Below, one piece after another: positions 1-64,000 of a stretch of DNA of 64,000 nt. The stretch lies in the IMG/VR virus record IMGVR_UViG_3300045391_004889, positions 1 through 64,000 of that record; one strand, 5' to 3'. The notes below the pieces were generated by a model, which saw only the letters and a list, made by a program, of their open reading frames with translations, was not told the DNA's origin and did not search any database. This stretch comes from a virus. The position numbers were made by a program, and so were the translations under genes. How positions within the stretch are numbered: position 1 is the first letter of the stretch; each line of letters opens with the position of its first letter.

Positions 1-16
1 CCACTCGGTTGAGCAC

Positions 17-46
17 GCGTGGTGGGTGGAGGCCCACCACGCTTTT
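17..46 (+). terminator. Intrinsic terminator-like hairpin
   Basis: GCGTGGTGGG-tggagg-CCCACCACGC followed by TTTT; faces the convergent minus-strand gene ending at 164. Confidence 0.6.
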
Positions 47-163
47 GCTAGGTGACTGAGTGCACCGCGCACCCGGTGGCGATCACATTCTGTGTGTGGA
101 ATTATCTACAAATTGTCCATTTTGTCCTCTTTGTCCCTCTCCTCTTCGAGAGTGACTGAGTGA

Positions 164-736
164 CTACGGGACGTCCACCACCTTGAGGGTCCAGCTGCAC
201 TCGGAGTCCACCTTCAGGTACATCGTGCCACCGTCGTGCTCGTGCGTGACGTCGCTGCCCTTCACGCCCAGCTCGTTCACGTAGTCGTCGAACAGGCCCT
301 CAGACCCCGTGACGATGAAGTTGCCCTGGTACCCGAAGCTGGCACAGTCGTACGTGTAGTGCAGGTCCCAGTCCCCGTGGACGGTGAACTTCTCCGTCGA
401 CTTGATCCCCGACCCGCGCTCCGTCAGGACGGTCACCGCTCGCGCGGGAGCCGACCTCGTCGTTCCCGTCGCGCGTGCCCCTGGGGTGGCGCTGGACTCC
501 ACCCGCACCCCACTCGCCTTGCCCCCGCCGGCTGCGGCGTACGCGAGCATCGTCACAACCGCGAACACCCCAACCACGGCGAACCCGGTCAGCAGGCACC
601 CCCTCAGTCGCCTCTTCGGCGGCGGGACCGGTGCCCCGGCCGGGGCACCCCAGTACCCAGGCGGGCCGTACGGGTACCGCCCGCCCTGCCCCGGGACGCC
701 GTTCTGCCCCTGGTTCGGGTTCCAGTTCTCACTCAT
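164..736 (-). CDS. Membrane-anchored protein (Pro/Gly-rich N-terminus, single TM helix, C-terminal beta domain)
   Basis: ORF with hydrophobic CLLTGFAVVGVFAVVTMLAYAAA; overlaps the stop of the upstream gene. Confidence 0.7.
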   Translation of the reverse strand: MSENWNPNQGQNGVPGQGGRYPYGPPGYWGAPAGAPVPPPKRRLRGCLLTGFAVVGVFAVVTMLAYAAAGGGKASGVRVESSATPGARATGTTRSAPARAVTVLTERGSGIKSTEKFTVHGDWDLHYTYDCASFGYQGNFIVTGSEGLFDDYVNELGVKGSDVTHEHDGGTMYLKVDSECSWTLKVVDVP

Positions 737-984
737 CACAGTCCTCTCACGCTGTTGATCCGTACCTGTACCGTCTTGTCGATGATCCGGTACTGGATGA
801 TGACCTCCCCGTCAGCGACGGTCGCCAGCCAGGTGTCCCGGCCACTCGTGCTCGCTCTCAGCCCGGGCGGGTGGCGCGGGTCCCTGGCCAGCTTCGGCAT
901 GTCCGCGTCGAACAGCCGCCTGGTGGGGCCGGACAACGCGCGGTACCCCGCCTGGTCGACGATCACCACGGTGTACCGGCTCAC
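736..984 (-). CDS. Small protein, possible RelE/ParE-like toxin fold
   Basis: 82 aa; LARDPRHPP...VIIQYRIIDKTVQVRINSV resembles the RelE-like pattern; 4-nt overlap with the upstream gene. Confidence 0.45.
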   Translation of the reverse strand: MSRYTVVIVDQAGYRALSGPTRRLFDADMPKLARDPRHPPGLRASTSGRDTWLATVADGEVIIQYRIIDKTVQVRINSVRGL

Positions 985-1391
985 GTCTCCTCCACCGGCA
1001 GGAAGACCTCACTCGTACCGAGGAGGCACCCCCCTCGGGTGCGCATGATCTCGTTCACGTCGAGGTCGTCTGGGACCTCCACGTTCACGTCAGCCGCCGC
1101 CGAGCGATAGTACGTCTTCGCCATCTCGCGTCGGTACGCGAGCAGCTTCTCAGGCGGAAGCGCCCACTCCGACAGCAGCACCCCGAGGTACCGCAGCGAC
1201 GTCGTGGACACGCACTCCTCGAACTCCGGCAGCAGCTCAGCGGGCAGTCGCTTCCGGATCTCCGCGACGGTGACGTCGGGGGAGATCCCCACTCTCTCCG
1301 TGCCGACCTGCACCCCCCACGTCTCCATGGCGTGCCACGGCAGCTTCTTCTCACGCCTCAGTCGCCACATCACTCTCTCCCTCTCGTCCAC
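981..1391 (-). CDS. Hypothetical protein, possible antitoxin (DUF6247-like from recall)
   Basis: TVAEIRKRLPAELLPEFEECV...LLSEWAL motif; coupled to the RelE-like ORF; start uncertain. Confidence 0.45.
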   Translation of the reverse strand: MDERERVMWRLRREKKLPWHAMETWGVQVGTERVGISPDVTVAEIRKRLPAELLPEFEECVSTTSLRYLGVLLSEWALPPEKLLAYRREMAKTYYRSAAADVNVEVPDDLDVNEIMRTRGGCLLGTSEVFLPVEET

Positions 1392-1770
1392 ACGGGTACG
1401 GCGCGTTGCACCCGCACCCCACCGGGTGTCCCTTCCCCTCCACCACGGCGGCTGTCTCCCGGGCCGCCTCGTCCAGCAGCTGGGTCACCGCACACGGCCA
1501 CGTCTCGTCACATCCCGTGCACCAGGTCGTCTTCACCCCCGGCATCGCCAGCATCAGGGGACGGATCCCCGCCGTCGGGACGTGCAGCTTCCTCAGCGCC
1601 CTCCAGGCCCACGTCGCCGTGATCGGGTCCACCGGCTTCTCGGCCATCTCAGTCCTGGCGCGGACGATCGCCTCCGCCAGCTCGTTCCTGGTCTCCACCC
1701 ACGGCCGCCACTCGCTCACCCGCGACACCTCTGCTCCCGGTTCAGCCACGACTCGTCCACCGACACCCAC
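1351..1770 (-). CDS. Hypothetical protein with Cys motif (WCTGCDETWPC)
   Basis: In the overlapping minus-strand gene chain; HxP...CxxC...WPC motif common in actinophages; start uncertain. Confidence 0.55.
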   Translation of the reverse strand: MGVGGRVVAEPGAEVSRVSEWRPWVETRNELAEAIVRARTEMAEKPVDPITATWAWRALRKLHVPTAGIRPLMLAMPGVKTTWCTGCDETWPCAVTQLLDEAARETAAVVEGKGHPVGCGCNAPYPCGREGESDVATEA

Positions 1771-2138
1771 AGCACCACGTCACACCTCTCGCACTTCCAG
1801 GCGTCGACGTACTCGTTGCTCAGCCGGGTCTCCTTGGCCAGCGGCATCTGGTGACCGAGGCGCACGAACAGCCGCGCCTTGACCTCCTTCTCGGCACTCA
1901 CCCGTCGGTCTCCCTCGCTCACTCGTTCACGTCAGCTCGACGAGCGCGAACACGCCGCACCCGCCGTCGTTCCACGACACGTGCATCAGGTTGCTGCTGT
2001 GCACGACGACGCCGTCCAGCACCCCGCCCCCGCCCCTGGACAGGTTCGACCTGAGCCGCACCGCCCGGCCGCTGAGCGCGTGCCCGTGGATGTGCACGCC
2101 CAGCTTCTCGCAGAACCTCAGGCCCTTGCCACCGCGGC

Positions 2139-2369
2139 TCACCCGCGCACCCTCCACTCCACCATGCGCGTCAGCTCATCCAGGGTCACGCCGCGACCCA
2201 GGCGCCCGAGCCTCTCCCCGAGCACCTCCCGCAGCAGCCTGGGGGCGACCAGCTCCCTCTCCCGGCTCACCAGCGCGACCAGCTTCCCGTTCTCCACCGT
2301 CACGGTCACCCCTGACACCTCTCTCAGCGCCGCCGCGACCGCCATCTTCGGCTCCCACGTGCTGCCCAT
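2139..2369 (-). CDS. Hypothetical protein
   Basis: ATG preceded by a purine-rich SD; coupled to 2369..2650. Confidence 0.5.
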   Translation of the reverse strand: MGSTWEPKMAVAAALREVSGVTVTVENGKLVALVSRERELVAPRLLREVLGERLGRLGRGVTLDELTRMVEWRVRG

Positions 2370-2650
2370 CAGCCCCTCGCCCTCCTCTCGCCTCTCGGGT
2401 TGTGCCTGCAGGTGACGCACCTGCAGTTCCTGGGTCGTCGGGTCCAGCCCGTCGCCACGTCCAGCGAGCCCCGGCGGCGCCACGCGGTGAAGCCGTAGTG
2501 GTCGCCGCCGTTCAACCAGATCGCCCGGCCCACCCTGGGGACCTCGATCTCCACCGTCGAGCCGTCCAGCCGGTTCAACGTGCCGGTGACCTGCAGCCAG
2601 CGCCAGTCACAGAGCTGCCAGCGCCGTCTCTCTCGGTTCAGCCATCGCAC
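2369..2650 (-). CDS. Hypothetical protein
   Basis: ORF in the coupled minus-strand chain. Confidence 0.5.
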   Translation of the reverse strand: MRWLNRERRRWQLCDWRWLQVTGTLNRLDGSTVEIEVPRVGRAIWLNGGDHYGFTAWRRRGSLDVATGWTRRPRNCRCVTCRHNPRGERRARG

Positions 2651-3792
2651 CCGCGGTCCACCTCCCCGAGCCTCTTCGTCACCTCGGCGGCGTCCATCTC
2701 CATCTCCTGGCCGAGCCGCGACAGCTCGTCGGCCGCCGACGCTCGCAGCAGCGTCGCCCAGGTGCGCAGGTCCCGCTGCACCTCGTTGCTCGGACGCGCC
2801 CCGGGCACCGCCCGCAGCCGGTCCAGCTGGTCGAACCAGTCCGCGAGCGCCTCCAGCCGGTCAGGTTCCACGTTGGCGCCGACGGCGTACTTGGCCACCC
2901 GCGTCCACTCCCGGAGCGTCGCCGTCTCCCGCTCGGCGCTTCCCACCCTGGCGGCGGTCACCTTGAGCTTGACGACCGCCATCAACGTGTCCATCCAGGT
3001 CACACCCGCGTCCAGCTCCAGCAGCCGGGTCAGCTGAGTGGCTCGCTTCCGGTCCACCCCGCGCTCCCCGACGGGCGCCTCCGGCTCGCTGCCCGTCTCA
3101 AGCAGGCTCTCAGCGTCCAGCGAGAGACGCTGCCTGAGCATCCCCAGCTCCCGGTCCCGCACCCTGAGGACGACCTCAGCGAGCCCCCAGGCGACCTGCC
3201 GGACCTCCTCCGAGCTCTCCTCGAACCCTGGCATCGCCCGGTCGAGCGCCGACGCGTACCGGAGCTGCACGGCGTGCCGGTCCAGGACCGACTCCCCTCG
3301 CCCCTCCGTCAGCCCGTCGCCCTGGATCAGCGTCCTCAGCCGGGCGACCTCCGCGTTCGCCGCCGCGAGCTCGTCGCGGGTGGCGCTCAGCACCTGGATC
3401 GCCTCGCGGTACGCGTCCACGAGGTTGCCGGTGCCGGTCTCAGCCCGGACCTCGCCGGCGTGGACGATCAGCTCCCTGGCCCTCTCCACGGCACGCTGCA
3501 GCGGCAGGTTGGGCTGCTCCTCGCCGGCGCCCGGCGCCAGCCGGAACACCCGCGCCAGCCCGACGCGGGTGTCCCCGCCGACCTGGGCGCGCTGCTGCAG
3601 CGCCAACCCGCGCAGCCCGGGGTCCGGTTCGGAGACCCAGGTCACCTCGATCACGGCGGTCGTCGGGGTCAACCGCCGCACCTTGCCGACGACGGTGTGC
3701 ACCCTGGGCTCGATGCGGACCCCCGCCACCCAGTCACCCACGTGCAGCGACTGGTTGGCGCCATCCGCCACACACTCGACCTTCTCGCTCAC
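2638..3792 (-). CDS. Hypothetical coiled-coil-rich protein
   Basis: 384-aa ORF with SD-like GAGAAGAGGAAAC upstream. Confidence 0.7.
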   Translation of the reverse strand: MSEKVECVADGANQSLHVGDWVAGVRIEPRVHTVVGKVRRLTPTTAVIEVTWVSEPDPGLRGLALQQRAQVGGDTRVGLARVFRLAPGAGEEQPNLPLQRAVERARELIVHAGEVRAETGTGNLVDAYREAIQVLSATRDELAAANAEVARLRTLIQGDGLTEGRGESVLDRHAVQLRYASALDRAMPGFEESSEEVRQVAWGLAEVVLRVRDRELGMLRQRLSLDAESLLETGSEPEAPVGERGVDRKRATQLTRLLELDAGVTWMDTLMAVVKLKVTAARVGSAERETATLREWTRVAKYAVGANVEPDRLEALADWFDQLDRLRAVPGARPSNEVQRDLRTWATLLRASAADELSRLGQEMEMDAAEVTKRLGEVDRGCDG

Positions 3793-3945
3793 CGTTTCCT
3801 CTTCTCGTCACCCGGACGCACGAACCGGTGCTCCCGGCGCTCCACCTTGCACCTCATGCAGCACGGCCTTCCGTCGAGGAAGCCGTGGTCACGCGCCTCG
3901 TGCCTGCAGCCGTACCTGCGGCACAGCTGCAGCTCGGGGTCCTGG

Positions 3946-4326
3946 CTACTCGCCACCCTGGGTCTCCTCCCACGCGACCTGCGGGGCGAGCCGCTCTCGC
4001 GTCTTCAGCGCCCAGCTGTCGTCCATCAGCCACAGCCAGTGCACCTGCAGGACCTCCGCCAGGAGGATGAGCCGGTCCACCGTCACCGGGACGTGGATGT
4101 GCCGCCTGCCGCCGTACGTGCCGTTGATCTCCATCGCGGAGATCATCTTCGGCGCGCACTTCCAGCCGCGAGCGGTCAGCGCCGCCGCGAGCTCGGTCTG
4201 GTTCCACCCACGTTCACGTCTGACCCGTCGGACGTTCAGCCCGACGACCGCGGAGTGGTAGCTGTCGCTTCCCGGGACGAGCGCCACGACGAGGTTCTCG
4301 ACGTCGTCCCCACGTTGCCTGGGCAT
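3946..4326 (-). CDS. Xre-family HTH DNA-binding protein
   Basis: VGLNVRRVRRERGWNQTELAAAL...ISAME; has its own promoter. Confidence 0.8.
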   Translation of the reverse strand: MPRQRGDDVENLVVALVPGSDSYHSAVVGLNVRRVRRERGWNQTELAAALTARGWKCAPKMISAMEINGTYGGRRHIHVPVTVDRLILLAEVLQVHWLWLMDDSWALKTRERLAPQVAWEETQGGE

Positions 4327-4367
4327 ACCCTGCCTCTTTCCTGTCTCGCTTCCTGACTGCTGCCCTC

Positions 4368-4396
4368 ATCGTACCAGTCAGGGTGCTGAGTGTACA
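4368..4396 (-). promoter_or_regulatory. Sigma70/HrdB-type promoter (TGTACA-N17-TACGAT)
   Basis: Member of the recurrent promoter family, followed by a purine-rich leader. Confidence 0.7.
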
Positions 4397-4414
4397 CACC
4401 CAGCACCCTGCCAG

Positions 4415-4675
4415 CTACCCGAGGTCCAGGTCAGCGTCGACGACCTCCAGCTGGACCCGCTTGCCGAGTTGCCTCAGCATCAGCTCAGCCCACTTCAGGG
4501 TGAACAGCGCCCTGCCGGACAGCATCTCGCTGACGTGAGCGCGGGAGCAGCCGACCCGCCGGGCCATCTCCACCTGGGAGATCTTCGCCACCCGCATCTC
4601 GTGCCTGACCAGGTACCGCATGCGGTACTCGGTCACCGTCTCGTTGGGCTTCCTGGCCCAGGTGGAGTCGCTCAC
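4415..4675 (-). CDS. Xre-family HTH protein
   Basis: ISQVEMARRVGCSRAHVSEMLSG. Confidence 0.75.
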   Translation of the reverse strand: MSDSTWARKPNETVTEYRMRYLVRHEMRVAKISQVEMARRVGCSRAHVSEMLSGRALFTLKWAELMLRQLGKRVQLEVVDADLDLG

Positions 4676-5040
4676 AGCCGCACGCTCCTCGTCCGCATGT
4701 CCAGCAGCTCGTCGAGCGGGTTGCGGGTGGTCCACCGGTCCGCCGGCAGCGGCCGCAGCGTCAGCTCCGACGCGATCGCCGCCTTGGTGCTCTCCAGCCA
4801 GTCACACCACCCCCGTGCGTCGGGCCGGCCCTCCGGGAGGGTCACGCACTCCAGGACGGGGTGCTGCTCCACGAGCCACGGACCGCACACGTCGGCGGCC
4901 CTGCCCAGCTGGTGGGTGTACAGCTCGTCACCCGTCAGCCAGTTCAGCAGCTCGTACAGGTCACCGATGCCGTTCTCGGCGACCATCCGGCCGGTCGTCA
5001 CCGTCAACACGGCGCCGAGTGGCCACGCTCTCTCGCTCAT
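4672..5040 (-). CDS. Hypothetical protein
   Basis: ATG with SD GAGGAAG; overlaps both neighbours. Confidence 0.65.
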   Translation of the reverse strand: MSERAWPLGAVLTVTTGRMVAENGIGDLYELLNWLTGDELYTHQLGRAADVCGPWLVEQHPVLECVTLPEGRPDARGWCDWLESTKAAIASELTLRPLPADRWTTRNPLDELLDMRTRSVRL

Positions 5041-5202
5041 CGCTTCCTCTCCTCTCGAACTGGAACCAGCTCGTTCTGGTGGTAGGTACCGACGGTGCCG
5101 TCGTCCCACTCCACCCGCCACAGCCCGCGGCGCAGGCCGGTGCACCAACCCACCTGGGTCGTTCCGGCGCTGGTCACCCGGGACACTCGCGCGCCCTTCA
5201 GG

Positions 5203-5595
5203 TCACGCTTCACCGTGCTCTCCCCTCCACTTGCCGCCCCTGCCGCTGTACCACGGCAGGGCGAGTCCGTCGTCCACCCGCCTGGGAATGACGTGCCAGT
5301 GCAGGTGGAACACGCTCTGGGTCGCCGTCGTCCCACGTGACGTGATGACGTTGACGTCCCCCATGCTCCGCTCTCGGATGAGCTGGGAGACGTTCGCGGC
5401 GGACGAGGCGGTGACCAACCCGCTGGTGCTGACGTCAGGCACGTGCTCCCGAGGGATCACCAGGAGGTGACCCTCGGTCACCGGCTTCAGGGGCACGAGG
5501 GCCAGACCGGTCGCCCACTCTCGGACGACCTCAGCCTGGGCCAGGCCCATGATGATCCGGCAGAAGACGCACGCGTCGTCCAGGGTGCGGCTCAC
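5203..5595 (-). CDS. HIT-family nucleotide hydrolase
   Basis: CVFCRII N-terminus, GHLLVIPREH, and HLHWHVIPR histidine triad. Confidence 0.9.
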   Translation of the reverse strand: MSRTLDDACVFCRIIMGLAQAEVVREWATGLALVPLKPVTEGHLLVIPREHVPDVSTSGLVTASSAANVSQLIRERSMGDVNVITSRGTTATQSVFHLHWHVIPRRVDDGLALPWYSGRGGKWRGEHGEA

Positions 5596-6230
5596 GAGCG
5601 TGTCGCCAGCATCGCGGCGTCAGACGCCTCGTTCTGCTCCACCCTGGTCCAGACACCGGGCACGTGTGGGGTGTCCCGGTGCCCCCACTCCAGACACTGG
5701 CAGGTGCGCTCCAGGTGCCAGGACCAGCAGTAGCTGGTGAGGGCGGCCACGTGCCCGCAGTCCTCGTTCCACCACTGCATGCTGGAGCAGTCGCAGAGCT
5801 CGGGGTTGTGCCACCGGCTCACCAGCCGCTCACACTTGACACACACCAGGAACGGGTTCATCAGCGTAACGAGGGTGTGTGGACCGGTGATCTCGCGGAA
5901 CCGCTCCGTCACCCACTGCCCGGCGCCGAGCTTGCCGGCGGTCATCGCGTTCTGAGTCGCGCTGTCCAGCTCCTGGTTGCGCAGCCGCGCCGCCCGCTCC
6001 CGCAGCAGCTGCATCGGCACCGCGAGCCGCTCCGCCACCGAGGCGGTGTCGAGGAACGTGTTGGTGATCTCCGTGGTCGCCAGGTGCATGGTGTTCCGAT
6101 ACGCCTCCGGCGTCATCAGGTGCTCCTGGGTCAGGATGGCCGCCATCAGGTCACTCACCGCCTCGTTTGGCGGCTCCGGGAGGTCCCGCAGGAGAGCCTC
6201 GCGCGGCTGCCGGTTCTCGGTCACGGCCAC
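5592..6230 (-). CDS. Hypothetical protein with Cys-rich C-terminal domain
   Basis: ORF in the coupled chain. Confidence 0.6.
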   Translation of the reverse strand: MAVTENRQPREALLRDLPEPPNEAVSDLMAAILTQEHLMTPEAYRNTMHLATTEITNTFLDTASVAERLAVPMQLLRERAARLRNQELDSATQNAMTAGKLGAGQWVTERFREITGPHTLVTLMNPFLVCVKCERLVSRWHNPELCDCSSMQWWNEDCGHVAALTSYCWSWHLERTCQCLEWGHRDTPHVPGVWTRVEQNEASDAAMLATRS

Positions 6231-6481
6231 GCTCCTTCCGATCGAGCGGCCTTCCTGGCCCGCATCATCTGCCGCCGGGTGATCCCCGGACGGATGAACT
6301 CCACGTCGCTGACCAGCAGTCGGGCGCTGCCCTCCGGCAGGTCCTCGCCGACGACGGTGACGATGTTTCCCATGAGGTTGACCTTCATCACCGTGCCGAT
6401 GAGCTGAGGTAGGTCCGCCGGCAACTTGACGCGCACCACGTCGTTGAGCCGCAGCCGACGGGGTCTCACCGCTCCACCCAC
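6221..6481 (-). CDS. Small SH3/KOW-like hypothetical protein
   Basis: LNDVVRVK...IGTVMKV pattern. Confidence 0.5.
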   Translation of the reverse strand: MGGAVRPRRLRLNDVVRVKLPADLPQLIGTVMKVNLMGNIVTVVGEDLPEGSARLLVSDVEFIRPGITRRQMMRARKAARSEGAWP

Positions 6482-6707
6482 TCCACGCCGCGAAGCATGG
6501 TGTCCGCGGCTCCGGGTGCCACGCCGAAGTTCTTCACCAGCCGGTCTCGCACACCCACCTGGACCGCTCGCAGGTTGCCGAGGTAGGCGGCGGTCACCGT
6601 CACGGTGACCTTCCCGCTGAACCGCGCCGCCTTCACCGTGACCCCGTTCATGGCCGGGGTCATCTCCACCGCGGTCTGCAGCAGCTCCACGGTTTCGTTC
6701 TTCCCGC

Positions 6708-7244
6708 TCACTTCTCTTCCTCCCACTGACCCGGCAGGGAGTAGACGGTCACGTCCACGCCCCGGTCCACGAGCTCTTCCTGGATGATCGGGGCGACGTC
6801 GCTCCACTGAGCGCCGCCGAGCCCACAGCCGATCCGAGGCATGACGACCCGCGCCGCGAACCGGCCGAAGTGCCCCGAGACCTTGGTGTGCAGGACCCTC
6901 AGAGACTGCTTGAGGGCCTCGGGGTCGAGAGCCTGGGGGTCATCTCCCCCGCGCCTCCAACCCCGCTGAGCGACCAGGTTGGCGACCCAGAGACGTCCCG
7001 CTCCCGGGCCGAAGGGCACCAGCTGGGCCGCTCCGAGCTGGAAGTCACCGGCGTGCGGGTCGGTCCCGAGCCGGTGCCACCGCCGGTAGGCGCGCTCCGG
7101 GCCGTCGTCCCAGTTGGTCAACGCGACGACGAAGCCGCGTCCCCACCGCCCCTCGTCGTTGACGACGTGGGCGATGGCGACGTGCTCGCCCTCGCGCCTG
7201 ACCGGCTGAGTGGCGTCCCCGGTGACGTAGTGGATCTCGCTCAC
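6708..7244 (-). CDS. Macrodomain protein (ADP-ribosyl hydrolase, TARG1/DarG-like)
   Basis: IHYVTGDAT, IAHVVNDEGRWGRGF, VANLVAQ, MPRIGCGLGG motifs; GTG start overlaps the upstream stop. Confidence 0.9.
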   Translation of the reverse strand: MSEIHYVTGDATQPVRREGEHVAIAHVVNDEGRWGRGFVVALTNWDDGPERAYRRWHRLGTDPHAGDFQLGAAQLVPFGPGAGRLWVANLVAQRGWRRGGDDPQALDPEALKQSLRVLHTKVSGHFGRFAARVVMPRIGCGLGGAQWSDVAPIIQEELVDRGVDVTVYSLPGQWEEEK

Positions 7245-7576
7245 GCCTGCACCACCCTCGGCGCCGCGTGCTGGTCCGAACGCTGCGGCTGGAACTGCAC
7301 CGTCATGACGTCCCGAGCGACGAACGAGATGTGCTCGTTGGCGCCGCGAGAGGTGATGACGTCGTCGTTGCGACGCGCCTCCCGCCACGTGGCGAGGAGC
7401 TGGCTCGGGGCGACCTCGTGCATCGTCGTCGTGAGCTTGTAGGCGTTGCCGCCGCTCTTGAGCGTGTACGTGACCAGGTAGGTTCCCACCTCGTCGAGCA
7501 CGTCACGCTGCTGAGTGAGCTCCTCGGGAAGCTGCGGCAGGTCGTTCACGCCGCGCTGCTCTCGGTCGTGCGTCAC
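7241..7576 (-). CDS. Hypothetical protein
   Basis: Coupled ORF. Confidence 0.6.
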   Translation of the reverse strand: MTHDREQRGVNDLPQLPEELTQQRDVLDEVGTYLVTYTLKSGGNAYKLTTTMHEVAPSQLLATWREARRNDDVITSRGANEHISFVARDVMTVQFQPQRSDQHAAPRVVQA

Positions 7577-7905
7577 AGCGTGTCCTCCCTCAGCAGCTCG
7601 TCCCAGTGGACGCCCAGGACTGCCGCGAGCGCCATCATGCGGTCGACGGTGACCTTGACGTAGCCACTTTGCTGTCCGGGGCGGACCTCGAAGGCCGCGG
7701 CGACGTTCCGCTCCATGAGCGACAAGCCGCTGGCGGTGATCTCGAAGCCGCGCTCACACAGAAGCGGCGCCATCTCGTCCATGCTGCGGTTCTGCTGGAT
7801 TCTCAGCCGACGGACGTTCGCACCGACGACGTAGGCCCAGTAACGCGCGCTGCGTTGCGGTTCCTTGCTCGGCTTGTGGTTCTTGTTGCTGGCGGGCATG
7901 CTCAC
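7573..7905 (-). CDS. Xre-family HTH protein (paralog of 3946..4326)
   Basis: VGANVRRLRIQQNRSMDEMA...VTVDRMMALAAVLGVHW; shares VTVDRLxxLAxVLxVHW with 3946..4326. Confidence 0.8.
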   Translation of the reverse strand: MSMPASNKNHKPSKEPQRSARYWAYVVGANVRRLRIQQNRSMDEMAPLLCERGFEITASGLSLMERNVAAAFEVRPGQQSGYVKVTVDRMMALAAVLGVHWDELLREDTL

Positions 7906-7938
7906 CCTCCTCTCTTCCTGTTCCTCTGTCCTAGGAGT

Positions 7939-7967
7939 AACCTATCAGGTTACTCGTCTCTTGTAAA
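7939..7967 (-). promoter_or_regulatory. Promoter (TTTACA-N17-TAGGTT)
   Basis: Recurrent promoter family. Confidence 0.65.
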
Positions 7968-8340
7968 CATCTAGATGAGCATCATGACGACCGGAATCGA
8001 GGCGAGTGACCCCAGGATGGCTCCGACCAGCAGCGCGGGCCACATCAGGGAGAACCAGCGGCCTCCTAGACGTGGCACCCGACTCTCAGGCTCGTCGCCC
8101 GTCAACCAATGCACCGGGTGGCGAGGAAGCTCGCCGCAGACGCGGCACAGCCACTCCTCGCCACCCAGACGCCACCAGTGTGACCCGTTCATCAGTGCCG
8201 GCGACGGTGTCGGCGCCGCCACGCCTTCATCAGCTCTTCGAGGCCGATCGCGACGAAGTTCCAGATGATCGCGATCACCAAGCTGACGAACAGCACCAGC
8301 CCGAAGATGACGAGCAGGTCACCCCAGCTCCAGCCGTAGA

Positions 8341-9387
8341 TCACAGCATCATCAGGAGCTTGGTCCCGACGAACAGCTTGCGGTTCAGGGACGTGGACTG
8401 GATGAAGACGTCGTAGTCCGCGTTGAGCTTCATCGGGTCCACCGTGACCTCGTAGTCCGGCAGCCCGATCAGCTTGCGCGCCGCGTCGCCGCTGTACGCC
8501 TTGTTGGTGGCCTTCTCCAGGACGATGACCTGCTTGTTGCCCTGGACGATCACGCCGGCGCGGCCCTTCGGCTTGCGACCGGAGTTGAGCTGGTAGTACG
8601 CCTTGCCGATCTGGTAGTTCGTGGTGCAGTTCTCCACGAACTCCTTGATCGGCATGTCCGCGGTGACCGGGATGAGCACGTAGCTCTTCGGGTCGAGCGG
8701 CGTGAGGTTGGCCGCCTTGACCGCACTCGCGTTGAGCGCGTTGGCGTCCACCTGGAACAGCGACTTGGTGCTGCGACGGCCCTGGCTGCGGCTCGTCATG
8801 TAGGTGTCGGTGGCGGCACGGATGACCTTGCCGACCTCCTCGACGCCGGTGGCACTGGTGGTGTTCCAGGTGGTGACGTTGCCCGCCGCGAAGCCGTGGC
8901 GCTTGGCCTCGTGCACGCCGGTGGCGTCCGGCACCAGGGCACCGAGCGTCCAGTTGTCCGCGAGGCCGGCGAGCGTGCGCTGCAGGTCGCCCTGACCGTG
9001 ACGACGGCTGGCGTTCTCCTGGCCGTCCGTGAGGACGTAGACCAGGAACGAGTGGTCGCCGTAGCCCTCCCAGGTGTGGGCGAGGTCCTCGATTGACGTG
9101 ACGGTGGCGTCCCGCAGGGCCGTCATGCCGCCGACGCGGTAGTGGTCCTTGATGGACGGCAGTCGCAGCACGTCCTTGTCGTAGATGACACACGACACCG
9201 TGTCCGCGAACACGTAGACGGTGACGCGGGTCTCCTGGTCCATCTCCTTGGAGCGCTGGGCCAGGTGGGCCACGAGCTCGTCGGCGACCTTCACCACGCT
9301 GTTGCGATGTCCGCTCATGGACGAGGAGCCGTCCAGGACGAGCGCGACGTGGTTGATGATGCCCTGACTGATCTTGGTGGTAAGCAT
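8341..9387 (-). CDS. vWA (MIDAS) domain protein with C-terminal extension
   Basis: VALVLDGSSSM (DxSxS), GMTALRDA, LVYVLTDGQENAS; ATG at 9387 with SD GGAAGG. Confidence 0.9.
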   Translation of the reverse strand: MLTTKISQGIINHVALVLDGSSSMSGHRNSVVKVADELVAHLAQRSKEMDQETRVTVYVFADTVSCVIYDKDVLRLPSIKDHYRVGGMTALRDATVTSIEDLAHTWEGYGDHSFLVYVLTDGQENASRRHGQGDLQRTLAGLADNWTLGALVPDATGVHEAKRHGFAAGNVTTWNTTSATGVEEVGKVIRAATDTYMTSRSQGRRSTKSLFQVDANALNASAVKAANLTPLDPKSYVLIPVTADMPIKEFVENCTTNYQIGKAYYQLNSGRKPKGRAGVIVQGNKQVIVLEKATNKAYSGDAARKLIGLPDYEVTVDPMKLNADYDVFIQSTSLNRKLFVGTKLLMML

Positions 9388-9508
9388 ACGCTTTCCTTCC
9401 CTCGGTCTCACTTGCTTCCCCCACGCGTCGCCGTGGCGGTCAGGGCGATGAAGCCCAAGATGAACGCCGTCACGACGAGCCACGGCCAGACGATCTTCCA
9501 GATGCGTC

Positions 9509-9850
9509 TCACCGCTCTCCCTCCAGCCACGCGAGGCCGGCCAGCGCCTGGTGGCGCAGGCCGACCCCACGGGCGATCCCGCTGTGCGGCACCCACGACC
9601 CGGCCCAGTCACAGCCCGCACAGTCCGTCCACGCCACCTCGGATGTGAACTTGAGCACGATGCGGTGACCGAGCTTCGACCCGAGCTTCGCCAGAAGCGC
9701 GTGCCGCACGGCGACCATCATCATCCGACGGCGCACCTGGTGGTACGCGTCGGTGTGAGGCACCCAGCTCATGCCACCCCACATCAGTGAACCACCACAG
9801 CCGTCACAGACGCCGTAGGTGCTCGTCGTCGGGTCGGGTGCCCTGGTCAC
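9509..9850 (-). CDS. Hypothetical Cys-containing protein
   Basis: ORF in the coupled chain. Confidence 0.5.
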   Translation of the reverse strand: MTRAPDPTTSTYGVCDGCGGSLMWGGMSWVPHTDAYHQVRRRMMMVAVRHALLAKLGSKLGHRIVLKFTSEVAWTDCAGCDWAGSWVPHSGIARGVGLRHQALAGLAWLEGER

Positions 9851-10677
9851 GGGTGCCTCACGTGCTGACCGTCAGGCAGTGGCTCCCCGACCTCGCCCTG
9901 CAGCCACCGGAGGTAGGTCTGCAGGATGAAGCCTTGGTCCTCCTGGCTGTAGCCGTGCAGTGGTACCGGACGGACAGCCTGACAGTCGTCCTCGAAGCAC
10001 GGCTGCATCACCCGGCTGCCGCTGTACGCCCACTGATGCTGAGCGTCCTCGAGCTCGCCGCGGTCCATCTGGTCGATGGACTTCCGCAGCTCTGGATACT
10101 CCCGCAGTCGGATGGCACACAGTGGTGACATGCCTCGGAAGTAGCCGTACTTGAAGATCATGCGCAGCTGTCGCCCCCGCCTAGCCGTTGGTATCATTGG
10201 CCACCTCGTCTTCACCGACGACCTCACAGCCGTGGGCGTATCCCAGGCCGGCGGTCCACTCGACCACCCGACTGCATCCCTCACACTCCGTCGGTTCGTG
10301 GGCCGCAGCCTCGTCCTGAACGTGCTTCGCCAGGCCGTCCAGCTGAACCTCGTCACCCCACCCGAGACCCTGGATGATCCGCTGCGGCGGGTGACCGAAG
10401 TGCCAGTAGTCACCGCACTCGTAGGCGGACAGGTGGTCACCCGGGTGGAACTTCTTGGCGGCACGCTTGGCGTCACGTCGGTTGCCGTAGCGTACCTTGC
10501 CGCAGTTCGGCTCGTCACAGAGCCCGAACTGCTGGATCTTGTTCGTCACCGGCTTGACCGAACCGTGCCGCTTCCTGCCGACGCTCACGAGACCCTCTCC
10601 CTCCTCTCTTCCTGATCGCTTCCTTGATGGGCCCATCCTACCAGGCCAGGCCCACCATGTCCACACCTTGATCGCCC

Positions 10678-10869
10678 TCAGATCTTGGTGAGGGTGATCG
10701 TCGGGTGGTCCGAGGTGCCACCGTTGCGGTCGAAGCGCACCGTGGCGTACTCCACCTTGGCGCCCTTGCCGTGGCCCGCCTTGTCGAGCACAGCCAGCAC
10801 CACCCCGCACTTGCCGGTGCTGTCGTGACGCACTCGCTGGCCTCGCGCCGCTTCTCCGGGTCGCATCAT
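10678..10869 (-). CDS. Small SH3-like hypothetical protein
   Basis: First gene after the promoter at 10918-10946, with a strong SD. Confidence 0.6.
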   Translation of the reverse strand: MMRPGEAARGQRVRHDSTGKCGVVLAVLDKAGHGKGAKVEYATVRFDRNGGTSDHPTITLTKI

Positions 10870-10917
10870 CGCGGTCGCTTCCTTCCTTCCTGTTGCCCTC
10901 TCGCTGAGGGTGAGACG

Positions 10918-10946
10918 ATCGTATCAAGCACCTCGTCACCTGTACA
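10918..10946 (-). promoter_or_regulatory. Leftward promoter (TGTACA-N17-TACGAT)
   Basis: Recurrent promoter family; divergent from the 11126 promoter. Confidence 0.7.
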
Positions 10947-11125
10947 GTCTTCTCACACCTCACGTGCACCCATACACACACCTACTCGCGATAGATAGGC
11001 CCTTTCACGTTCGAGACACGAGAGTGACGTGACGAGGACTGCGGAGGCGGCACCACACGTTCCACATGATGCATCGTGGCAAAGATCATCCTTCAATCAC
11101 TGGCGAGAAGTGGCCAAATCAGGAC

Positions 11126-11155
11126 TGGACAGCGCGCGAGAGGGCCTGATAGAGT
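11126..11155 (+). promoter_or_regulatory. Promoter of the Y-RNA/tRNA/Ro60 operon (TGGACA-N18-TAGAGT)
   Basis: Recurrent promoter family, about 15 nt upstream of the first Y-like RNA. Confidence 0.75.
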
Positions 11156-11170
11156 CATTCTCGTCAGCAA

Positions 11171-11320
11171 GCAGCGGGGCTGATGCGAAGGTCGGGAGCT
11201 ACTTCCTTAATCGATGGGTCGTGGGTTCAACCCCCACCCGCGTCTTCGGATGCGGTAGCTCAGCGGTAGAGCAATCGACTGTCAACTCCAGGCTGTAAGG
11301 GGTCTCAGCCCCACCGCTGC
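11171..11320 (+). ncRNA. Y RNA-like 1 (YrlA-type, circularly permuted tRNA module)
   Basis: Closing stem GCAGCGG/CCGCTGC and GGGGCTGA/TCAGCCCC; GATGCGAAG motif; T-arm GTGGG-TTCAACC-CCCAC, acceptor-like hairpin CCGCGTC-TTCG-GATGCGG, then D-arm TAGCTCAGCGGTAGAGC. Confidence 0.85.
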
Positions 11321-11390
11321 GCTGGTACGGGATGACCACGACCACAGGAACGAGAGAACGGAGCGGGCTATGTAGCCCCATCACAAAGCT

Positions 11391-11467
11391 TCACAGCTGG
11401 TGCGCTGCCGACGGATACTTCACCTGGCAAAGATAAAGTCCGTCCGCACACTAGATCTCAGCTGTGA
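11391..11467 (+). ncRNA. Y RNA-like 2 (short, no tRNA module)
   Basis: TCACAGCTG/CAGCTGTGA closing stem; GGTGCG...GACGGA-TACTTC...TCCGTC; 3' TCTCAG shared with the other units. Confidence 0.7.
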
Positions 11468-11468
11468 G

Positions 11469-11618
11469 CCGGTGTGGGTGAGCGATGCGAAGACATCGGG
11501 GTACTTCTCAACTCTGTCAAAGTTGACGATCCGGGCGCAATTCCCGGCAGGGCCGCTATGGACCTGGCAAGCGCTAGTCAGTTCCCCGCGTCGCCCAGGA
11601 CACGCTCACCTTCACCGG
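11469..11618 (+). ncRNA. Y RNA-like 3 (permuted tRNA module with intact Asp-like anticodon arm)
   Basis: CCGGTG..GGTGAGCG/CGCTCACC..CACCGG; GATGCGAAG...GGGTACTTC; TCAACT-CTGTCAA-AGTTGA; T-like arm CCGGG-CGCAATT-CCCGG. Confidence 0.75.
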
Positions 11619-11627
11619 CACCAGATT

Positions 11628-11781
11628 TGGCTGACGTGCCCGGTGCGCAGACATACGGTTACTTCGCATTCGGAGCGGGAGATCGCAGGTTCGAATCCTG
11701 CCACCCCAACGATGGGGTGTAGCCCAGCGGCCTAGGGCGCCTAACGTTGCCGTCGTCGACTTGACCTCGGGCCGTCAGTCA
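11628..11781 (+). ncRNA. Y RNA-like 4 (permuted tRNA-Pro-like module)
   Basis: TGGCTGACG/CGTCAGTCA; GGTGCGCAG...GGTTACTTC; GCAGG-TTCGAAT-CCTGC, CACCCCA-ACGA-TGGGGTG, D-arm GCCC-AGCGGCCTA-GGGC. Confidence 0.85.
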
Positions 11782-11785
11782 GTAA

Positions 11786-11930
11786 GATCCCTCGTATGTC
11801 ACCCGATGTGACGTCAACACCGTTACTTCGTGGTTCAAGTCCATGCGAATGCTGCCTTCGGGCTCGCTCTCGTCGCCCAATTGGTAGGGCTTCCGGTCTG
11901 ACACCTGGACTCGGGTGACGTACGAGGGTT
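11786..11930 (+). ncRNA. Y RNA-like 5 (permuted tRNA module)
   Basis: About 20-bp closing stem CCCTCGTATGTCACCCGA/TCGGGTGACGTACGAGGG; GATGTGACG...CGTTACTTC; T-arm CGTGG-TTCAAGT-CCATG, TTCG-capped stem, D-arm GCCC-AATTGGTA-GGGC. Confidence 0.8.
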
Positions 11931-11948
11931 ATGATGAGCTTCACAATT

Positions 11949-12022
11949 GGTGCTGTGGCGCAGTTGGTTAGCGCACCGCCCTGTCAAGGCGGAGGTCGCC
12001 GGTTCGAGTCCGGTCAGCATCG
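11949..12022 (+). tRNA. tRNA-Asp(GTC)
   Basis: Full cloverleaf GGTGCTG/CAGCATC; anticodon arm CCGCC-CTGTCAA-GGCGG; no encoded CCA. Confidence 0.9.
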
Positions 12023-12118
12023 CGACGTCACTGATGTGACGCGGAGTGCCGGTTCCTTCATCGCCTTCACCAGGCGCCTCGAACAAAACCCGGTCCGCAC
12101 GCGGTCTCAGCGGCGTCG
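12023..12118 (+). ncRNA. Y RNA-like 6 (short)
   Basis: CGACGTC.CTGA/TCAG.GGCGTCG; GATGTGACG...GGTTCCTTC; 3' GGTCTCAG as in unit 1. Confidence 0.7.
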
Positions 12119-12121
12119 AAG

Positions 12122-12194
12122 GTCCCGATGGCGCAACGGATAGCGCACTTGACTACGGATCAAGCGGTTGCAGGTTCGAATCCTGCTCGGGACG
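12122..12194 (+). tRNA. tRNA-Arg(ACG)
   Basis: GTCCCGA/TCGGGAC; CTTGA-CTACGGA-TCAAG; GTTCGAAT T-loop. Confidence 0.9.
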
Positions 12195-12212
12195 CTGGGG
12201 AGGCGTTGACAT

Positions 12213-12296
12213 GGCGCTGGCCGCTCATGACGGCGATTGTGGTGAAATCCCGCCCTGATAAGGCGGGGGAACTGGGTTCGACTCCCGGCAGCGCCC
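12213..12296 (+). ncRNA. Aberrant tRNA-Ile(GAT)-like RNA with an extra hairpin
   Basis: GGCGCTG/CAGCGCC acceptor; extra GCCG-CTCATGA-CGGC; D-like GATT/AATC; CCGCC-CTGATAA-GGCGG; T-arm CTGGG-TTCGACT-CCCGG. Confidence 0.65.
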
Positions 12297-12313
12297 TCCC
12301 TACAACTGCAGAT

Positions 12314-12467
12314 GTCCACGTAGCTCAGGTTGGGACAGAGCGGCCCGAAAACGGATGGGCGGCGTGGCGAGAAGGTTGCGGATGCACCGAATGGCTCTCG
12401 CAGGGTCTGTAGGGAAGCGCGTTTCCAAGCTCGTCTCTAGGCGCGGGTTCGAATCCCGTCGTGGACA
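12314..12467 (+). ncRNA. tRNA-framed RNA with anticodon arm replaced by an ~100-nt structured insert
   Basis: GTCCACG-TA-GCTC...GAGC at the 5' end; GCGGG-TTCGAAT-CCCGT-CGTGGAC-A at the 3' end. Confidence 0.75.
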
Positions 12468-12511
12468 CTTTCACCGACGCCAGGTTGGTGCGACAGAAGA
12501 AGGTGGGTGCG

Positions 12512-14200
12512 GTGGCGCGATTCAACACGCCCGGGCAGCCGGCTCGTCCGACGCGAGCAACCTCGCCCGTGAAGACCACGGGGGAGATGACCACGACGTT
12601 TGAGGGTGGCCCTGGCTACCTGCGAAACGCGAAGTCTGAGCTGTTCCAGCTCGCTGTGGTCAACATGGTCGGCCAGGACACGTTCTACGAGTCCGCGGGT
12701 GACCGAGACAGCCGCTACACGAGCCTGATCCGTGAGCTTGCCGTCGCTGACCCTTCCTGGACCTTCGAGCTGCTGCGGTGGCTGCGTGGTCCGGAGGGCA
12801 ACCTGCGCACGGCCAGCCTGGTGGGTGCCGCGGAGTTCGTGAAGGCTCGGCTCGACGCGCAGAAGCGTGGCGAGCTGCCCAACCCGGCTCCCGTCGGCGA
12901 CCACGCGTTCACCGTCGCGCACTGGAACCGTCGCGTCATCGACGCGGTGCTGCAGCGTGCGGACGAGCCCGGCGAGCTGATCGCGTACTGGATCCAGAAC
13001 TACGGTCGCAACCTGCCGCAGCCGATCAAGCGTGGTGTCGCCGACGCCGTCAAGCGTCTGTACACCGAGCGTGGCTACCTGCGCTACGACAGCAACTCGA
13101 AGGGCTTCCGCTTCGCGGACGTCATCGACCTGGTGCACCCGAGTGCGAGTGCCCCGTGGCAGGGCGACCTCTACCGTCACGCGTTGAACGAGCGCCACGC
13201 TCGAAACGCTGACGTGCCGGAGAGCCTGACCCTGGTGACCGCTCGCAAGACGGTCAACTCGCTGTCGCCTCAGAAGCGCCACGACCTGGCGCGATTGGCG
13301 CTGCGAGACGGCCTGGAGCACAGCATCTACGAGCGGGCCATGGCCGGTCACTGGGAGTGGCTCCAGAGCCTGCTGGGTGACACCTCGGGCGTGCGTACGC
13401 CGGTCGACAAGCGTGGCCGCTGGAAGCTGGTGCTGCCGCAGATGGGCTACATGGCCCTCCTGCGCAACCTTCGCAACCTCGGCGAGGCGGGTCTCACGTA
13501 CGTGGAGGTCCAGGAGATCGCGAAGCGCCTGGCGGACCCGGAGCAGGTGGCCAAGAGCCGCCAGTTCCCGTACCGCTTCTGGTCGGCCTACCAGGCCACC
13601 GACGGTGCCTTCGCTCAGGCTCTCGACACCGCGTTCATGCACAGCATGCGGAACATCCCTGGTCTCCCGGGACGCAGCCTCGTGCTGGTCGACACCAGCG
13701 CCTCGATGAACGGTGGGCTCTTCGCTCGCCAGTCCACGATGACGCCCCTGCAGGCCGCGGCGGTGTTCGGTGTCGCTCTGGCGACGCGGAACCCGGGCTC
13801 GGTGAAGCTCATGGGCTTCGCGAGCGGGGAGTTCGAGCACATCATGCCGGTGGGCGCGTCGGCGATGGCTGAGGTCAAGCGCTTCATGGGCCGCGTCGGT
13901 GAGGTGGGCCACGGCACCGACATCCACGGTGCGGTGTCTCGTCAGTACCGCCGTGAGTTCGACCGCGTGTTCATCATCAGTGACATGCAGACGATCGACT
14001 CGCGTCACCTGGCTCACCAGACGGTGCCGCGTCACGTGCCGATCTACGGCTTCAACCTGGGCGGCTACCGCGCCAGCATGATGCCGCTCGGCCCGGGTCG
14101 TCACGAGTTTGGCGGTCTCAGCGACGCCACCTTCAAGAACATCCCGCTGCTCGAGCGTGGCATCGACGGCGGCTGGCCGTGGGAGGTCACGGGTGAGTGA
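12512..14200 (+). CDS. rsr: Ro60/Rsr-like RNA-binding protein (TROVE + vWA)
   Basis: TFEGGPGY..AKSELF, QDTFYES, NLRTASLV, MGYMALLRNLRNL, KSRQFPYRFWSAY, and vWA LVLVDTSASM...FIISDMQ; GTG start at 12512 (MARFN) avoids overlap with the upstream RNA. Confidence 0.92.
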   Translation: MARFNTPGQPARPTRATSPVKTTGEMTTTFEGGPGYLRNAKSELFQLAVVNMVGQDTFYESAGDRDSRYTSLIRELAVADPSWTFELLRWLRGPEGNLRTASLVGAAEFVKARLDAQKRGELPNPAPVGDHAFTVAHWNRRVIDAVLQRADEPGELIAYWIQNYGRNLPQPIKRGVADAVKRLYTERGYLRYDSNSKGFRFADVIDLVHPSASAPWQGDLYRHALNERHARNADVPESLTLVTARKTVNSLSPQKRHDLARLALRDGLEHSIYERAMAGHWEWLQSLLGDTSGVRTPVDKRGRWKLVLPQMGYMALLRNLRNLGEAGLTYVEVQEIAKRLADPEQVAKSRQFPYRFWSAYQATDGAFAQALDTAFMHSMRNIPGLPGRSLVLVDTSASMNGGLFARQSTMTPLQAAAVFGVALATRNPGSVKLMGFASGEFEHIMPVGASAMAEVKRFMGRVGEVGHGTDIHGAVSRQYRREFDRVFIISDMQTIDSRHLAHQTVPRHVPIYGFNLGGYRASMMPLGPGRHEFGGLSDATFKNIPLLERGIDGGWPWEVTGE

Positions 14201-14404
14201 AGAGCTGCAGCCGGTCACCTGGCTGAAGCAGAAGTACAGCTGCTACAAGCAGAAGGGCCGCTACAAGGGTGGCACCAACGCGGCCAAGTCGGTCCGCAAG
14301 CGCAAGAAGGTCGGTGGCGGACCGAGCCCGATCGAGCACGTGCTGGTGCTCACCGCCAGTGGTCACAAGCGCTGGGACACCCGTCCTCGCGAGACCGGCA
14401 AGCG

Positions 14405-14602
14405 ATGAGTGAGCGATGGGCCATCCACATGGCCCTCGCAGACCGGAGCGAGTCGTTGCTGGAGGTCAACCTGGGCTCGATCCAGAAGGACCCACAGCAG
14501 CTGGTTGAGGGCTCTGAGGCGGGCGTCATGGAGACGATCCAGGACGCCATCCAGGATCTCGACACCTCTGAGGCGCTCGTCATCTGGGTCAAGCCAGCCT
14601 GA
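14405..14602 (+). CDS. Small acidic hypothetical protein
   Basis: Coupled to a small basic ORF (about 14193-14408) downstream of Ro60. Confidence 0.55.
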   Translation: MSERWAIHMALADRSESLLEVNLGSIQKDPQQLVEGSEAGVMETIQDAIQDLDTSEALVIWVKPA

Positions 14603-14610
14603 CGAAGACT

Positions 14611-14648
14611 CACTGCCCACCCCGAAACGTGGCCCGGGGTGGGCAGTG
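14611..14648 (+). terminator. Stem-loop ending the Ro60 operon
   Basis: CACTGCCCACCCCG...CGGGGTGGGCAGTG inverted repeat. Confidence 0.65.
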
Positions 14649-14655
14649 CCATTTG

Positions 14656-14684
14656 TGGACATTTGAGTGAGCAACTGGTAAGAT
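14656..14684 (+). promoter_or_regulatory. Promoter (TGGACA-N17-TAAGAT)
   Basis: Recurrent promoter family. Confidence 0.75.
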
Positions 14685-14716
14685 GCTCTTAGGAAACAGG
14701 AAGTGAGGAGAAACTC

Positions 14717-15313
14717 ATGACTGACCGATCCACGTCGGCGGTTCGCGCTCGTCGCGACACCGAGGTGCGAAGCATGATGATGAACGTCATCCGAGCCTAC
14801 CGTGAGGAGCGCGGCAAGCTCGCTGAGCGTCTCAAGACCGACCACGCGTTGAACCCCTTCGTGTTGCGGCCGGTGCTGAAGGTCCAGGCGGACGTCATCC
14901 CGTGGGTGCGAGTGCAGGGTCTCGTCACCAAGGGCACCAACGGCTACAAGGCGATGATGGAGGTGCGATCGTACTGCGCTCGCACCCTGCTCGACTACGC
15001 GGAGGCGTCCGGTTCCGACATGCTCGTCGCGGAGATCGACCGCATGGAGCGCGAAGGCATGCGACGGTACCTGAAGATGACCGCGCGCTTTGTGCCCGGC
15101 ACCTCCCCGGAAGCCGTCGCCCTCGGTGAGAACACCGAGGAGACCGAGGACCCGGATATCACCGACGTGGTCAAGGGCCTGCGCAAGCAGGCGAACGACC
15201 TGCGGTTGCTGGGTCGTGACGCGAAGGCCATCGAGCTCTTCAAGATGGCCGACGAGATGGAGCGTCAGCTCATCGCGGAGGCCGCGTCGAAGGGCAAGCC
15301 CGAGGGTGAGTGA
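14717..15313 (+). CDS. Hypothetical helical protein
   Basis: SD GAGGAG; promoter upstream. Confidence 0.75.
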   Translation: MTDRSTSAVRARRDTEVRSMMMNVIRAYREERGKLAERLKTDHALNPFVLRPVLKVQADVIPWVRVQGLVTKGTNGYKAMMEVRSYCARTLLDYAEASGSDMLVAEIDRMEREGMRRYLKMTARFVPGTSPEAVALGENTEETEDPDITDVVKGLRKQANDLRLLGRDAKAIELFKMADEMERQLIAEAASKGKPEGE

Positions 15314-15565
15314 GCCGAGCCGCCTGACGGTGGCTGAGGTCCAAGCGATGCTGGCGGAACTCTACGTCCCGCCGGTGTCGCCGGACGTTCACGAGCCGGT
15401 ACAGTTGATCTTCGAGGAACACGGCACCCCCGCCGACGTGTGTTGGGGGTGCTCCGACGTCACCGCCGGCACGTTGGTGCCCGTCTCAGCCTGTGAGACG
15501 GCGCTTCGACGCTACGACGAGAACGACGGGCCCACGTCGTTCCTCAGGATGCGAGGGAACCAGGA

Positions 15566-16114
15566 ATGAGCAAGAAGCCGCTGCTGTTCATCGACGTGGA
15601 CGGCGTTCTGAACCCTGAGAGCACCTCAGCCGGTCGTCGTCCTGACGGGTACATGACACACCGCATGCGGCCATCTGGCCCGTGGCAGGACACGCGGCAC
15701 AAGGCGCTGCGAGTGTGGCTCAACCCGAGCCACGGCTCTTACCTGATGGGTCTCCCCTTCGAGCTGGTGTGGGGCACCACCTGGGAGGACGAGGCCAACG
15801 AGTGGATCGCGCCGCACCTCGGGTTGCCCGAGCTGCCGGTGGTCCACTTCGAGAACAAGCTTGGGCGCCGGGTTCACGGCGTTCACTGGAAGACCCCCGA
15901 TCTGGTGAAGTACGCGGCCGGTCGGCCATTCGCGTGGCTGGACGACGAGATCACCGCTCGGGATGGGGAGTACGTGCGTGAGCACCACCGCGCCCCGTCT
16001 GCCCTGGTCCAGGTGTCACCCTTCGTGGGTCTCACCGATGACCACCTGCACCACCTCCACGTCTGGCACAGTCAGCTGGCCAACGTGGAGAAGCTCAACG
16101 ACATCGGCCACTAG
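15566..16114 (+). CDS. HAD-superfamily phosphatase (Swiss-army-knife RNA-repair type)
   Basis: LLFIDVDGVLNP (DxD), LVWGTTWE, WK, FAWLDD motifs. Confidence 0.85.
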   Translation: MSKKPLLFIDVDGVLNPESTSAGRRPDGYMTHRMRPSGPWQDTRHKALRVWLNPSHGSYLMGLPFELVWGTTWEDEANEWIAPHLGLPELPVVHFENKLGRRVHGVHWKTPDLVKYAAGRPFAWLDDEITARDGEYVREHHRAPSALVQVSPFVGLTDDHLHHLHVWHSQLANVEKLNDIGH

Positions 16115-16456
16115 GAACACTAAGGGGGTGACCGTCGTGCCTGAGGTGGCTCGGCGGTGCCTGGAATGCGGCATCGAAGCCCGAGACCTCATCGACGGCC
16201 AGGAAACGGAACGAGATACGCCCCGCACCCGGCGACAGCGAGTGAAGGACGCGGCAGTCATGACCGCCATCGTCACGCTCGGGGTCGTCATCGGGACACT
16301 CGCCACGATCGGGTGTCTCACGCTCTGGTTCACCACGGCCTTCATGTGGCCGTGGCTCCCCTGGGCGTGAGTGACCCTACGAGGTAGGATCTGAACTGGC
16401 AGCGCGGTGCGCGAGGGCCACTCATTGAGGGATGGGTGGCCCTCGTCATCAAGTTG

Positions 16457-16485
16457 TGGACATTCAAGCGAGACCCTGGTATGAT
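16457..16485 (+). promoter_or_regulatory. Promoter (TGGACA-N17-TATGAT)
   Basis: Recurrent promoter family. Confidence 0.75.
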
Positions 16486-16523
16486 GGGTCTCGTCGGAAC
16501 AGGAAACGACGGAAGAGGAAGAG

Positions 16524-16712
16524 ATGGGCAAAGGACCGTACCGAGTCGGCGACACCGTGTGGCTCACCATCCGCAAGGGTCGCCTCCCCGGTGAGATCAA
16601 GCACATCAGCACCAACAGCGGGGTGCCGGCGCCGTTCGTCGTGGAGTACCGTGACGAGAACAACAACCTGCGCACTCACAACGCCACCAAGCGTGAGCTG
16701 GAGCCGCGCTGA
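16524..16712 (+). CDS. Small SH3-like protein
   Basis: YRVGDTVWL...GEIKHI; strong SD. Confidence 0.7.
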   Translation: MGKGPYRVGDTVWLTIRKGRLPGEIKHISTNSGVPAPFVVEYRDENNNLRTHNATKRELEPR

Positions 16713-16990
16713 TGGGGTACACCAGGGTGCGAGCCGGTGACACCGTGATCGGGGCCGGCGTCTCGCCGACCACCGGCAAACGGATCAGCAACAAGCGTGG
16801 TTACGTCACCGACGTGCGTGACCACCTCGGCAACGACATCGTGTGCGTGGAGTGGGAAGACGGCTCCACCGACGAGGTTCGTCAGGAGAACGTGAGCGGC
16901 ACTCAACAGGGCGTGTTCGGTCGTCCACCGCGTGAGGAAGCGGAAGAGGAGCCGCAGGGCAAGAAGCGACGCTGGGGACGGCGTGGCTGA
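16712..16990 (+). CDS. Small SH3-like protein
   Basis: TGATG overlap; RGYVTDV...VCVEWEDGS. Confidence 0.65.
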   Translation: MGYTRVRAGDTVIGAGVSPTTGKRISNKRGYVTDVRDHLGNDIVCVEWEDGSTDEVRQENVSGTQQGVFGRPPREEAEEEPQGKKRRWGRRG

Positions 16991-17339
16991 GTTTCGCCCG
17001 CCGCGGCGAAGGCGACCCCCGCAGATTCCTGCGGAGGTCGCCCCGCAGCCGAGTCGGGCCTGGCTGACGCAGAGGTATAGTGACGTGACCGAGCTGGAAA
17101 CGTTGAAGCGAGAGCTGCGACACGAGCAGATGGCTCTCGACCACCAGGAAGACGAGCTTACCCGAGCGCGTGACGCGTTTCGTTCCGCGGAACGGCTGCG
17201 CGACAACGCGCGGAAGAGCGTGGACGAGATCCAGAAGCGTGTCGACGCGGCGCAGCGGTTGGTCACGCTCGAGGAGGAGAACGCGAAGCTGCGCCGTCAA
17301 GTTGCGGAGTGTAACAACGTGCACAAAGCACCCTTCTGA
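16983..17339 (+). CDS. Coiled-coil hypothetical protein
   Basis: Heptad-rich ORF; start uncertain. Confidence 0.55.
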   Translation: MAEFRPPRRRRPPQIPAEVAPQPSRAWLTQRYSDVTELETLKRELRHEQMALDHQEDELTRARDAFRSAERLRDNARKSVDEIQKRVDAAQRLVTLEEENAKLRRQVAECNNVHKAPF

Positions 17340-17430
17340 TTTCCCAAACAGCGCTCAGGCTGATATACTTCTATCAGCAGCAAGCAAGCAGACAGCATGC
17401 AAGCTCAAGCTAAATGGGGTGAATCAGGAA

Positions 17431-18165
17431 GTGAAGCTCAACCAGGTCGTCGCTCTCGAGGCGGGTCTCAAGACCCGAACCGAGAAGGCGGTCACGGAGG
17501 ATTACCACCTGCTGCAGAAGGCGAACCTGTTCGCCGGCTTCAGCAAGACCTACCGACCGAAGGACGAGGACGGCGACAAGCTGCCCCCGGAGCGTCAGGT
17601 GGTCCAGCAGAACGTGGAGACGCTGCTCAAGCACTCCGCGGACGTGCTGACCAACCTGCTCGACGTGCAGTACACGAAGGACGTCGCCAACACCGCGGCG
17701 AGTGCCGACGTCGTCATCGACGGCGAGACGCTCATCGAGGACGCGCCGGTGCCCTTCCTGCTCACGCTCAAGAAGCAGCTGATCCACTGGCGCACTGTCG
17801 TCGGCAAGCTGCCTCTGACGGATCCGAGCGAGGTGTGGGACTACGACACCGCCACCGACCAGTGGCGAACGCAGCCTGTCGACACCACGCGCAGCAAGAA
17901 GGTCCTGAAGAACCACGTCAAGGCCGAGGCCACCGACCGGCACCCGGCTCAGGTCGACACGTACACCGTCGACGAGATCGTCGGCACCTGGAGCACCACG
18001 CGTCTCTCCGGCGCCGTGCACCTGGTCCGTCAGCGCGAGCTCGTGGACCGCGTCAACAAGCTCATCGACGCGGTCGACCTGGCGGTCGAGGAGGCCAACC
18101 ACCTCGACGTCGAGCAGAAGAAGGTCGTGGGCGCCGCCTTCGCCTTCCTGCTCGGCAGCGAGTAG
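17431..18165 (+). CDS. Conserved coiled-coil/beta-hairpin protein of unknown function; candidate RNA-binding partner of the downstream RNAs
   Basis: GTG start with SD AGGAA and -10 TATACT at 17364-17369; KLNQVVALE...KTYRPKDEDG..LPPE...ADVVIDG...HPAQV...SGA matches a widespread uncharacterised bacterial/phage family from recall. Confidence 0.85.
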   Translation: MKLNQVVALEAGLKTRTEKAVTEDYHLLQKANLFAGFSKTYRPKDEDGDKLPPERQVVQQNVETLLKHSADVLTNLLDVQYTKDVANTAASADVVIDGETLIEDAPVPFLLTLKKQLIHWRTVVGKLPLTDPSEVWDYDTATDQWRTQPVDTTRSKKVLKNHVKAEATDRHPAQVDTYTVDEIVGTWSTTRLSGAVHLVRQRELVDRVNKLIDAVDLAVEEANHLDVEQKKVVGAAFAFLLGSE

Positions 18166-18176
18166 CACCACAACCT

Positions 18177-18215
18177 GGTCATCACCCCACCGTTTGGTAG
18201 GGTGGGGTGATGACC
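18177..18215 (+). terminator. Perfect 15-bp hairpin after the coiled-coil gene (terminator or processing site)
   Basis: GGTCATCACCCCACC-N9-GGTGGGGTGATGACC; no U-tract. Confidence 0.55.
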
Positions 18216-18221
18216 GCCCAC

Positions 18222-18355
18222 GGACGCGGGCAGCCCGTCAGGTGCCCCCACACCATCACGGTCGTTGTTCCCCCACGGCGACTAGGTGAAGAGCAGGCGA
18301 CTCTTGGTCGAGGTCACGCCGCTCCCTGACCCTGGTGCGAGTCCAGGCGCGTCCA
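18222..18355 (+). ncRNA. tRNA-framed RNA with large internal insert
   Basis: GGACGCG/CGCGTCC-A acceptor; T-like arm CCTGG-TGCGAGT-CCAGG; internal hairpins. Confidence 0.6.
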
Positions 18356-18359
18356 CTCG

Positions 18360-18580
18360 GTACTTTGGTGCCAACACACAACTCAACAGTGTGCTCACAG
18401 ACTCCCGGTTGAGCGACCGGGTGCCCGAGAGGGCAAAGCTGAAGCTGAAACTGAAGCTCAGCGGGACACGTAAAGGTGCAGGTTCGAGCCCTGCCCTCGG
18501 CACTCATGCCGAGGTAGCCCAACTGGTAGAGGCAGCGTGCCGCGTCAAGCTCAGACTCTCGCTCCAGCTTGAAGCAGTAC
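18360..18580 (+). ncRNA. Structured RNA with permuted tRNA module flanked by phased NNNCTN hexamers
   Basis: GTACT/AGTAC closure; T-arm GCAGG-TTCGAGC-CCTGC, CCTCGGCA-CTCA-TGCCGAGG, D-arm TAGCCCAACTGGTAGAGGC; flanks AAGCTG AAGCTG AAACTG AAGCTC and AAGCTC AGACTC TCGCTC CAGCTT. Confidence 0.8.
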
Positions 18581-18729
18581 GAGGCGATCACAATCTACCT
18601 GGCCTGATCAACCGTCGAGAGATGCGGGTTCGAATCCCGTCCGGACCACTACGAGGTTCGGTGGCCGTAACGGCAACGGCGCATGACGTAAATCTAAAGC
18701 AGGCCAAACCGTGTGTGGTCGATCGCGTC
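18581..18729 (+). ncRNA. Second permuted-tRNA RNA of the coiled-coil locus
   Basis: GCGATC/GATCGC and TGGCCTG/CAGGCCA stems; GCGGG-TTCGAAT-CCCGT, CCGGACC-ACTACGA-GGTTCGG, D-arm GCCGT-AACGGCA-ACGGC; AATCTA on both sides. Confidence 0.8.
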
Positions 18730-18733
18730 ATCA

Positions 18734-18806
18734 CCATTGATAGCGCAACTGGTAGCGCGTCAGCCTTGAAAGCTGAAGGATGCGGGTTCGAGTCCCGCTC
18801 AATCTA
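18734..18806 (+). tRNA. Atypical or pseudo tRNA, anticodon TGA, defective acceptor end
   Basis: Normal D, anticodon (TCAGC-CTTGAAA-GCTGA) and T arms, but only a 5-bp acceptor ATTGA/TCAAT and no long variable arm. Confidence 0.6.
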
Positions 18807-18851
18807 TAACACAGGACGGCGCCTGCAAGGTTAGGCGGGTGCCGTCCGCCA

Positions 18852-18924
18852 GGGTCCATAGCTCCAACGGTAGAGCGGCTGCTTTGCAAGCAGATGGTTG
18901 CCAGTTCAAATCTGGCTGGATCCA
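18852..18924 (+). tRNA. tRNA-Ala(TGC)
   Basis: GGGTCCA/TGGATCC with G3:U70; loop TTTGCAA. Confidence 0.85.
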
Positions 18925-19066
18925 CGGTCCACCGTGGTTGTAAATCACGGCCTAGACCAGGGAGGCCTCACCCTGGGACTACAACGAGGCGCAAGTCGCT
19001 AAAGGTCCTGTGCACGGGATCTCGTACACCAGGTGTGGCTCACCTGGGGCGCACAACGAGCCACAC

Positions 19067-19139
19067 GGATCCATAGCTCAGTTGGTAGAGCAGGGGGCTC
19101 TTAACCCTCATGTCGCTGGTTCGAGTCCAGCTGGATTCA
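19067..19139 (+). tRNA. tRNA-Lys(CTT)
   Basis: Cloverleaf; loop CTCTTAA. Confidence 0.9.
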
Positions 19140-19140
19140 C

Positions 19141-19274
19141 GTTGCGGTTCGTTCAAGGCCACCTCGGTGGCGCTGGGACGTCGCGTCGAGGGCGCCCTCG
19201 AGCTCACGCGATGACTCAGTAGGACCCCGGTTGTTAGCCGGGAGATGGTGGTTGGAGTCCACCACCGCAGCCCA
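19141..19274 (+). ncRNA. tRNA-Asn(GTT)-like RNA with ~60-nt structured insertion in the D-loop
   Basis: GTTGCGGT/ACCGCAGC + CCA; D-stem GTTC/GGAC encloses nested hairpins; CCCGG-TTGTTAG-CCGGG; T-arm GGTGG-TTGGAGT-CCACC. Confidence 0.7.
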
Positions 19275-19347
19275 GGGACTGTAGCTCAGCCGGTAGAGCA
19301 CTCCTCTGAAAAGGGAGAACGCGGTGGTTCGACTCCACTCGGTCCCA
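19275..19347 (+). tRNA. tRNA-Phe(GAA)
   Basis: GGGACTG/CGGTCCC; CTCCT-CTGAAAA-GGGAG. Confidence 0.9.
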
Positions 19348-19439
19348 CGTGCCACATACCGCTTCGGCGGGGTGGGAAGACGGCTGGTCACCGGGCACAC
19401 CTGACCCCTCGGCGCTGAGTCACGCCAGCGTCGAGGCTC

Positions 19440-19511
19440 GCCCCAGTAGCTCAGTGGTAGAGCAACCGCCTCGTAAGCGGTAGGTCGCAGGTTCAATCCC
19501 TGCTTGGGGCT
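19440..19511 (+). tRNA. tRNA-Thr(CGT)
   Basis: GCCCCAG/TTGGGGC; ACCGC-CTCGTAA-GCGGT. Confidence 0.9.
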
Positions 19512-19514
19512 CGC

Positions 19515-19734
19515 TGTACGGTGCAGCGTTCTGACACACGTTTGGGATCATGACCCCACTGGCCGGTGGGGAAAGACATCGCCGAATGGGCGGTCGGACG
19601 AAAACCGGTGGTAAGCGATGGCGGGCTCGAGACCGTCATCGGCTCGTGGTAGGGGCAGTTCGGTGCGGTAACAGACCTCCGTGTCGGCTGTGGCCAGGGC
19701 AGACGTGTCAGGGGTTCGAACCCTCACCGAGCAC
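19515..19734 (+). ncRNA. Large tRNA-framed RNA with nested degenerate permuted module
   Basis: CGGTG/CACCG, TGACAC.ACGTTTG/CAGACGTGTCA, terminal T-like GGGGTTCGAACCCT; internal GATGGCGG-GCTCGAGA-CCGTCATC followed by D-like TAGGGGCAGTTCGGT. Confidence 0.55.
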
Positions 19735-19742
19735 AAAGGGTG

Positions 19743-19771
19743 TTTACAAACGCACCCGGAGCTGGTAGAGT
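19743..19771 (+). promoter_or_regulatory. Promoter (TTTACA-N17-TAGAGT)
   Basis: Recurrent promoter family. Confidence 0.75.
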
Positions 19772-19806
19772 AGTTCTTGTCAGGAAGTAGGAAGCGAACA
19801 GAGAGG

Positions 19807-20199
19807 ATGAGCGTGAGACTCACGAAGATCGCGGTTACCGTGACCGCAGCTGTGGGCCTGGCCATCGGATTCGCAGGTTCGGCCTCCGCCTCGGCGGACG
19901 GTCCCCTGCTGTGCAACCCGACCAACGCCTCGTGCAACTGGTTCCAGAGCAACGGCGACGTGGTCTGGATCAAGGACATGGCGTGCGACAACCGAGCCGC
20001 CGCCGCTCAGGTCGAGATCCCCGCCGTGGGCATCTACGACGACATCTTCAATCACGCCGGCTGCGGTTCCAGCTGGGGGTACAGCTACGGCACCCGGGTT
20101 CCCGAGGGCTCGACGGTGTACTACCGTCCGTGCATCGGGAACGCCACCGGGACGGACGTCGTGGACTGCAACTCCGGCTGGACGCACGGCACCGCGTGA
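19807..20199 (+). CDS. Secreted small Cys-containing protein
   Basis: Signal peptide MSVRLTKIAVTVTAAVGLAIGFAGSASA; six Cys; FxSNGDVVWIKDxxxD. Confidence 0.8.
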   Translation: MSVRLTKIAVTVTAAVGLAIGFAGSASASADGPLLCNPTNASCNWFQSNGDVVWIKDMACDNRAAAAQVEIPAVGIYDDIFNHAGCGSSWGYSYGTRVPEGSTVYYRPCIGNATGTDVVDCNSGWTHGTA

Positions 20200-20315
20200 A
20201 CACGGTCCTCGTCGCGGCAAACCAGGGTGACAACCTGGGCTGGCCGGACGTCATCGTGGTTCTCGGGTTGTTCGCGCTGATCGGATTCCTCTCCTGGGTC
20301 TGGTTCCGCGACTGA
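20196..20315 (+). CDS. Tiny membrane protein
   Basis: GTGA overlap; one TM helix. Confidence 0.55.
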   Translation: MNTVLVAANQGDNLGWPDVIVVLGLFALIGFLSWVWFRD

Positions 20316-20326
20316 TCAACAGTGGA

Positions 20327-20562
20327 CTGGGGCTCACCAGGCCCTCTCGCCTTACGGTGGAGAGGATACCGGGTGAGTGGTGGCACGAGCCCAGGTGTAC
20401 GGGTGTGGAACCGTAATGAAGGACCCCCGGACCGCCCTGTAGGCGCCGGCGTGTGGTATTGTGATCTCGACCTGGTTCACAACCAGGCAACGAGTGTACC
20501 GCCCCTTGGTGGAGAGGGAGCCGAGTGAAGTCCGCCGTCCGGGGGACTACCCGAAAGGTACA
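20327..20562 (+). ncRNA. Structured intergenic RNA candidate
   Basis: Multiple long stems (CCTCTC/GAGAGG, CCCCCGGAC/GTCCGGGGG, CCTGGTT/AACCAGG, TACC-CGAAA-GGTA); no credible ORF. Confidence 0.45.
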
Positions 20563-20571
20563 ACTCAATAG

Positions 20572-20645
20572 TGGGGTGTAGCTCAGTTGGTTAGAGCGTC
20601 GCTCTGATAAAGCGAAGGTCAGTGGTTCGAGTCCACTCATCCCAA
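20572..20645 (+). tRNA. tRNA-Ile(GAT)
   Basis: TGGGGTG/CATCCCA; TCGCT-CTGATAA-AGCGA. Confidence 0.9.
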
Positions 20646-20802
20646 CGGCCGGTACCTGCGGAAACCCTTACTCCGCCTGGGTACGGGGAGGCCAACTTCG
20701 GTGACCCGCGTCGCGGCGCTCCCGATGCAAGATCCCCGTACGCTCGTAGTAGGCGAGCCCGGCACTTTCATCACCAGGAATGACCAGGAACGAGGAGTCA
20801 AC

Positions 20803-21393
20803 GTGACCGACGTCATCATCAAGCAGTACCTGGACGCCTACGACGGCGCTCTCGCGACGTTCAACGAGGGCAAGGAGAAGCTCACCCAGAAGTACGACGA
20901 GCAGCGCCGTACCCTGGGCTACCTGCCCGACGAGTTCTACGACGAGCTGAACGTCCTGGAGAGCGCGCGCAACAACACGCGGCGTGAGGCGTGGGAGGTG
21001 CTCGACACCTCCGAGGACAAGCTCGTCAAGTTCATCTACGCCGAGTGCAAGCAGTACATGCCCGAGGCGTCGAAGGTGCTCCGCGAGCTGCCGGCCACCT
21101 ACACCCAGCTCGAGGAGTTCGCGGACGGGCAGGGCTGGTGCGGGACGTGGAACACGTTCCTGGACCGCGCGGTGGCGGCCGGCGCGGTCAAGATCGACGA
21201 GCTGCCGCAGCGTTACGCGGTCCGGACGTGGCTGACGAACGGCTACGGCATGCACCGCGAGAACGTCACTGAGCTGATGAAGCGCGTGGACGCGTACGCC
21301 GGTGCCGCGGTCAACGCGGCGCTGGAGGCGCACGGCATCAAGGCCGTCGAGGCGGTCGTCGACCCGGAGACGGTCAACGTCTCGCAGGTCTGA
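20803..21393 (+). CDS. Hypothetical helical protein
   Basis: GTG start with SD GAGGAG; strongly biased codons. Confidence 0.8.
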   Translation: MTDVIIKQYLDAYDGALATFNEGKEKLTQKYDEQRRTLGYLPDEFYDELNVLESARNNTRREAWEVLDTSEDKLVKFIYAECKQYMPEASKVLRELPATYTQLEEFADGQGWCGTWNTFLDRAVAAGAVKIDELPQRYAVRTWLTNGYGMHRENVTELMKRVDAYAGAAVNAALEAHGIKAVEAVVDPETVNVSQV

Positions 21394-21441
21394 GCACCAC
21401 CCGCGCCCACCTGGTACGATGTGCCAGGTGGGCGCACTCTC

Positions 21442-21546
21442 GGGAGGAAATGGCAGTACACGGTTCGAATCCGTGGTTGCATGGCGCATGGGCGTGGCCC
21501 GAATAGGCTGATCACCGCTGGGCGGGTTCAATTCCCGCCCCTCCCA
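21442..21546 (+). ncRNA. tRNA-like RNA with two T-arms
   Basis: GGGAGG/CCTCCC-A; inner CACGG-TTCGAAT-CCGTG; outer GGCGGG-TTCAATT-CCCGCC. Confidence 0.6.
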
Positions 21547-21575
21547 CTCAGCAACACTCGCATCAGAGGAGCACG

Positions 21576-21938
21576 ATGGCGCGCAGCGACGCCTTCATCT
21601 ACCGCCAGTGGTGGAAGCACCCGTTCCGGGTCCTCGAGCACCGGCGAGAACGTGCTCGAAGAGGCTTCTCACGTTACGACGTCTGGAGCCTGGACGGATA
21701 CCTGGCTCAGGTCATCGCAGACAGTCTCAGGGAGCTGAGGCTGAACGGTCACGGCTACCCGGGCACGTTCAACAACCAGGACGAGTGGTCCAAGGTCCTT
21801 CTGGGGATCGAGACGCCACTCCGCATCTGGGCGGAGACACACCACGACATGGACCTCGACGAGGAGGACCGTTGGATGGAGCGGTGCCACGAGTCGTTGA
21901 AGTTGCTCAACGAGTACTTCTTCGGGTTGTGGGACTGA
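21576..21938 (+). CDS. Conserved phage hypothetical protein
   Basis: DVWSLDGYLAQVI...HGYPG...EYFFGLWD motif; SD GAGGAG. Confidence 0.75.
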   Translation: MARSDAFIYRQWWKHPFRVLEHRRERARRGFSRYDVWSLDGYLAQVIADSLRELRLNGHGYPGTFNNQDEWSKVLLGIETPLRIWAETHHDMDLDEEDRWMERCHESLKLLNEYFFGLWD

Positions 21939-21944
21939 TTCGTT

Positions 21945-21973
21945 TGGACAAGTGTGCTCAACGGTGATACAGT
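21945..21973 (+). promoter_or_regulatory. Promoter (TGGACA-N17-TACAGT)
   Basis: Recurrent promoter family. Confidence 0.75.
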
Positions 21974-22015
21974 CTTCTCAGCAGCAAGGAACAGGAAGCG
22001 AACAGGAAGAGCGTG

Positions 22016-23077
22016 ATGAAGAACACCAAGGTGATCGTCGTCATGCCGGCACACAACGAGGAAGACCTCATCCGACAGTCCGTCGAGGCGCTCAAAGCGC
22101 AGACGAGGCCGCCGGACGAGATCGTCGTGTCGGCAGACAACTGCACGGACAAGACGGAGCTGCTCGCTCTCAAGGCGGGCGCTCACGTGCTGCCGACCAG
22201 GGGGAACACTCACAAGCGCGCCGGCGCGGTGAACTATCAGCTGCGGTGGCTGCTGGGCGCCCTGGATGACCGAGACATCATCATCATCGTGGACGCGGAC
22301 ACCAAGTTGGAGTCCACGTTCCTGGAGAACGCGGAGAAGCTGCTCCGTCGGCGTTACGACGCCATCGGACCGGTCTTCGACGCTGAACCCACGTGGAGCC
22401 TGCTGGAGCAGCTCCAACACAACGAGTACGTGCGGTACTCCAGGATGACGGATCGTCGCAACGGACGCACGCTGAACCTCTCGGGTGCCGCGCAGGCACT
22501 GCGGGTGGGAACCATCCGTGCGGTCGTTGAGGCTCGTCGTCGCGGTGAGCTTCCCGGTAAGCCGGAGATGTACAACCTCGACGCGATCAGCGAGGACATG
22601 GAGCTGACCATCGCGGTCAAGCTGCTCGGTTTCCGCACCATCGCGTCGAAGAAGTGCCGGTGTGTCACCGACATGATGAAGACCCCGCAGACGCTGTGGA
22701 CCCAGCGCATCCGGTGGGTCCAGGGTGGCATGGTGGAGCTCAAGCGCTACGGTCGCAACAAGGTCACCGCGCCGATGATCCGTCGGCAGTGGGCGTCAGT
22801 CGCCAACGTGCTCTTCACCGCCGCCTGGGTGTCCTACAGCGCCGCTCTCACCTACCAGGTGGGGTGGCAGCGCTTCAACCTGACTGATCAGCCGTTTTGG
22901 CTGGGAGTCATCCTGTTCTTCTCCGCGGAGCGCGCCTTCACGGCTCGCAAGGCGGGTTGGCGTGGCGCTCTCGTGGGCGCCATGCTGCTGCCGGAGATGT
23001 TCTACGACATGTTTCGGCAGACCGTGTTCGTCACCTCTCTCGTGCGTCACCTCCGTGGCGTCGAGATCGAATGGTAG
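22016..23077 (+). CDS. GT2 processive glycosyltransferase (IcaA/PgaC-like) with C-terminal TM helices
   Basis: VVMPAHNEE, ADNCTDKT, VDADT (DxD), SED and QRIRW (QxxRW). Confidence 0.9.
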   Translation: MKNTKVIVVMPAHNEEDLIRQSVEALKAQTRPPDEIVVSADNCTDKTELLALKAGAHVLPTRGNTHKRAGAVNYQLRWLLGALDDRDIIIIVDADTKLESTFLENAEKLLRRRYDAIGPVFDAEPTWSLLEQLQHNEYVRYSRMTDRRNGRTLNLSGAAQALRVGTIRAVVEARRRGELPGKPEMYNLDAISEDMELTIAVKLLGFRTIASKKCRCVTDMMKTPQTLWTQRIRWVQGGMVELKRYGRNKVTAPMIRRQWASVANVLFTAAWVSYSAALTYQVGWQRFNLTDQPFWLGVILFFSAERAFTARKAGWRGALVGAMLLPEMFYDMFRQTVFVTSLVRHLRGVEIEW

Positions 23078-23091
23078 GAAGGAGTAGGAAC

Positions 23092-23256
23092 GTGTACACG
23101 ACCACAAGTGGAACTGTGGGTAGCGCCGGTGGCGGCGCCACCCTGGCGATGACCGGCGGGGGCAACTCTCTGACCGTGTTCTTCGTGGCTCTCGCGTGTG
23201 CGGCCGTCGGCTTCGCGCTGTTCAACCTGGCACCTCGTATCCGGCGGGGTCGCTAA
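23092..23256 (+). CDS. Small peptide with LAxTG-like sorting signal, TM helix and basic tail
   Basis: LAMTG-GGNSLTVFFVALACAAVGFALFNL-APRIRRGR; strong SD. Confidence 0.65.
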   Translation: MYTTTSGTVGSAGGGATLAMTGGGNSLTVFFVALACAAVGFALFNLAPRIRRGR

Positions 23257-23263
23257 GACCACA

Positions 23264-23302
23264 TCGCGAGAGCCCCGTGGGAAACCCCGCGGGGCTCTCG
23301 CG
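23264..23302 (+). terminator. Terminator hairpin
   Basis: CGCGAGAGCCCCG...CGGGGCTCTCGCG followed by TTT. Confidence 0.7.
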
Positions 23303-23351
23303 TTTGGTAAGCTGAACTGTCTCATCAGGCAAGGAAGCGAGGAGGAACATC

Positions 23352-23954
23352 GTGCCCAGGTACGGCTACGACATTCGCGTCACCGGTAAGATCTCCATCG
23401 AGCCGCCTCTCAGCTGGCCTGAGATCCGGGACAACCCGGTGGTTCGCGGACTGGAGCCCGTCACCCGTCGGAACAGTCGCACCGCTCGTCGGAACCTCGA
23501 CGCGCGGGTGCAGGTGGACGAGGTGGAGGTGGACACCCCGCACGGCATGCTCATCCGCCGAGAGGGTGTGGCCATCGTGCCCAGTCAGAACGGGGCATTC
23601 GCCGCGTATGACCTGGCGAGTGACGTGGAGCTCATCGCCTCAACGTTTCCGGATCACGCCTTCCGTGGCTACCTGGAGTGCCGGTCTGAGGAGGACGTGT
23701 GGCGCGTGATCATTCGAGACGGCAAGGCCACCGAGGTTCGCCCCGGTGCCGCGTGGCCTCACGAGAGTGAGGACGTGGCTCGGAAGATCGCCACTCGCAT
23801 CCGAGCGGAGCTCGTCTGCTGTCACATCTACGAGCGAGTCAACGTCGCCAAGGAGCTGACGCTTCGGGAGGCGATGGACAGCCCGGAGTGGCACGACCTG
23901 TGCTACTGGGGTGAGGCTGCCGCTCGTCTCGCGGATGAGGAGGCGGGGCAGTGA
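23352..23954 (+). CDS. Hypothetical protein
   Basis: SD GAGGAGG; 200 aa. Confidence 0.7.
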   Translation: MPRYGYDIRVTGKISIEPPLSWPEIRDNPVVRGLEPVTRRNSRTARRNLDARVQVDEVEVDTPHGMLIRREGVAIVPSQNGAFAAYDLASDVELIASTFPDHAFRGYLECRSEEDVWRVIIRDGKATEVRPGAAWPHESEDVARKIATRIRAELVCCHIYERVNVAKELTLREAMDSPEWHDLCYWGEAAARLADEEAGQ

Positions 23955-24274
23955 CACGCTTCGTCAGTCTCAAGGACGCGTACTGCTTGTACCACCAACT
24001 GCTCTGGACCGAGTGCACCATGGCGCTCCTCGCGTCCGGGACGGCACTGCTCGGGCTGTTCTGGGGGACGATCCCGTGCCTGGTAGCCTGGGCCCTGCTC
24101 GAACGCTCTCGCAGGCGCTACAGGGACCTCTTCTGGTCCCAGGCAGTTGCCCTGCACAACGCTCAGGACGAGGGCGAACCCGAGATCTACGAGTTCATGA
24201 CCAAGCGAGACCGAGACAAGCACGCCAGGCTGGCCTTGGCCAGCTGGGTGCCGGAGGAGGAAGAGGAAGGATGA
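23951..24274 (+). CDS. Hypothetical membrane protein
   Basis: Coupled ORF with a hydrophobic segment. Confidence 0.6.
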   Translation: MTRFVSLKDAYCLYHQLLWTECTMALLASGTALLGLFWGTIPCLVAWALLERSRRRYRDLFWSQAVALHNAQDEGEPEIYEFMTKRDRDKHARLALASWVPEEEEEG

Positions 24275-24723
24275 ACGGACAGGAAACGGTGATCTTCGAC
24301 TGGCAGGGCACGTTGGTTGACGTGCGTGGCATTCGCCACCTGGTCGAGAACACCGACAAGAAGAACTTCCCGGAGTTTCACCGGCAGACGGGTCTGTGCC
24401 CGCCGATCGAGGACACCGTGGAGGCGGCGAAGCGAGCCGCGTTCGACGACAAGTTCATCGTCATCATGACCGGCTGCAGCGACGACTTCCAGGGCGTGCT
24501 GGCCAACTGGCTGGGCGAGCACGGCGTACCGTTCAACATGATCATGATGCGGAAGGCCGGCGACTGGCGCAGGGACGTCGTCATCAAGCGTGAGATGCTG
24601 GAATGGCTGCGTGAGCACGGCCACGACGTGGTTCACGCTCACGACGACAACCCGAACATCGTGGCACTGTGGAACGAGGAGAACATCCCCGTCACCGTGG
24701 TTCCGGGTTGGGGCGCGTCGTGA
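24271..24723 (+). CDS. Polynucleotide 3'-phosphatase-like HAD domain (Pnkp/PseT C-terminal type)
   Basis: VIFDWQGTLVD, IVIMTG, MMRKAGDWRRDVVIK, HDDNP. Confidence 0.8.
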   Translation: MNGQETVIFDWQGTLVDVRGIRHLVENTDKKNFPEFHRQTGLCPPIEDTVEAAKRAAFDDKFIVIMTGCSDDFQGVLANWLGEHGVPFNMIMMRKAGDWRRDVVIKREMLEWLREHGHDVVHAHDDNPNIVALWNEENIPVTVVPGWGAS

Positions 24724-24962
24724 CCGTCCTCATCATCACCGGTCTGATGCTCGCGGTGGTCGTGGTCGCGATCGTGCGCTACGGACTGGGCAAGACCAGC
24801 GACTACGAGATCAACCTCCACTGTGGCCTGATCTGGCTCGGCATCGGCGGCCAAACGGCGTGCTGGCACCAGCAGCGCTGGGTGGCGATCCTCGACGCCG
24901 TCGTCGCGGGTCTCTATCTGTGGACGTGGTGGCGCAAGCGAGAGAGCTCCAAGGCGTAGGTG

Positions 24963-24991
24963 TTTACAAGCGCCTGAAGAGCTGATATGAT
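24963..24991 (+). promoter_or_regulatory. Promoter (TTTACA-N17-TATGAT)
   Basis: Recurrent promoter family. Confidence 0.7.
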
Positions 24992-25042
24992 GCACTCAGC
25001 GCCTTGAGGGGCGCTGAGTGCATGATCAGGAAGGAAGGGAAG

Positions 25043-25435
25043 ATGGGTCAAGAGTTGACCCGTGCCCAGGCAGACGAACGCGCGGAGCGCGGGGCGGAAC
25101 GCCTGGACCGTGCGGACCCCAACTGGGCGATCGGGATCTCGGTTACGGACGTGGTCATGGAGTACATGGACCGCTGCGTGCTCGGGAAGGTGTACGGTCA
25201 CTACCGAATCGGCATCCTCAGGCTGGGGCTGCCCGACCAGGGTGACCTCGAGGACGACGGTCTGAGCCTCGAGCACCCGCTCGTGACCCACGGGTTCGAC
25301 CTGAGCGTCGTGGAGACCTACGACGAGAACGGGTTCGACACCAGCCAGTACCGCGTCCTCACGGACGCGTGGAGGCAGCAGATCCACCTGCGGCAGGTCC
25401 GCGGGGTGGTTCCGATCACGGCAGCCGTCGCATGA
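25043..25435 (+). CDS. Hypothetical protein
   Basis: ATG after SD GGAAGGG; RGAERLD...CVLGKVYGHY. Confidence 0.7.
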   Translation: MGQELTRAQADERAERGAERLDRADPNWAIGISVTDVVMEYMDRCVLGKVYGHYRIGILRLGLPDQGDLEDDGLSLEHPLVTHGFDLSVVETYDENGFDTSQYRVLTDAWRQQIHLRQVRGVVPITAAVA

Positions 25436-25535
25436 GCTGGATGTGCGGCAGCTGCCGGAAGGTCAACTTTAGCAAGTCGCCACCCTGCTCCTTCTGCGGG
25501 GGCGGCTACCACTTCACCTCACAGGAAGGGTCACC

Positions 25536-25772
25536 ATGCCCAGCAACACCGTCGAGACCACGATCGTCCGCGTCGAGACCCACATCACCTTCGAGCAGTG
25601 GGGCGCCTCGCACGAGGAGCTCCAGAAGGCGCTGGACGCCTCCCGCGACCGCTACTCCGAGCTGACCACCGGCGTCAAGGGCGGCCCGGTGCCGAACGGC
25701 GCCATCCGCGTCGCTCCCGGCAACGGCGAGGTCGTCGTGGTCTTCACCGTGGAGAACCCGAAGGGCAAGTAG
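25536..25772 (+). CDS. Hypothetical protein
   Basis: SD AGGAAGG; biased codons. Confidence 0.7.
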   Translation: MPSNTVETTIVRVETHITFEQWGASHEELQKALDASRDRYSELTTGVKGGPVPNGAIRVAPGNGEVVVVFTVENPKGK

Positions 25773-25911
25773 TCCCGTTTCACCACGCATGGTGTCCGAG
25801 TTCACCTCGAGATGCTATGATGGCCAATGAAGGTGGTGCTGGGGTGCCGCTCACCAGGTGAGTGGTATGTCAGCACCACCTCGTCATTGGAACGAGACAC
25901 GAGGAAGCACC

Positions 25912-26286
25912 ATGGACGCAGCCGCTCGTAGTGAGCTGGACGCCAAGATCCGTCAGCGTGGCCAGACCCTGGCCCGCCTCCTGCTGAAGCGCCTCACCTT
26001 CGAGGTCCAGCATCACTTCCCCGACGCTCGCACCGTTCGGCTCACCAAGGCGGACAGCGGCGTCTACGAGGTCAGCCGGGTCACCGGCCACCACAACAAG
26101 GTCCTGTGGCAGGACAAGTCCAGCGACCGTCTGGTCATCCGTGTCGGTGAGGACTCCGGCACCAAGATCGCGGACGACGCGGCGCAGTACGCTCGCCTGG
26201 CTGGCGCGCGTCTGCACCTGGTGCAGGGTCGCAAGGCGAACCCCAACCCGGAGTACTCGGTGCACCTGCACCGGAACGCCGCCTGA
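25912..26286 (+). CDS. Hypothetical protein
   Basis: ATG after GAGGAAG. Confidence 0.65.
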   Translation: MDAAARSELDAKIRQRGQTLARLLLKRLTFEVQHHFPDARTVRLTKADSGVYEVSRVTGHHNKVLWQDKSSDRLVIRVGEDSGTKIADDAAQYARLAGARLHLVQGRKANPNPEYSVHLHRNAA

Positions 26287-26344
26287 GTCACCCGCCAAGG
26301 CGCCGGGGCAACCCGGCGCCTGGCACGGAAGAGAGAAGGAAGAG

Positions 26345-26764
26345 ATGACCGACCCGGAGATGATGGTCAACCTGGGCGACCTGATCGCCCCGATGAAGGA
26401 CTGCTCGTGGTTGCTCATCAACCCGGTGGGCCACGTGCAGGGTGTGCTCAGCGGGGACTGTGCGGTCACCGGTGACGAGGCGTTTCGTCACTTCGAGAGT
26501 GACGCGCGTGACCGTCGTCGGCAGCGAGAGTGGGGCTTCAGGATGGAGCTCATCCCGCTCACCGAGTTCGAGACGCGAGCGCGACAGTGCATGCTCGGGA
26601 AGTGTGATCACCCTGAACCGCCCGGACTGAAGACGTGCAAGTTGTGCGGCCGCGTCGGCAAGGCGGACTTCCAGACGCACGTGATCGACGGCAAGCCAAT
26701 GGTGCGGTGCCGAGCTGACGTGATGTGCAGGCGTCGTCGGCTGATTCGGTACGGTCGCGGGTGA
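26345..26764 (+). CDS. Hypothetical protein with C-terminal Cys cluster
   Basis: Purine-rich SD; CKLCG...C...C. Confidence 0.65.
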   Translation: MTDPEMMVNLGDLIAPMKDCSWLLINPVGHVQGVLSGDCAVTGDEAFRHFESDARDRRRQREWGFRMELIPLTEFETRARQCMLGKCDHPEPPGLKTCKLCGRVGKADFQTHVIDGKPMVRCRADVMCRRRRLIRYGRG

Positions 26765-27066
26765 ACACCACGTTGGCGGTGATCCTCGTCGTGTTGTGGG
26801 GATTCGGCGTGGTGTTCTTTACCATGTGCTTCAACCTCATCGTCGAGGAGAGTGACATGTTGCGCATGTCGCTGATGATGCAGCCGTGGGGACTCGTGCT
26901 GGCTTCCCTGTACTGTGTCGCGTGGCCGGGTGTGATTCTCGCCTCGTTGCTCGTCGCAACTGTGAACCAGGTACGTGGCTGGAAAAAGAGGCGATGAGCT
27001 TGAGGACAAAAGCCTGAACAGCTGGTAATATCAGGCTTAGAACAAGGAAGAGAGGAGGAACCAGGA

Positions 27067-27426
27067 ATGAAGGAACTCGTCAGGATCAAGATGGCGAAGG
27101 TGGTCTTCTGCCTCGCCAGCTGGTTGACGCTGATCAAGACGTATCAGCGCACCTACGAGTGGATGGGTGTTCCGAGCACCGACGATGACGACAACGTCAT
27201 CTGGGAGAACAAGGAGTTCGAGTACAACGGGCGTGTGTGGCTTCCGTGCCACCTGTCCATCGTGTTGCTCGAACGAGCGGAGCGCATCGACCCCGTTCAC
27301 TTCGACCATTGGGCCCTGAAGCACATTCCGGGCGACGTCTGCGCGGGTGGTCCGTGCCAGACGTGCGGTGGTCACGTTCACCCTCAGATCCCCGTCGACC
27401 TCAATGGAGAGGTGGCCACGTCATGA
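27067..27426 (+). CDS. Hypothetical protein
   Basis: Promoter AGGACA-N17-TAATAT (27003-27031) and SD upstream. Confidence 0.7.
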   Translation: MKELVRIKMAKVVFCLASWLTLIKTYQRTYEWMGVPSTDDDDNVIWENKEFEYNGRVWLPCHLSIVLLERAERIDPVHFDHWALKHIPGDVCAGGPCQTCGGHVHPQIPVDLNGEVATS

Positions 27427-27722
27427 CCCGCGAGGAAGAAGCCTACGTCACGTTGCTCAACACGCTCGGCTCGGACATCGAGCCGCCGGAGATCCAGGAG
27501 ATGGTGGACGGCCTGCACGCCAAGGCTGACCCGGAGTTCGCCGCCAAGATGGCGCTCCGCGCGGCGGTGGATCAGGCCAAGAGCCTGAAGTGGGTCACCA
27601 CGTTCAACCAGGGGTGCCACTACTTCGGCTCCGAGGACGAGCGTACCCTGTACGACATGGGAGCCAAGGCGTGGAACACGCTGCAGGCTCTGATCAAGGT
27701 TGCGGAGAACGCGTCCAAGTGA
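27423..27722 (+). CDS. Hypothetical protein
   Basis: ATGA overlap. Confidence 0.65.
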   Translation: MTREEEAYVTLLNTLGSDIEPPEIQEMVDGLHAKADPEFAAKMALRAAVDQAKSLKWVTTFNQGCHYFGSEDERTLYDMGAKAWNTLQALIKVAENASK

Positions 27723-28066
27723 GCCACCCCCTGATCCTCGCCACTCCCGGCATGCGCGACTTCGCGGAAGCCGTCGACTTGGAGTGTCAGCTCATCGTCA
27801 AGAAGTGGGGCGATCAGCACCACCCTCTCGGCACCGGCAGCGACCTCTCCAAGGAGATCGCTCAGTTCTCGAAGCTGCTGTGCCAGGAGATGGCGAGGAA
27901 GGGGAAAGTCACCTGGCGACACATCCTCACCGAGGAGTTCCGAGAGGCCATGGCGGCCGACAACCTGCGTGATCTCAACGAGGAGCTCATCCAGGTGGCC
28001 GCCGTGTGCTTCATGATCATCCGAGACCTGCCGAGGCACACGGTGGTGGATCATGCCGGCGATTAG
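27719..28066 (+). CDS. MazG-like nucleotide pyrophosphohydrolase
   Basis: KWGDQHH...W..IL.EEF.EA...EELIQVAAV. Confidence 0.75.
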   Translation: MSHPLILATPGMRDFAEAVDLECQLIVKKWGDQHHPLGTGSDLSKEIAQFSKLLCQEMARKGKVTWRHILTEEFREAMAADNLRDLNEELIQVAAVCFMIIRDLPRHTVVDHAGD

Positions 28067-28493
28067 CTACGGGAAGCGGCTGAGCCCGGCCGAGGTCAGG
28101 GTCCTCGAGATCTCGATGCTGGGGTACACCATCCCACGCATCGCCAAGCACCTCGGGCGAGCTGAGAACACCGTCAAGAGCCAGCTGCGAGACGCCATGC
28201 AGAAGCTCGGTGCGCCCAACCGGCTGGCGGCGGTGCTTATCGCTCTCGACGCCGGCTACATCACCCCGCGGCGAGTGAACGAGGCTCACCCGCCGCGGAT
28301 GCGATGGGTGATCGAGGTGCAGTCCACGAGTGGGATGTGGCGCACCGTGGACATCGACGGGTCACCGTTTCCGGTCAGGGATGTGGCCAAGCAGACGATG
28401 GACGATCTGAGGCTGAAGCGTCCCACCAAGACGTTCCGCGTCATCAGAGCGGTGACGTCGTTCACCGCGGAAGAGGAGGCGAACGGTGACTGA
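28053..28493 (+). CDS. LuxR-type HTH regulator
   Basis: LSPAEVRVL...IAKHLGRAENTVKSQL..AMQKLGAPNR. Confidence 0.85.
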   Translation: MPAISYGKRLSPAEVRVLEISMLGYTIPRIAKHLGRAENTVKSQLRDAMQKLGAPNRLAAVLIALDAGYITPRRVNEAHPPRMRWVIEVQSTSGMWRTVDIDGSPFPVRDVAKQTMDDLRLKRPTKTFRVIRAVTSFTAEEEANGD

Positions 28494-28767
28494 GGACGAG
28501 GACGATCGTCCATTCTGGATGATCTGGGACAACACCGTCTCACGCCGCACCTTCACCTGGGAGGACGGCGGGTGGGATCACTGGTGGCAGTGGCTTTGCT
28601 TGGCCGGCATCCGCGGTGGCGATGAGAACTGCAACCGCACCCTCGGCTTCCGATGGGGTAAGAAGGCGCACTTTGTGTGCTTGAACGTCCCGCTGCGGCA
28701 GAAGCCGTGCCGAGAGTGTCTGCCTGAGATCGGTCAGCAGAAGGCTTACCGACCCAACCTGGACTGA
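28486..28767 (+). CDS. Trp-rich hypothetical protein
   Basis: Coupled ORF. Confidence 0.55.
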   Translation: MTEDEDDRPFWMIWDNTVSRRTFTWEDGGWDHWWQWLCLAGIRGGDENCNRTLGFRWGKKAHFVCLNVPLRQKPCRECLPEIGQQKAYRPNLD

Positions 28768-28778
28768 AGAGAGAAGGA

Positions 28779-29492
28779 ATGATGGGCATCAGCCTGGAGA
28801 AGATGGAGCGAACCGCTCCCGACCTGGTGAACCTGTACAAGAAGGCCGCCGTCAGCCTCGAGAAGCACGGTCTGACCGGCACCAAGGCCGCCGTCTACCT
28901 GGTCCTGGACCACAGCGGCAGCATGCGTGAGCTGTACCGCAACGGCACCGTGCAGCACTTCACCGAGCAGGTCCTCGGCCTCTCCGCCCAGCTGGACGAC
29001 GACGGCGTCGTGCCGGTGGTGTTCTTCCACGACGGTGTCTACCCGGCGTACGACGTGACCATCGGTCAGCACCAGGGCGCGATCAACGCGCTGCGGCGCG
29101 ATCACCGTCTCGAGTTCGGCATGACCAGCTACGCGCCGGCCATGCAGACGGTCATCAACCACTACACCAAGTCCGGCGCCACCGACCCGGCGCTGGTCGT
29201 CTTCGAGACCGACGGCCGCTCGAACGACATGGCGCGTACCCACCAGCTGCTGCGGGACGCGGCCAAGCTGCCGCTCTTCTGGCAGTTCGTGGGCTTCGGC
29301 CGTCCGAGCTCCCCGGAGTTCGCGGCGCTTCGCACCCTGGACACCCTGGACGGCCGCGTCGTGGACAACGCCGGCTTCTTCGGCACGGGCGACAACCCGC
29401 GCGAGATGATCGACGAGGACGTGTACACCGGCCTGACCCAGGAGTTCGGCACCTGGATCCAGGCGGCTCGGGCGGCCGGCGTCCTGCGCTGA
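28779..29492 (+). CDS. vWA domain protein (Ter stress-response-associated type)
   Basis: AAVYLVLDHSGSM, TSYAPAM, VVFETDG, LPLFWQFVGFG, VVDNAGFF. Confidence 0.85.
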   Translation: MMGISLEKMERTAPDLVNLYKKAAVSLEKHGLTGTKAAVYLVLDHSGSMRELYRNGTVQHFTEQVLGLSAQLDDDGVVPVVFFHDGVYPAYDVTIGQHQGAINALRRDHRLEFGMTSYAPAMQTVINHYTKSGATDPALVVFETDGRSNDMARTHQLLRDAAKLPLFWQFVGFGRPSSPEFAALRTLDTLDGRVVDNAGFFGTGDNPREMIDEDVYTGLTQEFGTWIQAARAAGVLR

Positions 29493-29503
29493 GCATGCCA
29501 CCT

Positions 29504-29540
29504 CAGCGAGGACCGGGCGCGTGATGCCCGGTCCTCGCTG
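29504..29540 (+). terminator. Hairpin after the vWA gene
   Basis: CAGCGAGGACCGGGC...GCCCGGTCCTCGCTG. Confidence 0.6.
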
Positions 29541-29602
29541 CTGCGTCGTCAGTATGTCGCGTAATGATGGGCATCTACCACTGACTGTAATACGATGGCA
29601 CC

Positions 29603-30241
29603 ATGGCGCATGATGACCGTAACGAGCTCCGAGAGAAGCTCGCCTCGACCATCAAACTAACCTGGACCCTCAACCTGAAGCTTGAAGCTGTGGTGGCTGA
29701 CAAGCCGCGCGGCGTGCGACCTGAGATCACCTCAGTGGCCATTGAGGCGCCGCTCGCGTGGAACAACCAGGCCGCCTACCTGATCCTGGAGCTTCACGCG
29801 GAGGCTCGTCGGCACGAGACGCGGTTGCTGACCTACGTCACCGAGGGAGAGCGAGTTCGGGGTGACTCGGACACCAACACACACCTCGCGATCGATCACC
29901 TGATCGGGCTCGTGGAGGTGGCCACGGATGACGTGGTGCTGGAGCTGCTTCGTTGGTTTGACAGCTGGTGCACCCGAGCCAAGCTCGCGCTCGGCTTGCT
30001 GGACCCCATCGTCCCTCTCACTCAACCGGATGCCACCCCGATGCGATGTCCCTGGTGCACCTACCTGACGCTGCGCGTCAAGACGGCCACGGCCACCGCG
30101 TGCTGCATCAACCCCGGCTGCCGGTACTCACGAGAGGACACTCGTCGCCCGCAGGGTAGGGTGGAAACCGACCCCGTCACCGGCGTCATCTCAATCTACT
30201 GGCACGGGGAGCTTCCCGTGGAGACGCTGGAGGCGGCGTGA
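29603..30241 (+). CDS. Hypothetical protein with C-terminal Zn finger (possible late-gene regulator)
   Basis: CPWC...LRV...C.NP.C; lies upstream of the packaging genes. Confidence 0.65.
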   Translation: MAHDDRNELREKLASTIKLTWTLNLKLEAVVADKPRGVRPEITSVAIEAPLAWNNQAAYLILELHAEARRHETRLLTYVTEGERVRGDSDTNTHLAIDHLIGLVEVATDDVVLELLRWFDSWCTRAKLALGLLDPIVPLTQPDATPMRCPWCTYLTLRVKTATATACCINPGCRYSREDTRRPQGRVETDPVTGVISIYWHGELPVETLEAA

Positions 30242-30453
30242 AGACTGTCTACGCGGTGTTGTGGATCGCCTGGCTCGTGTCCTTCCTGGCCATCGAGCTG
30301 AGCGCGTTGTGGAGCGGTCACCCTGAGTGGACGCTGTCGGAGTTCACGTGGCGAGCTGAACGACTCGGTCAGGCGTGGACCTTCCTGCGCTACTTCCTGG
30401 CCGTCTTCCTCTTTTGGCTGGCCGGTCACATCGTCTTTGGATGGTGGCGATGA
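30238..30453 (+). CDS. Small two-TM membrane protein
   Basis: Two hydrophobic helices. Confidence 0.65.
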   Translation: MKTVYAVLWIAWLVSFLAIELSALWSGHPEWTLSEFTWRAERLGQAWTFLRYFLAVFLFWLAGHIVFGWWR

Positions 30454-30707
30454 CCCGCGGCTGGTCATCTGACGGACTCAAGACCGTCGGTGATGACGAC
30501 ACGCTTTGGACCGTGGCAGACGCCGCCAGCCTGCTCGGTCCGCCACAGCTGACCCCCGTCCAGGTCCGACAGCTGATCAAGATGGTTGACCTGGAACCCA
30601 TCGGCAAGCGTCGAGTGACCCCGGTGGGCCGGCCAGGTAGGCACGCTAGGGTCTACCCGGCTGAAGCCCTCATCAAGGCATATGACGCCCTCTCAAGGGC
30701 GTCGTGA
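30450..30707 (+). CDS. Small HTH-like DNA-binding protein
   Basis: LWTVADAASLL...QVRQLI...GRPGRHARVY. Confidence 0.6.
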   Translation: MTRGWSSDGLKTVGDDDTLWTVADAASLLGPPQLTPVQVRQLIKMVDLEPIGKRRVTPVGRPGRHARVYPAEALIKAYDALSRAS

Positions 30708-30724
30708 GAGCAAGGAGAACTGAC

Positions 30725-31084
30725 ATGTCCTCATTCGGAGAGAAGTTGCACGGGCTGCTGGCCAAGCTCAAGGGTGGCGAGGAGCTGGCGCAGCACGAGG
30801 TGGAGACGCTCGTCCAGGAGTTCCTGGATCACGTCAAGCCGGAGTTCGCCACCTTCCGCGAGGAGGTCGTGGCTGAGCTCACCAACGTCGTGACGGAACT
30901 CAAGGCCGAGGTCGCCAACGCGCTGGCGTTGCTCAAGGGCGGCCTCGCGTCGGCGGATGCGCCTCAGGGTGACTCGGGTGACGTCACCCCGAGCGACCCT
31001 CAGCCGGCTCCTGAGCCCACCGTTCCGCCGGTCCCGGTTACCCCGCCCGTCACCGACCCCGCTCCCGCTCAGCCTGCTGAGTGA
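30725..31084 (+). CDS. Hypothetical protein (helical N-terminus, Pro-rich tail)
   Basis: SD AAGGAG. Confidence 0.7.
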   Translation: MSSFGEKLHGLLAKLKGGEELAQHEVETLVQEFLDHVKPEFATFREEVVAELTNVVTELKAEVANALALLKGGLASADAPQGDSGDVTPSDPQPAPEPTVPPVPVTPPVTDPAPAQPAE

Positions 31085-31090
31085 CCGCAA

Positions 31091-31124
31091 AGAGCCCCGG
31101 GAGACTCAGTCTCCCGGGGCTCTC
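31091..31124. terminator. Bidirectional terminator between convergent genes
   Basis: AGAGCCCCGGGAGAC-tca-GTCTCCCGGGGCTCT. Confidence 0.75.
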
Positions 31125-31135
31125 TGCTGCGTTGA

Positions 31136-31534
31136 TCAGCCGAGGTACATCTCCAGGGCGCCGGCGGCCGGGTAGAAGTCGTTGAACTTGAGGTTCTCCT
31201 CGGGGAACTCACGGAAGCTCTTCACCCAGGCCTCGAAGTCGATCGGCGCGTAGTGGCCATCCGTCATCGAGATGCCGTAGGCGACGTAGCCGCCGTACGC
31301 GGCCCGCTCGAAGGCGGCCGGCGAGAACTGTACACCGTGCTCGTGGCGGGTGCCGTCCTCGTCGAGGAAGACGACCGGCAGGGGCTGGATGGCGGCCTGA
31401 TACTGGATGGCGACGACGTTGTAGCCTTCATCGAAGGGCGACCAGTTGATCGGGTGAATGTCGAAGCGGCCGGCCACCCGGACCTGGAACTCGTTGTTGG
31501 TGTTCTCGACGACCTTGTACGCGGCGACAGACAT
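31136..31534 (-). CDS. Hypothetical protein with its own promoter
   Basis: Promoter TGGACA-N17-TACAGT (31575-31603) and purine-rich leader. Confidence 0.75.
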   Translation of the reverse strand: MSVAAYKVVENTNNEFQVRVAGRFDIHPINWSPFDEGYNVVAIQYQAAIQPLPVVFLDEDGTRHEHGVQFSPAAFERAAYGGYVAYGISMTDGHYAPIDFEAWVKSFREFPEENLKFNDFYPAAGALEMYLG

Positions 31535-31666
31535 GATCTTCCTTCTCTCTTCTTGGTTCCTGCTTGCTGAGACTACTGTACCCCGGTGGTGATGGCTTGT
31601 CCACACCTGGCGGAGAAGTTTCTCAAACGAGTAGTGGCCGACCAACCGGCCGGCCACTCGTGTGTC

Positions 31667-31900
31667 TCAGAAGGCGCCGAAGGCAGCCGCCCGACGCTCG
31701 TCCTCTTCGACCTCCCAGCGGTACCGGTCGTTGGTCTCCAGGTGACGCTCGTAGGCCGCATCCGGGTCGAACTCGTCCGCGTCCAGTTCAGCCGCGCGGT
31801 CCCACTGCCAGTCGGCCAGTTCGGCCAGAGATGCGAAGGTGATGCCATCCAGTTCGGCGATGAAGAGCGGGTAGCGAGCCTTACGAGTGGCGGCGTTCAT
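31667..31900 (-). CDS. Small acidic protein with its own promoter
   Basis: Promoter TGGACA-N17-TAGGAT (31940-31968). Confidence 0.75.
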   Translation of the reverse strand: MNAATRKARYPLFIAELDGITFASLAELADWQWDRAAELDADEFDPDAAYERHLETNDRYRWEVEEDERRAAAFGAF

Positions 31901-31985
31901 GATCTTCCTTCTCTCTTCCTGTTCCTGACTGCTGAGACCATCCTACCTTGGCCGGGTGTGATTGTCCACACCCGGCCGCTACCTC

Positions 31986-32141
31986 TCAGTCGAGGTAGCC
32001 GGCGGTGCCGAGGCACCGAGCGTGACCGGAAACCGGTCCCTCCTCCGTCGGCACGGTGAACCAGTTGGTTCCCTCCAGGGGTCCGCCACAGTCCACGCAC
32101 TCGTCCGGAACCTGCTCGTTGTTCGCGGCCGTGACGTCCAT
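31986..32141 (-). CDS. Small Zn-binding protein with its own promoter
   Basis: CVDC...HARC; promoter TGGACA-N17-TAGATT (32179-32207). Confidence 0.65.
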   Translation of the reverse strand: MDVTAANNEQVPDECVDCGGPLEGTNWFTVPTEEGPVSGHARCLGTAGYLD

Positions 32142-32325
32142 GATCTTCTCCTTCGTTCCTGTTCCTGCTGATGAGACCAATCTACATCACGTCAGTGATG
32201 TTGTCCACAACTGCGCGAAAGTTTTTGCGTGCGATCTCACCCCCATGTGGCTAACATCACGAAAGCGGGATATATTCTGGCCAGGGGGATTGGTGTCAGC
32301 TGATCAAGGTTGAGGGCGGTGACTC

Positions 32326-32934
32326 ATGGCGGGACGTGGCTCCATCTACGACAACGAGGAGAGCCCTCGCTACAAGGATCAGGACGACGTCAACCGCGTG
32401 GAGGGCAAGGACGAGTACCTGCTCGCCCGACCCAGCCAGCAGTGGAACATCCGACGCAAGGGCAAGATGCGCGACGCGGAGTGTGCCCGGCTGAAGGCCA
32501 TCGGTTGGCCGCTCGACAAGATCGCTCGCTACATGTGCCTGGACGAGCCCGACCCGGAGAACGGACCGGTTCGCGTGGCCGCGGCGATCAAGCGAGCTCT
32601 CGGCGAGATGGCACGCTTCGCCAACGACGAGGCGCGGCTCATGGAGTCGAACAGCCTCGACGAGCTCGAGTGGGAGGCGTGGAAGACCCTCCAGGAGCGC
32701 CACGTGGTCATCAGCCAGGGACGCGTCGTTCGCGATGACGAGACCGGCGAGGTGATCCCGGATGACCGCTACATCCTGGAGACGGTCGACCGCATCCTGA
32801 AGATCAAGGAGCGTCGCGCCAAGCTCCTCGGCCTGGACGCGCCGATGCGTCGCGAGGTCATCACGATGGACTCCATCGACCAGGAGATCGCCAAGCTCGA
32901 GACCGAGCTCAAGGCCACCAAGCAGCAGAGCTGA
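32326..32934 (+). CDS. terS: Terminase small subunit (probable)
   Basis: HTH-like N-terminus, ERRAKLLGLDAP motif; directly upstream of TerL. Confidence 0.75.
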   Translation: MAGRGSIYDNEESPRYKDQDDVNRVEGKDEYLLARPSQQWNIRRKGKMRDAECARLKAIGWPLDKIARYMCLDEPDPENGPVRVAAAIKRALGEMARFANDEARLMESNSLDELEWEAWKTLQERHVVISQGRVVRDDETGEVIPDDRYILETVDRILKIKERRAKLLGLDAPMRREVITMDSIDQEIAKLETELKATKQQS

Positions 32935-32948
32935 AGTGAGGAGCCGCG

Positions 32949-34565
32949 GTGAGTGACGGTGCTTCTCTCGCAGAGGTGAAGCTCGCGCGGTTGCGGGAGC
33001 TGAAGCGGCTTCAGAGCGAAGCCGCCGCGATGAAGCAGGGTGTGCGGCAGTACTACCACGACCCAGTGGCGTTCGCGCACGACTGCATCGACTGGCGAGA
33101 GCACGGCCTCACCGCGTACCAAGAAGAGATCATCACCAAGCTGGCGGAGAAGCACCGCGTCTCCGTCCGCGGCCCTCACGGTCTGGGCAAGTCCGCCATC
33201 TCCGCGCTCACGATCCTCTGGTTCGCGATCACGCGAGACGGCACCGGCACCGATTGGAAAGTCGTCACCACCGCTGGTGCCTGGCGGCAGCTGATCAACT
33301 ACCTGTGGCCCGAGGTTCACAAGTGGGCCGGCCGCATCAAGTGGGAGAAGATCCGCGACCGCCCGTTCAGCGGCTCGGAGCTCCTCAACCTGAACCTGCG
33401 GTTGAAGTACGGCAGCGCCTTCGCGGCCGCCGCCTCCAACCCTGCCCTCATCGAGGGCGCCCACGCCGACTCCCTGCTCTTCATCTACGACGAGTCGAAG
33501 GCCATCATGGCCGGTACCTTCGACGCGTGCGAGGGTGCCTTCTCCGGCACCGGTGAGTCGTACGCGATGGCGCTCTCCACCCCCGGCCCACCCCAGGGCC
33601 GGTTCTACGACATCCAATCTCGCAAGCCTGGCTACGAGGACTGGTTCGTCAAGCACGTCACCCTGGAAGAGTCCATGGCGGCGAACCGCATCTCCGCTCA
33701 GTGGGCGGAGCAGCGCAAGCTGCAGTGGGGTGAACACTCCGCTCTCTACCAGAACCGCGTGCTCGGCGAGTTCTACGCCGGTGAGGAAGACTCCGTCATC
33801 CCGCTCAGCTGGGTTGAGGCGGCCGTCGAACGCTGGCACGAGTGGGATGAGAACGGCCGGCTGGATCCGGGTGTGCCTCACACCGTGGGTGTCGACGTCG
33901 CTCGCAGTGGCACCGACAAGACGTGTATGGCGGTCCGCTGGGGACACGTCATCACCGAGGTGCGGTCGTACACTCACAACGACACGATGACCACCACCGG
34001 TCGCGTTCAGAACCTGCTGGAGAACGACCCGGCTGCGACCGCCATCGTCGACGTCGTCGGCGTCGGCGCGGGTGTGGTTGACCGGCTTCGTGAAACGGGT
34101 GCCAGGGTCCAGCCCTTCAACGCCTCCGCACGCAGTCGCAACCGAGACCGCACCGGTGAGCTGGGCTTCATCAACACACGAGCCGCCTCCTGGTGGAACC
34201 TGCGAGAGCAGCTCGACCCAACCTTCCGTCCGATCATCTGTCTGCCACCTGACGACGACCTGCTCGGTGACCTCACGGCCCCGAAGGCAGGCGAACCACA
34301 GTCAGGTGGTAAGCTGAAGATCGAGTCCAAGGACGACATCAAGAAGCGTATCGGTCGTTCCACCGACCGAGCTGACGCCGTCGTCCAGGCCTTCTGGACT
34401 GAGGTGGGCAACTGGCACAGCGCCTACGGCACCGCGACGTGTTTCCACTGCAACGCAGGGTTCGTCTTGCGGGTCAACGGCGTCGACCGTACCGAGTGCC
34501 CACACTGCGGGAACTCTCTCGAGGACCCGGAGGACGAGATCACAGAGGAAGAAGAGCCCGCGTGA
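32949..34565 (+). CDS. terL: Terminase large subunit
   Basis: Walker A-like RGPHGLGKS, Walker B FIYDES, STP motif, nuclease VGVDVAR...DRADA; C-terminal Zn ribbon. Confidence 0.92.
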   Translation: MSDGASLAEVKLARLRELKRLQSEAAAMKQGVRQYYHDPVAFAHDCIDWREHGLTAYQEEIITKLAEKHRVSVRGPHGLGKSAISALTILWFAITRDGTGTDWKVVTTAGAWRQLINYLWPEVHKWAGRIKWEKIRDRPFSGSELLNLNLRLKYGSAFAAAASNPALIEGAHADSLLFIYDESKAIMAGTFDACEGAFSGTGESYAMALSTPGPPQGRFYDIQSRKPGYEDWFVKHVTLEESMAANRISAQWAEQRKLQWGEHSALYQNRVLGEFYAGEEDSVIPLSWVEAAVERWHEWDENGRLDPGVPHTVGVDVARSGTDKTCMAVRWGHVITEVRSYTHNDTMTTTGRVQNLLENDPAATAIVDVVGVGAGVVDRLRETGARVQPFNASARSRNRDRTGELGFINTRAASWWNLREQLDPTFRPIICLPPDDDLLGDLTAPKAGEPQSGGKLKIESKDDIKKRIGRSTDRADAVVQAFWTEVGNWHSAYGTATCFHCNAGFVLRVNGVDRTECPHCGNSLEDPEDEITEEEEPA

Positions 34566-34970
34566 ACAGCTACAGCATCACCTACTGGGTGCCCGGTTCC
34601 ACCGGGACGCCCAGCATCCTGAGCGTGAACGCGGCGGAGTTCGCCTTCACGGAGACCCACGCACTCTTCATGGATGACAGCCGCAAGGTCGTTCTGGCAC
34701 TGCCACTCACGCTGCAGCCGATGATCCGCTTCGTCGGACCGGCCGCGTGAAGGCCGCCAAGCACGATCTCGCGGAGAAGCCGTTCATCGGTACCCCACGC
34801 CCGCTTCCGCGAGCGCTGTTGTGCCACGTCCCGAAGGGACCTGGCGGACGTTGGTGCGGACGGTCCTGGACTGCCAACACCATGGTGGAGTACCATGAAC
34901 TTCTGAGGAAGCGTGAGGTCCATCAGCGACTGTGCGCTACCCTCGAAACGCCGCTGGCTTAGGAGCCAAC

Positions 34971-35246
34971 GTGTCTGACGATGAACTCACGCCTGAACAG
35001 AAGGCGGATGCGCGCGCCATCTTCGAGGGCACTTCAGAGCGAAGTGCCTGCCACTTCTGCGCCGGGATCCACTCCTTTGTGGCTGGTCTCCCGGACGCTC
35101 GTCAGCCCTGTCCCAGGGTGAAGCGAATCGAGTGGCATCCCGACGGCACGGTACTGAACGTGGAGTACTGGCCACCGGGGCGATGGGAAGCTGACGTGAT
35201 CTTCCCCGCCGACGCCTATGACGACGACGGTGAGGTAAGCGAGTGA
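34971..35246 (+). CDS. Small Cys/His protein
   Basis: CHFCAGIH...CPRVK; SD AGGAG. Confidence 0.65.
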   Translation: MSDDELTPEQKADARAIFEGTSERSACHFCAGIHSFVAGLPDARQPCPRVKRIEWHPDGTVLNVEYWPPGRWEADVIFPADAYDDDGEVSE

Positions 35247-35546
35247 AGTTCGTGTGCGACTCCTCGATGGAGCGTGGCATGGCCGTCTTGCTCGCTCTGA
35301 ACCCGGTCACCAAGACCGAGGTCAAGCTCAACCCGCCCTTCCTCTGGGACACCAGGGAACAGCTCGACGAGTTCTCTCGTCGCTTCGAGTCTTACTGCGA
35401 AGCGGCGTGGGAGTTTGCCAAGCTGGACGTCAACGAGGTCAACGTCTCATCTTGGCCCGATCATCAGCCAGCGACGGTGGTCGGCGGCGAACCCGTCGCT
35501 GATGGCCTCGCGAGCGACGAGCCCGCGTCTGGGTAAGGGTGATGAC

Positions 35547-38195
35547 ATGACCAACGGGACGCTGAGCGCAATGGCCGAAGGCGACCCTACCCCCGAGGAT
35601 GACACCAGCAAGGGTTTCTCTGCCGGGTCCGAGTGGACCAACACGGCAACCGGAGAGACCTTTACCTGCGTGGATGCCTCACTCACCGACGCAACCTGGC
35701 AGCCTCTGACCCCGCCAGCCGATGTGTCCCCGATCCCGATGGTTCCCTCAAGGGTCGTGTCCGAGGCGGTTGCAAACGCCGTTCGTCCACGTCCTACCTT
35801 CTCCGGCACCTTTGAGGCGTCCGGAGACTACGCGGTTACCGTCGACAACATGTCGAGTGGCATGCTTCGCTCGGCAGTTGACCCCGGCCTCACGGCCGAT
35901 GCGCCCACTCCATCTGATGGAAAGGATGGTGAAATGGCGGACAACCTCGGTGTTGCGGCACCGGTGCTCCCCGTCGTCACCACCGTCGACCGATGCGCAC
36001 CCGCGCCATACTGGCGCGAGAGCGACAACGACGACGCACTCATCGCGGATGGCTTCCAGCACGTGCTGCGAGGCCAGACGGACATCAACAACAACGTTGG
36101 TGCCACCGGACAGCGGGGCCTCATGGGCCAGCGCATCACGGATGGCCTGGTCACGAGCGGCACCGACGCGGTGCTCCACGGCCAGGCCGGCATCAACGAG
36201 AACGTCGGCTCCACGGGGCAGCGCCTCCTGGTCGGCCAGAACCACATCAACGAGAACGTGGGTGCCACGGGCCAGCGGGTCATCGCCGGCCAGCGCATCA
36301 CCGACGCCGAGCTCGGTGCTGGGTTCCAGAACACCTCGAACGGTCAGCGTCACACCGACGGCCTGGTGACCAGCGGGGTCAACCACCTCAGCAACGAGCA
36401 CATGGAGCTCGCCGAGGGCCAGCGGTTCACGGACCGCGCGGTTCAGGACGGGACCCAGGCCGGCCTCACCGGTCAGCGCTTCACCGACGCTCGCGTCGCG
36501 GACGGCGTGCACGGTCTCAGCCGTCAGATCAACCAGGACGCCATGTTCCTGGACGCGGAGGCCAACCGCAACGCGCAGTACCTGGGCAACCAGATGGCGC
36601 GCGGTCACGAGCAGCTCCTGGCCGGCCAGGACGCGACCGACCGCAACGTCGACGCCAACGGTCGCTGGCTGAGTGACGGTCAGCGTTTCACCGACGCCAA
36701 CGTCAACGGCAACGCTCGCTGGCTCGACCGCAACATCGACGACGTGGACCGCGACGTCAACCGCGGCTTCCGTGAGACCGAGCGTGGTCAGCGCCTGACT
36801 GACGACCGCGTCAACGACAGCGCACGTTGGGTGGAGCGCGGTCAGCACGACCTGCACCGCCACCTGGGCGAGGTGGACCGTCACCTCGACCGTGAGATCG
36901 ACGACGTCGATGACAACGTCAGCGACTCCGCTCGCTGGCTGCACACCGGTCAGGACAGCAACGCTCGCTGGCTCCACAGCGGACAGGACGCCAACGCCTG
37001 GCGTCTGGCCCAGCAGGCTGGCGCCGACACGCGCTACCTCGACGGCAACATCGACGCCGGTCGTCGCGAGACCGCTCACGGCTTCGGCCACACGAACGAG
37101 CACCTCGCGAACGCTGAGCGTCGCATCGAGAACCGCATCGCCGACAAGGTGCACCACGTCGGTGAGGAACTCGCGGAGGGCCAGGGCGACCTCGGCCGTC
37201 AGATCGTGGACTCCGAGCGCCGCGTCGAGGGCCGCCTGGCCCACAACGCGGAGGAGAACGCGGAGGCCTTCGGCGAGACCAACCGGCACCTCTCGGACTC
37301 CGAGCGTCGTCTGGGCAACAACGCCCGTGACAACGCCCGCGAGACGCAGCTGCGGCTCGCCGACGCCGAGCGTCGCATCGAGCACCAGGCTGACATGTCT
37401 GAGCTGCGTGAGACGAAGAACCTGGACGACGCGGAGCGCCGTCTCCACGGTCAGATCCAGCACAACGTCTCACACAACCTCGAGGAGATCGCGGAGCAGG
37501 TCGGCGACTTCGAGCGTCGCACCGCTTCCGACTTCCGTGACACCGAGCGTCGCCTCGACAACCGCATCGACGCCTCCGAGCGTCGGGTGGAGGGTGTCGT
37601 TCGTCACAACCTCGAGGAGCTCTCAGAGCAGCTCAGCGACCACGACCGTCGCGCTTCCGAGCGTCTGGCGGAGCTCGCGTGTGAGGTCGGCCGTGAGGGC
37701 GACCGCACCCGTGGCCTGGTCGAGAAGACGGACCTCGAGACCCGTCTCTACCTGCGTGACCGCGAGGACCGCACGCACGACCTGGTGCGCACCCTGGCGG
37801 ACCGCAACCTGGTGGAGATGCAGCGCTTCGAGCGTCGCTCTCGTGACGACGAGGACGCCACGCGTGCTCTCATCCGTCACGAGGCGGAGGAGCGTCACGA
37901 GCGCAACTTCGCTCTCGGCCTGGCGCGTGAGACCCGTCTGCAGAACCGCGTGGACCTGCTCGAGGCACTCGAGTGCCGCGACCGCCGTGACTGGGACCGT
38001 GACCGTCACCACCGCAGCGGCATCAACTTCAACCCGAACATCAACGTTCACATCGATGACGTGATGGACGACCGCAACTTCCAGGCTCAGGCGCAGCGTC
38101 AGCGGCAGTTCGACCCGAACGTCCGCCTGCGCAACGTCGGCAACACGAGCGCGGTCGGCGGCTTCCGGGGCGACGACCCCGGCATGACGGTCTGA
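35547..38195 (+). CDS. Long repetitive coiled-coil protein (D/R/N/H/E-rich); alternative start at 35934
   Basis: Repeats such as GQxxTD, NARWL, ERR(I/L/V)E; strong codon bias from 35934. Confidence 0.8.
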   Translation: MTNGTLSAMAEGDPTPEDDTSKGFSAGSEWTNTATGETFTCVDASLTDATWQPLTPPADVSPIPMVPSRVVSEAVANAVRPRPTFSGTFEASGDYAVTVDNMSSGMLRSAVDPGLTADAPTPSDGKDGEMADNLGVAAPVLPVVTTVDRCAPAPYWRESDNDDALIADGFQHVLRGQTDINNNVGATGQRGLMGQRITDGLVTSGTDAVLHGQAGINENVGSTGQRLLVGQNHINENVGATGQRVIAGQRITDAELGAGFQNTSNGQRHTDGLVTSGVNHLSNEHMELAEGQRFTDRAVQDGTQAGLTGQRFTDARVADGVHGLSRQINQDAMFLDAEANRNAQYLGNQMARGHEQLLAGQDATDRNVDANGRWLSDGQRFTDANVNGNARWLDRNIDDVDRDVNRGFRETERGQRLTDDRVNDSARWVERGQHDLHRHLGEVDRHLDREIDDVDDNVSDSARWLHTGQDSNARWLHSGQDANAWRLAQQAGADTRYLDGNIDAGRRETAHGFGHTNEHLANAERRIENRIADKVHHVGEELAEGQGDLGRQIVDSERRVEGRLAHNAEENAEAFGETNRHLSDSERRLGNNARDNARETQLRLADAERRIEHQADMSELRETKNLDDAERRLHGQIQHNVSHNLEEIAEQVGDFERRTASDFRDTERRLDNRIDASERRVEGVVRHNLEELSEQLSDHDRRASERLAELACEVGREGDRTRGLVEKTDLETRLYLRDREDRTHDLVRTLADRNLVEMQRFERRSRDDEDATRALIRHEAEERHERNFALGLARETRLQNRVDLLEALECRDRRDWDRDRHHRSGINFNPNINVHIDDVMDDRNFQAQAQRQRQFDPNVRLRNVGNTSAVGGFRGDDPGMTV

Positions 38196-38207
38196 GGCCG
38201 GTGACCC

Positions 38208-38555
38208 GTGCCTCTGACCACTCACGTCGCGTTCAGCTCCACCAACAGCACGTTCGTCCCCAGTGACACGTGGGTTTCTCTGATTGGTGGTCCCGCATCC
38301 ATCATCGGGCTGAGCTTCCCCCTGCAGCTGCAGGGCTACGTGCTCAACCTGACCGAGAACGACCGTCTGCGGTTCGTGATCGACGGCATGGAGGTCGTCA
38401 AGGCGCCGCCGGAGTACGGGCTGCTGTACATCACGCAGCCTCTGCTCGGCCCGCACACGGTCGACTTCCAGGCCATCGCAGGACCAAGTGAGGACCAGGT
38501 TCAGGCCGGCCCTCGCGGGTTCACCGCGATCGACCTCGGCCTGGTCGTGCCGTAA
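38208..38555 (+). CDS. Beta-rich hypothetical protein
   Basis: ORF in the late operon. Confidence 0.65.
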   Translation: MPLTTHVAFSSTNSTFVPSDTWVSLIGGPASIIGLSFPLQLQGYVLNLTENDRLRFVIDGMEVVKAPPEYGLLYITQPLLGPHTVDFQAIAGPSEDQVQAGPRGFTAIDLGLVVP

Positions 38556-38626
38556 CCAGTAGTACCTGAGCGCGGGTGGCCTCGGTCACCCGCGCTCAGC
38601 CATCTGACGTGAGTGGAGGTGACGCA

Positions 38627-38998
38627 GTGGCGCTACTGCCGAACAACTACACCATCGTGACCGCGATGGACTCGCAGTGGTCCGGGGTGTTCACGGTCAC
38701 CAACGACGACGGCAGTCTTACCGATCTCACCAACAAGACCTTCGAGTTCGTGATCAGAAACCGTCTCGGTTCCGTCGGTACGGTACTGGCCTCGGTTAAC
38801 AACACAGCCGGCGCGGCCAACGGGACGATCGTCGTGGATCTCACGAAGTCCACGGTGGAGGTTATCCTCAACCCGGTGGCCGTCAACACGGTCACCAACG
38901 GCGGGGCGCCGTACACTCTCTGGATGGACCCCAGCTTGTCGGACGCGACCGCTCTGGTCACCGGCACCATCTACGTCAACCCAGTAGCCACGCCGTAA
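38627..38998 (+). CDS. Beta-sandwich virion protein (BppU-like)
   Basis: SD GGAGG; TDLTNKTFEFVIR...LVTGTIYVNP. Confidence 0.65.
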   Translation: MALLPNNYTIVTAMDSQWSGVFTVTNDDGSLTDLTNKTFEFVIRNRLGSVGTVLASVNNTAGAANGTIVVDLTKSTVEVILNPVAVNTVTNGGAPYTLWMDPSLSDATALVTGTIYVNPVATP

Positions 38999-39007
38999 GG
39001 AGGGCAC

Positions 39008-40819
39008 GTGGTCAACGTCACGGTTACGACGGCTGGTACGTCGGGACCACGCGGCACCGGCTGGCTGAACGGCACCACGACGCCGAGTGACTCTCTCGGG
39101 TTCGACGGTGACTTCTACCTGAACGACAGCAACCCGAACTCCCCGGTGTACTACGGTCCGAAGACCGCAGGCACCTGGACGGGCCACGGACCATACAGCT
39201 TCGGCACCGGCGTTTCTCAGTCGTGGGTCTTCGACGTTGTGGAGACATACGGCGCCAAGGGTGACGGTACCGAGGTTCACGACGGTGCGATGTTGAACAA
39301 CAGCACCACCCTGACGTGCGCCTCCGGCCCATTTGCGAATGCAGTTCCCGGCATGCCGATCGCCGTGAAGAACGCCGGCGCCTCGGCACCCACGACCCTG
39401 GTCACTACCATTGCGACTCGCATCAGCAACACGCAAGTAACGCTGAACGCACCCAACGCCTCTGGTGTTGATCAGACCAACCTGCAAGTTCAGTTCGGCA
39501 CCGACGACACGGTGGCCTTCCGCAACGCAGTCAACGACGCGGTAGAGTACGCTCAAGCGCACGGTGGCTTGGCCAAGGTCTTCATCCCGGCGGCCAGTAG
39601 CTTCTACGTGATCGCAGGCGCGCTGCAGACGGGTGGATCCACCCTCGGTAACGCGCAGATCCCGCTGCCGATCATTCCTGCGGCCGACAACAAGGTCACG
39701 CTGATCTTCGAGGGTGCGGGCAACGCGGCCGCGTTCCAGCACTGGCAGCAGACCGTTACCCAGCGTTCAGGCTCCACCCTGGTGAGCTTCGGCGTCTACG
39801 CGAACTCCACCGCGCAAAGCAACGACATCAACACGAACGGCAACCCGTCGGTCATCGGTGGTCCGACGACCGCTCACGGCTACGGTGCCTCCGCGCTCTT
39901 CAGCAACATGTACGTCGTGTTCAAGGACGTCGCCATTCGCACGACGTACAGCAACGGTGGCCTCACCTGGGGTGCCGGTGATCTCTACGGATGTGCGGAG
40001 GGAAGCCTCCAGAACTTCACGTATGGTGGCTGTGGCCAGGTGCAGAACGGCGACTTCGCCAACACGAACACCTTCTCCGCCGGTCTCTCCGTCGGCTTTC
40101 TCATGCCGGCCAACGGCAACAACGACAACTGCTGGGTCAGCAACGTCAGCTGTCAAGGTGGCTACACCTACGCGATGTTCATCTCTGAGCACTTCGTGGC
40201 TGATCGCCTGGGGATCCTCTACTCGTGGACCGCGATGGCGATCATCGGCACGTACGGGGGCTCGTTCGGCGCGTCTCACGCGATCAACCTCGGCCAGGTC
40301 TCCATCGAGTCCTGCAGCAAGCTGATCAACGTGTTGGGTGCCGGTCAGGGTGGACAGGGTCCGTGGGTGTACGGCGTGATCGACGTGGAAGGTTCACTCA
40401 GCCTGATTGACAACGGCAGCGGTGGTCTCAACGCTTTGCTGGGTGAGGTGACCCTGGCCGGTCTCACCAACCCGAGCAACTTTGATCTGCAGCACCCCAC
40501 GGGACTGAAGATCATCAACGGGTTGCAGGGATACGTGGCAAATGTTCACGCCTCAGACTACACAGTCACCGTACTTGATGATACGATCTTGGTAGACGCG
40601 AGTGCGGGAGCGGTGACCATCACGCTCATCAGCGCCGCGTGGACGCCGAACGTGTATCACGTGAAGAAGATCGACTCCAGCAGCAACGCGGTCGCCGTGG
40701 CCGCCGCGAGTGGCGAACTCATCGACGGAGCTGCCACTCAGTCTCTGGTTGCGCAGTGGGATCACACGACGGTGGCTCCAGCCAGGGTCAGTTCCGTGTG
40801 GGGCTGGTACCAGATCTAA
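39008..40819 (+). CDS. Fibre/spike protein with pectate-lyase-like beta-helix
   Basis: GPRGTGWLNG..P....G.DGDFYL; YGAKGDG...DDTVAFRNAV. Confidence 0.75.
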   Translation: MVNVTVTTAGTSGPRGTGWLNGTTTPSDSLGFDGDFYLNDSNPNSPVYYGPKTAGTWTGHGPYSFGTGVSQSWVFDVVETYGAKGDGTEVHDGAMLNNSTTLTCASGPFANAVPGMPIAVKNAGASAPTTLVTTIATRISNTQVTLNAPNASGVDQTNLQVQFGTDDTVAFRNAVNDAVEYAQAHGGLAKVFIPAASSFYVIAGALQTGGSTLGNAQIPLPIIPAADNKVTLIFEGAGNAAAFQHWQQTVTQRSGSTLVSFGVYANSTAQSNDINTNGNPSVIGGPTTAHGYGASALFSNMYVVFKDVAIRTTYSNGGLTWGAGDLYGCAEGSLQNFTYGGCGQVQNGDFANTNTFSAGLSVGFLMPANGNNDNCWVSNVSCQGGYTYAMFISEHFVADRLGILYSWTAMAIIGTYGGSFGASHAINLGQVSIESCSKLINVLGAGQGGQGPWVYGVIDVEGSLSLIDNGSGGLNALLGEVTLAGLTNPSNFDLQHPTGLKIINGLQGYVANVHASDYTVTVLDDTILVDASAGAVTITLISAAWTPNVYHVKKIDSSSNAVAVAAASGELIDGAATQSLVAQWDHTTVAPARVSSVWGWYQI

Positions 40820-40836
40820 GAAGGACGGGAGGGAAC

Positions 40837-43800
40837 GTGGCGTCACGAGGCTCCATCATCAGCGGCGCCAAGCACATCCCGGGAGGCGCACGTCCGACAC
40901 CTGCCCCACAGGGCAGCGGACCGAACTTCGGGCAGATGTCGCCGCTGAGCGCGCAGCTCGACACCGGTGGCTCCACCGGTAACGGTTGGGCGTACACGTA
41001 CGGTGGGTTCCTGCCACGTCCCACCGAGGACTTCACCGAGGGCGCCTTCGGTCCCTTCAGCCCGATCCTCCCCGTCCCGGTCGACGCCCCACCTCCGGGT
41101 GCTGAGCGTGCTGAGCCGAGGCGCGAGGAGTACCGGGTTGGCTGGAACCTCCCAGTCGGTCAGCCGGGCACTGAGGGTCTCAAGCTGGCAGACTTCAGCA
41201 CCCTGCGTACCCTGGCTGACCTGTACTCCGTGGCGCGTGCGTGCATCCAGCTCCGCAAGGCGGAGATCCGCGGTCTCGAGTGGGACATCATGCCCACGCA
41301 CGACGCCGCGAAGAAGATGCGCAACGACCACAAGGCCACGGCCGACTTCAACGAGCGTCGCGTCAAGGCCATCAAGTTCTTCAAGCACCCTGACCCGGAC
41401 TACTTCAGCTGGAACTCGTGGCTGGATGCGGTGCTCGAAGAGATCTTCGTCTTCGACGCGCTCTCCATCCTCATGCGCCCGAAGTGGTCCAAGGGCACCG
41501 GCAAGGGACTGCTCGGCAGCGACCTGGACAGTCTCGCGTTGATCAGCGGCCCGACCATCCGGCCGCTGTATGACATCAACGGCTCGTATCCGCGGCCACC
41601 CGCACCGGCGTACCAGCAGTACCTGTACGGGGTGCCACGCACCGACCTCATGTCGATGATCACTCAGCGTGACATCGACGAGGCCGGTCTCAAGGGCTCG
41701 GAGATGAAGCAGTTCCGCGGTGACCAGCTGCTGTATCTCCCGATGACGCCTCGTCGGTGGACGCCATACGGCTTCCCGCCCATCGAGCGCGCTCTCATCC
41801 CGGTGATGTCCGGCCTCCAGAAGCAGGGCTACCAGCTCGACTTCTTCCGAGAGGGTTCCATTCCCGGGCTGTTCGTGTCACCTGGTGGCACGAACCAGAA
41901 CATGACGCCCAACCAGATCCGTGAGCTGCAGGACGCGCTCAACGCCATCGCGGGTGACCCCGCCTGGAAGCACAAGATCATCGTGCTGCCGGCGGACTCC
42001 AAGGTGATGCCGCAGAAGCCGGCTGAGATCGCGGACCAGTTCGACGAGATCGTGATGAGCCAGGTCTGCATGGCCTTCGACATCCAGCCGATGGAGATCG
42101 GCATCATGCCGAAGGTCTCCACCAGCGTCTCACCCGGCGCCGCCAACCAGATGTCGAAGGCCAGCCAGAACATCCACGAGCGCAAGGCCACCAAGCCGAT
42201 GCTCACGTTCCTGGCTGACATCATGAACGGTGTCCTTCACAACGTGGCTCACCAGGACGACATGCGGTTCGTCTTCGAAGGCACGATGGAGGAGGAAGAC
42301 GAGGAGACGAAGACCAAGCGTCTCGTCCTGCAGATCGGCGCCGGTCTCCGCTCCATCGACGAGGGCCGCGAGGAGCTCAACCTGCAGCCGTGGGGTCTCC
42401 CCGAGACCAGCGACCCAGGGTGGGCCACCCCGAACGGCTGGGTGCCGCTGGTGGAGGCCACCGAGGCACGTCAGACCGGCTGGATGACCGGCAACTTGTT
42501 GGAGCTGCCGGAGGGCGAGCCTCGTGCGACGGCCACGCTTCCCGGTGCGGCTCCCGCACCTGGTCAGCCGGCTCAGCCTGGCGCCGCAGCCGCCTCAGCG
42601 AACGGCGCGCAGCCACGCATCAACCCGGTCATGAGCGGACGCCCCGCCGCGATGGCGAGCGGACGCGGCAACGCCGCCCCGTCGCCTGGTCACAGCGGAG
42701 CCAGCGCAGCTGCGAGCGGCGGCAAGGCCCCGGCCAAGAAGGCACCCGTCAAGAAGGCGACGGCCGGCAAGATGCGCGCCATCGAGTCGGAACTCAGCGC
42801 GTTGGCTCGTCACGTGCGGAAGGGACGGCTGATCTCCAGCTGGACCCCACGGCACGTTGACAATCACATGCTGGCTCGCGTCGCCGAGAACGTGGCCAAG
42901 GGCATGATCATCGAAGACGCCATCGAGGTCGTGAAGGCGTCGCGTCGGGTCGGGCTCAACGGTCAGATCTTCGAGGAGACGCCACCCAACACGCCTCAGG
43001 TGCCGATGTTCGACGCCGCGGGCGGTGGTGCTCGGGTTTTTCCACCACACGACGTAGATGACATCCCGGTTGAGGGTGAGGGTCGCGTCAACCGCGGGGT
43101 GGAGGTGCCAGGCGGTGTGCCTGGCTCAACCGCAGGCGGGGAACCACCACGGTGGGCGCCCGCTGAGGGAACCTCGAGCGGCAACACCTTCAGTGAGCCA
43201 CGCTCACGCCGGGACGTCACCCCCGAGGACGGAGATGACGCTGAGGCGCCCTCCCACCGAGGGCGCCCGGAGCACCAGGACGGTGGGCCACGAGGCTCTC
43301 AGAACGGCACCTGGCCCCGCGGTGGGCACGGTACGGGGCAAGCTGGCGGCGACAGTCCACCGGGTACCGTGAAGGGTGTCGTGGGTGGCGCACCCGCCGC
43401 GGAGGTTCGTGCCGTGATGCTGCGCAACTTCCCCGCGGAGGCGATCGCGTGGGTGGATGACGCGAGTTGGACCATGCAGCTCGTGCCGCTTCACGACGTC
43501 GACTTCGACAACGAGGACAGCTGGGCGGCACACCACCAACCTGATAAGGTCCGTCACTTCGCGGCGCAGATCGAGGCCGGTAACCCACCGCGTCCGGCGA
43601 TCATGGTCAAGACGCCGATCCATCATCGCTTGCGGATCGTGGATGGTCATCACCGCGCGTTGGCGTACCGCTCCCTCGGGAAGCCGGTGCCGGCATACGT
43701 GGGTACCATCGAAGATCCAACCGACATGCGGTGGTCAGAGACGCACTCCTCCCAGCTGCATCAGGGGAGTGACCCGGCCAACAAGGGTGAGGGTGGCATG

Positions 43801-44406
43801 GTCTCCAAGGAGTCGGTGGACTACCGTCCGGCTGAGACCCTCGAGGAGCGATGCGGCACCTGCTCCATGTTCCGCGAGCCGAACAGCTGCACGTTGGTCC
43901 TGGGCATCATCCAGCGCGATGACGTCTGCGACGAGTGGGACCCGATCACCGTCAACCAGGAGACGCCGGTCGCGGCCGGTCTCACCGTGGTTGCGGCGGA
44001 CACCGGTCGCGTGCTGATGCTGCAACGAGCGCTCACCCCTGGTGACCCGGCTGCTGGCACGTGGGAGTTCCCAGGCGGCTGCCTGGATCTCGGTGAGACC
44101 CCGCTCATGGCAGCTGAACGCGAGTGGCAGGAGGAGACCGGCTGCACGTTGCCGCGAGGCAAGGTCACCGGCACCTGGGTATCCGACAACGGCGTGTACC
44201 AGGGCTTCACCTACGTGGTTCCGTCAGAGTCCAGCGTGGAGATCTTCGGTGGCCGCGACGCGGTCAGCAACCCGGATGACCCGGATGGTGACAGCATCGA
44301 GGCGTTGGCGTGGTGGGAACCAGACCAGCTGATGGACTGCCCGGCCATGCGGCCGGAGCTGGCACGTGACCTCGACTCCTGGCTGGGGTTGATCTCACAG
44401 CGATGA
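40837..44406 (+). CDS. Portal protein fused to ParB/Srx-like, Cys4 (HiPIP-like) and Nudix domains
   Basis: Portal motifs (YGFPPIERA, FFREGSIP.L, R..DEGREELNLQP); IVDGHHR; CGTCSMF..C.LV.G.I...DVCDEW; Nudix box GGCLDLGETPLMAAEREWQEETG. Confidence 0.85.
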   Translation: MASRGSIISGAKHIPGGARPTPAPQGSGPNFGQMSPLSAQLDTGGSTGNGWAYTYGGFLPRPTEDFTEGAFGPFSPILPVPVDAPPPGAERAEPRREEYRVGWNLPVGQPGTEGLKLADFSTLRTLADLYSVARACIQLRKAEIRGLEWDIMPTHDAAKKMRNDHKATADFNERRVKAIKFFKHPDPDYFSWNSWLDAVLEEIFVFDALSILMRPKWSKGTGKGLLGSDLDSLALISGPTIRPLYDINGSYPRPPAPAYQQYLYGVPRTDLMSMITQRDIDEAGLKGSEMKQFRGDQLLYLPMTPRRWTPYGFPPIERALIPVMSGLQKQGYQLDFFREGSIPGLFVSPGGTNQNMTPNQIRELQDALNAIAGDPAWKHKIIVLPADSKVMPQKPAEIADQFDEIVMSQVCMAFDIQPMEIGIMPKVSTSVSPGAANQMSKASQNIHERKATKPMLTFLADIMNGVLHNVAHQDDMRFVFEGTMEEEDEETKTKRLVLQIGAGLRSIDEGREELNLQPWGLPETSDPGWATPNGWVPLVEATEARQTGWMTGNLLELPEGEPRATATLPGAAPAPGQPAQPGAAAASANGAQPRINPVMSGRPAAMASGRGNAAPSPGHSGASAAASGGKAPAKKAPVKKATAGKMRAIESELSALARHVRKGRLISSWTPRHVDNHMLARVAENVAKGMIIEDAIEVVKASRRVGLNGQIFEETPPNTPQVPMFDAAGGGARVFPPHDVDDIPVEGEGRVNRGVEVPGGVPGSTAGGEPPRWAPAEGTSSGNTFSEPRSRRDVTPEDGDDAEAPSHRGRPEHQDGGPRGSQNGTWPRGGHGTGQAGGDSPPGTVKGVVGGAPAAEVRAVMLRNFPAEAIAWVDDASWTMQLVPLHDVDFDNEDSWAAHHQPDKVRHFAAQIEAGNPPRPAIMVKTPIHHRLRIVDGHHRALAYRSLGKPVPAYVGTIEDPTDMRWSETHSSQLHQGSDPANKGEGGMVSKESVDYRPAETLEERCGTCSMFREPNSCTLVLGIIQRDDVCDEWDPITVNQETPVAAGLTVVAADTGRVLMLQRALTPGDPAAGTWEFPGGCLDLGETPLMAAEREWQEETGCTLPRGKVTGTWVSDNGVYQGFTYVVPSESSVEIFGGRDAVSNPDDPDGDSIEALAWWEPDQLMDCPAMRPELARDLDSWLGLISQR

Positions 44407-44606
44407 GCGACACGGCAACCCTGCTGCAGAAGCTGGCCGACGCGTTGAACGAGTGCGCGGAGGCCGGCCTCCGCATCAAGCTCAAGCACAACGCGGTGTA
44501 CACGCGAGAGGGGTACGTGCTCCCGGTGGACGATGACCGCTGGGTGGCACGTACCCTGCTGTACACCGAGCTTACCCCAACCGACGACCACGACGACGAG
44601 GACTGA
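44403..44606 (+). CDS. Small hypothetical protein
   Basis: ATGA overlap with the portal gene. Confidence 0.65.
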   Translation: MSDTATLLQKLADALNECAEAGLRIKLKHNAVYTREGYVLPVDDDRWVARTLLYTELTPTDDHDDED

Positions 44607-44619
44607 CCGAGGAGCTGTA

Positions 44620-47448
44620 GTGGCTGCGACCCTGACTCCAAGTGGTGAGCTGACCTACCTCAGCTTCCCGATCACCAAGTTCGAAGAGACCCCCGACGGC
44701 AACCTGTACGTCTACGGCAAGGCCACCGACGGCAGCGTGGATAGCGACGAGCAGATCGTCGACACCGACTTCAGCAGCAAGGCCATCGCGGACTGGCTGT
44801 CTTCCGGCGCCAACGTGCGGGTCCAGCACAACGCGCAGCGCGACCCCGCCGGCGTCGGCGTGGAGGTCAACACCGGCGGTGACGGTGCCACCTGGGTGAA
44901 GTCCCTCGTGGTCGAGCCGACCGCGAAGACCCTGGTGCGCCACAAGGCCCTGCGAGCCTACAGCGTCGGCATCGCGCGGCCGAAGATCGTGCGTGACAAC
45001 GTCGCACGTGGTGGCCGCATCGTCGACGGTGAGATCGTCGAGATCAGCCTGGTGGACCGCCCGGCCAACAAGAACTGCGGCATCGAACTCGTCAAGGCGG
45101 ACAAGGACGGCAACGCGGAGTTCACCGGCAAGGTGTTCGGTGACGGAGACGTGCTGACCAAGGCCGTCAAGGACGAGGAGACCGTGACCATCCCGGCATC
45201 CAGCACCTTCAGCCCGAGGGACCTGATGATGCTGCTCAAGCACCGTGAAGTCGCCGAGAAGCGTCTCGCCGAGGGTGTTGAGGTCGTGACACGCGCCGAC
45301 GGCAGCCCACTCACCGTGGACAAGCGTCAGATGGACCCGTCCGTCGGTGGTGGTGTGGATCGCGATAAGATCCCCGCCAAGGACTTCGCCGGTCGCGACC
45401 GCTCCTTCCCGATCGTCACCCCCGGCGACGTCAGCGACGCCGCCAGCTCCATCGGTCGCGCTGGTTCCGACAACTACTCCAGCGACAAGCTGAAGCGGAA
45501 CATCATCCGCATCGCTCGCCGCAAGGGCAGCGCCTTCGTGGCTGAGCTCCCGGAGTCGTGGAAGAAGGAGCTCGGGATGAAGAGTGACGCGGAGCCGGAC
45601 GAGGTGAAGGCGAACTCCGGGATGGCCGACGAGGACGAGCAGACGCCCGTCACGAAGGACGCTGACGCGGACGTCGACACCGAGGACGACGGCGACGACA
45701 AGGCGGACGACGACGCGAAGAAGGGCGAGGCCATGGAGGCCAAGCCTGACACCACCAAGGGCATGAAGGACTGCAAGGGTTGCGGCGCCGCGTACGACGG
45801 GGACTCCAAGCTTCGTCGCTGCGCCAAGTGCAACGCCAAGCTCCCGATGGCCAAGGGTGACGCGGCGGAGACCACGAAGGCGAAGAAGACCAAGGTCGTC
45901 TGCCCCGGCTGTGGCGCAAACATCAACGCCAAGCACGGCTTCTGCCCCGAGTGCGGCAAGAAGATCCCCGGCTCCGCCAAGCCGGCCAACAAGAACCACA
46001 AGTTCACGTGCCTCGGCTGCGACCGCTTCCCCCTGGACAAGGGTGAGCGGTTCTGCCCAGGTTGCGGCAAGGAGAACCCGGGCTACCTGGAGGCTGCTGA
46101 TCGGCAGCTGAAGGTGGCCAAGGGTGCGCCTGTCCCGGGTGCCGGCGTGGTCGGTCCGGCCGCCGCTGACATCGAGCCGGTCCCAGCTCACCGTGAGCCG
46201 GACGGCGCCGCCATCGAGGCCCTGGAGAGTGACGCAGGCATGGAAACCGTTCCCGACAGCACCGTGCAGTTGAAGGCCGCCACGCGGCTCAAGTCGGTCG
46301 GCGTGACCAACGAGATGGGCGCGCTCCACGACTTGCTGTGCCCCGCCTTCAACCCGGCTGAGGCCGCCAAGGCTCACCCGATCACCACGCTTCACACCCT
46401 GGACGCGGGTGTCTGGCAGGCCAAGGCTTCCGACGCCGTCTTCAGCGGCACGATCGAGGAGGCCGGCGCAGCCGCTCAGCTCTGGCAGGCCGCGGAGACC
46501 ATCAAGAGCAGCCAGCTCGACCTGCTCAACGAGCTCCGTGACGAGGCGCACAAGTCCTTCCAGGACGCCAACCCGGGTCCCGGTTCCTTCCCGTCACCGA
46601 CGGAGCTCAGCCCCGTCCGCTTCCGTCGTCCGCTGCTGACGGATGGTCGCGAGACCCCGTCACCTGGCCACGACGGTCCGAACATGGCAGCTGTGCCCAC
46701 CTCGGACATCCAGGCGGCGCAGTTCACCCGTGGTCACCTGGACTCTGGCCACGCGGCTGACAGTCCGAGCAACAAGGGCACGGCCATCCTGCCGGCCCCG
46801 GTTCCCACCGGCGCGCCGCAGCGTACCTACTACCGCAACACGAACCGCGACTCCGCACGCAGCGCCATGGCGGCCATGCACGACCACATCGCGCAGACCT
46901 TCCCGGACCTGTGCAGCATGAGCGCGGACGCGGGGATGGCCAACGGCTCTCGTCCGGTCCCGTCTGCGGTGGGTGCGGCCAAGTCCGAGGACGCCGTCGT
47001 GGAGCCGGTCGTCGAGACGCAGGCCGTCGAGGAGCCGAAGGTCAAGAAGGCGAAGAAGGCGAAGGCGATCGAGAAGGCCGCCACCGTCGTCGACGCTGAC
47101 GTGATCAAGAGCGCGGTTCTCGAGGCCACGCGCGACCTCGCCGCCCAGGTGGAGCAGATCACCAAGTCGCTCGCCGAGGCGCAGCAGCAGAACAAGGTCC
47201 TGGCCGACGCGGTGGACGCGCTCGGCAACCTGCCGGACCCGAACGTCGCCGCCTTCCGAGGTGTCGGCTTCGAGACGGCCACCAAGTCTTCGGCAGCTCC
47301 GGTGGGGCTGCCGTCCGTCGCCGAAACCGCGGAGCGGCAGCAGGCGGCACTCATGCGAGCCCTGCAGGAGCAGGCTCGTACCAGTCCCAACCCGAGCGAG
47401 CGGGAAGCCGCTTGGGCGAAGCTCTACCAGATGAACGGGCTCGCCTGA
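44620..47448 (+). CDS. Prohead protease (HK97 gp4-like) fused to Zn ribbons and scaffold
   Basis: VYGKAT..SVDSDEQIV, NVRVQH, AYSVG, EISLVDRPAN; six CxxC motifs; C-terminal coiled coil. Confidence 0.85.
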   Translation: MAATLTPSGELTYLSFPITKFEETPDGNLYVYGKATDGSVDSDEQIVDTDFSSKAIADWLSSGANVRVQHNAQRDPAGVGVEVNTGGDGATWVKSLVVEPTAKTLVRHKALRAYSVGIARPKIVRDNVARGGRIVDGEIVEISLVDRPANKNCGIELVKADKDGNAEFTGKVFGDGDVLTKAVKDEETVTIPASSTFSPRDLMMLLKHREVAEKRLAEGVEVVTRADGSPLTVDKRQMDPSVGGGVDRDKIPAKDFAGRDRSFPIVTPGDVSDAASSIGRAGSDNYSSDKLKRNIIRIARRKGSAFVAELPESWKKELGMKSDAEPDEVKANSGMADEDEQTPVTKDADADVDTEDDGDDKADDDAKKGEAMEAKPDTTKGMKDCKGCGAAYDGDSKLRRCAKCNAKLPMAKGDAAETTKAKKTKVVCPGCGANINAKHGFCPECGKKIPGSAKPANKNHKFTCLGCDRFPLDKGERFCPGCGKENPGYLEAADRQLKVAKGAPVPGAGVVGPAAADIEPVPAHREPDGAAIEALESDAGMETVPDSTVQLKAATRLKSVGVTNEMGALHDLLCPAFNPAEAAKAHPITTLHTLDAGVWQAKASDAVFSGTIEEAGAAAQLWQAAETIKSSQLDLLNELRDEAHKSFQDANPGPGSFPSPTELSPVRFRRPLLTDGRETPSPGHDGPNMAAVPTSDIQAAQFTRGHLDSGHAADSPSNKGTAILPAPVPTGAPQRTYYRNTNRDSARSAMAAMHDHIAQTFPDLCSMSADAGMANGSRPVPSAVGAAKSEDAVVEPVVETQAVEEPKVKKAKKAKAIEKAATVVDADVIKSAVLEATRDLAAQVEQITKSLAEAQQQNKVLADAVDALGNLPDPNVAAFRGVGFETATKSSAAPVGLPSVAETAERQQAALMRALQEQARTSPNPSEREAAWAKLYQMNGLA

Positions 47449-47512
47449 GCCGTCCCGACTACCCACTCGGCACGTGAGTGCCACCCTGATCTTCCTGTGA
47501 AAGGAGGCCTCC

Positions 47513-49327
47513 GTGGCTGACATCCTCAGCATGGAGGTGCCCGCCCCCACGGTGGGCCAGGCGTCTCAGGACGCCGCGTCGGAAGCGTCTCGTTACAACC
47601 ACACCGGCGACATGCTCAAGGCCAAGATGACCGACATGGTCAAGGGCGCGGGCTTCGTCGGCAACGGTAACCACGCGCTGACGGACCCGATGCAGATCAC
47701 CACCAAGGCCCACCAGGCCGCGATGGAGCTGCGCACGGAGACGCACCGCGGTTACACCAACCGCACGTCCGTCGTGAAGTCGATGAACCCCGGCTTCCTC
47801 AACCAGTTCGGCAACCTGAAGACGGCGCTCACCATGCCGTCCATCGGCGAGCAGCTCCAGCAGCTCGTCGGTCAGATGCCGGGTGGCGCGGACGCGCTCA
47901 AGAGCTTCACCGCCGGTAACCTCGGCATCGGCACGGTCAGCGGCCTGGTGCCGTTCGACCTGCTGGCACCGTCGCGACTGATCTACCCGGTCTACACGGT
48001 CTTCCGCAACAAGCTGCCTCGTCCGGCCGGTCAGGGCACGAGCCGCATCGAGCGCGTGTTCACCGGTGTCTCCGGTTCGCAGACCGGTGGTCAGGGTGTC
48101 GTCGACATCTCGATCCCCGAGCTCGTCCAGAGCGGCGGCACCCTGGCTAGCAGCACTTGGCCGCTGAACATCCCGGGCACCGGTTCTCAGACCGAGGTCC
48201 AGCTCAACGTGCCGTACAAGTTCTTCGGCCTCACCGAGTCGCTCTCGTGGCTGGCGCAGTTCGCCGGCCAGGGCTTCGAGGACATCTCCGCTCTCGCGAA
48301 CCTCATCCTCCTGCAGGAGATGATGCTCGGCGAGGAGTACCAGATGCTCGCGGCCACGAGCCAGGCGCTCACCACGCCTGGTGCCCCGACCGCGGCGGTT
48401 CGAGCGGCCGGCTCCAACGAGACCGCGCTCAACACCACGCTCACCAACGTCGCGGTCGTCGCGAAGAACTACTACGGTGGCACCGCGGGTTCGACGAACT
48501 CCGGCAGCTTCACCGTCTCGGCCGGCCAGGTCGTGGACGTCACCATCGCGCCGGTCGCGGGTGCCCTGTCCTACGACATCTACGGCTACGACGGCAGCAG
48601 CTACTACCTGCTCGCGCAGAACGTCGGTGGTGTCAAGTACACCCTGCAGGGCAGCACGCTTCCGAGCGCGGTCAGCAAGCCGGCCACCGACTCGGGCACC
48701 GGTTCCGCCACCCGCATGGAGGGCATCATCCCGACCCTGGCGGGTAAGTCCGCCGCGGCGGGTGTGTACCCGAACCAGTGGCAGGGTGGCTACTACAACG
48801 CCAGCGTCGGTCAGCACCTGAACTACAACGTGTTGTACACCGCGCTGCAGCAGCTGTGGGACGACAGCGGCAGCAACAACCCCGGCTCGTTCCGCGCTGA
48901 CCCGGCGGAGATCGTCGGTGAGGGTGGCGACATCATGCGCCTCTCGAACGACGTCATCGCGCAGGGTTCGGCCACGAACTACCGCCTCTTCCTGGAGCAG
49001 AGCGAGGTGCCAGGCGTCCGCGTCGGTGCCGCGGTCTCCGAGTTCCAGAACCCGATCACCCGGTCGGTGCTCAAGCTCGTGGTCCACCCGTGGCTGACGC
49101 AGGGTACCGCGATGCTGATGACCTACCAGCTCCCACAGACGTGGACGAACGTCGCCAACGCGTGGGAGATGACCATGGTGCAGGACTACGTGTCCATCGC
49201 CTGGCCGGTCATCGACGCGACCTTCCGGTACTCGATCTTCATGTACGGCGCGCTCGTCTCGCACGCCCCGCAGTACTCCGGCCTCATCCAGGGTCTGCAG
49301 GTCTCGGACACCACGCCGTTCAGCTAG
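47513..49327 (+). CDS. Major capsid protein with internal Ig-like insertion
   Basis: Follows the protease; SD AGGAGG; FDLLAPSRLIYPV...LPR, VHPWL.QG; highly biased codons. Confidence 0.85.
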   Translation: MADILSMEVPAPTVGQASQDAASEASRYNHTGDMLKAKMTDMVKGAGFVGNGNHALTDPMQITTKAHQAAMELRTETHRGYTNRTSVVKSMNPGFLNQFGNLKTALTMPSIGEQLQQLVGQMPGGADALKSFTAGNLGIGTVSGLVPFDLLAPSRLIYPVYTVFRNKLPRPAGQGTSRIERVFTGVSGSQTGGQGVVDISIPELVQSGGTLASSTWPLNIPGTGSQTEVQLNVPYKFFGLTESLSWLAQFAGQGFEDISALANLILLQEMMLGEEYQMLAATSQALTTPGAPTAAVRAAGSNETALNTTLTNVAVVAKNYYGGTAGSTNSGSFTVSAGQVVDVTIAPVAGALSYDIYGYDGSSYYLLAQNVGGVKYTLQGSTLPSAVSKPATDSGTGSATRMEGIIPTLAGKSAAAGVYPNQWQGGYYNASVGQHLNYNVLYTALQQLWDDSGSNNPGSFRADPAEIVGEGGDIMRLSNDVIAQGSATNYRLFLEQSEVPGVRVGAAVSEFQNPITRSVLKLVVHPWLTQGTAMLMTYQLPQTWTNVANAWEMTMVQDYVSIAWPVIDATFRYSIFMYGALVSHAPQYSGLIQGLQVSDTTPFS

Positions 49328-49384
49328 TCGAACCCGCGGCCCGGCACGCGAGTGCCGGGCCGCTTCACACGGAAGGCACCGCAA

Positions 49385-49705
49385 GTGGCTATCTTCGCTG
49401 CTGGCACCGCGACGACCACTTCGGTCGGCAACAGTGCCACCAAGGTTTTCGACGTCACCTCGTCCAACTGGGCTGACGGCGCGACTCTCACCAACGTGAC
49501 CGTCCTCAACACGGGAACCGTCACGGCCTTCATCGGCATCGCGGCTGTCACCGCCACGGGTCTGCGTCTGGCTCCCGGCCAGCAGCTGACCATCTACGGG
49601 TACAGCTACGTCAAGGGCAACACCGCCGGTGACATCTACGCGATCACCGCGTCGGGTACCACGACCATCGAGACCGGTCTCAGCACGGTCAACGCGACCG
49701 TCTGA
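49385..49705 (+). CDS. Small beta-sandwich virion (decoration-like) protein
   Basis: VTVLNTGT...VTATGLRLAPG motif. Confidence 0.7.
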   Translation: MAIFAAGTATTTSVGNSATKVFDVTSSNWADGATLTNVTVLNTGTVTAFIGIAAVTATGLRLAPGQQLTIYGYSYVKGNTAGDIYAITASGTTTIETGLSTVNATV

Positions 49706-49769
49706 GTCCACAAGCTGGCCGGCTGGTACCCATCGTGCCAGCCGGCCACCCACCCGAAAGGCGTTCACC

Positions 49770-50246
49770 GTGACTGTGAGCACCGTCTCCGTCCCGTCCT
49801 CGCCCGTCGTGGTGTTCGCCCCGTCGGGTAGCGACACGACCGGCGTTCTCGTCAACACCGGCACCAGCGTGCTGTATCTGGGTCAGTCGGCGGTCACCGC
49901 GGCCACCGGCTTCCCGCTCCAGCCTGGGGCGTCGCTCCAGGTCAACTCGAACGTCAAGCTGTACGCGGTGGCGGGCACCGACGTGATCGGTACCCCGACC
50001 TCCGCCGCAAGCGCTCCGATCTCCTCGGGTGCCACGGCAATCACCGTCGCCTCCGGCGGCGCCAGCTTCACACAGAACATGATCGTCTCGATCATCGATG
50101 GCAACAACACGGAGCTCGTTACCGTGGGTGCCGGTTCGGGGCCCACGAGCGTGGTCGTCTCCGCAACGGCTCACGCGCATGCCAGCGGCGTCGCGTTTGG
50201 TCAGTTCATCCGACACGCGGGTGGCAGCATCCAGGTCACCATGTGA
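49770..50246 (+). CDS. Decoration-like protein with inserted beta module
   Basis: LVNTGTSVLYLG...VTAATGFPLQPG. Confidence 0.7.
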   Translation: MTVSTVSVPSSPVVVFAPSGSDTTGVLVNTGTSVLYLGQSAVTAATGFPLQPGASLQVNSNVKLYAVAGTDVIGTPTSAASAPISSGATAITVASGGASFTQNMIVSIIDGNNTELVTVGAGSGPTSVVVSATAHAHASGVAFGQFIRHAGGSIQVTM

Positions 50247-50257
50247 GGGTGTAACTG

Positions 50258-50545
50258 ATGGCGATCGTCTCCGGGAACTTCACCCCCACCACCACCTCAA
50301 CTGCCGTCGCCACGATCCCGAACGGTCCGTGCCAGGTCGTGCTCAGCAACACGAGCAGCGTCACGGTCTACTTCGCGGTCGGTACCAACGCGGCGACCGC
50401 CGCAAACGGATTTGCCATCCCTGCGGGGGCCCCACCGGTCACCGTGGTGGCGTATCCTGGATCAGCAGGCGGACCACTCAACGTCGTCATCGCGAGCGGA
50501 ACCGCGACCGGCGTCGTGAGCTGGTTCATCTCCACCACTCAGTAG
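50258..50545 (+). CDS. Decoration-like protein
   Basis: VVLSNTSS.TVY...TAANGFAIPAG. Confidence 0.7.
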   Translation: MAIVSGNFTPTTTSTAVATIPNGPCQVVLSNTSSVTVYFAVGTNAATAANGFAIPAGAPPVTVVAYPGSAGGPLNVVIASGTATGVVSWFISTTQ

Positions 50546-50553
50546 GAGGCGCG

Positions 50554-50832
50554 ATGGCCACGAAGGTGCAGCTGCCACCCGGTTGCAAGGGCTTCGACTG
50601 CAAGGACGGCACGCGATACACGGCCGCCCGCGCAGGCGGCAGCGTGATGATGGAAGACCGACACGCGGCGGCTCTCAACAAGAGCCAGTACGCGAGCCAG
50701 GACTTCATCTCAGGCAAGGGAGCGGAGTCCTTCGGCACCAAGCGTGGTCAGCGCTGCGAACCGTGTCGTCGCACCTGGAACGCGTGGAACGCCACGTGCC
50801 CGAAGTGCGGCGCCGAGACCACCCCGGTGTAG
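50554..50832 (+). CDS. Small Zn-ribbon protein
   Basis: CEPC...CPKCG; SD AGGAGG. Confidence 0.7.
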   Translation: MATKVQLPPGCKGFDCKDGTRYTAARAGGSVMMEDRHAAALNKSQYASQDFISGKGAESFGTKRGQRCEPCRRTWNAWNATCPKCGAETTPV

Positions 50833-50885
50833 TTGTACGCCGAGCTCTCAGAAACTGAACCGAACAACTTGAGGAAGAGGTCGCC

Positions 50886-51569
50886 ATGACCGTTTGGGCG
50901 CGCAACGACGTGTGCGCGGTGTCCATCTCCCCCGAGCACGGAGGCTGTGGCGAGTCCCACACCCGACCCGTGGTCAAGGGCGCACCCGTCAAGATCTGGG
51001 CACTCACGTGCCACGGCGGCTGCGAGGATCACCTGCGCGGAAACTCGCTCTGGTCTGGCACGCCGCAGGGTGTGCCGGAGACGCCCGACGAGACGGCCAC
51101 CCGTCTCGACGTCGAACGACGCGGGCAGATCGAGCAGCAGGCCACCATGGCAAGCGCGCTCAACGACCTGGCCAAGCTCGGTGACCTGCCGTCGATGATC
51201 GCGCTTTTGGCGCAGTCGATGGCCGGCAACGCCCCACAGCAGCTGACGGGTCAGACGGTTCAGCTCTGCCGCAACGGGCACCGTAACCCGGAGGCCACCA
51301 AGTTCTGCGGGGAGTGCGGGGCGGACATGAACGACGGTGTCGGCAAGGCACCCGTCGCAGAGGTGACCCAGGGTCAGGCCGAGGCGGGCACTCAGCAGGC
51401 TGAGAACGCCTCGAAGTCCGGCATCGACCTGTCCGCCCTGGACCCTGAGACGGCCAAGCTCTCAGACCTCAAGGAGATCGCGGAGCAGGTCGGCGCCCCG
51501 ACCGCTCGCTCCAAGGCGGAGCAGATCTCTCTCATCCAGCAGGCAGTGCAGCAGACCCCGGAAGCGTAA
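50886..51569 (+). CDS. Zn-ribbon protein with C-terminal SAP/HeH-like motif
   Basis: CRNGH...FCGECG; LSDLKEIAEQVG..TARSKAEQI. Confidence 0.7.
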   Translation: MTVWARNDVCAVSISPEHGGCGESHTRPVVKGAPVKIWALTCHGGCEDHLRGNSLWSGTPQGVPETPDETATRLDVERRGQIEQQATMASALNDLAKLGDLPSMIALLAQSMAGNAPQQLTGQTVQLCRNGHRNPEATKFCGECGADMNDGVGKAPVAEVTQGQAEAGTQQAENASKSGIDLSALDPETAKLSDLKEIAEQVGAPTARSKAEQISLIQQAVQQTPEA

Positions 51570-51586
51570 CCACCAGGACGGAGCGC

Positions 51587-51739
51587 ATGAGGCGCCGAAG
51601 CAAGTGCAGTCTGTGCTCCGGCCACGGGAAGCGTGAGCCGGTGGGGTCCTGCCGGGAGTGCAACTCGGACTTCTGTGACCGTCACGGCACGTGGGTTGAT
51701 GGCAAGTGGCTCTGCGCCAAGTGCGCCAGACGGAGGTAG
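51587..51739 (+). CDS. 50-aa Cys-rich (B-box-like) protein, not in the ORF track
   Basis: MRRRSKCSLC...CRECNSDFCDRH...LCAKC; SD GGAG; fills the gap between neighbours. Confidence 0.65.
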   Translation: MRRRSKCSLCSGHGKREPVGSCRECNSDFCDRHGTWVDGKWLCAKCARRR

Positions 51740-51748
51740 GGAGGGACA

Positions 51749-52690
51749 GTGGCGACCCCGTACGTGAACCCGGAGATGATCGTCAACGCGCCCACGGGCA
51801 TCTCGTGGTCGATCATTCCCTTCCCCAAGGCCACCACGGCGCAGCAGCTCGCGGAGCAGACGAACATCTGCTGGCGAGCGACGACCATCGTGGACGGCTG
51901 GTGCAATCAGGCGCTGCGTTCCACCATCGACAGCGAGCAGCGCTCAGGACCCGGTGACTACCGCATCAACGTGGAGCAGTCCACGGGGAACGTGCGTTGG
52001 ATCCTGAGTCGCTGGCCGGTGACGGAGATCCTGGCGGTCCAGACGGCGTCCAACGCGGTCTTCCCGCGTCAGTGGACCCAGGTGCCTCAGGGCATGTGGG
52101 ACATCGAGAACCCGGCCATCGGGGTCTACGGCTCCTACGTGCCCGCAGGTTCGGGCGGTGCGGGTGGTCAGTCGATCACCCTCGCCCCCGGCTACGCCGG
52201 CTGGGGTCTCGGCCGTAACGGCTACCGCTTCGCCGCCACGTACGTCAACGGGTGGCCACACGCTGGGTTGAAGGCGGAAGTCACCGCCGGCTCCACCACG
52301 CTCACCGTGGATGACGTCACCGGGTTCGCGGGTGCCAGCGCCTTCATCTACGACGGTGAGAGCACGGAGGTCGTCAGCGTCACCTCGGTGACGGCCAACA
52401 CCCCATACACGCTCCCGAACGGGGGCGGCACCGCACAGGCCGGTCCGGGCACCCTCACCCTGGCCGGCCCGGTGTCGTACAACCACCCGAGCAACCTCAT
52501 CGTGTCGTCGCTTCCTCAGGACGTCATGTGGGCCACGATCCTGGCCGCCACGACCCAGGCCCTGGACGCGGGCATCACCAGCGTCAGCATCCAGAACATC
52601 CCGGGCTCACAGACCGTGGGTGGCCACGGCATTGACGATCTCAAACTGCAGTACCGAGAGCTTCTCAACCCGTACAGGCGGGTGATCTGA
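51749..52690 (+). CDS. Head-to-tail adaptor
   Basis: Position; RATTIVDGWCNQ, YVNGW, ELLNPYRR C-terminus. Confidence 0.75.
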   Translation: MATPYVNPEMIVNAPTGISWSIIPFPKATTAQQLAEQTNICWRATTIVDGWCNQALRSTIDSEQRSGPGDYRINVEQSTGNVRWILSRWPVTEILAVQTASNAVFPRQWTQVPQGMWDIENPAIGVYGSYVPAGSGGAGGQSITLAPGYAGWGLGRNGYRFAATYVNGWPHAGLKAEVTAGSTTLTVDDVTGFAGASAFIYDGESTEVVSVTSVTANTPYTLPNGGGTAQAGPGTLTLAGPVSYNHPSNLIVSSLPQDVMWATILAATTQALDAGITSVSIQNIPGSQTVGGHGIDDLKLQYRELLNPYRRVI

Positions 52691-53169
52691 TGCCGCTCAA
52701 CTCCGTGCAAGAGTACGTCAAGGGACTGCTCGACGGTCTCACCATTCCCGGTGCCGGTGCCTCCCTGGAGGCGTACATCACGCCACCCGTGGTGGAGGAC
52801 ATCGATCACCCGAAGGCGTACATTCTCGGTGGCCGCCTTCGCGGACGTCGACAGACCGCTCCACGTGGCCCGGGCTTCAAGTACCTGGCCTGGGTGGTGG
52901 ACGTGTACATCACCTATGAGACGATCCCGGACAGCCCGACGGTTGACCAGGAGATGGCGTTGATCATCGACGCCATCATGGCCAAGACCTGGACCACGAC
53001 GATGCCGCTGTTCATCACCGACTCGGTGACCGGCGTCAAGAGTCAGATCCTGGCCATCGGTGAGGACTTCGAGCTGGAGTACCCACCGGAACGAACCCCC
53101 GCCACGTTGCGCATGCTGTACTACGCCGCGCGGCTGGGTCTGGACGTCTACGAGGCGGTGCAGGGATGA
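52690..53169 (+). CDS. Tail terminator / neck protein
   Basis: Synteny and size. Confidence 0.55.
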   Translation: MPLNSVQEYVKGLLDGLTIPGAGASLEAYITPPVVEDIDHPKAYILGGRLRGRRQTAPRGPGFKYLAWVVDVYITYETIPDSPTVDQEMALIIDAIMAKTWTTTMPLFITDSVTGVKSQILAIGEDFELEYPPERTPATLRMLYYAARLGLDVYEAVQG

Positions 53170-53624
53170 TCAGCATGACGCTGGAGAAGAGCGAGCTGAA
53201 GTTCCGTGATCGCTTCCGATGGAACACCGTCGCCAGACGATGGGCGGTGGAGACCGCCGAGGTCGTCACGCGAGCGGTTCGGGACGCGGCACCCGTCGGC
53301 AAGCGTGAGGGTGAGAACCACAACGGTCAGCTGCGTGACTCCATCGATCACAAGGTCGTCGTCGGCGCGACGAGTGCCACGGTGGAGATCTACAGCCGGG
53401 TGCCGTACGTCGGCTACGTGATCCGAGGCACGTCACCTCACCCGATCCAGCCGGTCAACGCGACCAGGCTACACTGGATCAGCGGTGGCAACCACATCTA
53501 TCGTTCCCTGGTCCAACACCCTGGAACGAAGGCCAACCCGTTCGCGGAGAACGCGACTCGGGGACTCGCCGCGGCGACCAATCGTCGTCTCGCCGAGGCT
53601 GTCAAGACGTCACTGGAGGTATGA
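53166..53624 (+). CDS. HK97 gp10-like tail completion protein
   Basis: APV...GQLRDSI, YV..GT.PH.I, VQHPGTKANPF. Confidence 0.8.
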   Translation: MISMTLEKSELKFRDRFRWNTVARRWAVETAEVVTRAVRDAAPVGKREGENHNGQLRDSIDHKVVVGATSATVEIYSRVPYVGYVIRGTSPHPIQPVNATRLHWISGGNHIYRSLVQHPGTKANPFAENATRGLAAATNRRLAEAVKTSLEV

Positions 53625-53625
53625 C

Positions 53626-53922
53626 GTGAGGCTGACCTACACCGGTCTGACGCCGGTGACGTTCACCGACAACCGGGTGGGCGAGAAGTTTCCAGGTGAC
53701 GAGTTCAACCTCCCCGACGAAGACGTGACGCCGTTCCTGGCGCGCGCCGACGTCGCAGTGGTTGAGCCCGTCGCCCCGACGCCGGCACTCATGCCTGCGG
53801 TGCTCCCCAGCTTGAGCATCCCCGTCGTTCCCGACGTGGAGCCTGACCCCGAACCGCCGGCCGCCGACGAGGCAGCTGACGAGCCGGTGGCCGACGAGGC
53901 CACCACCGACCCAGCTAGCTAA
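53626..53922 (+). CDS. Small virion-associated protein
   Basis: SD GGAGG; lies upstream of the tail tube gene. Confidence 0.6.
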   Translation: MRLTYTGLTPVTFTDNRVGEKFPGDEFNLPDEDVTPFLARADVAVVEPVAPTPALMPAVLPSLSIPVVPDVEPDPEPPAADEAADEPVADEATTDPAS

Positions 53923-53933
53923 GGAGGCCGTCC

Positions 53934-55370
53934 GTGGCTTACCCCACGATCACTGAGAAGTACGGGTCACTCTCCGCGACGGGCTTCGCCAAGGAAGCCG
54001 TGTTCGGGACGCCCGTCGCCGCCAACACGTTCCTCCCCATGATGAGCAACACCATGGAGGAGGACCCAGGGTGGTTCGCGCCGCACCTGATGCAGAACGT
54101 GCGCGACCTTCAGATCTACAACCTCTACGGTGAGGCGAAGTTCCAGGGCACGATCCACGGCCCGATCTTCCCGTCCAACGCCATCGAGGTCATGGTCGCC
54201 TCCATCGGTGCCGACTCGATCGCCGGCTGGGGTGTCTACGGCACCGTGGCCACCCCCACCACGACCACGAGCACCGCGTCGATCACGGCCGGCGCCACGA
54301 CCGTCACGGTCACGAGCCCCACCGGCTTCGCGGTCGGTCAGCAGATCATCGTCGACACGACCGGTTACCCGGAGGCGCGTCTCATCTCGGACGTCACCGG
54401 CAGCGTGATCACCGTCGCCGACGCGTTCGGCTACGCTCACGCGAGCGGCGTTACCGTCGTGACCGGCACGACCACCACGCTCAGCGCCCCGTCCCTGGTG
54501 AACGACACCACGGTCACGGTCACCTCCGCCACCGGCATCGTCATCGGTTCGATCATCCAGGTCGACGTCAACTCGGTGTCAGGTGTCAAGACGTCGGAGG
54601 TCCGCAAGGTCACCGGCGTCGCGACCAACACGCTCACCCTGGACGCGGCGCTGAACTACGCGCACGCCAGCGCCGCACAGGTCACCCTGGTCACCAACCC
54701 GTACACCCACACGCTCAACGAGCAGAACACGCTGCCTTCGCTGACGGTGGAGAAGAACATCGGTGGCTTCCAGTCGCTGCAGTTCGCGGGGTGCCGCGCC
54801 AACAAGTTCGACCTGAAGGCGCCGGTCGGCAACACCGCGGTCGAGATGAGCATGGAGATGATCGGTCGCTCGGTGGCCGTCCTGGACAGCCCGACGGCTG
54901 TCACGGTGGCCAACGAGATGCCGTTCGTCTTCGCGGAGGCGAACCTCAACGTCTTCGGCACGCTTCGCACCGAGGTCAGCAACACCACGGTCTCGATCGA
55001 GAACGGGATGAAGGAGACGTACACGTACTCCAACTTCCACGGTCCCTCGTTCATCACCCCGGTGACGCTGCACACCAGCGGCAGCATCGACGTCGTGTTC
55101 GACAGCCTCGACGACGCCACCTACGGTGACTTCGAGAAGATGGCGAACGGCACCCTCGGCGCGTACCAGTTCAAGTTGGTCCACCCCGACGGCAGCTCGG
55201 TGATCACGATCAACCAGCCGCAGGTCGTGCTCAACAAGTTCGCCAACGACCTCAAGGTCGAGGACGTGGTCATGTCCACGATGACCTATGAGGCCAGCCG
55301 CCCGCTCTCGGGCGCCACGCAGTACACCATCCAGGCCACGGTCGCCAACGCCGTGTACCTGCCATACTAA
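53934..55370 (+). CDS. Major tail (tube) protein with two inserted beta modules
   Basis: GFAKEAVFGTP, LPSLTVEK, FAGC; upstream of the chaperone and tape measure. Confidence 0.85.
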   Translation: MAYPTITEKYGSLSATGFAKEAVFGTPVAANTFLPMMSNTMEEDPGWFAPHLMQNVRDLQIYNLYGEAKFQGTIHGPIFPSNAIEVMVASIGADSIAGWGVYGTVATPTTTTSTASITAGATTVTVTSPTGFAVGQQIIVDTTGYPEARLISDVTGSVITVADAFGYAHASGVTVVTGTTTTLSAPSLVNDTTVTVTSATGIVIGSIIQVDVNSVSGVKTSEVRKVTGVATNTLTLDAALNYAHASAAQVTLVTNPYTHTLNEQNTLPSLTVEKNIGGFQSLQFAGCRANKFDLKAPVGNTAVEMSMEMIGRSVAVLDSPTAVTVANEMPFVFAEANLNVFGTLRTEVSNTTVSIENGMKETYTYSNFHGPSFITPVTLHTSGSIDVVFDSLDDATYGDFEKMANGTLGAYQFKLVHPDGSSVITINQPQVVLNKFANDLKVEDVVMSTMTYEASRPLSGATQYTIQATVANAVYLPY

Positions 55371-55388
55371 GCAAGGAATGAGGCTGCG

Positions 55389-55895
55389 ATGGGCTTCCTC
55401 TCCGCGTACAGCGCGACTCGCAGGGTGGACATCGGTGACCCCGCTCGGGGCTACTGGATCGAGCTCCGGGAGTACATCTCCCAGGGTGCCAAGACCGAGG
55501 CTGAGCGTGCCCTTCAGGGCCGCAGTCGGGTGAACGGGGGTGACGTCGTCATGGACATGGACGTTGCTCGCTACCGTCAGCTGATGGTCACCGCCTCCAT
55601 CTCCGACTGGAACCTGGACGACGACAACGGCAAGATCTGGCCGATCAACGCTCAGAGCGTCCAGCGCATCCCTGGTCCTGAGTTCGACCGGCTGTGGTCC
55701 ATCGTCGATGAGCTGAACACCCCGGTGTCCAGCGAGGAGCAGCGTCAGTTTCCTGGTGGCGGCGTCGACGGCGATCAGGGCGGGACGGCTAGGGACGGGG
55801 AGCCCGCGGTCACTGGGGACGTTCTGGCTCCGGGAGCAGCTGTGGCAGCGCCTTGGCATGAAGCTGGAGGAGCTGGAGCAGCTCCCGTGGCGTGA
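55389..55895 (+). CDS. Tail assembly chaperone (gpG-like)
   Basis: ISDWNLDDDNG..WP motif; position. Confidence 0.8.
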   Translation: MGFLSAYSATRRVDIGDPARGYWIELREYISQGAKTEAERALQGRSRVNGGDVVMDMDVARYRQLMVTASISDWNLDDDNGKIWPINAQSVQRIPGPEFDRLWSIVDELNTPVSSEEQRQFPGGGVDGDQGGTARDGEPAVTGDVLAPGAAVAAPWHEAGGAGAAPVA

Positions 55896-55992
55896 GGTGA
55901 GTGACTACCTGACCTACCTCCAGCTGACCACCCGCGAGGAGCAGATGCAGCAGGAGCGTGCCCAGAAGGGGGTGCAGCATGGCGGGCGGTGA
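55750..55992 (+). CDS. Frameshift-accessed extension of the tail assembly chaperone (gpT-like)
   Basis: +1 frame opens at CAG TTT C; LGMKLEELEQLPW pattern; ends overlapping the tape measure start. Confidence 0.6.
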   Translation, partial: FLVAASTAIRAGRLGTGSPRSLGTFWLREQLWQRLGMKLEELEQLPWREVSDYLTYLQLTTREEQMQQERAQKGVQHGGR

Positions 55993-58843
55993 GGCGTTCA
56001 CGATCCTGGCCATTCTGGAGGCGCGAGATCGCATCTCCGGGGTGATGAACCGGGTTGACGCGACTCTCGATCGGTTTGCTGGCACCTCCGAGCGGGCGGC
56101 TGAGTCTGCTCGGGTGGCCGGTACGGCCATCGACGAGAGTCTTCTGCAGACCGCATCCGGTGCCGACGCGGCTCAAGTCGCGTCGGCTCGGTTGGAGGCG
56201 GCACGCACCCGCTTGCGCATCGCCACGATGGAGCAGGCGGGTGCGGAGCGGGAACTGCTGACGGTCCAGCGTGACATGCTCGTCACCGGTGGCAACAACA
56301 CCGCGGTCATGGAGCGACAGTCAGCTGCAGCTGCGCGTATGGCTGCCGCGGAGCGTGACGCCGCGGTGGCTTCACGTGAGCTGGCTGCGGCTGAGGCTCG
56401 ACAGACGGCCGTCGGTGACGCGATGACCGGCTCCACGACGCGCGCGGGTGCCAGCACGGCGGCTGCGGGAAGTGCCGCAGCCGCCGGCAGCAGCGGCTTC
56501 AAGACGGCCACCAAGTCGATGCTCGGCATCGGCATCGCAGCCGGTGCGATCGTCTACGCGTCACTCAAGGCAGCCACCAGCTTCCAGACCCTCAGCACGC
56601 GTTTGGTCACCTCCGCGGGTGAGTCACGCAGCGCGCTCAAGGGCGTGGAGCAGGGCATGATCCAGATCTCCAACGAGACTGGCGTCATGGCCAACGACGT
56701 CGCGAAGAACATGTACGTCGTTGAGTCGGGTGGCTACCACGGTGCCGCCGGTCTCGAGGTGCTCAGGGCAGCCACCGAGGGTGCCAAGATCGAGGGCGCG
56801 GAGTTTGGCACCGTCGCCAACGCCGTCACCGACGTCTTGAACGACTACCACCTGTCCGCCAACAAGTCAGCTGACGTCACCAGCCAGCTGGTCAAGGCGG
56901 TCTCATACGGTAAGACGAACTTCCAGCTGCTGTCCAGCTCGATGGCCAACGTGCTGCCGCTGGCCGGCTCGCTCGGCATCAAGATGAACGACGTCGTCGG
57001 CATCCTGGCCAACATGACCGCTCACGGTATGACGGCCGCGCGAGCCTCGTTCAACATCGCCAACGCCATGCGTTCCCTGTCCGCGCCCACGAACGTGATG
57101 GGCAAGGAGCTCAAGCTCTTCGGTTTGACCGCTCACGACGTCCAGGCCAGCCTCGGCACCCGTGGCCTGGCAGGCACGATGCAGTGGCTGTCTCAGGTGG
57201 CCAAGGACGGCGCGCCCAAGGTCGGGCAGACGTACAACGAGGCGCTGAAGAAGCTGATGGGTACCGCCACCGGCTTCACGACCGCTCTCATGTCCACCGG
57301 TGAGAACACCAACAAGGTCAACGAGGCGATCAAGGGCATCGGTGAGGCGTCCGCCGACGCGAACGGCAACGTGGAGGGCTTCAGCGACACGCAGAAGACC
57401 CTGGCCTTCCAGCTCGACAAGGCGAAGGCTGCCATCCACAACGCCGGTATCGCGATCGGCACCGCGTTCCTGCCTGCGATCACGAAGATCGCGACGGAAG
57501 TCGCCAAGCTCGCCGGTCCGATGGCCAACTGGATCGAACACCACAAGAAGCTGACCACGTACGTACTGGGTGCGGCAATCGCACTTGGGTTGCTGGCTGG
57601 CGCGATCATGGTGATCGGCGCGATCATCGGTGCGTTGACCAGCATGGTGGGTCTCGTCGTGCTTGCGATTGTCGCACTCGGTGCCGCGTTGATCTACGCC
57701 TACAACCACTCCGCACGGTTCCGGCAGATCGTGCAGACGGTTGGTCAGGCCCTGAAGGTGGCCTGGGATGCCACCATCAAGGCCGTCGCGGTCACCATCA
57801 ACTGGTTCTCCAAGAACGTCGTTCCAGGCATCACGAAGGCCATCAGTGCCGTCTTCGCGTGGTTCAGCGGACACAGCAAGACCTTCACCGGCGCGTGGAA
57901 CAGCGTGTTCGGCGCGATCCAGAGTGCTGCTCAGTGGTTCAAGACCAACGTCCTGGACTGGATCCAGGCTCGCATCAACGACCTCGTGACGTGGTTCAAG
58001 AGCCACAGCGAGGAGATCGAGCAGATCTGGCACGTGATGTGGGACGTCATCAAGACGGCGGCTCAGGTCTGGTGGGACGGCTTCAAGACCATCCTCGCGG
58101 TCGTGCTGGCCGGCTGGAAGACCACCTGGGGCATCATCAAGGACACGGTGAAGCTCGTCTGGGGTGTCATCAGCGACACGATCTCCATGGCGATGCACAC
58201 CATCCTCAACATCATCGGTGTCATCCTGGACCTGATCACCGGTCACTGGGGCAAGGCGTGGAAGGACGTCAAGAAGCTCGTCAGTCAGGGCATCCACGAC
58301 GTCATCAAGACGATCACGGACCTCACGAGCAACTTCGGCACGCTGCTGTATGACGCCGGTCGTAACGTGATCAAGGGTCTCGTGAGCGGCATCAAGTCCA
58401 TGGTCGGCAACGTCAAGGACGCGATCGGCAGTGTCACCAGTACGATCAAGAACCACCTTCCTTGGTCTCCTGCGAAGGAAGGTCCGCTTTCTGGTGGTGG
58501 TGCGCCTGAGATCGGCGGTGCGAACATCACGAAGCTGCTCGCGAAGGGTATCCTGAGCGGCAAGGCCAACGTCAAGGCGGCCATGTCTCAGGTGACCGGT
58601 GCGGCTCTCGGTCCGACGGGTGTCGGTCCCATCGGTGCCGGGGGTGCGATCCCGGGTATGCCACTGGGTATCAACCTGCCGATCGGCGCGACACGTGGAA
58701 CTGGCAATGTTCTCGTGATGCAGTTCGACTTCAAGGGTGCCCAGGTCATGGGAGAGCAGGCGATGGATCAGCTGGCGGACAAGGTGGGTCGCCGTGTGGC
58801 GACGCGCATCCTGCCAGCCGGTGGCGTCAAGATCAGGATGTGA
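55979..58843 (+). CDS. Tape measure protein
   Basis: AILEARD N-terminus, TP901-like core, W-periodic repeats, LPWSPAKEGPLSG. Confidence 0.9.
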   Translation: MAGGEAFTILAILEARDRISGVMNRVDATLDRFAGTSERAAESARVAGTAIDESLLQTASGADAAQVASARLEAARTRLRIATMEQAGAERELLTVQRDMLVTGGNNTAVMERQSAAAARMAAAERDAAVASRELAAAEARQTAVGDAMTGSTTRAGASTAAAGSAAAAGSSGFKTATKSMLGIGIAAGAIVYASLKAATSFQTLSTRLVTSAGESRSALKGVEQGMIQISNETGVMANDVAKNMYVVESGGYHGAAGLEVLRAATEGAKIEGAEFGTVANAVTDVLNDYHLSANKSADVTSQLVKAVSYGKTNFQLLSSSMANVLPLAGSLGIKMNDVVGILANMTAHGMTAARASFNIANAMRSLSAPTNVMGKELKLFGLTAHDVQASLGTRGLAGTMQWLSQVAKDGAPKVGQTYNEALKKLMGTATGFTTALMSTGENTNKVNEAIKGIGEASADANGNVEGFSDTQKTLAFQLDKAKAAIHNAGIAIGTAFLPAITKIATEVAKLAGPMANWIEHHKKLTTYVLGAAIALGLLAGAIMVIGAIIGALTSMVGLVVLAIVALGAALIYAYNHSARFRQIVQTVGQALKVAWDATIKAVAVTINWFSKNVVPGITKAISAVFAWFSGHSKTFTGAWNSVFGAIQSAAQWFKTNVLDWIQARINDLVTWFKSHSEEIEQIWHVMWDVIKTAAQVWWDGFKTILAVVLAGWKTTWGIIKDTVKLVWGVISDTISMAMHTILNIIGVILDLITGHWGKAWKDVKKLVSQGIHDVIKTITDLTSNFGTLLYDAGRNVIKGLVSGIKSMVGNVKDAIGSVTSTIKNHLPWSPAKEGPLSGGGAPEIGGANITKLLAKGILSGKANVKAAMSQVTGAALGPTGVGPIGAGGAIPGMPLGINLPIGATRGTGNVLVMQFDFKGAQVMGEQAMDQLADKVGRRVATRILPAGGVKIRM

Positions 58844-58846
58844 CAG

Positions 58847-60244
58847 ATGGCAATCGCGCACCCGGATCTCACGTTCACCGTCACCCCACCGGGTGGATCC
58901 ACGGTGGACTACACCGACAAGCTGGCGTGGTCTGGTACCGAGAACCAGATGTCGATCACGCAGAACTTCGGCCGCCAGGGCGACACGGGAGTGTTCGTCC
59001 TGGTGGACGAGTATGTGACGACGCCATCTGTGGTCATCCCGGTGCTCAGCCAGGTGAAGCTGACCGACAACACCGCCGGCCAGGTGCTCTTCGCCGGCGT
59101 GTGCAACGACCCGATCCTCGACGTCACGAGCCCGACTCGTAACGAGTGGAACCTGCAGTGCACCGACTACACGTTCTACATGGACAACAAGGTGGTGCAC
59201 GGCAACTTCTACGGGAAGACCACGGACCAGATCGTGGTCTCCCTGGTTGCCCAAGCCAGCTGTGGTGTCACCGCAGCCACCGTCGCAAACGGTGGCTACG
59301 TCGCTCCCGGTCCACAGATCGCCAGCTTCGAGCTGAATTACACCAGCCTCTCCTCGGCGCTTCGTAAGCTGTCTCAGCTGGCCGGCATCGTGACACCGTT
59401 CGGGTGGTACGTGGACGAGCTGCGGCAGCTCCACTTCTTTGACGCCAGCACCGCGTCATCCACGGGTGTTACCTTCACCACGACTCCCACCGCCTCAGGT
59501 GGCGGGTCACTCACCGAGGGTCACTTCGCGGTGGGCAACAACTTCGGCTACGAGTGGGACGGCACGACGGTTCACAACCGCATCCTGGTTCAGGGTGCGG
59601 ATCAGACCATCGGTCACACCACAGTTCCCACCGGCACCCCCACCGACACGTGGAGGTCGAATGGGGTGCAGCACTCATGGCCGCTGCGGCACACCCCGTC
59701 CGGCAACCTTTCACTGCGGGTAGGAAGCAAGTCCACCGCGGTTGACCAGGTGGAAGCAGGCAGCACGTCCACCTCCACGTGGCAGGTTGCGCAAAACGCC
59801 AACGGTCAGTGGTTTCTCAACACGACCGGTACGGTACCTGCCAACGGCATCACCATCAAGCTGTGGTACGATTACCGGGTGCCTGTGGTGGCGCAAGCCA
59901 ATGACTTCGCCTCTCAGACACTCTACGCCGGTCCGAACGGTGGCGTCTACGAGGAGTTCATCAACGACTCCTCGCTGTTCACCGTACCGATGGCGCTCAA
60001 CCGCGCACAGCGTGAGCGTCAGGAGTACGCGTTCGCCGCCGAACGCATCACCTTCACCTCCACCGAGGAGTTCCTCGGCTGGGTGCGAGCAGGCGACGCC
60101 ATTACCGTGGTGAACCAGTTCATCCCGGACGCGCAGAACAACTACAGCATCGGCATCAACGACCTGTTCTTGATCATCAGCAACTCGATTACGTTCACCG
60201 TGGGTGGGTATCGCAACTTGCAGATCACCGCCATTCGAATCTAG
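58847..60244 (+). CDS. Minor tail / baseplate hub protein
   Basis: Follows the tape measure; LQCTDY, WYVDE.RQLHFF, NRILVQG. Confidence 0.75.
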   Translation: MAIAHPDLTFTVTPPGGSTVDYTDKLAWSGTENQMSITQNFGRQGDTGVFVLVDEYVTTPSVVIPVLSQVKLTDNTAGQVLFAGVCNDPILDVTSPTRNEWNLQCTDYTFYMDNKVVHGNFYGKTTDQIVVSLVAQASCGVTAATVANGGYVAPGPQIASFELNYTSLSSALRKLSQLAGIVTPFGWYVDELRQLHFFDASTASSTGVTFTTTPTASGGGSLTEGHFAVGNNFGYEWDGTTVHNRILVQGADQTIGHTTVPTGTPTDTWRSNGVQHSWPLRHTPSGNLSLRVGSKSTAVDQVEAGSTSTSTWQVAQNANGQWFLNTTGTVPANGITIKLWYDYRVPVVAQANDFASQTLYAGPNGGVYEEFINDSSLFTVPMALNRAQRERQEYAFAAERITFTSTEEFLGWVRAGDAITVVNQFIPDAQNNYSIGINDLFLIISNSITFTVGGYRNLQITAIRI

Positions 60245-60253
60245 GAGGTTGTC

Positions 60254-60463
60254 GTGCCAGGAGTGTTCCGGCCGTACAACCTGGTGGACGTGCTCGGTAC
60301 GATGAACGAGCAGCTAACCGCGCCGGTTGGTGACGTGATCGACAGCTTCGGCTACTTCGCGGAGACGGATGAGGCGTTCGCGTTTGCCGACTCGATGACC
60401 ACCACGGTGCAGGTCAACGCGGTGTACGACGCGGGAGTCTGGGGGTCATTCACGTGGGGCTGA
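60254..60463 (+). CDS. Small minor tail protein
   Basis: SD AGGAGG; YDAGVWGSFTWG C-terminus. Confidence 0.65.
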   Translation: MPGVFRPYNLVDVLGTMNEQLTAPVGDVIDSFGYFAETDEAFAFADSMTTTVQVNAVYDAGVWGSFTWG

Positions 60464-61002
60464 AGACGACGGCGCAAGCTGCCATCGGAATCCACGGTCG
60501 TCTCTCCCTCACGGTGGTCAAGCCGGACGGCACCGTCCGAGATCGTCGTGAGGGTGACAACATCATGTGCACGGCCGGCCTGTCCGTGCTCGCGAGTGCC
60601 CTCGTATGGTCCGGAATCCAGGACCAGGCTGCCAACCAGGGAGTCACCCAGCCGACGTACCTCACGCCCCTCTGGGGCGCCGTGGGGTCTGGTACCGGGA
60701 CAGTCGCAGCGTCCGACACCCTGCTCTTCGCGGAGCTGGGTCGCGTGATCGTCGGCGCGGGTGCGGCGTCACCCGCCACCTCGACGATCCCGGCGCTGCT
60801 CACCTGGCTGTTCTACTTCCCCTCACCTGCCACCACCTGGGTCGTCACCGAGGCGGGTGTCTTCGCGAACGGCAGCTCCAGCGACCTCAACGTGCAGACG
60901 GCCGGCACGTTGCTGGATCACTGGGCATTCTCGCCCAGCGTCACGGTACCGACCACTGACACCCTGATCCTGCAGGCCACCTTTACGATCTCCGGGACGT
61001 GA
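60454..61002 (+). CDS. Minor tail protein
   Basis: N....AG, AVGSGT....SDTLL.AE..R, TEAGVF. Confidence 0.75.
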   Translation: MGLKTTAQAAIGIHGRLSLTVVKPDGTVRDRREGDNIMCTAGLSVLASALVWSGIQDQAANQGVTQPTYLTPLWGAVGSGTGTVAASDTLLFAELGRVIVGAGAASPATSTIPALLTWLFYFPSPATTWVVTEAGVFANGSSSDLNVQTAGTLLDHWAFSPSVTVPTTDTLILQATFTISGT

Positions 61003-61005
61003 TCA

Positions 61006-61764
61006 ATGGGGACCACCACGCCAGATTGGCTGGGCGCCGCACCCGGCTCACCCGGCCTGGCTGGCCAGGTGAACCAGTTTCTCGGTGATCACAACTCGGT
61101 GATCACGTACGGTGAGGTGCAGGCAAGCACTCAGGGCACCGGCGCCGCGGTGTATACGGGTACCGACACAAGCTACCTCGCGCAGCTGATCACCACCGCA
61201 CCTGCTCAGACGAGCATCTCCTCGGTGGCGATTCAGCTCAGCACGGTGGGTGGCTCACCCGTCATCAACAACATCCCGAACCTCACCATCAGCATCTTCG
61301 ACAGCTTCAGCGGGGCACCCACCGGTGCGGCGCTTACCAGCGTGACGTTGACTGAGACCTACATCTACAGCTCGCCCTTCTGGGTGTCGGTGCCTCTCAC
61401 CCTCGGTGGGCTGACCGGTGGCACCGACTACTTCATCGTGACCAGCATGGTTGGCACGTCCACCAATCTCTACGTCTGGCAACGATCCACTCAGACGACA
61501 GGTGCGTTCACCTCCACCGATGAGGTCTCCTGGATTCCCGCCACATACGGGCTGATGTACCAGGTCAATGAGCCGGGTGGCTCGTCTACCACAGTGAAGC
61601 AGATCAACGAAGATGACGGTGCTCGTACCACGCAGTTCAGCTACGACGCTGACGATCAGCTGATCAGCCTGGTGCAATTCACCGCGACACAGGGTGGCTC
61701 AGGTTCCTTCCTGACCGCGCCCACCTTCACCTACACCAACGGTTTGATCACGGGAGTGAGCTGA
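61006..61764 (+). CDS. Minor tail protein
   Basis: Thr/Ser-rich beta protein in the tail operon. Confidence 0.7.
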   Translation: MGTTTPDWLGAAPGSPGLAGQVNQFLGDHNSVITYGEVQASTQGTGAAVYTGTDTSYLAQLITTAPAQTSISSVAIQLSTVGGSPVINNIPNLTISIFDSFSGAPTGAALTSVTLTETYIYSSPFWVSVPLTLGGLTGGTDYFIVTSMVGTSTNLYVWQRSTQTTGAFTSTDEVSWIPATYGLMYQVNEPGGSSTTVKQINEDDGARTTQFSYDADDQLISLVQFTATQGGSGSFLTAPTFTYTNGLITGVS

Positions 61765-63798
61765 ATGCCCTTCCTCGTCGGGTACATCACCCCGCAGGAC
61801 TACGGTGCCGCAGGTGACGGAACCACGGATGACACCGCCGCCTTCCAAGCCGCAGCCACCGCGATCAACAACCTGGGCGGCGGCACCCTCTTCGTCCCAC
61901 CGTACTACAGCTACAAGCTGAACGGCACGATGCACCTGGGACCAAACACCACGGTCTCCGCGTACAACGCCTACATCTTCGCCGGCGCCGGTGCGGGTCA
62001 GGCGTTGATTGACAACTACCTGAATCAGACGTCGCCGACGGTGTACAACGGCAACGGCAACATCAACATCCTCGGTGGCATCTGGGACGCCAAGGGTCAG
62101 GTGTACACCACCGACTCAGCTGACACGTTCTTCTTCGCTCACGCTCGTCACATCCTTTGCAAGGACGTCACCTGGCGGAACACCCGTGGCTTCCACGCCA
62201 TGGAGTACAACGCGATCGACAACGGCCAGGTGATCAACTGCCGGTTCGAGGGATACAGCACCGCAGGTGGCAGTGACCCCGGCGAGGCGTTCCAGGTTGA
62301 TCTGGCGATCGCCGGCGCGGGTATGCCGGCCAACGACGGCACACTGTCTCAGAACATCACGATGGATGGTTGCTACGCGGGACCGGCCACCGACGGCTCA
62401 GGTCTCGGCGCACCCGGCGCCTTGATCGGCTCTCACTCCACGTCAGCGGGTAACACCTACCAGGGTGTGCGAGTGTTCAACTCGGTCGCCGACTCGTGTC
62501 TTCACTACGGCATCCACGTCTACAACTGGTCCAAGTGTGAGATCATCGGCAACACGATCTTGAACACCGGTGACGTCGGCATTCTCGTGGAGACGCAGAA
62601 CACCGGCAACTACCAGCCGTACGCCATCAACGTGACCGGCAACAGCATCGTCGGTTCCACGAACTACGGCATCAACGTCAACGGTCAGGGTGCCTTCGCA
62701 GGCAACTTCGTGTCGGACATCGCGATCACCGGTAACACCATCCGTGACGTCACCGGTGCCACAGGCACGTCCGGCATCGGCATGTCGTTCACGCAGGGCG
62801 CCACGATCACCGGCAACACCGTGTACAACACGGTGACCAACGGCATCATGCTCAGCAACGACACCTACGTCACGGTCAACAGCAACAACGTGCGCGGGGT
62901 GGCGACGGGCATCTCGGTCGCCGGTACCACGCAGACGCAGGTGACCGGCAACACCGTGCAGAACTGCACGTCGAACGGCATCTTCGTCGGCCAGACGGCC
63001 GGTGCGGTGAACACCTCGGACGTGTTGATCTCCGACAACGCGGTGGAGAACTGCTCGAACGCCGCGATCCGCGGCGGCACCAGCGCCACCGACATCATGG
63101 TCGTCAACAACAAGATCACTCAGGGCGCCAACGGCACGTTCGGCATCGAGCTCGTCTCCACCAACACCGGCTGGGCTGTGTGGGACAACTGGCTGGATGG
63201 CACCTGGACCCTGGCCAACGCGCTCGCAGTGTTCAACACCACTACCAAGGTCACCGTCACCCCCGACGGTCGGTACGGGATCCGCGGCTCCAACTGGTGG
63301 GGTACCCAGCTCAACCCGACGTTGACCACGGCGACTGTTGCCAACACCGCGTCTGAGACTGTGGTCGGCACCTTCACCATTCCAGCCAACGACGCGCAGG
63401 CTGGTGGTGTCTATCGCATGGTGATGTACGGCACCGCCTCCTCGACGGGCACCCCCACCATCACGTTCCGAGTTCGCTTGGGCGGCGTCGCCGGTACGGC
63501 ACTGGCTACCTTCGGTGCGATCACCACGTCCAGCGGGGCCAGCAACCAGGCTTGGCAGATGAGCACCAACCTCTTCGCCATCGCCCCCGGCTCGTCTGGC
63601 ACCTACTCCGCGTTCTCCAGCTTGGCTCAGCAGATCGCCTCACCGACGGGTCTGGCCACCTCAAACACGATGACCAACGGCACGGTCACGGCCAACTCGA
63701 CGACGAACCTCACCCTGGTCGTCACGGCGCAGTGGTCAGCTGCCAGCGCCTCGAACACCGTCTCCTCGACGGCCGGCCTGCTCTCCCGGGACTACTGA
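61765..63798 (+). CDS. Tailspike / receptor-binding protein with right-handed beta-helix
   Basis: DYGAAGDGTTDDTAAFQAA; many I(T/V)GNT repeats. Confidence 0.85.
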   Translation: MPFLVGYITPQDYGAAGDGTTDDTAAFQAAATAINNLGGGTLFVPPYYSYKLNGTMHLGPNTTVSAYNAYIFAGAGAGQALIDNYLNQTSPTVYNGNGNINILGGIWDAKGQVYTTDSADTFFFAHARHILCKDVTWRNTRGFHAMEYNAIDNGQVINCRFEGYSTAGGSDPGEAFQVDLAIAGAGMPANDGTLSQNITMDGCYAGPATDGSGLGAPGALIGSHSTSAGNTYQGVRVFNSVADSCLHYGIHVYNWSKCEIIGNTILNTGDVGILVETQNTGNYQPYAINVTGNSIVGSTNYGINVNGQGAFAGNFVSDIAITGNTIRDVTGATGTSGIGMSFTQGATITGNTVYNTVTNGIMLSNDTYVTVNSNNVRGVATGISVAGTTQTQVTGNTVQNCTSNGIFVGQTAGAVNTSDVLISDNAVENCSNAAIRGGTSATDIMVVNNKITQGANGTFGIELVSTNTGWAVWDNWLDGTWTLANALAVFNTTTKVTVTPDGRYGIRGSNWWGTQLNPTLTTATVANTASETVVGTFTIPANDAQAGGVYRMVMYGTASSTGTPTITFRVRLGGVAGTALATFGAITTSSGASNQAWQMSTNLFAIAPGSSGTYSAFSSLAQQIASPTGLATSNTMTNGTVTANSTTNLTLVVTAQWSAASASNTVSSTAGLLSRDY

Positions 63799-64000
63799 TG
63801 TCGACGGCACCCACGTGGCAGGCACCCACCAGCGGGCAGCCGCCTCTCGCGAGCCACGTCAACCAGCTGCTTGGCGCGCACGCGTGTAATGTGATCTACA
63901 ACGGGACGCAGACGTCTGGGCAGCTGACGTCCGGTGGCACCACCGTGTCCACCAATGGTCTGTGGCTGGCTCAATCATTCACGACGGCAGCCGCGCAGAC
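63798..64000 (+). CDS. Minor tail protein, paralog of 61006..61764 (truncated by the window edge)
   Basis: MSTAPTWQAPTSGQPPLASHVNQLLGAH vs MGTTTPDWLGAAPGSPGLAGQVNQFLGDH. Confidence 0.7.
   Translation, partial: MSTAPTWQAPTSGQPPLASHVNQLLGAHACNVIYNGTQTSGQLTSGGTTVSTNGLWLAQSFTTAAAQ

What the first reader, a model, noticed from the sequence alone, without database searches (positions are those of the whole stretch)
17364..18729. Candidate new RNP: coiled-coil protein gene followed by permuted-tRNA RNAs with phased NNNCUN hexamers
Seen in sequence: an uncharacterised 244-aa coiled-coil/beta-hairpin gene (17431-18165) is followed by two RNAs (18360-18580, 18581-18729). Each has a circularly permuted tRNA module (T-arm, loop-closed acceptor stem, D-arm), as in YrlA. 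Neither has the GAUGYGA...UACUUC signature of the six Ro-linked RNAs. Instead, the first module sits on an internal loop whose two strands both show 6-nt periodicity with invariant CT: AAGCTG AAGCTG AAACTG AAGCTC and AAGCTC AGACTC TCGCTC CAGCTT. The second RNA has AATCTA on both sides. Inference: an oligomeric (ring, cage or filament) protein binds one hexamer per subunit and presents tRNA-mimic modules. That would be a Ro-independent analogue of the Ro60-Y RNA particle, possibly acting in RNA repair or as a decoy against host tRNA-targeting defences. I know of no description of this pairing.
Basis: partly seen in the sequence, partly recalled or inferred. Interest (0 to 1): 0.92.

Follow-up and report, generated by a model that had tools for sequence, protein, structure and literature searches.

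The report
Twin tRNA-mimic RNA with DUF7873 partner
A phage gene of unknown function (DUF7873) is followed by a folded RNA of about 330 bases that carries two back-to-front, anticodon-less tRNA look-alikes and runs of a six-base repeat; the gene and this RNA are kept together in many unrelated phages and hundreds of bacterial species, so they probably form an undescribed protein-RNA particle akin to, but independent of, the Ro60/Y-RNA system.

Summary
17431-18165 encodes a full-length DUF7873 protein. 18404-18733 holds two circularly permuted tRNA modules (18478-18533, 18624-18680) and phased A-R-N-Y-U-N hexamers (18436-18459, 18547-18577).

The pairing is conserved. A covariance model of the first module with its hexamer arms hits just downstream of the gene in 65 of 80 IMG/VR loci and 76 of 80 bacterial loci. 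In 121 Streptomyces genomes the RNA was found in 56, all among the 64 that carry the gene, and in none of the 57 without it. Helices show heavy compensatory change (39 of 48 pairs).

In Herpetosiphon the gene and RNA are unlinked, and the RNA has its own promoter-like site. So it is one trans-acting RNA, not a 3' UTR element. Ro60 is missing from 9 of 10 phage genomes that carry the pair.

The protein is predicted to be a symmetric homodimer, which fits two tRNA-like heads better than one subunit per hexamer. Binding and function remain inferred.

The RNA reaches no Rfam 15 family threshold, and no paper searched names DUF7873. This scan has already noted the same pair on other DNA (37 notes, at least 31 genomes).

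The parts
17341..17369 (+). Promoter-like site TTCCCA-17 nt-TATACT (TG before the -10), upstream of the DUF7873 gene
   Evidence: 1 site found against a mean of 0.1 in shuffles. This is a consensus match only.
17401..17412 (+). Two phased hexamers, AAGCTC AAGCTA, in the 5' leader. A third, AAGCTC, forms codons 2-3 at 17434-17439.
   Evidence: Two or more consecutive hexamers occur upstream in 25 of 171 loci, against 7 of 342 control windows inside the CDS. The feature is occasional, not universal.
17431..18165 (+). DUF7873 protein gene (244 aa; a gene caller's alternative GTG start lies at 17419)
   Evidence: Pfam PF25283, E 3.8e-85. 1633 homologues. AF2 pLDDT 91.8. Predicted symmetric homodimer.
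18177..18215 (+). 15-bp G+C-rich hairpin just after the stop codon, with no U-tract
   Evidence: Read from the sequence. The terminator scan did not call it.
18404..18434 (+). Two 5' hairpins. P1 is CCCGG-TTGAGCGA-CCGGG (18404-18421), with a loop GTTGAGCR that is conserved in actinophage versions. P2 is GCCC-GAGA-GGGC (18423-18434).
   Evidence: MFE fold. The same elements are seen in Phendrix, Racecar, NiceHouse and several IMG/VR loci.
18436..18459 (+). Hexamer tract A: four phased A-R-N-Y-U-N units
   Evidence: Unique in the window; 0 of 100 shuffles match. A1 and U5 are kept in 58 of 59 aligned sequences.
18461..18543 (+). Stem in the place of an anticodon stem (18461-18470 pairs with 18536-18543, GA bulge), carrying module 1
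   Evidence: MFE fold. This helix was not resolved in the family consensus because the alignment has gaps there.
18478..18533 (+). Permuted tRNA module 1: T-arm, 7-bp acceptor stem closed by the 6-nt loop ACTCAT, then D-arm
   Evidence: Compensatory changes occur in T-arm and acceptor pairs. Core of the CM R1 hit at 18422-18594 (135.4 bits, E 5.5e-30).
18547..18577 (+). Hexamer tract B: AAGCTC AGACTC, the near-invariant TCGCTC, one extra C, then AGCTTG AAGCAG
   Evidence: Nearly invariant columns are A126, T130, A132, T136, T138, G140, C141, A145, T149 and A151 of alignment A4.
18586..18720 (+). Domain 2. An outer stem (18586-18591 with 18715-18720) and an inner stem (18600-18606 with 18700-18706) enclose module 2. 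The internal loops hold AATCTA (18592-18597; family consensus AATCGAC), AATCTA (18691-18696) and AAACCGTG (family consensus TTAAACG).
   Evidence: Helices 5 and 6 of the family consensus; all 13 of their pairs show changes on both sides. MFE fold.
18624..18680 (+). Permuted tRNA module 2: T-arm, 7-bp acceptor stem closed by the loop ACTACGA, short D-arm
   Evidence: R1 module-only hit at 18624-18697 (35.1 bits). Helices 7 and 8 are 99-100% paired, with compensatory change.
18734..18806 (+). tRNA-Ser(UGA), first of six tRNA genes. It sets the latest possible 3' end of the RNA at 18733.
   Evidence: ARAGORN and Rfam.

Best explanation
This is a two-part cassette: a DUF7873 protein and one structured, trans-acting RNA of about 330 nt.

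The RNA has two domains. Each ends in a tRNA look-alike (T-arm, 7-bp acceptor stem closed by a loop, D-arm) with no anticodon arm. In place of that arm is a stem whose internal loops carry conserved single-stranded tracts: phased A-R-N-Y-U-N hexamers and UCGCUC in domain 1, and AAUCGAC, one hexamer and UUAAACG in domain 2.

Most likely mechanism (inferred): a DUF7873 homodimer binds this RNA. Either each protomer holds one tRNA-like domain, or the dimer holds the conserved tracts. The resulting particle then presents or occupies two tRNA-shaped surfaces that tRNA-recognising factors can engage, such as RNase P, T-loop or D-loop modifying enzymes, exonucleases or tRNA-directed nucleases. On this view it is a Ro60-independent counterpart of the Ro60-YrlA particle. 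In phages it sits in the tRNA and RNA-repair region and would protect or tune the tRNA pool during infection. In bacteria it is an accessory stress or conflict module.

Shown here: the structure, the conservation, the strict co-occurrence, the action in trans, and the independence from Ro60. Inferred: physical binding, stoichiometry and cellular role.
For: 1. Strict linkage.
- A permuted tRNA module lies within 900 nt downstream, on the same strand, in 73 of 80 IMG/VR loci and 71 of 80 bacterial loci. The opposite strands together gave 5 and 17 hits.
- CM R1 gives full-length hits in 65 of 80 IMG/VR loci and 76 of 80 bacterial loci.
- In 121 Streptomyces species genomes the gene is in 64 and the RNA (E <= 1e-10) in 56. 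All 56 are among the 64, and none of the 57 gene-less genomes has the RNA. The listed hits lie within about 110 nt of the gene, on the same strand.
- Each of five whole genomes has exactly one full-length hit.

2. Wide host range. The pair occurs in phages of Gordonia, Arthrobacter, Rhodococcus, Pseudanabaena, Klebsiella and Ralstonia, and in simpler one-module form downstream of the gene in Rhizobium and Vibrio phages.

3. The RNA is structured. 92.3% of cells are paired, against 68.1% after shuffling and about 42% with slid partners. 39 of 48 pairs show changes on both sides. The covariation score is 0.673 against 0.204, reached by 0 of 500 shuffles.

4. It acts in trans. In three Herpetosiphon genomes the single gene and the single RNA are unlinked, yet both are kept (137 bits). 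The RNA there has its own promoter-like site and a closing hairpin.

5. No other partner. No protein-coding neighbour is conserved across the bacterial loci, and no fused forms were found.

6. Dimer prediction. The model supports binding; it does not show it. Score 0.62, best of 3 controls 0.00. That mark was reached by 20 of 30 proteins solved as pairs of one chain and by 1 of 23 solved as single chains. The runs agree in at least 96% of contacts, and the partner's pLDDT is at least 86. The interface is symmetric. Two modules is the commonest count (47 of 80 and 51 of 80 loci).

7. A free conserved surface. The highly conserved EATD(K/R)HPAQ segment (residues 166-174) lies between the two long beta-strands, next to the only basic block (141-160), and outside the predicted dimer interface.

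8. Precedent. YrlA tRNA-like domains are recognised by TruB and DusA. M. smegmatis YrlA, which has a 7-bp acceptor stem, is also cleaved by RNase P and receives CCA (PMC4201824, read).

9. Phage context. Ro60 (12461-14200), a HAD_SAK_2 RNA-repair domain (15566-16114) and tRNA genes flank the cassette. tRNA genes are about 19 times denser around viral copies than around bacterial ones.
Against: - No experiment or RNA-seq was available, so binding is inferred from linkage alone.
- The protein is neutral to acidic (median pI 6.0) and has only one short basic stretch.
- Its fold matches no known RNA-binding fold.
- A closed dimer does not explain why 4-5 hexamers recur in phase.
- 8 of 64 Streptomyces genomes with the gene gave no strong RNA hit.
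- Vibrio and Rhizobium phage versions have only one module and gave weak or no R1 hits.
- The cellular role rests on analogy with Ro60-YrlA only.
Confidence: 0.6

Rival explanations
1. Decoy or sponge. The two anticodon-less tRNA look-alikes soak up a host factor that recognises the tRNA elbow or acceptor arm, such as a tRNA-directed defence nuclease, a toxin or a modifying enzyme. DUF7873 only stabilises or loads the RNA. This is a functional sub-variant of the best explanation rather than a different object.
For: - Viral copies sit in tRNA clusters.
- Distribution in Streptomyces is patchy, 64 of 121, as for accessory conflict genes.
- The closed acceptor ends and the missing anticodon make the modules non-functional as tRNAs.
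Against: - Most known tRNA-directed defence nucleases cut the anticodon loop (established knowledge), which these modules lack.
- The cassette is also common in bacterial chromosomes, among ordinary housekeeping neighbours and not in defence islands.
- There is no PADLOC match.
Confidence: 0.2
2. One reading: a higher-order DUF7873 oligomer (ring, cage or filament) binds one hexamer per subunit and displays the tRNA modules.
For: - The hexamer phase is strongly conserved: A1 and U5 in 58 of 59 sequences, with 4-5 units per tract.
- The two tracts do not covary as a duplex, so they are probably read as single strands.
Against: - The predicted assembly is a closed two-fold dimer that uses the same residues on both copies. 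That is not a head-to-tail interface. Assemblies larger than a dimer were not tested.
- The protein is not basic.
- The Cas7 lead failed. Foldseek gave E 5.7e-3 with TM 0.14, and no Cas7 chain appeared among the 50 rows listed in the VIA second look (lowest listed Z 2.9).
Confidence: 0.12
3. A cis-acting element of the DUF7873 mRNA: a tRNA-like 3' UTR that serves as a processing or stabilising signal, with no separate RNP.
For: - The RNA nearly always lies within about 110 nt of the stop codon, on the same strand.
- In the window there is no clear terminator between gene and RNA.
Against: - In three Herpetosiphon genomes the gene and RNA are unlinked and both are conserved. The RNA there has its own promoter-like site.
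- In L077 the RNA is on the opposite strand, and in L098 and L104 it lies 2.4 kb away.
- About 330 nt of conserved tracts and two domains is far more than a processing signal would need.
Confidence: 0.05
4. Extra Ro60-bound Y RNAs (YrlA paralogues), whose position next to DUF7873 is incidental.
For: - The phage encodes Ro60 at 12461-14200.
- There is a weak YrlA match at 18447-18561 (23.6 bits).
- The tRNA-like core resembles that of the Ro-linked RNAs at 11221 and 11685.
Against: - The YrlA score is far below the gathering score of 69.
- There is no GNCGAAN0-1G motif and no GATGYGA/TACTTC signature in 18360-18733.
- TROVE was not found in 9 of 10 phage genomes with the pair, nor in 24 of 64 Streptomyces genomes with it.
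- The RNA tracks DUF7873 completely.
Confidence: 0.03
5. A permuted (two-piece) tmRNA, as ARAGORN calls it (18263-18777), or a protein-coding ORF (18286-18834).
For: - ARAGORN gives a tmRNA* call.
- The gene order, T-arm then acceptor then D-side, is that of permuted ssrA genes.
- The hexamers read as (K/R)(L/F) codons, and in the window both tracts are in frame with a 182-aa ORF.
Against: - The only tmRNA hit in Rfam covers 15 nt at 12.4 bits.
- The acceptor stems are closed. CCA follows the discriminator in only 32 of 102 (module 1) and 21 of 102 (module 2) cases, and not in the window.
- Pair 3:70 is C-G, not G-U.
- The proposed tag overlaps the T-arm of module 2.
- Low-GC relatives carry in-frame stops and annotators called no gene there.
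- The helices change by compensatory substitutions.
Confidence: 0.02

Closest known systems
YrlA-class bacterial and phage Y RNAs with Ro60/Rsr (Rfam RF02553; Chen et al. 2014, PMC4201824), especially M. smegmatis YrlA with its 7-bp acceptor stem
   Same: Both are non-coding RNAs whose tip mimics the T-arm, acceptor stem and D-arm of tRNA in permuted order, on a stem that replaces the anticodon arm. Both are encoded beside a dedicated protein gene, occur in bacteria and in large phages, and are patchy accessory elements. This phage carries both systems.
   Different: - The partner is an unrelated 244-aa protein (DUF7873), not a TROVE/vWA ring.
- It has two tRNA-like domains per RNA instead of one.
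- It has phased A-R-N-Y-U-N hexamers, UCGCUC, AAUCGAC and UUAAACG tracts instead of the Ro60-binding helix.
- It scores 23.6 bits against a gathering score of 69.
- It occurs without Ro60 in most phages checked.
tmRNA, including two-piece (circularly permuted) ssrA
   Same: Both have a tRNA-like domain with a T-arm and acceptor stem, in the same permuted gene order. ARAGORN therefore calls it tmRNA*.
   Different: It has closed acceptor stems, no conserved CCA, no G3:U70, a full D-arm, no tag reading frame ending in a stop, no pseudoknot ring and no Rfam match. Its partner is not SmpB.
Large ornate phage RNAs found next to tRNA genes (GOLLD, ROOL; Rfam families; location recalled from the literature, not tested here)
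   Same: Both are long, highly structured non-coding RNAs of unknown function that phages carry in or beside tRNA clusters.
   Different: No Rfam match to either family. This RNA is much smaller, is built from tRNA-like modules and is tied to one protein gene. It is also common in bacterial chromosomes.
Cas7 (Cascade backbone) bound to crRNA
   Same: Conceptual only: a protein that reads RNA with a 6-nt period. Cas7 chains were Foldseek's top, non-significant hits.
   Different: E 5.7e-3, TM 0.14, rmsd 21.6 A, and no Cas7 chain among the 50 rows listed in the second look. There is no CRISPR context. The similarity is not supported.

Membership tests
Pfam DUF7873 (PF25283), for the protein | Full-length match above the curated cut-off of 27 bits | tested here: met
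   285.9 bits, E 3.8e-85, residues 2-241 of the protein on positions 3-242 of the 244-position profile. Confirmed on the genome.
YrlA / bacterial Y RNA (RF02553) | Score at or above Rfam's gathering score (69 bits) | tested here: not met
   18447-18561 scores 23.6 bits, E 0.3. There is no match at the gathering threshold.
YrlA / bacterial Y RNA (RF02553) | tRNA-like domain made of a T-arm, an acceptor-like stem and a D-arm in permuted order | tested here: met
   Modules at 18478-18533 and 18624-18680, with compensatory changes across the family.
YrlA / bacterial Y RNA (RF02553) | Ro60-binding helix or conserved motif (GNCGAAN0-1G in PMC4201824; GATGYGA...TACTTC in this phage's own Ro-linked RNAs) | tested here: not met
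   Neither pattern occurs in 18360-18733. The phage's own signature occurs only at 11182-11824.
YrlA / bacterial Y RNA (RF02553) | Encoded next to, and co-occurring with, a Ro60/TROVE gene | tested here: not met
   Ro60 lies 4.2 kb upstream and has its own RNAs. TROVE was not found in 9 of 10 phage genomes with the pair, nor in 24 of 64 Streptomyces genomes with it.
YrlA / bacterial Y RNA (RF02553) | Physically bound by Ro60 | not testable with these tools
   Needs immunoprecipitation.
tmRNA (RF00023 and the permuted forms) | Match to a tmRNA covariance model | tested here: not met
   Only 15 nt (18625-18639) at 12.4 bits, against a gathering score of 47.
tmRNA (RF00023 and the permuted forms) | Chargeable acceptor end: free or encoded CCA and a G3:U70 pair | tested here: not met
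   The loops ACTCAT and ACTACGA close the stems, and pair 3:70 is C-G in module 1. CCA is present in only 32 of 102 (module 1) and 21 of 102 (module 2) relatives.
tmRNA (RF00023 and the permuted forms) | Conserved tag reading frame ending in a stop codon | tested here: not met
   ARAGORN's tag lies on the T-arm of module 2. No conserved frame or stop is seen in the alignments.
Canonical tRNA (RF00005) | Cloverleaf in standard order with an anticodon arm | tested here: not met
   Neither ARAGORN nor RF00005 calls a tRNA in 18404-18733. The order is permuted and the anticodon arm is replaced.
Cas7 / RAMP backbone proteins | Shared fold with a solved Cas7 | tested here: inconclusive
   Foldseek E 5.7e-3, probability 0.25, TM 0.14. 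No Cas7 chain was listed by VIA-align; the best row there is TolC 7ng8_A at Z 6.3, rmsd 12.6 A, 178 aligned. The wide search gave only helical bundles, the best being 8gji_A at Z 8.6, rmsd 5.0 A, 132 aligned.

The most novel reading that the evidence does not exclude
DUF7873 and its twin tRNA-mimic RNA form a previously unrecognised, widespread ribonucleoprotein. A protein dimer holds two anticodon-less tRNA-shaped heads and uses them to capture, recruit or block a tRNA-recognising machine such as RNase P, a 3' exonuclease, a repair ligase or a tRNA-directed nuclease. That would make it a second, Ro60-independent family of tRNA-mimicking particles, used by bacteria and taken up by phages in the contest over the tRNA pool. 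The phased hexamers would be a new kind of periodic protein-RNA or RNA-RNA recognition code.
Probability: 0.35. Interest if true: 0.9.

Novelty: new variant of a known kind. Interest (0 to 1): 0.8.

Why it matters
tRNA mimicry by a dedicated non-coding RNA with its own protein partner is so far known in bacteria mainly from Ro60-YrlA, whose tRNA-like domain still has no assigned role. Here the same idea appears with a different protein and a doubled mimic.

The pair is widespread. It is absent from all 14 model control genomes, which may explain why it was overlooked.

It is small and self-contained, and it is present in cultured, non-pathogenic systems (SEA-PHAGES actinophages, Streptomyces, Herpetosiphon). 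The question of what tRNA-shaped decoys or adaptors do becomes directly testable. The work would also give a named RNA family to an unannotated 300-500 nt gap in many phage genomes, and a first functional handle on a DUF.

Tried and rejected
- Near-identical phage DNA: none in the phage collection. A distant DNA search found only the neighbouring tRNA.
- PHROGs, NCBIfam and PADLOC: no family for the protein.
- PDB by sequence profile: nothing below E 0.2.
- Foldseek against PDB and BFVD: nothing at E <= 0.001.
- Cas7 lead: rejected after the VIA second look.
- VIA wide search: only generic helical bundles, Z <= 8.6.
- ESM Atlas: best score 0.80, unnamed clusters.
- Fused or longer forms of the protein: none found; this is weak evidence.
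- Conserved protein neighbours in 80 bacterial loci: none. The clusters shared by most loci are the gene itself, antisense frames, and spurious frames over the RNA. The remaining neighbours are ordinary Streptomyces genes.
- Pairing of hexamer tract A with tract B: no covariation, and the inner positions pair in only 30-70% of sequences. Self-pairing of a tract gave only weak signals.
- Hexamers over the gene's ribosome-binding site as a general feature: seen in only 25 of 171 loci.
- Conserved CCA in the acceptor loops: rejected.
- Literature: 'DUF7873' gave 0 papers. Searches on permuted tRNA with phage, YrlA with phage, and tRNA-like with Y RNA or Streptomyces found nothing on this pair. 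The 2023 catalogue of viral candidate RNAs (PMC10690425) and the AcrIIIA1 protein-RNA paper (PMC11662646) do not describe it; I could not check the catalogue's 8,495 IMG/VR motifs one by one.
So there is no expression or end-mapping evidence.
Full report
**What is at the coordinates.** The window comes from a complete 107,985-bp virus record with direct terminal repeats. The frame 17431-18165 (+) gives a 244-aa protein that matches Pfam DUF7873 end to end (E 3.8e-85). It matches nothing in PHROGs, NCBIfam or PADLOC. A promoter-like site lies at 17341-17369. After the stop codon come a strong hairpin (18177-18215), about 190 nt of unassigned sequence, and then the conserved RNA (18404-18733). 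The RNA runs up to tRNA-Ser at 18734, the first of six tRNA genes.

- Module 1 is T-arm 18478-18494, acceptor strands 18495-18501 and 18508-18514 joined by the loop ACTCAT, and D-arm 18517-18533.
- Module 2 (18624-18680) has the same order.
- A simple structural detector finds only four such modules in 64 kb. The other two (11221, 11685) lie beside the phage's Ro60 gene.
- Four phased hexamers at 18436-18459 are the only (ARNYTN)x4 match in the window, and none occurs in 100 shuffles.
- The 3' tract AAGCTC AGACTC TCGCTC C AGCTTG AAGCAG lies at 18547-18577.
- AATCTA flanks module 2 at 18592-18597 and 18691-18696.
- The GATGYGA/TACTTC signature of the Ro-linked RNAs is absent here.

**The pairing is conserved, which is the main result.** A tblastn search finds the protein in 75 phage records from hosts in Actinomycetota, Cyanobacteria and Alpha-, Beta- and Gammaproteobacteria. 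In all twelve loci I opened, the gene is followed by several hundred bases with no annotated gene, or with only tiny ORFs. In nearly all twelve, one or two permuted tRNA modules lie within those bases. The four actinophage versions align by eye over about 330 nt.
- In 80 IMG/VR loci, 73 have at least one module within 900 nt downstream on the same strand, and 47 have exactly two about 150 nt apart. The opposite strands together give 5 hits.
- The protein is also chromosomal.
- In 80 bacterial loci, 71 have the module downstream, against 27 hits in the other 0.95 Mb counted on both strands.

**A covariance model sharpens this.** Model R1 has 175 positions and was built from 59 sequences covering module 1 and both hexamer arms.
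- It gives a full-length hit in the window at 18422-18594 (135 bits, E 5.5e-30).
- It gives full-length hits in 65 of 80 IMG/VR loci, and in 76 of 80 bacterial loci at E <= 1e-10. All bacterial hits are on the gene's strand.
- It hits the Ro-linked RNAs at 11221 and 11685 only over the tRNA-like core (about 30 bits). They share the mimic but not the arms.
- In 121 Streptomyces species genomes the gene is present in 64 and the RNA in 56. All 56 are among the 64, none of the 57 gene-less genomes has the RNA, and the listed hits lie within about 110 nt of the gene.
- Each of five whole genomes holds exactly one full-length copy.

**It is an RNA, and probably one RNA.** On a 21-sequence alignment of the whole element:
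- 92.3% of cells pair, against 68.1% after shuffling and about 42% when partners are slid.
- 39 of 48 pairs show changes on both sides.
- The covariation score is 0.673 against 0.204, reached by 0 of 500 shuffles.

Both T-arms, both 7-bp acceptor stems and the two long-range helices that enclose module 2 are supported.

High-GC genomes show a spurious open frame over the region. In the window this is 18286-18834, and both hexamer tracts are in frame with it. But low-GC relatives carry stops and have no called gene, and the helices change by compensation.

In three Herpetosiphon genomes the single gene and the single RNA lie far apart, at 3.008 Mb and 1.172 Mb in H. aurantiacus. There the RNA sits between unrelated genes. 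It has a promoter-like site (TTGCCC-17-TACAAT) just before the P2 hairpin and a closing hairpin after the UUUAAACG tract, and this unit spans both modules. This argues for one trans-acting RNA of about 330-365 nt and against a purely cis-acting 3' UTR element.

**The hexamers.** Across 59 sequences the unit is A (58/59), R, N, Y, U (58/59), N. There are four units 5' of module 1. On the 3' side there are two units, the near-invariant UCGCUC, one extra base, and two more units. The two tracts have the same sense. Their inner positions pair in only 30-70% of sequences and show no convincing covariation. Self-pairing signals are weak. They therefore look like conserved single-stranded recognition tracts. 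What reads them is unknown.

Read as codons, the unit is (K/R)(L/F), and the free positions are the wobble positions. I record this as unexplained; the evidence above is against translation.

Hexamers also occur in the gene's leader in this phage (17401-17412) and in its closest relative. Across all loci they occur in only 25 of 171, so autoregulation through them is at most a local feature.

**The protein.** AF2 gives a confident model (pLDDT 91.8) with four long helices and several beta-hairpins, one of them long (150-193). No solved or predicted viral structure matches significantly. Foldseek's top hits were Cas7 chains, which was tempting given the 6-nt period. However, the values were E 5.7e-3 and TM 0.14, and none appeared among the 50 rows listed in the second look.

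For two copies, the model supports binding; it does not show it. The score was 0.62 and the best of 3 controls 0.00. That mark was reached by 20 of 30 proteins solved as pairs of one chain and by 1 of 23 solved as single chains. The runs agree in at least 96% of contacts, and the partner's pLDDT is at least 86. The interface is symmetric.

The family is highly conserved: about 50% identity between this phage and bacteria of several phyla, with 40 invariant columns. It is near-neutral (median pI 6.0). One highly conserved segment, EATD(K/R)HPAQ, lies between the two long beta-strands next to the only basic block, and is not part of the predicted interface.

A two-fold dimer and an RNA that usually has exactly two tRNA-like heads suggest one head per protomer. 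This is inference.

**Relation to Ro60.** This phage has Ro60 (TROVE + vWA, 12461-14200) with its own YrlA-like RNAs, and a HAD_SAK_2 RNA-repair domain at 15566-16114. But TROVE was not found in 9 of 10 complete phage genomes carrying the pair. In Streptomyces the counts are: both 40, DUF7873 only 24, TROVE only 25, neither 32. That is a weak association at most, whereas the RNA tracks DUF7873 completely. The RNA fails three of the four testable YrlA criteria; see Membership tests.

**How it most likely works.** Shown here: a self-contained gene-RNA pair, a trans-acting RNA with two tRNA-shaped, anticodon-less heads and closed acceptor ends, conserved single-stranded tracts, and no other conserved partner gene.

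By analogy with YrlA, the heads are probably seen as tRNA by cellular enzymes. YrlA's tRNA-like domain is handled by TruB and DusA, and the M. smegmatis form with a 7-bp acceptor stem is also handled by RNase P and the CCA enzyme (PMC4201824). My best reading (0.6 for the RNP as such) is that a DUF7873 dimer binds the RNA and uses the two heads to recruit or occupy a tRNA-recognising factor. Whether it acts as an adaptor, like Ro60-Y RNA-PNPase, or as a decoy cannot be decided here.

In viruses the cassette sits among tRNA genes: 0.54 per kb, against 0.028 per kb around bacterial copies. That fits a role centred on the tRNA pool.

**Novelty.** The RNA reaches no Rfam 15 family threshold. No paper in the library contains 'DUF7873', and no paper found describes the pair. 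Earlier notes of this scan describe the same pair in at least 31 other genomes. My tests agree with them. They add the Herpetosiphon unlinked case, the Streptomyces tables comparing the gene with the RNA and with TROVE, the dimer prediction, the rejection of the Cas7 lead, and the lack of pairing between the hexamer tracts.

**Limits.** The covariance model covers only the first domain. Oligomers larger than a dimer were not tested.

Noticed in passing
window 11182-14200: Ro60 locus. A TROVE + vWA protein (12461-14200) is preceded by two YrlA-like permuted tRNA modules (11221-11272, 11685-11738; Rfam YrlA 33.7 bits each). Three GATGYGA...TACTTC pairs lie at 11182/11200, 11484/11502 and 11805/11824. 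tRNA-Asp and tRNA-Arg lie at 11949 and 12122.
   Followed up: partly
window 15566-16114: A 182-aa protein with a HAD_SAK_2 domain (HAD domain of 'Swiss Army Knife' RNA-repair proteins, E 1.2e-8). It lies between the Ro60 locus and the DUF7873 cassette, so this part of the phage looks like an RNA-repair and tRNA island.
   Followed up: no
window 18263-18777: ARAGORN calls a permuted tmRNA with the tag AGSNPVRTTTRFGGRNGNGA*. This is a false call caused by the permuted tRNA modules: the 'tag' lies on the T-arm of module 2.
   Followed up: yes
window 18436-18577 and ORF 18286-18834: Read as codons, the hexamer A-R-N-Y-U-N is (Lys/Arg/Asn/Ser)(Leu/Phe), and the two free positions are the wobble positions. 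Both tracts are in frame with a spurious 182-aa ORF. Low-GC relatives carry in-frame stops and no start codon. Unexplained.
   Followed up: partly
L174 1320-1719 (minus strand); G004, G126, G127: In three Herpetosiphon genomes the RNA is a stand-alone gene with its own promoter-like site, between a CLC channel gene and a glycosyltransferase gene. It lies far from the single DUF7873 gene.
   Followed up: yes
L001 4178-4215, L002 4120-4155, L003 4220-4257, and near the end of the stretch read from L005: A hairpin with the conserved loop CGGATATG (TCGGATATT in the cyanophage) lies 60-100 nt after the RNA in Phendrix, Racecar, NiceHouse, PA-SR01 and IMG/VR locus L028. It is absent in the window, where a tRNA follows directly.
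   Followed up: no
L112 6159-6345 and 6735-6910; L077 4576-4764 (minus strand); L098 and L104, about 9170: Variants of the arrangement. A Ktedonobacterales MAG has two tandem copies of domain 1. One viral contig has the RNA on the opposite strand, 1.3 kb away. Two Nocardia genomes have it 2.4 kb downstream of the gene.
   Followed up: no
G113:C1:6017144-6018140: In one Streptomyces genome the DUF7873 gene is split into two frames (residues 1-162 and 160-242), while the RNA next to it is intact (152 bits).
   Followed up: no
L004 3530-3612 (Gordonia phage Keelan): An odd tRNA-like element (acceptor GCAACGG...CCGTTGC with a T-arm) lies between the DUF7873 gene and tRNA-Thr. In Keelan the DUF7873-linked RNA follows the tRNA instead of the gene.
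   Followed up: no
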